Part shown: one piece after another, positions 1 through 64,000 of the stretch
Position numbering within the stretch: the first letter of the stretch is position 1
Layout: each line of letters opens with the position of its first letter
Source: Pecten maximus
Lineage: Eukaryota
NCBI RefSeq assembly: GCF_902652985.1
Contig: NC_047022.1
Span: 5,022,001 to 5,086,000, forward strand
Length of the DNA: 64,000 bases
Reading direction: 5' to 3'
Translations under genes and position numbers: made by a program
The notes under the pieces: generated by a model
Database searches by the model: none
The model's input: only the letters and a program-made list of their open reading frames with translations
What the model was told of the DNA's origin: nothing

Positions 1-232
1 ACATCCATGCAATTCTTATATTGATATAAGATATATGTACATTTATCATAAATATTTTCGATCATAAACTTATCAAGGTATCGTTATTGTAATCAGAGGT
101 AATTGTTAAAGGAAATCTCTGCTTCTATCCATCTATCAAATAAATGAGAATGTTGTCCATTGCATATAAAGGGATTATTCTTAACTTGAATGTGTTTTAT
201 CATATATAAATGAACGTTGTCTACACTTTCAG

Positions 233-423
233 GTAAACCGGTTTATTTTCTCGACACTTCCTGTCAAAAGATGCCAACGATAAAACAATGTGACGACCAA
301 TCTCTGACAGAGATCGTAAACGAGTTGAAAAAACTGATGTCCGGAACCGGAAGTAGGTGCAATTTTAGGAGGAAATGGATCGGTGGAGGATGGTATTGGT
401 CTGTGTGGTTCCCAACATACTGA
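233..423 (+). CDS. Possible terminal coding exon of a gene starting upstream of the window (product unknown)
   Basis: Pyrimidine-rich acceptor (ctacactttcAG at 231-232) precedes a GC-richer open frame GKPVYFLDTSCQKMPTIKQCDD...WIGGGWYWSVWFPTY* with Cys/Trp content. No recognisable domain. Confidence 0.35.
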
Positions 424-509
424 TCGGATCCGGCAAAATAACAAAGAACTGCATTTCAACTTTGACACAAATTAATCCGGTAACGACGACAAGAATTTCA
501 CTGTGATTA

Positions 510-975
510 AAACAATGATTACACTCTAACTTTGACGGTAACACCTATAACGCTACAACAGTGAATTCACTCTTACTTTGACAGCAACACCTATAACGCT
601 ACAACAATGATTACACTCTCACTTTGACAGTAACACCTATAACACTACAACAATGATAACACTCTAACTTTGACAGTAACACCTATAACGCTACAACAAT
701 GAATACACTCTAACTTTGACAGCAACACCTACAACACTACAACAATGATTACACTCTTACTTTGACAGTAACACCTATAACGCTACATCAATGAATACAC
801 TCTAACTTTGACAGCAACACCGATAACACTACAACAATGATTGCACTGTTACTTTGACAGTGACACCTATAACGCTACAACAATGATTACAGTCTAACTT
901 TGACAGTGACACCTATAACGCTACACTAATGATTAACTCTTACTTTAACAGCAACACCTATAAAGCTACAATAAT
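510..975. repeat. 46-bp minisatellite, ~10 copies
   Basis: Unit acaacaatgattacactctaactttgacagtaacacctataacgct. Starts at 601 and 647 give period 46. No unique spacers. Confidence 0.95.
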
Positions 976-1414
976 GATTGGATTATAATGTGTCAACAAC
1001 AATGATTACTTCCAAACAGCGACAGAAATTGCATTACAATGCAAAAATGCCAGTTGATGCTGTAACATAAAAACAACATTTAAAGTGCATCCGGCGAGGA
1101 ATAAATTCAAACAAAAATTAGGATTGCACCAGTGGTGGCTACAATTACTACACCGTTACAGTGACTATTGCTTTTGGCATGATTCAAATTAAACAACGAC
1201 AAAAACTACACCGTGAGAGGGATTACACTTCAAAATCGACAAAGTTTGCACCGCGACAAGGATTGTACTAGGGACAACGACTGGGATCACACTGAGATAG
1301 CGAAAAGGATTACACTGAAATATTGACAATAATTATAGTGCCAATCAGGAAAAAATATAATATGACAGCGACAAGGATAACACTATTAAATTGTGACTGA
1401 CAGAATAAACAAAA

Positions 1415-1731
1415 CAGTTACCGAGTAACAAGGATTAAAGTGTTACACAGTAACAAGGACTTAAATGTTTCACGGTAACAAGGATGAAAATGTTACACAG
1501 CAACAAGGATTAAAAGTAACACGGTAACAAGGATTAAAATGTTACACGGTAACAAGGATTAAAAGTTACACGGTAACAAGGATTTAAATGTTACACGGGA
1601 AAAGAACTGAAATGTTACAGAGTAACAAGGAATAAAATGTTACAGAGTAACAAGGATTAAAATGTTACACGGTAACAAGGAATAAAATGTTTCACAGTAA
1701 CAAGGAATAAAATGTGATACGTTAACAAGGA
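1415..1731. repeat. ~25-bp minisatellite, ~12 copies
   Basis: Unit aacaaggattaaaatgttacacggt repeated with minor variation. Confidence 0.95.
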
Positions 1732-1896
1732 AAGCATATATCGGTGATTCTCTCTAAATAGTGCGGTGATAATTCATGTACATGCTACTGTTTTCTAGAT
1801 CAATGATAAATCATGTAAACCATCATATCGCGGATATCTATGTACATATTGCGTTCTTTGCAATTGATCCGCATTTTTGTATTAGTGCTTATGATA

Positions 1897-2881
1897 CCAG
1901 GGTTGATTATTATGTTGTGAGCCTCGTATTGAAGGAGGTACTCAAGGATGTTCCTATATTCTGACTATATAGGGACCACAGAACCAAATCAAAAATAGAT
2001 TGTGGATTTTCCCCGTTTGGGCAGAAGATTTAATAGGAAGGTGAATGTGTCGGGGCCTAATGATTGGATATCCAGGTGAGATAAATTTCCAAAATTGTAT
2101 GTGTGGACTGGGCAATACATGTAGATGTAAAATATATAAAAACAAATTTTGTTGCAGTCTGTTTTTGTGTTGGGGAGTTCATAAAGTGTGTAATTTGTTA
2201 TAAATTTAGGTGAACTTTTGGTGCTGATTTCAATACAAGATGGTGGCCCCCATATAAAAAAAGTTCAAATTGGTACAATTTTTTAATATTTAATTTAAAG
2301 GTGTGTGAGATGTCATCCTTTAAAATTATGGTTACTGGACCAGAGTTGAAAACTCCATTTAAGCAGGACAGTGGTAAACGTTAAAACTATCGTCTATGGG
2401 AAATCATTTGGTTCCGCGGTCCCTATAGGGCAGTGTACTAGTCTCATTTGGTTAACTTATATCGACGGGGTAGCACTTTAAAGTAAACAAGACAGGCGGC
2501 TTTTGCAAAATGGACAAAACAGGTTAGGGTAAGGATAGGGTGAAAAAGACTGTCATTGCCATATCTGCCATTCACGGGTGTGGCTTTAAATTGAATGAGC
2601 ATTCGCCTTTTTCATCCGATCTCGCTCTATCAGATATTCCTTTATTTCCAAATCCAAAATCAGCTATTTCAGGCACCCTTACCCTATCATGCAGTAGATG
2701 ACTTTATGAACAGCCAAGAAAAGTAGTTCTATAAAAGTGGCATTGAGGCCCTTAAACACCGCTTGCAAAAGTGTATAGATACTGAAGGGGATTATGTCGA
2801 AAATAATTGAATAAGACCGACAAAATTCATCTCCTTCAATATATGAGGCCCATAACATATGAACATATAAATCAACCCTCG
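1897..2881 (+). mobile_element. Non-autonomous mariner-derived element (internally deleted)
   Basis: TA-flanked TIRs (TA|ccagggttgattat...ataaatcaaccctcg|TA). Retains mariner transposase C-terminus AVDDFMNSQEK*FYKSGIEALKHRLQKCIDTEGDYVEK* at ~2691-2807. Confidence 0.85.
1972..2423. mobile_element. 452-bp MITE nested in the mariner relic; GGG...CCC termini, TATA target-site duplication
   Basis: TIRs gggaccacagaaccaaat / atttggttccgcggtccc, with TATA at 1968-1971 and 2424-2427. The sister mariner copy at ~11204-11222 shows the empty site ctgactatatagggccg. Confidence 0.85.
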
Positions 2882-5800
2882 TATACTAGTTTCTACTCCT
2901 TATCGTGTTAGCATATATGTATATATGTTCAATTTGTACCATTGATTTTAAAGTTTAAAGTCCATCTTGTATGTGTTATTCATATGACCCGACCTTATTG
3001 GTTATATTTTTATCGTAATGCAATTAGTACTGTATCATATTCATGTTGTCAATATAATAAGTATATATGTTGACATCTTGAAGAATTTAATCCTAAAAAA
3101 GAAAAGAAATAAAGAAAAGACACAGATCTACAAACCGCAGACTTACATTTTTCGTTAGGGACTTGGATCAGTATTTAGTATTTAGTTTCACAGTATTTAG
3201 TTTTGTTAATCCTCTATGTAAATTATTGTACGTCCTATATGTGAATGAGCCATTGAAAATATATCATACACGTAAGCGTAAATTGGTTGCCTGCGAAGAA
3301 TAGCAGACTGTCGATCACAGTCACGCATCAAACGCCAAGTATTGCTCATACGTACCGACTGCTGCCGCGAAGGCAAAGGAAAGAAGGAAGTGAAATTGCA
3401 ATATCACCCCCGACTCCCAAAGTCAATGAGAGTCTGTTAGACAAAACCAACACAATCGTTAAATACGAAAAGCCACCATGTATTGACAGGGAGAACTTTT
3501 TTGTATTTGAAAATCTCACACGTTCTTTTATGTTTTCCTTTAGGATGTAACTTTGGCCCGCGCAAAATTGTTAGCCTGATGAATTTACTATGTATTACCC
3601 GAAACATCGAGAGTCTTATTTATACAAATGTACTTGAAGATATCAGTGTACATTAGAAATGTCCTATTCTGAAAAATAAGGCAAACGTTTTAGACATGTA
3701 AGCATAGCCATTCAACCCTAAACATTACCTTTAATAAAGTATATATATTTGCAATCTATACAAAATTCGCAGTTTTGATAAGCTGTGATGGCTTAGTTAA
3801 CTCAATTTGAATGGGTTTTATTCCAGGCCAGTGAATACCTCGGTCACCATTTGAAAAAAATACCCTTAAAAATGCTAAATATCATGATATTTGACCCAAA
3901 ATGACACAATTCCCTACAAATATTTTTAGTGAAACATATTTGAAATTATATAACTCGTTTATGTTCACCATTAGGTTTTTCCCGCCATCTTACCTTGTTG
4001 TGACGTACCTCTTTCGCTGTAGACAAAACTTAATTTCCTGCGTAAACACACTTTCAGAAAATCCGAAAAATTAAAATCCGGAACCAATTGATTTATTTGA
4101 GTTTTAACAATTATAAAGCCTGTATATACTACTTTATAATGAATATACCAATATTGTGAAAATGTATTTGTGTCACGTTTATGCAAATCATCATACAGGA
4201 TTTATTTAATAAAAAAGATGTGGTGTGCTATCTTATTTTATTGGAGACAAATAGCACATAACTTCCCTTTTTCATATAAATGTGCCCATTTTACGTTGTT
4301 GCGTTTGTATCGCTATATATATCTGATGCATATGAGACTGGTAAGAACTGACAGTTTAGAGAAACCCACTCTGTAGCAATCAAATATACATTTACATCCT
4401 ATAATAGCGGCCTCAAATTTATTCTGAACAATGTTTTGTTGTCAAAAATGGACAATGACTACGTTATTTACTACACATTTTGTTGATTAGTTTGGGTGCC
4501 AGTCCAATGCATATTGAACCATTTGAGTAACTATGATAAAGACATTTCACCATTTTATTACCAACGAAAGGTATCTGATGAGGTGTCGCGGTAATGTTAC
4601 ATTATTCATGTATTTGCCTAATGCGCCATATGTATGTATGGAAGACTGTATCACTGTATCTAAATGTATTTTGATCGTAACCAGCGACTAAAAGTGACTC
4701 TTAATTTTAGCCGTGATGCGATTTCAGTCATTCGTCTTACGTCCGGCCTTCATTTTTTCTCTTTACACAAGTTCTCGTTAACCAAGAGGACCAAACTCCT
4801 CCTATTGGTCGTAAAACAACTCGACGTCAGAGGGGTCAAATATGGTTAACTCTTTAATAGACGTCTTCTTACTGACCAAGCATACAACATCTGAGGCCTG
4901 TACCATATTCCGGTTAAGGGCTACTAAGCTTATTTAAATACATAACATTGACCTATATTCAAAGTCACAAATGTCAGATCTGCGATTTCTTCTCAAACAT
5001 CAAGAGACGCTAATAATCAACATTAAGCATTAATGAACAAGGGTGGCTGCATTGTTTGTGCAAATGAATGACAATGACCTACAAAAGGTTTAAGGTAATG
5101 ATCTTGGTAAAATGACTTTTTGTCTAATGAAAATAGTCATAATGCTTGGATTAGGGTGTACCAAGTTTGTCCAAATGAACAACCTTGACTTGATATCAAG
5201 GTAACATGTGTCGCATGTGTTCGGTAATTTTTGCCTGAGTAAACAAGAGTGCAAGAATAATGATATAGGTCAAGGTCGTGTTGAAATAAAGAGCGACAAA
5301 ATCTACTCCAATATTGAAAATAAATTCAGCTTAGCATCCGCGTACATGACGTGTATATCAGTAGCAGGTGAGTGATACAGGCGCATTGTGCCTCTTGTTT
5401 TATAAGTCTATAACACTTTTAGTATTACTCATAGATAGAAAAAAAAGATAGCCCAGTTTTAATTGCGAAAAGCGAAAATTGTGCTTGTCTGGATAAACAT
5501 TGTACGGTATCATCGGTTGTCTATCATACAAATGTCCGCCAGCATAGTGTGAAAAAAATGAAATGAACAACATTTAAATCACAATGATAACTTTAATGAA
5601 TTAATTATATATGCACAGAATACAGAAGCTACGCTTGGGTAATTTACATTGATCATGAAACACCAAAATAAACTCATGTATAGACATTCTCGAAGTCTTC
5701 CATGCATACATATGGTGCATTAGGCAAATACATGAAATTATAATGTAACATTACCGCGACACCTCATCAGATACCTTTCATTGGTAATAAAATGGTGGCA

Positions 5801-7705
5801 TTTCTTAATCATAGTTATTCAAATGGTTCCATGTGCATTTGACTGACACCCACACGAACGTCATGGTCCATTTTTGACAACAAAACATTGCTCAGAATAA
5901 ATGTGAGGCCGCTATTATACCACAATCGATGTAAATGTATATCTAATTGCTACGGAGTAGGTTTCTCTCAGCAGCCAGTTCTTACCAGTCTAATACGCAT
6001 CTGATATATATAGTGTTCAAACGCAACAACGTAAAATGGGCACATTTATATGAAAAAGGAAAGTTATGTGCTATTTGTCTCCAATAAAATAAGATAGCAC
6101 ACCACATTTTTCAGTAAATAAATCCTGTATGATGATATGCATAAAAATTACACAAATAAATGTTCACAATATTGGTATATTCATTATAAAGTAGTATATA
6201 CAGGCTTTATATTTGTTAAAACTCAAATAGATCAATTGGTTCCGGATTTTAATTTTCCGGATTTTCTGAAAGTGTGTTTACGCAGGAAATTAAGTTTTGT
6301 CTACAGCGAAAGAGGTATGTCACAACAAGGTAAGATGGCGGGAAAAACCTAATGGTGAACATATACGAGTTATATAATTTCAAATATGTTTCACTGAAAT
6401 TATTTGGTAAGGAATTGTGTTATTTTAGGTCAAATATCATGATATTTAGAATTTCTTAAGGGTTTTTTAAATGGTTACCGAGGTATTCACTGGCCTGGAA
6501 AAAAACCCATCAAAATAAAGTTAACTTAGCCATCACAGCTTATCTAAATTGCAAATTTTGTATAGATTACAAATACATGTATATATACTTTATTATAGGT
6601 AATGTTTAGGGTTGAATGGCTATGCTTACATGTCTAAAACATTTGCCTTATTTTTCAGAATAGGACATTTCTAATGTACACTGATATCTTCAAGTACATT
6701 TGTAGAAATAAGCCTCTCGATTATTCGGGTAATACATATTAAGTTCACCAGGTTACATATAAAAATAGAACGTGAAACAACGCGGACTAAAGTTACATTC
6801 TTAAGGGGGGGAAAAGAACGGGTTTGATTTCCAAATGCAAAACAAGAAGTTCTCCCTGTCAATACATGGTGGCTTTTCGTGTGTAACGCTTGTGTTGGTT
6901 TTGTTTAATAGACTCTCATTGACTTTGGGAGTCGGGGATGATATTGCGATTTAACTCAATTCTTTCCTTTGCCTTCGCGGCAGCAGTCGGTACGTATTAT
7001 CTATACTTGGCGTCCGATGCGTGACTGTGATCGACAGTTCGCCATTCTTCACAATTTACGCTTACGTGTATGATTTATTTTCCATGGCTCATTTACATAT
7101 AGGGTTTACAAACTAAATGAGCCAATCAGTTGTTGTTGCTTTTGTTTGTTTTTTGTTTTGTTTTTTATTGTTTTGTTTTTTTGTTATTGTTTTTCTTAAT
7201 GATTTTTCAACTGATCGAAGTCCCTAACGAAAAATGTAATTCTGAGGCTTGTAGATATGTTTCTTTTCTTTTTTTCTTTTCTTTTTTTTAGGATTGAACT
7301 TTTTTAAGATGTCAACATGTATATTTATTAAAATGACAACAAAATTATGTTACAGTACTAATTGCATTACGATAAAAATATAAGGAATAAGTTAGGGTCG
7401 CATATGAATAACACATACAAAATGGACTTTAAACTGAAATCAATGGTACAAATTGAACATGTATACATATATACTAACACGATAAGGAGTAGAAACTGGT
7501 ATACGAGGGTTGATTTATATGTTATGAGCCTCATATTGAAGGAGTTGAATTTTGCCGGACATTTTGTATTATTTTCGACATAATGCCCTTTAGTATTTAT
7601 ACACTTTAGCAAGCGGTGCGAGATCGGTTGAAAACGGCGGACGCTCATTCAATTTAAAGCCACAATCGTGAATAAAAGATATGGCAATGACACACTTTTT
7701 CATCC
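2538..7705. repeat. Large inverted duplication: arms ~2538-4647 and ~5694-7705, ~1.05-kb spacer
   Basis: Arms are reverse complements along their length (e.g. 2884-3250 vs 7080-7500). ORF-track peptides 3971-4186(-) and 6137-6352(+) are near identical. About 85-90% identity by eye. Confidence 0.95.
4705..5399 (+). mobile_element. Degenerate HINE/pearl-like (non-autonomous Helentron-type) element in the palindrome spacer
   Basis: Starts ttttagc and ends caggtgagtgatacaggcgcattgtgcctcttgtt (sub-terminal repeat, hairpin, cttgtt), with degenerate internal repeats. Confidence 0.6.
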
Positions 7706-7729
7706 GGTTGGAGGCGCATTCCTATCGAA

Positions 7730-8535
7730 AAAGCATAGCGTGGAATTTGATATATGATTTATTCAGTGTTTGATTATCTCGGTAATCATTTAGTGTTACA
7801 TTCATCCATTTCTCATTGAATACGACTTTCCTCCGATATTAAGAGCAAATCTTATGGCGAAATTTAAATATACTATTTTACTATGTCTGCAAACGAAATA
7901 CTCTTTGAAACATTAGCTATTTAACAACAAATATTTGGTATTCTCGGTAGAGTTCAGTATATTTGTATCACATTTAGGCTAGATAAAAGAGCATGAACAT
8001 TTCTTTTGTCATGAGCAAGGCCCTGACAGTTGCTGGCGTCAACACAACATATAGTACATGTTTGTGGTTTGAAGGTGAAAACAGGAGCAATGCTAAGCTT
8101 CCAAAGACGGGCCACCAGACCCTAAGTTTTGCCGTTAAGAATTGCCAAGCTATATTCTAATACTAGATTATCTGCCACTAGTTTGAAACTTAGGTATATA
8201 ATCAGACATATCCTAGGGACCAAAATAATAAAGCTCAATTTTAAATTGTATTTGTAATTTTAATATTCCAAGTCTAAGCTGCCCTTATTCCCTGTAATTT
8301 GTTTTGTGTTTTGTTTTGTTTTTGGCTTTGACTTCGGGTTCAAATAATCATGACCATCTGAAAAATGTTTTGACTGTTAGGTTAAGGAAATTGTTATTCA
8401 ACTGACTGAATTACTTTTATTGCAGCCCTAAACCTCTTTTCCAGAGATCATTTTAACTCTTACCCAGTTGATTAAAAAATTATCTTTAATGATTTTGACT
8501 TCGGCCTCAACATACCATGACCATACGTTGAACCT
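7730..8535 (+). repeat. Dispersed ~800-bp repeat, copy 1 (copy 2 at ~41125-41895)
   Basis: Collinear direct match, e.g. agaattgccaagctatattctaatactagattatctgccacta in both copies. Confidence 0.9.
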
Positions 8536-9159
8536 CCATTGTTCATATTCCTGCATTACTTCCCGAGAAATATGGTTAACAAAAATGTTTATGGACGGAC
8601 GCACTCACACATGAACGCACAGAGATTAACATATGCCAACTTTTTCTACGTGGGTGAGGGATGAAAAAGCAGTTTCATATTGAATAAGCTGTAGGTTGAT
8701 GACGTAGATGGTTATTAAGAGTGGATGTATGACATCACTTCGCTGTTTAATTTCTTGTATTTGATTATATATTTGTAACAAAATGACTTATTTATAAACA
8801 CAGTAAATCGTTGAATGAATTCATCTCGAATATTTGAATCATGATTTATATTTCAAATTTAAAGAAATTTTCCAAAACAATATGGTAATAATAATAATAC
8901 CTTTCATCTACATGGAACATAAGTAAGCCGATGTGGGGTTTAAAAAATGCCAGTACATAGATATAAAATAAAACCAAACAAAATGGAATTGCAGCGGTGG
9001 ATATCGAACCGTTGACAGAACCAGCAGCGTAATAGAAAGTCGGGTCGCTCAATTAGCTTACATGTAGGGGTATCTGCTTTTCAGTCTCGCAATACAGTAT
9101 TTGTAACAGCCTTTCTGTCAATGTATATATTGATTGACAATTATGTAGGCACTGCCGTT

Positions 9160-9840
9160 AATGTAAAATGTAACGGTATATTAATGAGACGATCACCAAT
9201 AACAAGCGTTATATAAGATATGTGTTATGCATGTACAATCGACCATTTATGTGCAATATTACGGTAAATTGACGAGAAATCACTAATAACAGACGTTTTA
9301 TCATCTACGTGTCGAGTAAATACACACTGCCGTTTGTTATATCACGGTAAATTAACGAGACCATCGTTAAGGACAGACATTATATTAAAATATGTGTCGA
9401 GTATATCGTCACTGACGTTTATGTATGATATTACGGTAAATTGTCCAGGAATTCCGTAGAAACAGTTTATATGTTATATTACGGTAAATTGTCGAAAAGA
9501 TCTGTATCAACAGTTGTGTTTCTGTGTTATATTACGGTAAATTGTCGAGAAGATCAGTATAAACAGTGATGTGTATGTGTTATATTACGGTAAATTGTCG
9601 AGAAGATCTGTATCAACAGTGGTGTTTATGTGTTATATTACGGTAAATTGTCAGGAAAATCAGTATAAACAGTGATGTTTATGTGTTATATTATGGTAAA
9701 TTGTGAAGAAATCAGTATCAACAGTGGCGATTATCTGTTATATTAGCGGGTAATTTGTCGAGAAGATCAGTATCAACAGTGATGGTTATGTGTGTTATAT
9801 TGCGGTAATTTGTCGATAAGATCAATATAAATAATGATGT
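9160..9840. repeat. 53-bp minisatellite, degenerate toward the 5' end
   Basis: Unit tattacggtaaattgtcgagaagatcagtataaacagtgatgtttatgtgtta. acggtaa at 9481 and 9534. Confidence 0.9.
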
Positions 9841-11137
9841 ATATATAGCTATCATCTATTATCCCAAACAGATGAAAATAATATATAATGATGAACAAAC
9901 ATGGCCTTCTGTTAACATTGATATATCTTTTTATCAAATCTTCTCTATTAAATTTGTTATTGCGCTTTTGCGAATTTAGTTAAGGGATTAAAGCTATAAA
10001 ATGTAAAACCATATAAAACACACCAAGGCATATTTTAACTAAGGACTCAGAGGGCTATATATGGTTATCATCTGGTGATCTCAATGGTTTTAAAACTAAA
10101 AAGGTGTGAGGAAATACCCCAGGATATATGTTAAGATATAATTGTGTCTTTTTCTTAATGCCAAACAATGCTATATATAGTTATGAGGCGAGGATCTCAA
10201 CGGTTAAAAAGATATAGCCTAGAAAGTAAGTCCCTGAAGAATTTGTTATGTTTCCGTTATCAGGCTCTGTCCCTCATGCCTCTTCAGAGTCAAACTCAAC
10301 ATTTATACAAAACTGATGTTCTTATACACATTGATGCTTCAAACCAAAAATGGAAAAAAATCTTACAAAGGAAGATGAATTTTAAAGATTTTTTTCTATA
10401 TATTCACTATAAACCTTTGCCCCTCAGGCCTCTAGGGCATCAGCCCTTTTATTTGCTCAATTTTGAATTTCCTCCATGTAAGAATGTTTGTTGTATATAC
10501 GACTGATATATACATGTATCTCAAAGTATCAGAGAAGAAGTCGTTTAAAGCAATATGGCCAAATTACCCATTTTTCGCCCCGCCACTTGGTGCACCGGGG
10601 AGCAGCTTATTTGTACATTTTTTAGTCCCCCATCCCTTAAGAACGCATAAGACTAAATATGATTGATCTTAGTAGCCGTGAATATGTCGCTTTAAGCCGT
10701 ATGGCCAAATAGTGTAAGGGTTATTATTCTAACTGAAATAACCAAAATGAATAGATATATATATTCAAGTCAGAATAGTAATTGATTTTTTATAAAGAAT
10801 ACTTTAACATTGTGTAGAGCAATACTTGTAGACTCTAATTTTTACTACACATGTAAGTCTCCTTTCACATGTATATTTTATCATAGTTACAATGATTGTT
10901 CGGATTGTCGAGTGAATTTATTAGCATTTTGAAATATCCACGAATTACTCTTGGCCCATTGTTGTGGTAGGTTCATGTAAATGTACTTTAAGTGAAAAAT
11001 GTATTTTTTATTATTGATATGATATTTCAATACAATTGATTATAGATGTAATTACCGAATTGATAAAAGAGATGAATTATCTGTGAAACTCATTTAAATA
11101 TTTTATCTATCCGAAATAGTATAACATGTATAACATA

Positions 11138-11655
11138 CGAGGGCTGATTGATAAGTTGTGAGTCTCGTACTGAAGGAGATACTCAATGATGTTCTTCTAT
11201 TCTCTGACTATATAGGGCCGTGTACCAAGAGAATGGTCTCATTTGGTTAGTCTATATCGACGAGGTAGCACTCTAAAGTAAACAAGACAAGCGGCTTTTG
11301 AAAAATGTACAAAATCGGTTAGGGTTGGGGTGAAAGAGTCTGTAATTGCCATGTCTTCCATTCACGATTGTGGCTTTAAATTAATTTTAAGCATCCGTTT
11401 TTTGTTGTTTTGTTTTTTTTGTAACTGATCTCGCTACATCAGACTTTCATCTATTTCCAAAACTGAAAACTAATTTTAGGCACGCTAATCCTAACCCTCA
11501 CCATAAACCTAATCCTAACATGCAGTGGATGACTCGCTGAACAGCCAAGAAAAGGAGTTCAATAAAAGTGGCATTGAGGCCCTTAAACACCGCTGGCAAT
11601 AGTGTATAGATACTGAAGGGGATTATGTTGAAAAGTAATACAATATGTCCGGCAA
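11138..11655 (+). mobile_element. Second copy of the mariner-derived element, 3'-truncated
   Basis: TA|cgagggctgattgataagttgtgagtctc TIR. Same internal sequence as 1897-2881 and the same transposase C-terminal remnant (GIEALKHRWQ*CIDTEGDYVEK). Confidence 0.85.
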
Positions 11656-12053
11656 GTGATGGAAAACGTAGTTGTTTGTTTGTTTGTTTGTTTGTTTTTT
11701 CGATAAATAACCATTTTGTATAACTTTTACCATAGCGATGTCGACAGCGGTCGCCTCTCCACATTACATAAGCTGTTGCAGCAAATTAGTGATGCTGGCT
11801 ACACCGGCAATATACGTTGTGATTGGTGCAGACAAATCTGTGATGACGTTAATCGCTACAGTACGGACACAACCCTACACCGATATCAATGCATTTACAC
11901 TGTGGGCCTCTCGCCACATACTTAACAACAAGTTAGGCAGACAGGCCTGTTATCTCTTTGGAAAGGAAATAAGTATCATATCATTGTTGGATCACTTATT
12001 TGTCATCTACAAGACGCAGTCTGCTATACGGCATCCATTAGCTTGAAAGTCCA

Positions 12054-12060
12054 TATATAA
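12054..12060 (+). promoter_or_regulatory. Candidate TATA box of the lectin gene
   Basis: TATATAA ~40 bp upstream of ATG 12098. Weak evidence in AT-rich DNA. Confidence 0.3.
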
Positions 12061-12097
12061 GGAACATTTAAAGGGTGTAGGTCTCCATTTATTTGGG

Positions 12098-26109: not shown

Positions 26110-29100
26110 TAAGCCATCAGGACCAGACGAAATTCTTCCGAAAGTCATTAAAGCCTTAAAAGCCCCTATATCTCCGTATAGATAAAACAATTAAGACGGT
26201 CTAAATTACGTCAGCACATTGGTTAAAATGCAAAAAATTCTACATATACATTACACGCGTCACACTTGTCAGAGCTAGCGGATCATTACAGTAAAATCAG
26301 TATGTTGTTTGTATTATGGGGGCCACATATAATAAAGGAGTAGTTATATACCAATAATAGCAAATAAAGAAACATTTACAAAAACAATTCCAACCATTCA
26401 GGATAGAAGATACATGACTCTATTATTGATGTTTAATCAAAACATAAAATTCCGAAAGAATGCTGCCCTGGGGTCATCCATTTCTTGTTTGGTAATGTCA
26501 GTTCCTATGTGCCAAATAGATCAAATATTTGCTCGAAATATAAGAGAGAGTCCAGCCTGATTAAAACATTTCTTGAGCATATCTAGATAGTGACACAAGT
26601 TTTTTTTTATTTAAGAAACTAGGTTAACAACTAGCTGCACTACATTTCAAACTCGAATGCTGTCTTAAAGCTTGATTTAATCATTGGCGGTGCTCATTTT
26701 TAGTCTAAAACCGTCCATATTTTGGAGAGAGAAAACTTTTGTTTCATAATTACAATAAAATGTTGCAATTTGAATTCTCTCATGACTTTAGCACAAATGA
26801 AATACTTTATACAGAAGGAAACTTTTATGTTATTTAGTATTATAAAATCCGCAGCTTCAATCACTGTTTTTCTGTCGTCTTATTTGGTTATCGAATTGAA
26901 TGAGTGAGACAGGAAGCAAAACAACTAGTTAACGCACTTCCAAGTAGTGTTGCGATGCTAGCTTTTATCATTTCCCATACATTTGAGGTATTTTATTAGA
27001 CAGACGACTTCCGTACCTGAGTCAATTCTTAATTATTTTAATTTGATTAGTAGATCTGTTATTACATTATCTAAGAGCAGTTTTTCACTTTAACTTTTTT
27101 TATATTTCCTTGGTAATCTAACACAAATGGTAACTTACACAGTGAATAGTATTCAAAATCGTTAATTGTTTCCAAAAGTGAGATTTGAATAAAGATCCTG
27201 ATGCTGAGAAAACAATCATATAAAACACTTCGTAATGATATTTTTATTCCACCCCAAGTTTCACTTTGATCGGGAAATGTTATGAGGATATCTAGTTATA
27301 TTGATATGGCCACTGACGTCACCAATAACAGTAAAATGTAGGTTTTTACATCAGATTATTCTAAAAATCATCACAAAGTGACTTTAAAAATGGGGGAGGG
27401 TGATAAATTGATCACATATTTTACAAGTGGTTAACTTAACCTAGCAAAGCTACATATTACAGTATGTTTTGATCATTACTCCCGTTTCTGGTATATTACG
27501 ATGTTAGTTATCCATTATGTATTGAAGGTTGCAAATGAAAGTTTTATGAATACGTGTGGTTCAAATTCTTCATATTTTTCTTTGAATTTGTATTTCCCTG
27601 TAATATAGTGTTATATTTTTTCTATCAAAGTGAGTTTTGGTTTTGATTTTTACATTTGATCTGATGATTCTACCGGGGTTGATCGACGGACGAAAGATGA
27701 ACTCAGCCGAAAAAGCGTTGGAGATTTTGATACTTCTTTAAAACCTGTATAAAGAGGTTTCAAATAACATTCCTTGGCGTAATGTTTCATTATTATTGAT
27801 ATGTAAACGTAAATTAAACACGAAGTGATCTACTTATTCCCTTGTAAAATCCGGTGCTTGGCATTCTGTGAAATATTTGAAATATTATATTGATGAGGTG
27901 ATAACTGACTTCCCAACAAGGTGAATATCAATTGCTTGTCCTAATATACACCAAGTTTGATATAAAAGCTCCACGTACGGTATATATATATATATAAGTA
28001 CAGGAAACCACATTAATATCATATAACATGTGTATTTTATATTAAGAGAAACCGTCTACATGTACACGTTAATATAAACGTGAGTTAGATAGAAAACAAC
28101 TTTATAGTCCACCCTTGTTTTACCATATCAATAAACGTAGATATCAGATTACATACCTTGGAGGGGGTGGATGAATTACTTCGTGAGAAAAATCAAATTG
28201 AATTAAATTCTATATTTTCGTTGACAAAGATGCGATTTATATATATATATATTTACCGATATTAAACATAATTTCAAGTTAATGGCTAATCAAATTGCGA
28301 TGTAACTGATATCTGTGTCTATACTCTGCTTTGAGCTCTTTTGCGACGGCGTCGACCCTTTTTGCACACTCCTTGTACATATTGTATCCTGTTATGTTTA
28401 GCTCAAAAAGTGTACATTCATCGATAACCAAGATTGTTTTAAGGACATCTAATCACAATCCTCATTTCCGTGCATTAATCATCCAAGATATTTGATCCAG
28501 TTTCTCTGGAAAATAAGGATATCGGAATTTGGACCTTGTCGTTTAGCTTTAAGATCAGTTTATCAATGGAACCACTGTTTTTCAAACTAAATCTACAACA
28601 AAGTTACATATGAGTACGAACATCTAAGAACATGCTACAGATTACATATATTAATGTATTGACTCTATGTCTATGTTTGTATCTATATTGCTTCAAGCTT
28701 CTTGTTTTTGGTGTCAGTCATACAATACTTTGATGTTGATGGGAAAACAAAAGACACAGACAATCATCTGCTCTGGTCTCATGTTGATAATTCAAGCTTA
28801 TATGACATTGTTAAGACATTTGATAACGTTTATTACTCCCCATAACTCGAAAAATATATTTTTTTAATTGACTCTTCATAGTCCTAAGGAGAGACAGAGA
28901 CTATTTGGGATCTGGAGTTATGACATATGAAAGCTCTTTTATTCTCTTTCCCAGTTGATGATTCAACCACACTCTGTTCAAATTGACAATGAATTTAAGC
29001 ACTTTTACAGTTAATTATTCAAACCAGCCCGTTGATCATATAGCTGCTGTATACTGATTCTAGTCCTTGTTTCGGCCTCAAATGATCGAAATATTTGATC

Positions 29101-30706
29101 AAATTTTAATCGTTCTGTAAGTACACAATCTGCCAAACTAGGTACCAACGTAAAATTACGTATCAGACATTAATGATAATCGGGGGCTTTCGTCTATCCG
29201 ACAAAGATAAATTTGTATCAAAAATAGTAATTTAACGATGTACAATCATTATATTGTGTCAGGTTTGAAACACCCATTCCAGAATTGTTCACATGTCTGT
29301 AACAATTATTGAGTTACGAATTATTGCGATTTTGAACGCAAGTTTTCCAAAAAGATGAATTACTATTTCTCTCATCACAGTTATCTGGGACTATCCAACG
29401 TTCTTGAACGAAACACATGAGAACACCTTAGTTGTTTAGCTAGAACTACGTACTTTCACCCATGAAAGGCAACTCAAAAAAAAACTTCTCTTGTCGCGGA
29501 GCAATGCATATTGTTTTCATCACACGAATTCATTTTCACATCTATCACCATTTAGTAATAGCAGAGTAACTGCACAATAATTATTATGAATACATTATTT
29601 ATTTATACAATAAAAACAGCGACATCCATGAAAATCACGATAAAATGAGCTAGAAAAACCTTACATCACCTGTAACCTATTAAAAGACACTAAGGAAATT
29701 AGTGCGAAAACAGAAAACGAAAGCTAATTAAAGGAGCTAAAACAGTGAAAACGTTCAAGAATTCTGTACTCTTTTAAAAAATTCAGCGTTTTACGTAACA
29801 TTTTGTTTAAGTGTACTTTGGCCACACATCTCGACGACGCCCATATTAATCATCAGGCAATGACACCCTTTCTCCATAAAAATCATAGTAGTCGACGCAT
29901 GCGGCAACATTAGAAATAACTTTTGCCCTTTTTTCAGTCCGGTACCTGATATTCTGGCACTTAGGTCTGAATTTATGTCGAAAGAAATGTTTCAATGTTA
30001 GAGAGTGGTAATAGTTAGGTAACTCATCGAGGTGAAAACGTCAAATAACGATTAAAATTAATGTTCATTTTTGCATTCTGTTATATACAAGTGAAGCTGA
30101 AGAAAAATGATGTTTATCAATCATGTTTATAGTGTACACTGAAATATTTTGGACATTGAAGCGGATATTTCGTTGTTTGAACATTAAAATCTATCAACCA
30201 TTTTATCTAAATTTCCCTTCTCTAATCCCACGTCCGTGTTCCGAAAGAAGGGGGGTAACACCTACTGACTTCAGCTTACAGTAATTCCAGACTTATGTTT
30301 CTAACCTAGAGTCGCAAATAGAATTCATAACCACAATCGATACTATGAACTTGTAACATCATCATAGCTATATTCACTTGTCTGTCAATAGCCAATCGAC
30401 AGTTTGTTGCTTTAGATATATTCCGGGCTACTACATCAAATGTGTAGAGTCGCTTGAAGCCAACATTGCGATACTATGCTAAACCCACTTATAAATAGTT
30501 TTCCGTTGTTTGAGTGTGGGTACTGGTAGTTGACAACAACTATACTTGTTTTGTGTTGTCTTGAAACAGACCTACCATGATTATTTTCAACAAATAGTTA
30601 TATTAGGGCAGCACGAGTCCATTGAATTAGCGGACGTAATCCTGTAGGAAGAAGGGCATAGGCCTCCAACATCCATTCTGAGTATCTGATATTGATACAT
30701 CTATAG

Positions 30707-30848
30707 TTCGAAACCTGCGTGGGGCAGTTGCCAGGTATTGACCGTAGGCCGGGTTTTTTATTCGGATACTCCGGCCTTCCTCCACATCCAAAACCTGGCA
30801 CGTTCCTAAATGACATTGGCTTTTGAAAGGACGTTAAACAAATAAACA
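30707..30848 (+). mobile_element. 5'-truncated tRNA-derived SINE
   Basis: Starts at the B box gttcgaaacc. Core and ggacgttaaac tail as in other copies. Confidence 0.85.
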
Positions 30849-33431
30849 ATCTATATGAAACAATTGCATTACATTTTTATACAGGACAACATTTATGAAT
30901 ATTTTCAAGGTAGATATTGTGGTGATTTTATAGATATTGGGATATTCCTCGTTCTCAGGTACACATGGGTACAAACCGGGCGATATATACATCTCAATTG
31001 TATCTACGTTTATGATTTGGGTCATTACATTAATCATGTGAGATAGTTCACAATTAAATTCATTCGAAAGATGGCAACATTTAAGGCAACAATGTTACAC
31101 GATTTGTAACTTTTTGTTCCTATTTTTCTATTCTGAATTTGATAAGAGCTTGACCTAAATTATCAGACATAGAGGAGTCTCAATACATCCCATCATAACA
31201 GTAATGGAGGTATCGGTCGACTTGAATAAGAATCGAAACATGAAAAGCGTGTTTGACTTCGAGAACTAGCCCAAAGGACTGGTCAGCATCACAAAGGCTA
31301 ATGATAGACAAGCCATTATCACAAGGGTGTATCAAAATAATTAACTTTGCCCAACAAAATTAACACAAATGATTTCATACTAGCATGACCGACTACCAAT
31401 TCAGATTTAAAATGCACATGTCTAATATATGACCAACATGTTGAACAACTTAGTTAGAAACGCCAGCAGGTTTTTAGATAAAATACACCGTTTATTTCAA
31501 ATTGTGTACATGCGGGTTTTATTTCATGTGCAAAAAATGTATCGTTGGATTTTGTTTCGTGGATTTTCTAAAACCTATTATTATTTGTCTCATTTTCCTA
31601 GAAAAAGTTTTGTCCACGATCTACATGTAGTCTTGCTCATTTGCTTATATATATATAACATGGCTGATATAACACATTGATGTCACAACTAAATAGGTCA
31701 CTATCTTCAAATGCAGGACGGACAAATAACAGTCATGTATAGGTGTACATCACACACAATCACGCATATCTCGAAAAAGATAACAAAAAAATGTTTGCAT
31801 AATTTGTTCACAAAGCATTTTTAAATTTTCATCTAACAAAAGGTTTCTTTCTATCATATTATAATTGTAATCTATCGTGAAGCAAAACGATATGGAAAAT
31901 GTTGTATCATAAGGTTAACGATTGACAAAAATGACCATGCAGAAAATAACATTACTTCCATTATTTCCTATTTTCTTTCACAAAAATATGATTACATGAA
32001 ATATATTAAATACCAAAGCTATTGCCAAACAATACAAAGATTACTAGCTGATTGAATCAATTTTATTTTGGATGTATACTCTTGGAACGGAAATGCCGTT
32101 GCTGAAATTAGGTTTAATTGCGATTTCATTTTATACTTCAAAATCCTTTTCCTGTGTTGTATTTTCAATTTACGATTTCCCCGCCTTTTAAGTTGTTTTC
32201 CAAATGCATTTTAGCATCCACACGTCATGTTGTGATGTCGCAACCTTTGGATAACCATATCACTTTACAGATTTTGAAATGTACAGTTATGAAACCTTTG
32301 TTGTTCGCAGTTTTGTGATTAAAGATGGTTGAATTGGATGAGGAGGATTGGAGTTTTCATTAGAATCCTCTATTTGTGTGGCTGGATCAACGGTATAGGC
32401 TTCAGCTTCGTGGGTCTCCATTGCTGTGGCTCTTGTAAATGAATGATGGCATGTAGGTGTTCCAAGAATTTTCAAATTGACAATTAAATGCAGAACCGAA
32501 GTAAGTAAGAAACAAGACGGTCAAATAAATTTGTAGGTCTTTATGTCCATCCGTACAACAACCATAACAATCTGACAACATAAATTATTCGGTGGATCAA
32601 AGATTCATCTAACCTACGATTCAATGAATATCGTAAATGTTGATATATTCCTCTTCAGCTGGTATGAAGTTTTTTATTCCTTTATCATAAATCTGTAAAC
32701 CTTACATAAACACTGATGTATCTACTTACGCTGTTGTAAAATCCATTGATTGGCTTTGTACGACTTAAACTGTAGTATCAAAAGCGTATAAAACAATATC
32801 ATTGGGAATATGATAGTAATGGAGTGGTATTTGACTTCTTATTTAGGTGGATATAGATAGTGTTACATATAGAAAGATAAATGTTTATATCTACCAAGAT
32901 GAGGTTTTGATTAGTTTGCGTGAACTCAACAAATCTATTCACTTGACTGTAACAGGAGTATGTTTTCTAACACAAGGAAAACAAATATAATAAAATTGTG
33001 GGTAGCGCGAGGAAATAGAACCCTGTTGTTTTTATATCAACAGGTGATCCAGACATTTTCCTCATATCTGTCCTTACACATTTGAAGATCTTGAACACAA
33101 AACCGGACAAAATGACACAAAGAAATTTAATAAAAAGAAAAATGTATGTTTGACTTACGAATAATTAACCATTGTTAATTTGAGTCGGTGCCAATATCAT
33201 ACCCGTAGTAAATTGTAATATATATTACACAATGTCCGTATACCATTATAATACATATTACACAATATCCGGATACAAATTCTATACATATTACAAAATA
33301 TTCGTTTGCAATTGAAATACATACACAACATCCATATAATATATTGTAATGCATATAACAATATCCGTATACAATTAAAATATATCTTACACGAAATTCG
33401 TATGTTATTGTAATCCAATATTCCACAAGCA

Positions 33432-33646
33432 TTGGTTTATTTTGTTTAACGTCATTTCAACAGCCATGGCCATTTCACGACGTGACTCGTTTTCGAAGTA
33501 GAGAAAAGCCGGAATAGCGGGGAAAAACAACCAGACTACGGTCAGTACCTTGAACCTCCCTACATGTGTTTCGATTGCACGACCCAGAGATGGAGGGCTA
33601 GTAATCAAGTGTCAAGACACCTTAACAACTTGGCCACTGCGGCTCC
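33432..33646 (-). mobile_element. tRNA-derived SINE, diverged, reverse orientation
   Basis: Reverse complement reads ggagccgcagtggccaagttgttaaggtgtc...gacgttaaacaaaataaaccaa. Confidence 0.85.
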
Positions 33647-33800
33647 AACTGTATACAATTGCCATACATTTAACAAAAGATCTGCATACAATTGTAATAC
33701 ATATTACTCAACATTCATATAGCATTGTAATACATATTACAATATCCGTATTCAATTGAAATACATATTATATAAAATGCGTATGTAATTATAATTCAGT

Positions 33801-33946
33801 GTTAACTATAACATTTTTTACGTTATTGAGCAATAACACAAAACACTGGGGTGTATTCTGAATAAACCGCGAAGTGGTTTATGAAAAGAGTACACCCCGG
33901 TTTTTTGTGTTATTGCTCAATAACGTAAAAACATTTTACAGTTAAC
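33801..33946. repeat. ~146-bp near-perfect palindrome (hairpin)
   Basis: gttaac...ttttacgttattgagcaataacacaaaacactggggtgta / tacaccccggttttttgtgttattgctcaataacgtaaaa...gttaac around an aaaccgc-gaa-gtggttt apex. Confidence 0.9.
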
Positions 33947-35739
33947 CCTTATAGTTTCATTAACAACGATAAGAAACATTTTTATCAAGTTTAACATGTT
34001 TATTTTGCTCCAGATATTTAAAAACACATCGATAAATACAAAATCCCGTGAACAACGATTACTTCACTATAACTGAAAGTAGTTCCTTTTATTTTTTTTA
34101 TGTTTTGAGATGATAACATAATTTTTTGAGCCAATGAAAAAGCTTGTTACAAGCAAAATTAAATCATTAGTATATAATTGTAATACAATATAGCACAACA
34201 TCAGTACACAATTGTAATACGTGCTACACAATACCTCTAAACAATTCAAATACATAAAAAACAATATCCGTATGCGATTCTAATACATATTGCACAATAC
34301 CCATATACAATTGCAATACATATTACACAATACCCATATACGATGGATACAACATGTTGAAATTGATGAGTTTGGTAATGTTTATTGCATAACATCTATT
34401 TACAAATATATGTTAACAATTATATATTACACAACATCTAGATACAATAACATATACACAACATCCGTGAAAAATATCATATAACAAAACATCCATATGC
34501 AATTATATATTCGTATATAATATAGTACACAAGATCTGTATATTTTTATCATATTACACAACTTCCGTTTACAATATCAGATTACACATCATCCGTATAT
34601 AATATCATATTACACTTACATATGTATATATTATTCTCTCATCCCTACCGGTATCATACTGGTCTGTCCAGGTAAATACACCCATGCTTGCTGTGTGTGT
34701 ATTACCTCGCTTCCGGTGTAGGATAGCCACGCGCGCGCAATGATACAAAAGTAGGTCGCCGGTACTTTAAATCTCTCCATGATTTAAACATTTCAACAAT
34801 ACATTGAATTAAGATATGTAATCAGATAATAATTTTTTTTTATTTATGATATAAATTATGTAAAAAAAAAAACACGTTCTTTTATTTTTTTTTTATTAAT
34901 AAAACATGGAACTATATTTTCACGCGAAAGAAGTGATTTGGCTTCGCTTGCAATGACAGGGCTGCTGAAACAACGTTAGACTGTGGAAATGAATGGTTTC
35001 CTTCGTTTTTAGAACAGCAAACGGCGTTTGCATATGTGGGGTATGGTAAATCGATTGGCACTGTTCTTTTTTTATTATATGCAGTAGAAAAAAGTTTGGA
35101 TTGAGAAAAATGGCGTCTATCTGAGAAAGCTATCGACAGATAGTGCCTATTTTTGCATATCTTAGGTTGGGGAATGAGAGAAAAATACTCAATCATATGT
35201 GGTTCATGTAGGATAGGGATATTCCACCCTCTGGGTCACAAAATGTTATAAAACCCTCGGCGGAGCCAGCTTCCGTATACAATACATAATATATAGTACA
35301 CAACATCCGTATACAATTGTAGCACAGTCGATGACAAATTTACTTTAGAAAATATATAAACATATATAACAAATAATACAGGGTATACCATGTATATATC
35401 CTCCTGTTCTATATACCATATGTATATATCTCTCTCTTCTCAATATCGTATAGATATCGCCTTATTTGTATAAACCATGTTTACATATCTTCCTCTTACA
35501 TTTACCATATATATACCTTCCTCTTCTATAAACCATTAATTTCTAAATTATAAAAACATTTAATAGTTTCGATCGTCGTCGACTTAATAGCAATCCCCAT
35601 TGCAATGATAATCGGGAGATCGAGAAAAGGTGATAAGATAAGAAAATATTCCTCTCATCCAAATCAGAACGCTTTTATTTGTTCCTGACAACAGGCGAAG
35701 GAGTATGAGTATGGAAGAAAAATGAAAAGAAGAAAGATG

Positions 35740-36835
35740 TCACGATGTCGGATTTTCTGCAGAAGTCTTAATTTTCTCTCGTTTAAAACAGTCCTTGTAA
35801 AACGATCTGACACGATTTGTACACGAAAATGATAGAGTAATCATAGCTCCCTGCAGATTCGACAGCACTTCAAAAACTAAAAGAAGTACATCGGACTGAG
35901 ACATTATTGCAGTAATTCCTATAATCCAGCTAAACCCCATAATTGTTGATATTTTCATGAAGACTATCATTTTGGACTTGTAACCTTCATTCTTTCTGAT
36001 TTGCTGAAAGTTTGAAGATCTCTTAGTTCAGAATTAAAGCGATATGGAAAGAGAAACATGAAAACAAATGCGCCTAACAATGAAAAATGATGAGCAAATC
36101 CAACCCATTCACAAACATCAGTTGGAACTGCAAAGTTGGATAAAAGAAAGAAGCAGGTTTGGGCAAGAAGTAAGAATATAACAAGGACAATCAACAGATC
36201 GGTTTTTCCATCCCGGAAAAAGGGAATAACACAAAACTGAATCAGACAATAAATCATACAGACTATCGATATAGACGCACATGCTGTGTTTATATTACTT
36301 CTGTAGCTGTCCATAGTGTTATGATGTTGATAATCCACATGATATTTCGATAAAAACGTATCAATACCCAAACAGTAGTCTCCGTTCGCGAATACAGCAT
36401 CCATAGGTGAAATGGAAATCCCTTGCAGATGAAAGTACGGAAGTGATGTAACTTCACTGTTAGATTCGTTTCCACTATGCTGTAGTTTCACTGCAGGACA
36501 CGGCAAATCATTGTCGACGGATATCATCTCAAAAAGAAATGGTTTCGGGTTACGAACAGAAGTATTCGTCTTACAGGACATATTTTGTATATCTGCTTTA
36601 TGTCTAATAACGCTTCCATCTGTGTTTCTTACAGAGAAGTTATTGAAATATGCTGCTGTCCACGAACTTTCAGATTCGAGCTTATCACCAGCGAGTATAA
36701 GTCCTTTGATATGCTGGTATATATGAATTACAGAGCAAACTTCTTCTGTATCAGTTGTTATCCCCGATATGATATCTGGTTTCCTAAGAGAACCCGCATT
36801 ATACAGTAGAAACGACCCCGTACGAAATTAAAGGC
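35740..36835 (-). pseudogene. Partial tandem pseudo-copy of the receptor's exon 2, with ~240-bp internal deletion and frameshift
   Basis: ORFs 35967-36581 and 35740-35970 match the 37027-38406 protein (MISVDNDLPCPAVKLQ..., KIST.MGFSW, SNLQGA). ERMKVT is joined directly to the pre-TM6 segment out of frame. Confidence 0.9.
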
Positions 36836-37026
36836 ATATTGTCATCACAATGTGTGGTGAACGCCTTAATCCGCCAGAAAGGAAAATTAAACAACAGGTA
36901 GTAACCAGCACAATCAGACCTGAAAATTAACACTTCTTGATCAAAACCACTTCAGGGTCATTTCAGGCAAATATGAGCTGAAATCTAGTTGTGAAACTTT
37001 TGTCGAATTTGTGAAGAAGAAAAATC

Positions 37027-40000
37027 TCAAGATCTCGTACTTTCAGCTGACGAATTATTTTCGACTCGTTGAAAACAGTCTTTGTAAAATGACCTAACTC
37101 GATTCGTACACGAAAAAGAAATTGTAATGAATGCTCCTTGCAAATTTGAAAACACTTCAAAAACTAAACAGAGTATATCGGACTCAGACAGTATTGCAAC
37201 AATTCCAATAAGCCAACTAAACCCCATAACTGTTGATATTTTGATTAAGACTATCGCATTAGACTTAGTTGAATTGGCGAAAATTGATGTAGATGATACA
37301 TAGCGAATAATACAAATAAACAAAGTGGCGTTCCCACACAAAATCAAAAATACTGGGATAACGAAACCAAATAATACGACGTATGTTTGTGTAATAAAAC
37401 AGAAATGTCCACCATACCATTTCTCTGTAGGTGTTAGAATTATGTTTGTAATTCTAATACTGATAATGACAAATATAGGTAAGGTAACACCAACCAATAT
37501 GTATCTAACTGTAACCTTCATTCTCTCTGATCTGCTGAAAGTTTGAAGATCTCTTATCTCAGCATTTAAGCGATATGGACAAAGAAACATGAAAACAAAT
37601 GCACATAACCATGTGAAATGATGAATTATCCCAACCCATTCACAAACATTATTTGCAATTTCAAAATGAGACACGAAAAAGAAGCAGATTTGGGCGAGAA
37701 GTAAAAACAATATAAGGACGAGTAACAGATCGGACTTTCCTTCCCGTAAAATAGGAATGACACAATACTGAACCAGACAATAAATCATACAGATTATCGA
37801 TATAGACGCACATGCTGTGTTTATATTACTTCTGTAGCTGTCCATAGGGCCGTGCTGTTGATAATCCACATGATATTTCGATAAAAACGTATCGATACAT
37901 AAAAAGTAGTCCCCGTTCGCAAACACAACGTCCGAAAGAGAAACAGACAGCCCTTCCAGATGAAAGTCAGAAAGTGATGCATGTTCCATCTCAACTTCGC
38001 TGTTAGATCCGTTTTCGCTATACTGTAATTTCACTGCAGGACAGGGTAAATCATTGTCAACGGATATCATCTCAAGAAGAAATAATGGGTCACGAAGGGT
38101 AGCATTTGTTCTACATGACAAATTATTTGTACTCGCTATGTGTTTCATAACGCTACCATCTGTGTTTCGTACCGTGAAGTTATTGAAATATTGTGCTGTC
38201 CACGACCTTTCAGATTCGAGTGTATCACCAGTGAGTACAATTCCTTTCACGTGAAGATATATATGTATGACAGAACATACTTCTTCTGTATTCCATGTTA
38301 TCCCCGATATTATATCTGGATTTCCAAGAGACAGCGTATTATATTTTAGTCGCGATCCGGTACTATTCCTTAAAGCTGTCATCAAAGTGTCTATTATATT
38401 TCGCAAGCTTTGATATAACGTTCTGTCAGCTTTAGAATCTTTATTTACCTCAAACAGGAGCTCTAGTACGCAACCGTCACTTTTAAAATGTATATCAACA
38501 CATTCTCCACCGGATGGTTCTGAACGGGCGGGGCAGTATAAACGACGACAGCCGATCTGATAAAATTAAAACATGATAAGTATGTACAATTGCGTAAAGT
38601 TCATATAATCTGATAAATTAGATACATCTTATACTGGATAATGAATAAAAAACTGTGTTATACAGCTGTTTCTTCATGTAAGTACTCACCATTGATACAA
38701 TATATGCAACGAATACAATGCAATTCTCAAAACGAGAAACCGATAAAGCATTTTTCAGGAAAGTAAAACAAGATACCCATGTTCATATGAGTATCAGTTT
38801 TAACAGTAGCGTAGGACAATGATATCCATGATATTATCCCGTTTTTAGTATAAATCCACTAAGAAATTGTTTTCCAAAACATCAGTATAAGTCATCAACA
38901 TGTAACTACTTGTCTAAAGTAACCGTTTCACCCCAAAAGTAATATTTTCCTCCATTTTGGTGGTTGGTCGCTATTGTAAAAAAATTCTTACGGGGGTTTG
39001 TCTGAACGCCGAAAATTTTATTGGAGATAAATTTGCTTTGGCATTGATTACAGTCTATCCCATTAAATAGGTCTCAGTCCCAAAAGTTCGGCCAATAAGA
39101 TTTTACAAAATTACCTAAAGAAGATACATTTATTCAATCATGCAACATTGTAGAGAGTGATACACCATTAGCTATCATGAAATTCGTATTAGATACTACA
39201 CAAATATGTCGTCTAACATGCAAACTATATTTCTGGATCTCCCTTACCCAAAAATGACCTGTCATAAATTTTATCACAATTTTTGCTCCTTATCGGTTAG
39301 CTTGTAAGCATCATGATGGTAGTTTGACTTTTATCAGAAATATTTTCACATAAACGTCTAAATTTCTTACCTCAGTGCATAATTCAATTTCTTCGTTTTT
39401 ACATTTCGTTTCTCTTCTTCGAAACACAGACGAAAAATCTATAAGGTTGCTCAGTGTGACTGCAAAACTAATTTTGTCTTGAAATAATAAGGCACACGAT
39501 GTGAAATGCAAAATCTCCTGATACTTAGGACCCTCAATATCAATAAGACATTGTAAAGTTCTGAAAAAGCGGAGATGTTGTCCTTGTTGAACAACTATTG
39601 GACTGACCACGCGATTCCGACAGGTTGAGTTCCTGGCTCTTTCAGAAATGTTTGTTATTATCCTGTAGTCGAATTCCTGATAGCAGTAATTTACTGTTAC
39701 ATCTTTAGGTGGTATGTAGCGGTAACTACAAAGGTCACTTTGGAGTTTAGTCATCATTACGTCAAAAACAGAAAGCGATGGTGGTTGGCTCTCTGGAAAG
39801 CATTCGATCTCCAAAAACCATGGTATATAATTTTGGACACCGTGACATTTGGCACAATGGTGATTTTTGAAAGTTAAATTGGTGCTAGTATCAACAACTG
39901 GCAATATGTCCCGAACATCAGTGTCCGTATACAGTTCACAGGCTTGCCTGGTATCTATGTCACTATCCCATGAATCAGGACAGGACGATATCATAAACGC

Positions 40001-40306
40001 CCCCTGTCTTAAGAAATTCTCTTTGAAAGAAATGATTTCACATGTTGTCACTTGAAAGTATTGACGGTGTTGATCTTCTTCACTCATTTCTTTCCAATCC
40101 CCTGTAATAGCTAGAGCATCAAAACAACAGTTATCATAGTAAACACACATATGGTCACAGCTACAGTAGACATTCTTTGGATCACTATCACAAGAGTAGA
40201 ATGTTTGCTTACAAATTTCAAGATGATGTAGAAAGTATTCTGTGTCTCCGCACACACACAACGTCATCGATATGCAGAAAAACCAAAAATCCGAAATCGA
40301 AATCAT
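37027..40306 (-). CDS. Somatomedin-B-like/Cys-rich ectodomain class B (adhesion/methuselah-like) 7TM receptor, ~821 aa; exons 40306-39371 and 38556-37027
   Basis: Signal peptide MISISDFWFFCISMTLCVCG and SMB motif CSCDHMCVYYDNCCFD. Phase-0 intron (GAG|gtaag ... ttttatcag|ATC) joins in frame. Seven hydrophobic helices with class B signatures (CEWVGIIHHFTWLCAFVFM, VMGFSWLIG, FSNLQGAFI). Confidence 0.9.
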
Positions 40307-41124
40307 TATAAAAAATATGAGATTCGTTAAATGTATTCGTTGTGTTATTTCTTACAATCGAATTATTTTTCAATTCGTTATGCCCAAAGAAAGTAATGAT
40401 ATATGTTTAAGATATGCAGTAGTAAGTGAGACGATGTCTGTATTCCCGTATTTATATCTATGGTCAATCAGAAATATTTTCAACATTTCTCGTTATATTG
40501 CTGAAGATACCACATGCGACACACATCAAACGAGCAATTAATAATCACTAAAGACAATACACGTCACATAAACCACAAGGTGGATATCGTCGGTTTCATA
40601 TTTCTTTAAAGAAAACTTACTTTTTAATATCCCTGGGCATAATAAGTCTAATAATATAAGCTAATATAAACGCCTATTCTTCTGCTTACTTGCACGTTGT
40701 TGTTCAAACCAAGACGCGGCTTTCTATGATAATAACTAAATATCATAATTGCGTAAATTATTATTGTATATATGCTATTATCTATTTTATAAATGATCAA
40801 ATAACTAGCTTCCACTGACGTGGATAAAAATGGTTCGTTTCCTAAATATTCACGAAATAGATATAAAAGTCGCTAATCGGAAATATATCTAGTCCATATG
40901 ATACGGGAAAACCACATTAGTATCATATGAATAGACATAGTAGAGTCATGAAAACGGCATAAAAGTTGACATGAATGTATTTCAGATACAAAAACAATTT
41001 TATAGTCAACCCTATCAACGCGAGGCAGACTGTCAGAAAAGAGGGCGGATTCATTTCACCCTGAAACGAAAGTAAATTAAAAAAATATTACCTATTTTGT
41101 AAGATACGCATTTCTGTCCATAAC

Positions 41125-41895
41125 GAATAGCGTTTAATTTATATACGACTTGTTTAGAGACTAATTATTTCGGTATTCATTAAGCGTTGTATTCATCCGC
41201 TTCACGTTTGATACGATTTTCCTCCGATATTGTGAGCGAGGCTTATAGCGAAATCAAATATACTGTTTTTCAATGTCTGCAAACGAAATACGCTTTGCGA
41301 CATCTAACGATAAATAATTGGTATTATCGGTAGAGTTCAGTTTATTTGTATCATAGTAAAGGTAGATAATATAGCATAAACATTTCTTCTGTAATGAACA
41401 ATGCCCTTACAGTTGCTGGCGTCGACCAAACATATAGTACGTGTTTTTGGTTTGGAGGTGAAAACAGGGACAATGCTAAGCTTCCCTAGATGGGCCACAA
41501 GATCCTAAGTTTTTTCGTTTAGAATTGCCAAGCTATATTCTAATACTAGATTATCTGCCACTACTTTAAACTTAAGTCTAGAACTATATATATCCTAGGG
41601 ACCAAAATAATGAAGCTCAATTTTATTTATGATTTTATTATTCCAAGTCTAAAGCTGTCCTAGTTCCCTCCAATTTGTTTTTCTTTTGGTTTTGACTTCG
41701 GGTTCAAATAATCATGTCCATCTGAAAAAAATGTTTTGACTGTTAAGTTAAGTAAATTGGTTATGCAACTGACGAAATTACAATTATTGCAGCCCTTCCA
41801 GATGATAGGTCATTTTAACTCTTACCAAATTGATTAATAATTTATCTTTAATGATTTTCACTTCGGACTCAACATACCATGACTATGCTCGAACT
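41125..41895 (+). repeat. Dispersed ~800-bp repeat, copy 2
   Basis: Direct match to 7730-8535. Confidence 0.9.
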
Positions 41896-41899
41896 CACA

Positions 41900-42401
41900 A
41901 ACTTATCTTTGGGCTTTAGCTTTATTATCTTTAACATGTAATAAATACCCATGTGTGATTTGATAGTGTAATAAGTGAAACTGATTAATATATTATCTGC
42001 CTGACCCATGTGTTTACCTGGCCAAAGTGTATTGATTTACTTATGTAATAAACGACCCTTTGGATCTGTGTGATCCTTGAGTTACCTGGCAAAAGTGTAT
42101 CGATCGATTTACTTATGCAATTACCTGTTGTACCTATGTACCTATAATCAGTTGGCCAGCTATTTTCTATGAGACCATGTAATAGTTGTATGTAATAGTT
42201 TAAAGGTTTAGAATTGTAAACAACTGGCCTGTTCCAATCTATATCAGGAACACCTTATACAGTATCTGTTAAAGGCGTCAGACTATCTTCGGAGGCAGAG
42301 GAATAACAGCTATTCTCTGTCCCGGGCTTTCGCCCGGACGGGACTGACCAGTACAAATGTATGTATTTATGTATGTATACAGTTAATAAAGTTTCAAAAA
42401 A
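41900..42401 (+). mobile_element. Possible 3' end of a 5'-truncated retroelement
   Basis: GC-rich stem-loop gtcccgggc-tttc-gcccggac (~42319-42345), (tgta)n, AATAAA and a short A tail at 42396-42401. Confidence 0.4.
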
Positions 42402-43108
42402 GATGAAAAAATATGACTTTATTATACATGGCTAAATGTTTTTATTGTACGCCTAGATAGTAAATAGTTGTTTTATTTGGGAAATATTGATCAAGTAAGA
42501 ATCAGATCATTTACGAGATGGATAAGTAATATGAATATTTAAAAAAAAATGTAAGAAATTAATTCATAACAATGTTTTAAATGAAATGTCTGCCTGTGTA
42601 TTGACAAAATATCAATTTCCAAAATATCAGTTTAACCGATACCTAAGAACATTTTGAGGGATCCTTAATCGGGGTTAACAGCTAAATACAATATATACAC
42701 GTCATGTATAACGTGCAATACAGCGAAATTAATCCCGAAGTCTTTATTATAATTTGATAGAGTCATAACATCTAAGGGGGATTTCGTTCATGGTTTCAAA
42801 TTCTTATGTTCATTTGTTAACAGTACAAAAGTTTTGTTACAATGAAAATCCTAAAGATGCAGCATTTCCCTTTGTGTAATATAAATTTAAAAATGCATTT
42901 CTTACATTGTGTTACTGTTATTCAGTTAAACAATTGCGTTTATTTGTGTCAGTAAAAATAACCATAATTTTATCAATTTTGTAATATTATGGAAAGTTGA
43001 ACCCTTCTTTGCCTCTCCCTGCAACTTCAAAGAAGTGGGGTATTTTTCAAATAAATTACTATCATCACTTACTCAGGGACTATCTTCTGGATATTACAAC
43101 ACTTGTTT

Positions 43109-43332
43109 GGGGGCCGCGATGGCCGAGTGGTTAAGGTGTCCCGACACTTTAACGCTAGCCTTCCATCTCTGGGTTGCGAGTTCGAAACCTATGTGGGGCA
43201 GTTGCCAGGTACTGACCGTAGGCCGGTGGTTTTTCTCCGTGTACTCCGGTTTTTCTCCACATCCAAAAACTGGCACGTCCTTACATAACAATGGCTATTA
43301 AAAGGACGTTAAGTAAAAACAAACCAAGCCAA
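43109..43332 (+). mobile_element. Full-length tRNA-derived SINE
   Basis: ggggccgcgatggccgagtggttaaggtgtcccgacac...gagttcgaaacc...ggtttttctccgtgtactccgg...ggacgttaag + (aaac)n. Confidence 0.92.
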
Positions 43333-43364
43333 ATGTTTCTCAAATTTCGTTGGCTAGCCATTCC

Positions 43365-45625
43365 TACGGAAGCCGAATAGGACCAATATAAAAAATAACT
43401 TAGTTGGTATCATTAAGAAATAAATAAATAATCTCGTATATACGAGTTTCTTTCTCGTATATACGAGTTTATTTTTCGTAATAACGAGTTTATTTCTCGT
43501 ATATACGAGTTTTTTTCTCGTATATTCGAGTTTAGTTCTCGTAATAACGCGTTTATTTCTCGTATTACATGTAACAGTGTGCTCCATCATGAAACTGGAA
43601 CTTATTTAGTACAACTCTACGGAATGGCAGTTGTAACCGACACAGTGGAATGTTACTCTTACAAGGGAATTAGTAACGATGATATACTGTCGTCTTTGGC
43701 GATTTCGTCTTACTGTGTTATTAGTAGATAGACACTGAAAAGGTTCTTATGACAGAACATTTGTCAAGAAGGAAAAACCACTCATATACATAGACATATC
43801 TACTTGTACTAACATTATATAGCTACACGTTTTAAGTCTGAAATTTAATTAATACATCTAGTGACGCTGTCTTCGACAGTGTAACCAGTAGCAACACAGA
43901 CATGTGTGAAGACTATGAAAGGCCGTTCATGTCAAAACCTAGTACCATTTAACGCGTTAAACATAACATTTAAGATTTAACGAGTCCTTTAAATACGTAG
44001 TAGATATATGAAACAAGGTATTCGATTGTTTCTGTTATGTTAGACGACTTTAAACGCGTTAAAACGAACAAAATTAAACGCGTTAGAATTCCAAGAAAAC
44101 ATCGTGTTAAGATTTACCGCTTTAAATGTGTTTAACACGTTAAATGCTAACGCGTTAAATGTATCTCGTTTTTGACATGAACGGCCTTTTATAGAATACG
44201 ATCTGGAAATGAGATTTGAGGTTGATGCATTGTATTCTATACAAAAACCCGCGCATGAAGGACACTACTTTCAAAAAGTAAAAGAAGTAATGTATTATAT
44301 AGATTCATAGTGTGATCTACAATAGACGTAATCTCTCCCGTATGAAAACCAGTGTTGGAACTTACAACGTACTTCTATAGATACAGATCAATTTTAGACA
44401 ATTCTTCAAGTGGATTTCAAACGTATCCATTGTTGTTTTGGCTAGTAAGAATTCAAATTCTTCAGCATTTATTAAACTTTTATCACTAGAAGTATTATAA
44501 GCGAAATAAATATTTGTGTCCAACAAACCTCATAATAAAGGATATAATATCAATGTAAGTCGTTACATATGTTGTATCGGCCCGTTATGATAGAACATGA
44601 TTCTAACGTTATACATGTTATATACGACCCGTTGAAATAGAAAATCACAAATTGTACATGCTATATACGACCCGTTATAATAGAATATTAGTAAGATGAT
44701 ACTCGTCGTATTTGGCCCGTTATAATAGAAAATAATTAAGATGTTACATAGTTGTATACTGCCAGTTTTAAAAGAAAATTATGGCCCTGGTTCCGGTAGC
44801 ACTAATTATTAACTTATTCACAAATATTACTCAAAACGTTTATCCAGCACTTACATGATTTTTGTCTAATTTGTATAAATTGCAGGCACGTGTTCACGTT
44901 TGTTTCTATATATTTTCTTTCTGGCGGCTCTGATTCCTTTAAATCTGTGACGTCACAGGTCATAGGTCACCGAAACGAGGTCAACGACTTTGGGCTTCAG
45001 GTGTGTTTTCGAGAAAAATTGCAATAACTCTAAAACTAAAGTCGTCATAAAAGTCGCACTTTCAGGATTTTTAGTTTCATCCTAAATTACATTTCATAAG
45101 CTTAATATAGCAAATCGTTCCGGGTACACTAGCTTATTATGTCGAACAACCTACTTAAAAGTTGTCTTCGCAACTTTTTTATCATATATCACACTAGCGA
45201 CTTAAATGAAGCTTCTATATCATAATATCGTTTTCATTATATCAGTTAAGTTGTTATGTGACTTAATTTATGTAAATTTGGTGATAACCGAATTTCCATA
45301 TCGCGATAACGAAAAAAAAAAGAACTAGCAAGTTAGATAGTTCAAACCAGAAAGAATCCCGTATATACGAGAAATAATCTCGTATATACGAGAAAGAAAC
45401 TCGTATATACGAGAAATAATCTCGTATATACGAGAAATAAACTCATATATACGAGAAAGAAACTCGTATATACGAGAAATAATCTCGTTATTACGAGAAA
45501 TAAACTCGTATATACGAGAAATAATCTCGTATATACGAGAAAGAAACTCGTATATACGAGATTGTTTATTCATTTTTTAATGGTACCAACTAAGTTTATT
45601 TTTTTCATTGGTCCTATTCGGCTTA
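43365..45625. mobile_element. Non-autonomous foldback-type DNA transposon with TACGG termini and 21-bp minisatellites inside the TIRs (IS3EU-like)
   Basis: TIR tacggaagccgaataggaccaat / attggtcctattcggctta. Flanks cattcc (43359-64) and cattc (45626-30). 21-bp arrays at 43430-43565 and 45355-45562. The superfamily call is from recalled TAYGG/6-bp-TSD rules and is unverified. Confidence 0.75.
43913..44194. mobile_element. 282-bp MITE nested in the foldback element
   Basis: TIRs ctatgaaaggccgttcatgtcaaaa / ttttgacatgaacggccttttatag, with multiple internal aacgcgtt palindromes. Confidence 0.75.
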
Positions 45626-45630
45626 CATTC

Positions 45631-47058
45631 TACGGAAGCCGAATATACGGAAGCCGAATAGGACCAATGAAAAAAATTAACTTAGTTCGTATCATTAAAA
45701 AATGAATAAATAATCTCGTATGTACGAGTTTCTTTCTCGTATATACGAGATTATTTCTCGTATATACGAGTTTCTTTCTCGTATATACGAGATAATTTCT
45801 CGTATTAACGAGATTATTTCTCGTATATACGAGTTTATTTCTAGTATATACGAGTTTATTTCTCGTATATACGAGTTTATTTCTCGTATATACGAGATTA
45901 TTTCTCGTATATACGATATTATTTCTCGTTATAACGAGATTATTTCTCGTATATACGAGTTTATTTCTCGCACATACGGGATCCTTTCTGGTTTTAACTA
46001 TCTAACTTGCGAGTTCTTTTTTCTCGGTATCGCGATATGGGAATTCGGTTATCACCAAATTTACATAAATCAAGTCACATTACAGCTTAACTGATATAAT
46101 GAAAACGATATCATGTTATAAAAGCTTCATTTAAATCGCTTGTGTGATATATAAAAGTTGCGAAGACAACTTTTAAGTAGGTTGATCGTCATAATAAGCT
46201 AGTGTACCCGGAACGATTTGCTATATTTAGCTTATAATTTAGGATGAAACTAAAAACTTTTATGACGACTTTAGTTTTAGAGTCATTGCTATTTTTCTCG
46301 AAAACACATCTGAAGCCCAAAGTCGTTGACCTCGTTTCGGTAACCTACATGACCTGTGACGTCTTAGGTTTAAAGGAATCAGAGCCGCCAGAAAGAAAAT
46401 ATACAGAATCAAACGTGAACACGTGCCTGCAATTTATACAAATTAGACCAAAATCCTGCAAGTTCTTGGTAAACGTTTTGAGTAATATTTGTGAATAAGT
46501 TAATAACAAGTGCTGCCGAAACAAGGGGCATAATTTTCTTTTAAAACTGGCAGTATACAACATGTAACATCTTACTTATTTTCTATTATAACGGGCCAAA
46601 TACGACGAGTATCATCTTATAACGGGTCGTATATAGCATGTATAACGTTATAATAGTGTTCCATTATAACGGGCCGTTACAACATATGTAACGACTTACA
46701 TTAACATCATATCCTTTATTATGAGGTTTGTTGGACACACATATTTATTTCGCTTATAATACTTCTAGTAATAGAAGTTTGAAATACAATTCATGCATGA
46801 TGTGAAATAAATGCTGAAGAATTTTAATTCTTATTAGCCAAAACAGCAATGGATACGTTGGAAATCCACTTGAAGAATTGTCTAAAATTGATCTGTATCT
46901 ATAGAAGTACGTTGTAGGTTCCAACACTGGTTTTCATACGGGAGAGATTAAGTCTATTGTAGATCACATTATGAATCTATATAATACATTACTTTTTTTT
47001 ACTTTTTGAAAGTAGTGTCCTTCATGCGCGGGTTTTTGTATAGAATACAATGCATAAC
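45631..47058. mobile_element. Second, inverted and truncated copy of the foldback element, forming a ~1.4-kb-arm palindrome with 44226-45625
   Basis: Reverse complement of 44226-45625 (e.g. gcgcgggtttttgtatagaatacaatgcat vs atgcattgtattctatacaaaaacccgcgc). 15-bp terminal duplication tacggaagccgaata x2. Confidence 0.9.
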
Positions 47059-47161
47059 TTTACTGTACGTGTGTATCGTCTTTTCACAAAAACCAGAGTA
47101 TCCAGAACTGTTCTTTTGTTAGTATGTTTATTTGAATATTAACTTTCGAATAAAATGACGA

Positions 47162-47434
47162 TCGGATGTCGATATTAACTCTGATAAGACGGAAAATGAC
47201 GTCACCCCATCTGATGAAAAAAGCAAGTCCAAGGAAAAGCCCAATATAGAATCAACCAAACATGGTCAATCTACTGAAAAACCGCTCAGAGAGCAGACTA
47301 CGTTACTCAGGCGGAGCATGCGCAGAAAAGCAAAGAGTCAGCGAGGCGGAAAACTTGTTTTGAAGACCACGCCTCCTCGATTTGAGAACAACCTTAAACG
47401 AACGAAACGTAAGTGGTTGTCATTCAAGATATAA
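47162..47434 (+). pseudogene. Small acidic-then-basic ORF immediately upstream of the polymerase; start codon out of frame
   Basis: Open frame SDVDINSDKTENDVTPSDEK...LLRRSMRRKAKSQRGGK...KRKWLSFKI*. ATG at 47155 is one base out of frame. The stop lies 6 bp before the next ATG. Confidence 0.5.
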
Positions 47435-47440
47435 AACGCC

Positions 47441-50400
47441 ATGAAATAGGACATACACCAGACGAGAAACATGTCAGTGCAATCTTTTGATGATTTGCTC
47501 AATTCGGTGTCCAGAGGAGACGAAAAGGCCATACAAACAGTGAGCAACTTGAAAAGGATATTGAACTCTATTGATGTATCGTCTACGAAAAAAAACCAGA
47601 AATGAAAGCAACGTACTTAAAGACAAAAATGGACAAAATGTGACGTCTTGCAATGTGTGTGGGAAACAATGTCTTACCGAACAGAAATTTAAGTTACACA
47701 TGAAAACACATTATCGACAGTTAAAGTGCACAGTGTGTGGAAAAGAGTTTAAACGGTCAAACGACTTAAACAGACACCTGAATTCACACAAAAATCAGAG
47801 TTCTTACAAATGTCACGTGTGCGGCAAGACCTTCACGAGGAAATATAACATGAAAGCACATGTGACCAAAAAGCATGGACAAACTGGTGGAGATCTCTCT
47901 AGAACTAATCAACCTCCTTCTAGAATTCGATTACCTGAGCCTTCTAGTACTAAATCACCACCACCTTCCGCTATACAGTCGCCGCTGCCGGGACCTTCCG
48001 GCATACAGTCGCCGCTGTCGGGACCTTCCGGCATACAGTCGCCGCTGTCGGGACCTTCCGGTATGCAGTCGCCGCTGCCGGGACCTTTCGGTATACAGTC
48101 GCCGCTGCCGGGACCTTCCGGTATACAGTCGCCGCTGCCGGGACCTTCCGGTATACAGTCGCCGCTGCCGGGACCTTCCGGTATACAGTCGCCGCTGCCG
48201 GGACCTTCCGGTATACAGCCGCCGCTGCCGGGACCTTCCGGTATACAGTCGCCGCTGCCGGGACCTTCCGGTATACAGTCGCCGCTGCCGGGACTTTCCG
48301 GTGAACAGTCTGAACCATCTGTGTCAGGAGAACATACCTATTCCGATGATGTGAGTTGGGGAGGAAATGCTAATGTTAGAAACATATTTCCAAATGTCAA
48401 TGATAATAGTGACCTACTCACTTTTTTTTGCAAACTCCAAAACGGAAGTGATTGAACATTTAAAACGATTGTGCGAGAGGTTGAATGGAATTAAGTGGTA
48501 TCTTAACATTCGTGTGTCACTGGAAAAGGAAACTAGAGAAGGTAATGTAGTACAGACCATCCCCCATTTCTTGAGTAAAGCATACGTATTGATGCCAAAT
48601 GAATCCGATTTAGAACACAATATCATTACAGCTTATCAGAAAATGTTTGCCTCGTTTGACGAATTCGTTCGAAAAGGGACTGCTTGGGTACTCAAGAAAA
48701 TTATCAAGTTAGAAATACACGTTGCAAATTACTCACCGTTGAGTGGTTCCTCCTACGTACCGACTCCATATACTTTCAAACGTCATAAAATAGTAAATAT
48801 CTTTAATCGTGACGAAAAATGTTTCTTGTGGTCCATTTTGGCCTCTCTCCGCCCCACCGATACGCTACCCGAACGCGTCTTTCATTATGAGGAGTAGGAA
48901 AGCGAATTAGATATGACAGGTATCAGGTATCCTGTCTCCGTCTCTCAAATCGACAAATTTGAGAGACAGAACGGTATATCGGTAAATGTGTTTTGACTTG
49001 AGGAAAAAACCATTTATCCCATGTATGTGACAAAGATAAAACAGTCCCGTCATCACGTCAATCTGCTCTTTTTACAAGAAGGTGTAAAAAGACATTACTG
49101 TCTCATTTCCAATTTAAACATGTTTTTGAGCAGAACCAAAAAAGGAAATAATCTGACACATTTTTGTCAGCATTGTCTGCAAGGTTTCACCAGTAACAAA
49201 CTGTTAAACAGACATGTGGAACTGTGTATCGCTCACAAAACACAGCGAGTAGAATTCCCCAGTGAAGACGATGCTCTCTTATTGTTTGGAGATTTTCATA
49301 AACAAATGAAAGCACCGTTCATCATTTATGCCGATTTGAAACATTTGTAGAGAAAATGGATTCTTGCGAGCCAAACCAAGACCATTCAAGCACGACCAAG
49401 AATACAAAATTCGAACCCTGCGGGTTTGGATATCAAGTCGTGTGTATGGAAGATAGATATACCAAACCGCCCGTCATTTACAGGGGGGCCGACGTTAGCA
49501 AAACCTTCTTGGAATGCATCATAGAAGAAGAAAAACAAATCAAAGATATTTTAGGTCACCCAGAGCCGCTAGTCATGTCTCTTCAGGACGAGCAGTCTTT
49601 TATGGAGAGTACTCGATGTCACATCTGTGGTAAACATTTCACAGACGGAAGTACTGTGGTGCGAGACCACTGTCATTTGAGTGGGAAATTTCGCGGAGCC
49701 GCTTATAACGAATGTAATTTGAAGTACAAATATCCCACTTACGTTCCTTGTGTATTTCATAACCTAAAGCGGTTCGATGCACACATTCTGACGGAAAGTC
49801 TGGGCAAATTTAAAGACCGCGAAATCAATTGTATTCCTAACACTACGGAACAGTATATTTCGTTTAGTCTGGGCGATATTAGATTCATAGATTCGTTTCA
49901 ATTCATGTCTCAGAGTCTGGAGACTCTGACTGAAAATCTTGCCAAAGAGGGTTTGATTAAATTCAATAACTTCTCTAAGGCATTCCGAATCAGAGGCCAA
50001 ATTGCTACTTAGAAAAGGTGTATATCCCTACGAGTACGTAGACAGTGCCGATCGATTCTCGGAACAAATGCTCCCTGCAAAAGAGAAATTCTATAGTTCG
50101 TTGAGTCGATCACACGTGTCAGATGCCGATTAGGCGCATGCACATACCGTGTGGGAGAAACTGAACATTCGAGACCTCGGTCAGTATCACGACCTCTACC
50201 TCAAGACGGACGTGCTACTATTGGCCGATGTCTTTGAGAACTTCAGAAACATGTGTCTCGATTATTATGGGTTAGATGAGCTCACTACTATACCAGTCCA
50301 GGTCTGGCTTGGAGTGCAGCCTTGAAAATGACGGGAGTGAGGTTAGAACTCATCAGAGATCCGGACATGTATCTGTTCTTTGAAAACGGAGTGAGAGGTG

Positions 50401-51838
50401 GTGTTAGTATGATATCAAACAAATACGCTCAAGCTAACAATCCTTACATTCCAGAAATGTATGACTTATCTCAACCACACTCGTACATCATGTATACGGA
50501 CTGTAACAATTTGTACGGGAAGGCCATGTCGGAACCATTACCCGTGGGAGGGTTTCGTTGGGTTGACAATACACAAACATTTGACATAACCAAAGTATCC
50601 AAAGACGGAGACCTTGGTTACGTAATGTAAGTAGATCTGGAATATCCAGACGACTCCACGACAATCATTCTGATTACCCCCTCGCGCCGGAACGCAAAAG
50701 AACTTCAGACAAAGAATTGTCACCCACCAGCAAACAGCTGTGGAAGAGTTTACATCCTAGCCTCAAACATACCGATGATAAATTACATGGACGCGTGCCG
50801 ACAGAAAAACTCATTCCCACGTTAGAAAACAAGACCAAATATATCTGCAATTACAGAAATCTACAGTTATACGTGGATTTGGGTCTAAAAGTCACTAAAA
50901 TCCATAGAATCCTAGAATTCAAACAAAAACCTTGGTTACGTCCATATATACAATTCAACACGTCCAAGAGAGCGTCATGTAAGAACGAGTGTGAGAAAGA
51001 TTTCTTTAAACTCATGAACAATGCCGTATTTGGCAAGACGATGGAGAACGTGCGGTCTAGAGTCGACATCAAGCTGGCACACACAGAAACGAAACTAAAA
51101 AAATACGTGGCAAGACCTTCTTTTCAAAGATTCACCATCTTTAACGAAGACTTGGTAGCCATTCAGAACGATAAAATCAACCTCGTTTTGAACAAACCCG
51201 TATATGTGGGACAGACCATTCTAGATCTGTCGAAATGTATCATGTACGAGTTTTACTACAAGTACCTAAAACCCAAATATAAAGATGGTATAAAATTACT
51301 CATGACAGATACAGACAGTCTATTGTATCGAGTTCAATGTTCAGACGTGTATGATGACATGTATCAAGACAGACAGCTGTTTGATCTGTCAAATTATCCG
51401 ATCGAGCATTGCTATCACGATACAAAGAACAAAAAAATACCCGGGTATTTCAAAGATGAAACGGGTGGTGAACCCATTGCAGAGTTTGTAGGACTCCGTG
51501 CAAAAATGTACTCGTACGTGTACGCCGTGAGAAATCGGATGGAGATAGAAAATCTCCTTGTGATATGGAACGATATGAAAGAAAAGCAGGTAGATAAGGG
51601 TATCGCAAAAGCGACCATCAGTCGTGATCTAAGACACGAAATCTATAGAGAGTGTTTATTCGAAGACAAAATGAAAATGTGTAAAATGAATTCGATTAGA
51701 AGCGACAAACATCAGCTGTATGTTTATGCCGTCAACAAGTCGGGTCTGTGTGCCTTCGATGACAAGCGTTGGGTCTTACCCAATCGGTGCGATACGCTTT
51801 CGTTCGGTCAATACAGAATAAATAAAACAGAAGTGTAG
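47441..51838 (+). pseudogene. C2H2 zinc finger x3 + Pro/Ser/Gly repeat + protein-primed DNA polymerase B (vOTU-like and endonuclease VII-like domains), ~10 stops/frameshifts
   Basis: C2H2 fingers at 47649-47876. NRDEKCFLWSILA and RHYCLI (vOTU-like Cys/His). FIIYAD (ExoI), CHICG...RDHCHLSGKFRGAAYNECNL (EndoVII-like), FHNLKRFDAH (ExoII), [17 protein letters not shown] (ExoIII), YTDCNNLYGKAM (A), KLMNNAVFGKTMEN (B), MTDTDS (C), RAKMYS. Confidence 0.95.
47964..48302 (+). repeat. 30-bp coding minisatellite, ~11 copies (PSGIQSPLPG)
   Basis: ccttccggtatacagtcgccgctgccggga repeated, open in several frames. Confidence 0.97.
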
Positions 51839-51929
51839 TTTTACATATATTTATTCAGATGTCGGACTGAAATCGTCATGAAAATATTGTAAATAAATAT
51901 CATACATGTAGGTAATATAGTATAAGGGA

Positions 51930-52420
51930 TATATTTAATTTAAAAAGAAAGTTTCATTAAGTATCAAAACTGATTCGTAAAGGATTTAAGAAATAAAATA
52001 TTTTAAGATGTTGATTTAAAAAGAAAGTTACATTAAGTATCAAAATTGAATCGTAAAATATATAAAAAGAAATATTTAAAGTTGTTGATTTAAAAAGAAA
52101 GTTTCAGTATCAAAACTGAATCACAAAGTATTTCAAAAAGAAATATTTTAAGTTGTTGATTTAAAAACAAAGTTTCATTACGTATTATAACTGAATCACA
52201 AAATATATAAAAAAAGAAATATTTAAAGTTGTTGATTTAGAAAGAAAGTTTCATTAAGTATCAAAACTGAATCAGAAAGTATTTAAAAAAATATTTTAAG
52301 GTGTTGATTTAAAAAGAAAGTTTCATTAAATATCAAAACTGAATCACAAAGTATTTAAACAAATATTTTAAGGTGTTGATTTAAAAAGAAAGTTTCATTA
52401 AGTATCATAACTAAATAAAA
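51930..52420. repeat. ~72-bp AT-rich tandem repeat, ~7 copies, followed by scattered aagtatgagaggcatca repeats to ~52790
   Basis: Unit ~gatttaaaaagaaagtttcattaagtatcaaaactgaatcacaaagtatttaaaaaaatattttaaggtgtt. Confidence 0.9.
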
Positions 52421-53025
52421 GTTTTAAGTATGAGAGACATCACCTGAAAAATTAAAGTATGAGAGGCGTCATCTGTATATAAAGATTACATGGTGGTTAT
52501 ATAGTTTACATATAAGTTGTAGTTCATTTTCAAAATATTTCAATATACTTTTTTAAGTTAATTGTTGTATTTCGTTAAGAGGATATTCCAATGTACCATT
52601 TGTTATAAGTTAACAAAATTATTTAAAGTTATATACCTCAACGAAAATTAGTTGAAATCTTAAACGAAAAGTATGAGAGGCATATCATTTATAGATTCAA
52701 AAGTTTTAAGTATGAGAGACATCACCTGAAGGTTGAAGTATGTGAGGCATCATATGAACTTTCAAAAGTTGAAGTATGTGAGGCATGATCTATATACTAT
52801 ATTACAGTGTTTCATTAAATTAGTTTCAGATTGTTCTAAAAAAAAGTTTTCATTATTGTATTCATTTACAATTCAATATTTTATGTTGTTATTGTATAAC
52901 AATCCAGTTCACTTATGTTTCAATGTTTTATAACATTGATTGCATTATGTACTCATTGATGTATTCATTGTTCAATATGAATGTTATTAATAAAATCATA
53001 GTTAAGCAAACACAGTTGTTCTTAG

Positions 53026-53385
53026 TCAATCCTCTCTACATTCTGATATACAATCCAGCATCGACTCTTTATACAGTCCAAAAATGGCTTCTACTTTACA
53101 GTAGCATCGATGCCCCTTCAGCCTTCTCATATGGGAACGAACTCTCTCATATCTTACTTCTACTATACTATCGATAAAGAATCGAGTTTCGTTTCTTAAT
53201 TCGGGATAACGTCTCCTTATAGCTGCGGCGATTCTACGAAATATGACGGATCTACAGATGTCGACCTCGTGACAACCAAATAAAATACAGATAAAACATA
53301 ACTTTGTAGCAGAGTAATATTTATCTCTTAATATCACATCCCTGTTTGAATCTATGACAGATTTAGCGAGACCTTTTTGATACAT
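53026..53385 (-). CDS. Orphan 119-aa Cys/Arg-rich ORF, probably an element-encoded accessory gene
   Basis: ATG-started, uninterrupted, GC-richer than flanks. Contains CFIC...GCH and HRCYC motifs, convergent with polB. Confidence 0.55.
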   Translation of the reverse strand: MYQKGLAKSVIDSNRDVILRDKYYSATKLCFICILFGCHEVDICRSVIFRRIAAAIRRRYPELRNETRFFIDSIVEVRYERVRSHMRRLKGHRCYCKVEAIFGLYKESMLDCISECRED

Positions 53386-53997
53386 ATTTAATATTTGAAG
53401 GCTGTCGAGACGTCGGTTTTACTGTAAATTTGACCAGTTTTTGATCTCGTGTGAACATAGGTGATGTGAATTTCAATAAAAATTTGTATTTTTGAAATTA
53501 TGCGTTGGGTTATCTCCCATTAACGTTAGTTTGCAAAAATGACTAAACGCACAGATATGATTATGTAAGCTTTTTCGTCCACAAACATTCACATTCAGGA
53601 TTTTGATAGCGGTAATTTGATTGGCTGATGCGAAAGGTCACCCCTTATGGGATGTTGTCAGATCCTATGTATGCGGAGAGTAATGGAGCGACAATGGATG
53701 TGCATATCAATGAGATTGGAGAAGATGTCATCTGAATTATTGAAATCAAGGTAAGTTTTGTACAACAGTTTTAGTGTTAATTTGAATTTTAGATTGGGCT
53801 TTTTCACTTGTTAACTTGTTTCATATGTATATTCATTCTTAGAAATGTTTTTATTTACTTTTGGAAATTCTTGGAGGCATTCTTTTTGTTCTTATTTTAA
53901 ACGCTCTGCTTTATTACTGTGTAACTAGATAATGGTCCAGGCAATTTTTTCTTGGAATACTGATTTACAGTAAGTGGTAATATAAATTCAAAAACTG

Positions 53998-54222
53998 ATG
54001 ATAGTTGAAATTTATATACCAAACCCTGCAAAGTTAAGGTTAGCCTTTTCCATGCTTCTGCATCAAAATATTCATTGTGAAGTTTTTACATCATGGCAAG
54101 ATGGAAGGCCTACATTTGGATTTAAAACACCATCTCTTGAAGTTGCCGTGGAGATAACCAGTTTGTTTCTTTCATGTGGGATAGTATTCGAGTGTGAGTA
54201 TACTACAAAAACACAAATATGA
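53998..54222 (+). CDS. Orphan 74-aa ORF
   Basis: ATG-started, alternating beta/alpha-like globular composition (MIVEIYIPNPAKLRLAFSMLLHQNIHCEVF...). No recognisable family. Confidence 0.4.
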   Translation: MIVEIYIPNPAKLRLAFSMLLHQNIHCEVFTSWQDGRPTFGFKTPSLEVAVEITSLFLSCGIVFECEYTTKTQI

Positions 54223-57200
54223 CAGACAAGACACAATTACAAGCATGTATATACACTGTATATATAATCAAAGACGCGTAAAAAGACAAACAAGCCTATG
54301 AACAAAGAGACACACAACAAAGCATGCTTGGCATTTAGACACTCATGTATGGACAATCATACCAGATTATCTCCATAACATGATTTTTGTATTGCCTGCG
54401 ACGAAAGGTCGCAATAGCAAGACTATGGTGCTCGTTTTCAGCCAGCGGTATCATCATTTCACTTTTAAAAGTTTAGCATTTAGATCCGTTGCTCAAAAAG
54501 CAAACTCCAACTTAAACCAAACTTGGTATATATAATTATATATACTTATATCAAATAGTAGACACCTAAACACAACCATCATTTACAAGATATCTACCAG
54601 ATTTTACTGTCCAGGGACTCTGAAAATTAGGGATGCTGGTAAACTGCATGAACTTTAAAGTTTTGCATTTAGTTCCAATTGTACATGAAATATTAGTGCT
54701 ATTCCAAACAAAAGTGGAATAGTGTTACATTTTAGTTTGGACATCTGAACCCACCAAGTAGATTACACACATTTGATTGGTTTGATGTATTTTTGAGGTA
54801 ATTCTCTGTGGCTTGTTCCATACACTTATGAGTACTGTAAAACATCAGAAGATTTTTTCTTTTCTCCTTTTAAAGAATTATGATTTTCTTCAAAATCTCA
54901 TTATCATTAGTATTTACCTTAAAATATCTTTAATATTTTGAATAATTATATATTCTTTAGCCATTGTAATTATTATTTTCCACAAAATGTCACCATCAAT
55001 CATAACTGTATTAAATTTTCGTTAAAATATATTATGATTTTCTTCAAAATCTCATCATTAATATTTGTTTTAATTACTCATTGTAATTATTATTAATGAG
55101 TTTATTTGAAGGTGGTGTAAGTAGGATGTCGTAATGGTTACTATATATGTTTTGTCAAGTTTTTCTCAGTGAGAAAAATGTATCTATTTCCAATTGTAGG
55201 AATAGCAGTTCTGATCTTCAAAAGCTGGAGCCGACGGCAGCAAGGACGATACATCTAACGAGTCCGAGAAGATTTGGATATCTGTAAGTATTGGACTTAA
55301 AAGGTTATATGAAATTAAATCATTTATGATTTTGTACAATTTCTATTATGAAATTTTTGTGAGTTGTCTCCCTTAGACCAATGACAAAATATCTTGTGTT
55401 GCCTTTAACAAGTATTTTTTTTCCTATTCACAGTTACAATTGGAGATGATGAAGATATGTTAAATTAGATTTGAATCAGGTGGAAATCCAAAAGATAATT
55501 GGTTACATTCTTTATAACATGTGGGCTAACTGTGTCCAGTTTCAAGGACTATTTCTCTAGTAATGTCTATATTTTAAAATTGTAGAGGAAATACAGATGG
55601 AGGAGTGGAGATCGGGTATGTTAGAATTCCACTCTTCATGTTAATTATAGGTTTGATGCTACCTTTATCACCAAACAGGGAGACTAACGTTTTTGTTGTC
55701 AATACTTTCTGTGTGTTATTTATTTTTTGTGATGATTTAAATAGCTGCTGTTGTTTAAATTGTAGGCCCCAGAGAACTTGTGGCCTCCCTCTCCACTTCC
55801 ACAACCTCGAACAGGTCATCAGGTAAGTATGTATCTTGTTTATATTTGCATATGTTGAAATGGAATCGTTGCTTCACTTGGTAGTATATATCCAATACAA
55901 TGCAAAAAGTTTCTAAAAAAAATCTTTTAAATTGTAGTTGAGGTGGAAAAGGAGGGCATGACTACTACCTACGCAGCCAGAATTGAACTAATTAAATGTT
56001 TTGAATTTAATTTTTATATTTTTTTTTTACAAATCATTACTCAGGTGAATGTTTTTCAGTTTTTTTTTGTAACGTGTCTTTCAATGTGAAAATTAATTAT
56101 ATATTTTTTTATACATTGAATTAATACTCGGTGTGTTTTTGTTTTGTTTGTCTGTAACTGTGATAATGATTTTCTTAAAGTGTTAAAAATATTTTCTTGT
56201 GATTCTGCAAATTTGTTACATATTTATATTGTAGTAATTCGTTTTTTCCCCATGTTTAACTAGATATTTCTGTGATTTTACCAATGTTTACATGATTATA
56301 CCAATGTTTAATTTATACATTTTTATTTTTGTAATTAATTATATTTATGTATGTCCATTTACGGTGATGTGCAAAATAAATGTTTTGATTCGAAATCAAT
56401 CGTTTTTATTATTCTTAATTAGTTTACTTATACGTTTCAGAAATTCCACCCCTTTTACAAACATTCAAACACATATATGTTGCTTTCGGATGAATCGTGA
56501 CCGTGTTAATGTGGTATACAAAAGTTAACCGTGTGGTCTGGTTCACGCTCTTGTGGAAATGGTTTACGCCGTTGATCTCGTTACTAGTTTTACGGTGTAT
56601 TATTTGATCGTTACTTGACAATTTTCCTGAAGGATTCAGTCGTCATCTTCTAACGTGTTGACATTTGCTCTCTCTAATATCACTTTCACTTATGTGTCTA
56701 CTTTGCTCAGTCAGATAGCAGCTTTTTCTAAAGGAATGATTCAATACTTTGCTCTTTCAGATAACTATTTCATAAAAAGACTTTCATCATTGTATACATC
56801 AATGATACATTTAAGTTTTTTAATTACCATGACTTTATCGTTGAAAGCATATTCGTTGATTTTATAGCTCATTTCAATATATTGATCGATGAATTATTCG
56901 AAATGGTTGACATCACTATTAGATTTTTCTTAACATTTCGATGTCACATTTCTTCTATCGTTAAAAAATAAAGTACGGACACTTCTCTAATATCCTCCAT
57001 TTATTCTTACAACAGTCTTTTAATAATCATATCGAGACTATCTGTGTCTTCATTAATACCAAATATATAAGGCTGGTACAATTTTCATATATATATAGAT
57101 CAATTTTTGGATTGAATTCATAACTAGGGCTCGACTCGTAAATAAAAATTATCCTGTGGGTAAAGAAACTGTTGTTATTTCTTATATGTGTCTTCTATTG

Positions 57201-57325
57201 TACTGTTGGGATAATTTTGTGGGGATGTGATTTGGATAGCATCACATAGTAATCAATTTGCTTTGGTTTAATATTGTTTTACGTCATATTAACAGCTTAG
57301 GTATCCTAACATCTCGCATTACTGT

Positions 57326-57425
57326 NNNNNNNNNNNNNNNNNNNNNNNNNNNNNNNNNNNNNNNNNNNNNNNNNNNNNNNNNNNNNNNNNNNNNNNNNNN
57401 NNNNNNNNNNNNNNNNNNNNNNNNN
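57326..57425. other. Assembly gap (100 N)
   Basis: Run of exactly 100 n. Confidence 1.
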
Positions 57426-57479
57426 TGTAAAGATGCATGTCATATTTTTTTTTTTTTTATCTTTTAAAATTTAACTAAT

Positions 57480-58720
57480 TTTAAGCTATTCAGAAGGTAT
57501 AAGATGGAAAATTATTTGACAAAATCAAAGACTGAAACAGTTACCAGGCTTTAACTATCACAATTTAAGAAAATACAGTGTAGTTGACCTCAAAATTTCA
57601 TAAATTAGTAAATTTTCAAATATATCTCTAAGTTGCTTTATTATAAATTCCATATCAAGTTAACATAGTTCAACCTCTTGTTTACATGTGACAAAAAAAC
57701 TGTGTGCGAGAAACCTATTCTGACAAAATTTTACTAAAATTATGTCAATTGTTATATCACAACTAAAAAAATTAGGCTGTGGAACTATGTTTTTTTCATC
57801 TTTTTAATTTAAATCAATATCAGCATAATAAAAAAAGGTATTGTTGAAAATTACTCGTCAAATTGAAAGAATTGCCAATATTTTATTATCATTCTATCAG
57901 AAGGTTTTTCTTCAAAATGTCATGTATATGCAACAGGTAGAAATAAGTAAATTTTCAAATATGACTTTACCTAAAATACTTTATCAACATTTGTTTACAT
58001 AAACTTGTTCTTACAAAATTATGAAGTACTAAAATAATGTCAATTATGAATTGATACATTTTATCGCATTTAATGACATTGCGAAAAACCTGTTATAACA
58101 AAATTATACTAAAACAACTAAATTATTGTGTCACATTAAGTAATTCATTCAGTAATTTTTGTTTCAAAACCATGTTATAAAGGTAACAGTTTGTTTTGAT
58201 ACTTTGATTTTAAAATAATTTCACACTCAATACAAAAGGCCTTATAGAGAATAACCAGACAAAGTGAAAGAATTAATAGGATTTACCTTAAAATCATTAG
58301 ATTATAAAATAATCCCCTTGGAAATGTCATCTGCGTATAGGTAAAAATAAGTAAATTTTGAAATATCTTTGCCTCAAATGACATACTAACTGTACCATAT
58401 TTGTTTAAACCTTTCGCTTACATATATCGAAGAAAAGAATGTGCAAGAAACAAATTCTTTCAAATTTAAAGTTTAACCTGAAATAAAAGATAAATTGAAC
58501 TAATATATATTTATGTCTCATTAAGTCAACTTTGTAGGTATTGTACATGTAGTTGGGGAACCATATATAGTATGATTTTTATTACTTTTGTATTTAGATT
58601 GATTTTAACTTACTACAAAAGGTTCAATAGATCTTATTTGACAAAATCAAAGAATTAAATAACAGGATTTAATTATCAAATTTTACAAAATAGTCTTCGA
58701 ACTGCTATCTGCACACAGGT
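57480..58720. repeat. Highly diverged ~340-400-bp tandem repeats (3-4 units)
   Basis: Recurring agtaaattttcaaata (~57607, 57947, 58350) and gacaaaatcaaaga-like (~57518, 57857, 58258, 58640) motifs. Confidence 0.55.
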
Positions 58721-60189
58721 AGAATGCACAGGGACCTGTGTAAACAGTTTGCAGTGTATTTCTGTTTTAAGGCCCACACTGCCACGGACAAAATATTTAC
58801 ATCAGGAGGCGCATTTTACTTTACAGGCCCCTGACCGCAATCAATTTGCATTTAATTAATTATAATCTTTTACAATTGTAACTTTTTCATACTGCAGAAA
58901 CAAGAAAAATAAAGTGATCGAACGCCTCAAACAGTAGTAAATTTTCCTACATTTTTTACTTAATATTTTGCAACTTAGCCTAAAATCTGGTTTTAATATC
59001 ATATTGTAGAACTATTCTCTCAATTTCAAGCTATTCAAATATTGAGAAAACAATATCTTCCACATTTTTCAATTCTTTGTTACAGTAATTTGTAACATTG
59101 AGATAGCGTATGCAAGAAATATTGAAAAAAGTTTGCACAGTTATCCCGTAGATGTTTACTTATAGAGAAGGGAAGGTGAAAATCAGCCTGGTCTATGCTG
59201 TCATGGTTGTCCTTGGACACAACACATTTAAGTACTTTCGTTACTGTTGATGGTATGAGACGGGCCGCCAATGTGTTGTTCAGTGGGGTATTCACAAACT
59301 ACTACAAAGAGACCAACCTCTAAATAAAAGGGTGATTATCACAGGAATCATAGAAAATAAACATGTAAGAGCAAGATATTTATTTCCGGTGCTGTCGTGG
59401 TTGTGTTCTGGATGCCGGCATACGACAGCCCACCTGCATGTTGTTCAGTTATGTAGTCACAAACTACTACAATGAGAACCAGCCTCAAACTAAGAGATGC
59501 CAGTTATTTTTCAGAAACCGGGCAAACTGCTTTCTAATAATAGGCTTGAAAAAAGTTATTAAAAAGAAAAACATGATTTATTATCCTTGATTAGCTTCAT
59601 TTGAATAAAGTACTGTTCAGATTGACTTAAAACAATTTAAAACCTGCTAATTACCTATATTTCACCAGAGAAAGATAAAGGGAGATAACTTCCTCATCTG
59701 GTCATGATGTTTTAAAATGAATTATAAATTATAATGTAGCAATTATTGATATTTCCCTTTCTACTCATGAACGATCAATAATTGATCATTAATTGTTTAA
59801 GAAATGATGATGATCGATCGATCAAGAACTTTATATCGATTCCAAACACAACTTATAAGAAGTTGCAAAATTTTCAAATAAAAAAAAATATAGATATTTC
59901 CTTATTTGCTTGACATGGACCACTAACACAGACACTGATCATGACTTTGAATAACAGGGAAATTCTCGAAATGCCATTGTATTGAAATAGCTTAAGCAAA
60001 AATCCAAACCATTTTCCTTCTCTTTTTGTATTTTGGCTCCACTGGGCAATAAAAAGAAATGGGATTTTCCTCACGCAAGCATGAATTGATGATTTTTTCC
60101 TCGAAGATTGAAATTGGGTTGAGTAAATTCCCATAAAAATCCTGAAGATTTACATCTGAACAAGTTATCCCCTCTATCTTGAGGAAATT

Positions 60190-61060
60190 GGTCCAAATTT
60201 AGATTTTGTATGATTGCAATGAAATTTGGTATGTAGGTACATCATGGGCCATCGGTTACTTTCGTAACCTCACTTTAACTTTTATTTAAACAAAGTGGCC
60301 ATCATTTCCTGGCTTTTGATTGTTCCTAATTAAGATATTGTCTGATTTTTCAGTCACTTTTAACAAAATGGTTGCTATTTTCTGGTCTCTGATTGGTCCA
60401 AATTAAGAGATTGTCTGATTTTAATGACTTTTTGTTTGTAAGTCCATCACCTGACACCGGCAACTCTCGTAATCTCACCTTCACATTATAACAAAATGGC
60501 CGCCAATTACTGGCCTCTGATTGGTCCAAATTAAAATATTGTCAGATTGTAATGACATTCCATGCCTACATGTACATCATGTACACAAGTCCCTCTCGTA
60601 ACCTCAATTTCATGGTTTTAACAAAATGGCCGCCATCAACTTAGCTCTGGTTGGTTCAGATTTATATATTGTCCAATATTAATGAAATTCGATATGTAGG
60701 TACATGATGGGACAGCGGTCACTCTTGTAACTTCACTTTCACATGTAAACAAAATAGCGTCATTTCCTGACCTCTGATTGGTCTGGATTTAGATATCGTC
60801 CAAATTTGATATGCAAGTACAGCAAGGGACAACAGTTCCTGTCGTAGCCTCACTTTCATGCTTCAAACAAAATGGCAGCCAATTTCTTGCTTTCTGATTT
60901 GTCCAAATTTAGATATATATAGTTTTATTTCCATAAAATTTGGTAAAAGGAGGCATTAGGGGACTGCAAGTTCAACTTTAAGGGCATTATTTTTGTCTTA
61001 GGAACCATGCACACAGTCATTTTATTGGTCGAAACTTAGATTTTGGGCGGTTTTGATGAA
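60190..61060 (+). repeat. Diverged array of the same 128-bp repeat as 22450-23435, opposite orientation
   Basis: aacaaaatggccgccaattactggcctctgattggtc is the reverse complement of gaccaatcagaggccagtaaatggcggccattttgtt. Confidence 0.85.
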
Positions 61061-61148
61061 AACTGCTGAAACAGAGTTATCGCCCCTCACTACACTTCAT
61101 TCTTTCTGTGACATCCTTCATGTGTCACCACACTAGTAACAGCAGTGT

Positions 61149-63720
61149 GAGGCCGCGGTGGCAGAGTGGTTAAGGTGTCCCGACATTAGGTATTCACCAC
61201 GGATACTCAATAGATGATGATAAAATCTGGAGAGAAAAAATACTCAAACTGCCTGCAGGTATGGAAAACTAGAAATCTTACAATTAAGGGGAAAATTTTA
61301 ATTATCAAATCATTAATCATATACTCATTTGGATATGAATTAGAAGCACGGGGCATTCCTGAAAAATATCTAAACGAAATTAACAAGCTGATTTGGAATT
61401 ATATATGGGATGGAAAAACTCATCAACTAGAAAGGAAACTATGCTGCCGTAATACAGATAATGGAGGTATGGGGATGGTAGATATAGAGAATTTCCTTCA
61501 ATATCAGCAAATAAAAACTTTTCATAAAATAGTAAACACAAAAATGGAAAACTGGAACTCCATAGGTAATTTTTTTCTTTCTAAATTAGACACCAAGTAT
61601 GCAATTAAAAAATGTCATTGTTCTTGTTCGGATCTGAATGGTATAGACATTAATAGATATCTTCCCAAATTCTACTCTAGTAGCTTAAAAGCATGGTCAA
61701 AGTTTCTTGCCCAAAAACAAATTCATGAAAAGAATGGTGTACTAAACCAATTCCTTTTTGGAAATACCCATATTCAGTTTCAAAGCAAACCACTATTAAT
61801 ACAGTCTTTCTTGAAAAGCAGTATATGTAAAATATCTGATATCTGGGATGAAGAAAAACAGGATTTCTTAACAAATCAACAAATATTTCAAAATATTAAA
61901 TATAAACGAAACTGGATAGCAGAAATATATAAAATAAGAAAATCTATTCCTCAGAATTTTATCAGAATACTGAGAGGCATTCAGGTATTGGACAACCAAC
62001 TCTCCAATTAGACCAGACATGTATATACAAATTGTTAATGGAAAATTAAAATGTGCTCGACTATAAAAAACAAAATAAAAATTCTGAAGACAAAAGACAT
62101 TAAAATGAATATGCTGCAACAACTATTGGGTACAAATACAAGACAGAAATCTGAAACAAAATGGGGAAAAGATTTACAAAAGAGTTTTAATTGGGGAAGT
62201 ATATGGACCAACTGTAGAGGCGACTTAACCGCCACAGATAACAAAATAAAAGAGTTCAACTGGAAATGTGTACACAGAATAATATATACAGAGTACAAAC
62301 TTAGTCTCATGGATAGATCTAATGGCATCTGCCATATGTGTAATAACCAGATAGAAACTCAAAGTCATTTATTTTATCATTGCACTTTCGCCAAACAATT
62401 ATTTCAGTTATTGCAAAATAATATATTGACAATATTACCTGATATAGAACTTAATGAAGTAAATATTTTAATAGGCGAATCAGAAACGGGGAATACTCAA
62501 CTTACAAATACTTTAGCCTTTACAACAAAATGGGTCATATGGAAAGTCAGAAATATTATGAAATATCAAAATAAGAGAATAACTCCAATGTCTGCTTTTC
62601 TTGATAATCTTCAATTATTCCTTAAGGTCAACAATAGAAAAGTAAACAAATCAACACTTTTAATTAATCTTTTGAGCAAATACAGTTTACTAAGAAATAA
62701 TTTGGTTGTGTAGTAGAGCTAGTAGATGGTAGATCTACTATACATGTATGTGTTTTAACAAACTTTATTATATGTGCTTTGTGTATTACTACTAGATTTA
62801 CTGTATTGTAATCGGCCTTATTAATTTTGTAAACAATATAAATAAATATACTAACGTATATGTAGGCCTATATTGTCATGGACATACGATTAGACGACAC
62901 GGGCTTGTCTGGTCTTGGTGGTATGTCTAGCTATTTAGGCTAGGCATGCCGCTAAAGAGAGACGGGTCCCTGTGGTATGATCGTATGCACCAAACGGGCA
63001 AGTGTGTGTTTATAGGAATGTAGAGAATACCTGTGCGAAAGTCGATTCTGTGAGTGTGGTCTGTTATCCTATCTGTTGTTCGTTTTTCTTTTCTTTTCAA
63101 CAGCTTTATTCAGTACATTCACTACATCGTAAATTCACCGTTATATGTCAAACTGCAAACTTCCTACTAACGCAGATTAAAATCCTTCAAACACTTTTTT
63201 GACTCGGAATAATACTTACAATCTTATAGAGAAAACAAATACCCGGAAATATTTTTATTTATATTTCTGGTAAAATATAATTAATGTTGAAGAAAATAAT
63301 AACAAATATAACGATGTGTAAGTGTGTTATGATACTGTATGGCGAATGAGTCTCCTCCAGCGTGTGGACAATTTTTTGTCAAATGTCTTTTTTTTAATAA
63401 AACTTGTTTGAACCTTAAAAAAATGTTATACCATTGAATTATATATCATTCATAGACACTTGACAATTGATTTTTATTTTGACAACAATGTATATTTCTT
63501 TTTGTAACTCTTCAATTTGGAGGAAATAAAGAAATAATAATGTAAAAAAAGGTGTTACGACACTTTAACACTGGCCCTCCACCTCTGGGGTGCGCGTTCA
63601 AAACCTAGGTGGGGCAGCCGGTGGTTTTTCTCTGGGTACCGATTTCCTCCACCTCCAAAACCTGGCACGTCCTTAAATGACCATGGCTTTTAATAGGAAG
63701 TTAAACAAAAACAAACCAAA
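61149..63720 (+). mobile_element. tRNA-derived SINE split by a LINE insertion (61149-61185 + 63549-63720)
   Basis: Head ends ...taaggtgtcccgaca and resumes aaggtgttacgacactttaacactggccc... after the LINE. Confidence 0.9.
61186..63548 (+). mobile_element. 5'-truncated L1/Tx1-clade LINE (ORF2 C-terminal part + 3' UTR + A-rich tail), 14-bp TSD
   Basis: WKTRNLTIKGKILIIKSLI...IWDGK...NGGMGMVD (post-RT) and FNWKCVHRII...CHMCNNQIETQSHLFYHC (zf-RVT), with one frameshift near 62010-62050. TSD aaggtgtcccgaca (61172-85) / aaggtgttacgaca (63549-62). Confidence 0.92.
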
Positions 63721-64000
63721 TACCAACATTGCAGAACAACGACGCTGTAAAAATTATTTGACACACCTATATCAACAGATTGAGGACTACAACAATTCAT
63801 AAAAATGAAATCCAACATCAACATTCTTATCTACATCACTAAAAGGCAAAAATGAAATTTAAAAAAAAAATACTTCAAATGCTGCCAAAATGACAAAGCA
63901 AGAATTCAGCTGATCATATTCAAATGTTTGATATATGATGCGATGTATTTTTTTTTTTTTTTTTATGTTTTTTTTTTTTAGATATTTATTTATTGTATTT

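Follow-up and report, generated by a model that had tools for sequence, protein, structure and literature searches.

In the Polinton family represented in the window, a 64,000-nucleotide stretch of the Pecten maximus genome (contig NC_047022.1), the protein-primed DNA polymerase (pPolB) is encoded in one frame with a leader of three C2H2 zinc fingers, and at the level of sequence the finger recognition residues and the terminal repeats of the elements covary between families. We consider it reasonably probable that the fingers of the polymerase precursor bind repeated hexamers near the element's ends, bring the terminal protein (TP) and the polymerase to the origin in this way, and are subsequently cleaved away at a QxGG motif.

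The pPolB gene lies on the forward strand at positions 47471 to 51838 and comprises about 1,455 codons, and natural open relatives of 1426 aa exist. Its start is the ATG at 47471; at 47441, the beginning given in the preliminary description of this DNA, only two codons precede a stop. A short helical N-terminal segment (47471 to 47605; modeled as three helices in a natural open relative, 73% identity) leads into three C2H2 fingers at 47649 to 47876 (47649 to 47711, 47727 to 47789, and 47811 to 47876; Pfam zf-C2H2, E 2.8e-13), and the helix residues –1, 2, 3, and 6 of the window family's three fingers are TQKL, RNDR, and RYNA. Immediately behind the last finger stands QTGG (47880 to 47891), a predicted protease site identified by motif comparison across leaders. 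It is followed by a 30-bp minisatellite (47963 to 48310), a local expansion encoding a disordered Pro/Ser/Gly linker (pLDDT below 50 in the equivalent stretch); the 11 units of PSGIQSPLPG described earlier agree in number with its 11.6 copies, though the exact unit occurs only 5 times. The TP domain, with a little-finger/PAD fold (48345 to 48729), is split by a slip near 48421, and the vOTU protease domain (48770 to 49130; catalytic Cys codon 48820, His 49093) has two stops inside. An internal C2HC zinc finger, whose C, C, H, and C are invariant in the alignment, lies between vOTU and exonuclease (49165 to 49227), and the exonuclease domain (49327 to 50280) bears an EndoVII-like insertion at about 49617 to 49721 (Endonuclease_7 match, E 4.5e-6). 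The polymerase domain (50493 to 51838; motifs A, B, and C at 50493, 51008, and 51308) is 87% identical to the natural open relative. The three fingers, the vOTU Cys/His motifs, the exonuclease insertion, and the polymerase motifs were all found where the preliminary description had placed them.

The gene is interrupted by six frameshifts (near 47587, 48421, 49337, 49982, 50278, and 50652) and four in-frame stops (48895, 48994, 50131, and 50628). The slips noticed earlier at an A run and a T run are among these six, but the gene is more broken than first described, and homopolymer runs account for only two of the six frameshifts. Because the other four slips lie outside homopolymers and stops are present as well, decay rather than assembly error is favored as the source of the breaks. 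Contigs from three DNA runs disagree with the window sequence at each of the six slips and at three of the four stops shown, but as mixtures of the family's copies they carry little weight for this particular locus. No expressed match for pPolB was listed in the RNA data.

The finger-polymerase fusion is genuine. A search of the same genome with the TP piece returned 82 matches, many in open frames of more than 1,200 codons, and natural open copies run in a single frame of 1272 to 1426 aa, as had been reconstructed from the broken copy. Among the 16 natural ORFs of this genome whose leader has at least 40 aa, 15 carry the fingers in frame with TP-vOTU; the sixteenth, the G000:C11 copy, is slipped in the linker. 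For a natural open relative, structure models contain three fingers and a disordered linker as well as two folded domains. Its TP matches the little fingers of Pol eta and Pol IV (Z 8.3, with an rmsd of 3.2 over 108 aligned residues, and 8.1), and its vOTU matches OTU proteases, many of them related entries (Z 7.8 to 7.1; the top match at 7.8 has an rmsd of 3.4 over 97 aligned residues), bearing out the earlier assignment to Polinton pPolBs with TP and vOTU regions. Across alignments of 93 and 99 sequences, the catalytic Cys and His of the vOTU never vary. The fingers have the classical fold, in which positions –1, 3, and 6 hold the base-reading residues, and resemble DNA-bound finger arrays by structure match. 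The terms Kruppel-type and host-like, used earlier, are not supported, since TGEKP occurs in none of the 108 inter-finger linkers of the 98-leader clade defined below.

The window element is an ordinary Polinton with a protein-primed PolB carrying TP and vOTU, and the copy in the window is an inactive fossil. This right-half remnant (47159 to about 57308, forward strand) is 96% identical to the G000:C11 copy over 47159 to 55688, and the G000:C374 copy extends the match to 57308. The left arm (integrase, capsid genes, protease, and ATPase) is missing and both terminal inverted repeats are lost, the family's terminal 100 nt having no match anywhere in the window. The 3′ part of a small ORF of about 120 aa (47159 to 47434, forward strand), which carries QRGG at 47339, precedes pPolB; beyond it lie a 72-bp tandem repeat (51938 to 52427), common to the G000:C11 copy, and a small right-arm ORF on the reverse strand (53026 to 53418) with counterparts in sister families. 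A 2.8-kb palindrome at 44225 to 47055 was considered as the hairpin end of the element and dismissed, being an unrelated multi-copy repeat (56 genome matches) that is unlike the family's ends. The G000:C11 copy is 16.6 kb long, has inverted repeats, ends in AGTAG, and is flanked by a 6-bp target duplication (C13 likewise); it encodes an integrase, a penton-sized ORF, a 160-aa ORF, a capsid protein, an adenain-like protease, an ATPase, and the 120-aa ORF before pPolB. In a sister element the integrase matches Pfam rve (E 4e-13) plus a chromodomain, and an integrase is present in the 96% identical G000:C11 copy. DJR-like clusters score 0.98 for the capsid module, and Peptidase_C5 and Pox_A32 were found; the best PDB matches of the protease are the ASFV and adenovirus proteases, both weak, and the penton is assigned by position and size alone. 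PF03175 matched none of five full proteins at E 0.01, gave weak matches in pieces of the window, and is listed for some relatives. The preliminary description had overlooked the C2HC finger after the vOTU, the QTGG at 47880, and the fact that the gene sits in the right half of a full Polinton.

The spread of finger leaders was assessed in a pool of 299 proteins (natural ORFs of this genome, 120 of 239 matches, the 150 best of 10,008, and virus-contig loci), 179 of which have the full core plus a leader; C2H2 fingers are present in 86 of these 179. The closest named relatives of the window pPolB, among the matches listed, are bivalve. The suggestion that the fusion may mark a distinct mollusc lineage is rejected: in a set seeded with insect sequences (120 of 516 matches), 45 of 93 leaders have fingers, one snail and one anemone pPolB have them too, arthropod-dominated Atlas clusters join zf-C2H2 with Endonuclease_7, and the EndoVII-like insertion is frequent among insect relatives as well. 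In a tree of 231 cores, from which 41 unnamed insect-set entries were omitted, the window relatives belong to a 98-member clade (support 0.993); 80 of its members have fingers, as do 48 of 61 clusters at 60% identity. The minisatellite, earlier taken as the defining linker, is rejected as a conserved part; a tandem repeat occurs in only 5 of the 98 leaders, 4 of them from this genome. Viral contigs gave no match with a single query and 10 distant loci with an alignment, none of the six scored having fingers; a metagenome scan gave no match and NCBIfam none.

Evidence for a function of the fingers comes from the ends of the elements. Target hexamers were predicted with the finger recognition code, which was adjusted after the ends of five families had been seen; predictions were fixed before the termini of further families were located, and sites were counted in the terminal 150 nt. 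Six of nine such advance predictions succeeded, with 2 to 5 sites per terminal 150 nt versus 0.2 to 0.6 in shuffles, and internal windows reached the site counts of these six in only 0 to 1 of 31 to 66 cases. Permutation of the finger-terminus pairing returned 24 of 362,880 arrangements, or 12 of 40,320 when each finger set was represented by a single family. The other three predictions (L039, L044, and C7) failed exactly, the commonest repeat there being one base off. A tenth family, C2, whose prediction does not count among those fixed in advance, has 7 sites. In a tight clade (73 to 86% TP identity), position 3 of finger 2 changes together with the site (Asn with GAG, Ser with GTG, and His with [G/T]GG), and across three distant families Gln, Asn, and Thr at position –1 pair with GGA, GGT, and GGG. 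The first site lies at nt 26 to 33 from the element end and points outward in seven families: at nt 26 to 31, towards the end, in 5/5 families of the tight clade and at nt 28 in two further ones. In the window family, whose termini were read after the fact, the hexamers are CTGGCG (nt 28) and, deeper inside, CAGGCA/T; both deviate by a single base from the predicted nAGGCG.

These comparisons draw on termini from one genome and on related families. The termini of L039, L040, L041, and L057 are known from one end only; L056 duplicates the finger set of one of the five families seen before the predictions; and the end of L047 is doubtful, similar sequence forming tandem repeats elsewhere, and was excluded from the final test. 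Termini for the further predictions L136, L113/L102, L126, and L118 were not found in this genome, and an earlier test on 300-nt termini of three families had a mixed outcome.

Physical binding of the fingers to DNA and a role in replication initiation are likely on this covariation, which gives the earlier guess of an origin-binding factor a footing in sequence. The precursor would unite zinc-finger leader, terminal protein, vOTU protease, exonuclease, and polymerase in a single chain; the leader would dock it about 26 to 33 nt inside each end, and TP could then prime. In adenovirus, the host factors NFI and Oct-1 recruit pTP-Pol to the origin, and the adenovirus inverted terminal repeat likewise has factor-binding sites just inside the genome end. 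There TP is a separate protein and host factors are borrowed, whereas here the DNA-reading domain is built into the precursor and changes from family to family along with its site. The main alternative grants the binding of terminal repeats but gives it another role than the start of replication, the fingers acting as a freed regulator of transcription or as a tag for packaging or integration. Terminal sites do recur as far as 140 nt inside, where TGACGTCA and TATA-like motifs stand close by, 65 of the 98 leaders contain basic NLS-like stretches, and cleavage at the predicted site would release the fingers as a separate protein; against it, the fingers are joined to the priming protein, and the near-fixed distance and direction of the first site in seven families suit the positioning of an initiation complex, and we regard this alternative as unlikely.

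The proposed removal of the leader is suggested by the QxGG motif, which occurs in 46 of the 98 clade leaders versus a mean of 1.2 and a maximum of 6 in 500 shuffles, at 60 times its density in the remaining protein, in 26 of the 61 clusters formed at 60% identity, and downstream of the last finger in all 40 of 40 cases. It fits the consensus of the adenovirus protease, (M/I/L/N/Q)XGG↓X (passages of PMC6048507 and PMC4246237), and is a predicted protease site on that account. Scored as (M/I/L/N/Q)XGG↓X or XGX↓G, an adenain-type site is present in 59 of 98 leaders versus 9.1 in shuffles and in 33 of 37 leaders of the nearest subclade; it is absent from 32 of the 80 finger-bearing clade leaders and from the insect-set leaders. 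Two putative core proteins share the motif: of the small upstream ORFs, 16 of 18 contain [QML]xGG, as do 10 of 12 pre-capsid ORFs. It is lacking in all 12 capsid, all 13 penton, and all 16 ATPase ORFs and present in 1 of 9 protease ORFs. The earlier guess that the finger array is protease-released gains sequence evidence in this way. The precursor pTP of adenovirus is trimmed by the adenovirus protease and resembles the present one in being a terminal-protein precursor with GG-type sites at which Gln is allowed at P4 (passages of PMC4246237). By this analogy, the element's adenain-like protease would cleave at QxGG, most likely during particle maturation, and TP would stay on the genome.

It is also conceivable, but decidedly improbable in our view, that origin binding holds and the leader is cut by the polyprotein's own vOTU or is never removed. 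OTU enzymes cleave after Gly-Gly, and the vOTU Cys/His are invariant; moreover, cleavage may fall to the vOTU or to a helper protease, because short elements of 7 to 10 kb that have only pPolB, ATPase, and integrase (in four of them neither a protease nor a capsid gene was detectable) retain leaders of the QxGG type. Many leaders have no site. What favors the adenain-like protease instead is that the motif also stands on two small non-polymerase proteins of capsid-coding elements and that its P4 varies among Q, M, and L, as for adenain; the short elements, too, keep a packaging ATPase and could borrow a helper's protease. Finally, that the fingers are a functionless passenger from a host gene, matching the termini by chance or shared ancestry, accords with the variability of the leader across pPolBs (in other clades it consists of Rho_N-like domains or repeats, or is missing) and with the three failed predictions, but it is largely refuted by the permutation test of finger-terminus pairing and disfavored by the retention of fingers in most clade members and clusters, the lack of TGEKP linkers, and site changes that follow residue changes within the tight clade, and is highly improbable.

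The Polinton pPolB has been described as TP-vOTU-EXO-PALM with a TP of little-finger/PAD fold (Krupovic et al. 2024; parts of PMC11071308/PMC11161782), and the window protein shares this domain order, the TP fold, the vOTU Cys/His, and a nuclease insertion in the polymerase. The covered parts of that work describe no leader before TP, contain neither "zinc" nor "C2H2," and propose vOTU cleavage between TP and vOTU, whereas the candidate site here lies upstream of TP. Adintoviruses likewise combine OTU-PolB, adenain, hexon, penton, FtsK-type ATPase, and rve integrase, flanked by inverted repeats (Starrett et al. 2021; PMC8502044); in the part of that article covered, neither a finger leader nor a cleavage motif is described, and its supplement text, where sequences are possibly not searchable, is likewise without matches. 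The pPolB1 and pPolB2 with HNH or VSR insertions resemble the window protein in having a nuclease insertion and in counting molluscs among their hosts, and the covered text mentions no zinc finger (Jeong et al. 2023; PMC10748475). Within the portions covered of PMC11161782, PMC10748475, PMC8502044, PMC8097293, and PMC13215967, zinc fingers are absent or unrelated. Full-text literature searches found no relevant paper linking Polinton/Maverick pPolB or termini with zinc fingers, and no Polinton origin-binding factor; older Polinton papers, Repbase, and most supplements may mention the leader. The fusion itself is already common in databases, for example as "C2H2-type domain-containing protein." The finger-terminus covariation and the GG site after the fingers were not found in print, and novelty rests on these and not on the fusion or the minisatellite.

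The finding bears on how Polinton polymerases locate genome ends. A broader view, for and against which we find the balance even, is that animal Polintons of a wide clade bring along a programmable origin reader of their own: fingers on the terminal-protein/polymerase precursor that would read family-specific repeats within the terminal inverted repeats, coevolve with them under the classical finger code, keep the replication of coexisting families in one genome separate, and be removed by the capsid protease as particles mature. If true, this would explain the coexistence of many families in one genome, and a family's end motif would be predictable from its polymerase sequence, providing a natural set of finger-site pairs. 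The GG motif common to three proteins would likewise offer three candidate substrates for the never-characterized Polinton protease.

The Polinton remnant of the window is truncated at position 47159, and this point adjoins a foldback repeat at 44225-47055 whose 1.4-kb arms are 84% alike overall and enclose a centre of 21-bp tandem repeats. The repeat belongs to a multi-copy family with 56 matches in the genome, and part of its centre recurs at 43365-43565. Two further features of the window were labelled by inspection: host ORFs at 35967-40351 (minus strand) that look like a somatomedin-B/adhesion-GPCR-like gene and have a partial duplicate in tandem, and ORFs at 61214-62713 (minus strand) similar to the 3'-terminal part of a LINE reverse transcriptase, with an apparent zinc knuckle at the C terminus.

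Elsewhere in the same genome, several different Polinton families are clustered at G000:C17:14.5-15.06 Mb and C13:2.2-2.9 Mb, and these clusters include a partial duplicate at 16.5-kb spacing. The elements on G000:C11 and C13 carry, in the left arm near the left end, small Cys/His ORFs that look like BIR (IAP) domains by inspection. Short elements of 7.4-9.9 kb bounded by TIRs (L083:7824-L050:7739, L053:2873-L093:2216, L129:4899-L130:2282, L146:979-L155, and L142) have three genes only: those for the finger-pPolB, an integrase, and a packaging ATPase, and the ATPase in many cases has its own zinc finger at the start. No capsid, penton, or protease genes were found in them by tblastn, and they are candidate helper-dependent Polintons. 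The ends of one such family (L146:979, L144:691, and L055 near 6700) begin with GATGAATAG rather than AGTAG.

Two candidate cleavage sites are located in pPolB. The leader contains QTGG (47880-47891); mature SUMO likewise has QTGG as its C-terminal motif, and SENP proteases and adenain belong to one clan, so host SENP proteases are remote candidates for cutting here. At the TP/vOTU border, a conserved Y-x-P-L-x-G-(S/G)-S pattern (48730-48753) is matched in 146/231 sequences. Self-cleavage by vOTU is proposed in PMC11071308, and this pattern is a candidate site for it.

In other pPolB clades (P0070, P0080, P0105, and relatives), Rho_N-like helical domains or PIPAPRT repeats replace the fingers before TP; the pPolB leader is a swappable slot for nucleic-acid-binding domains.
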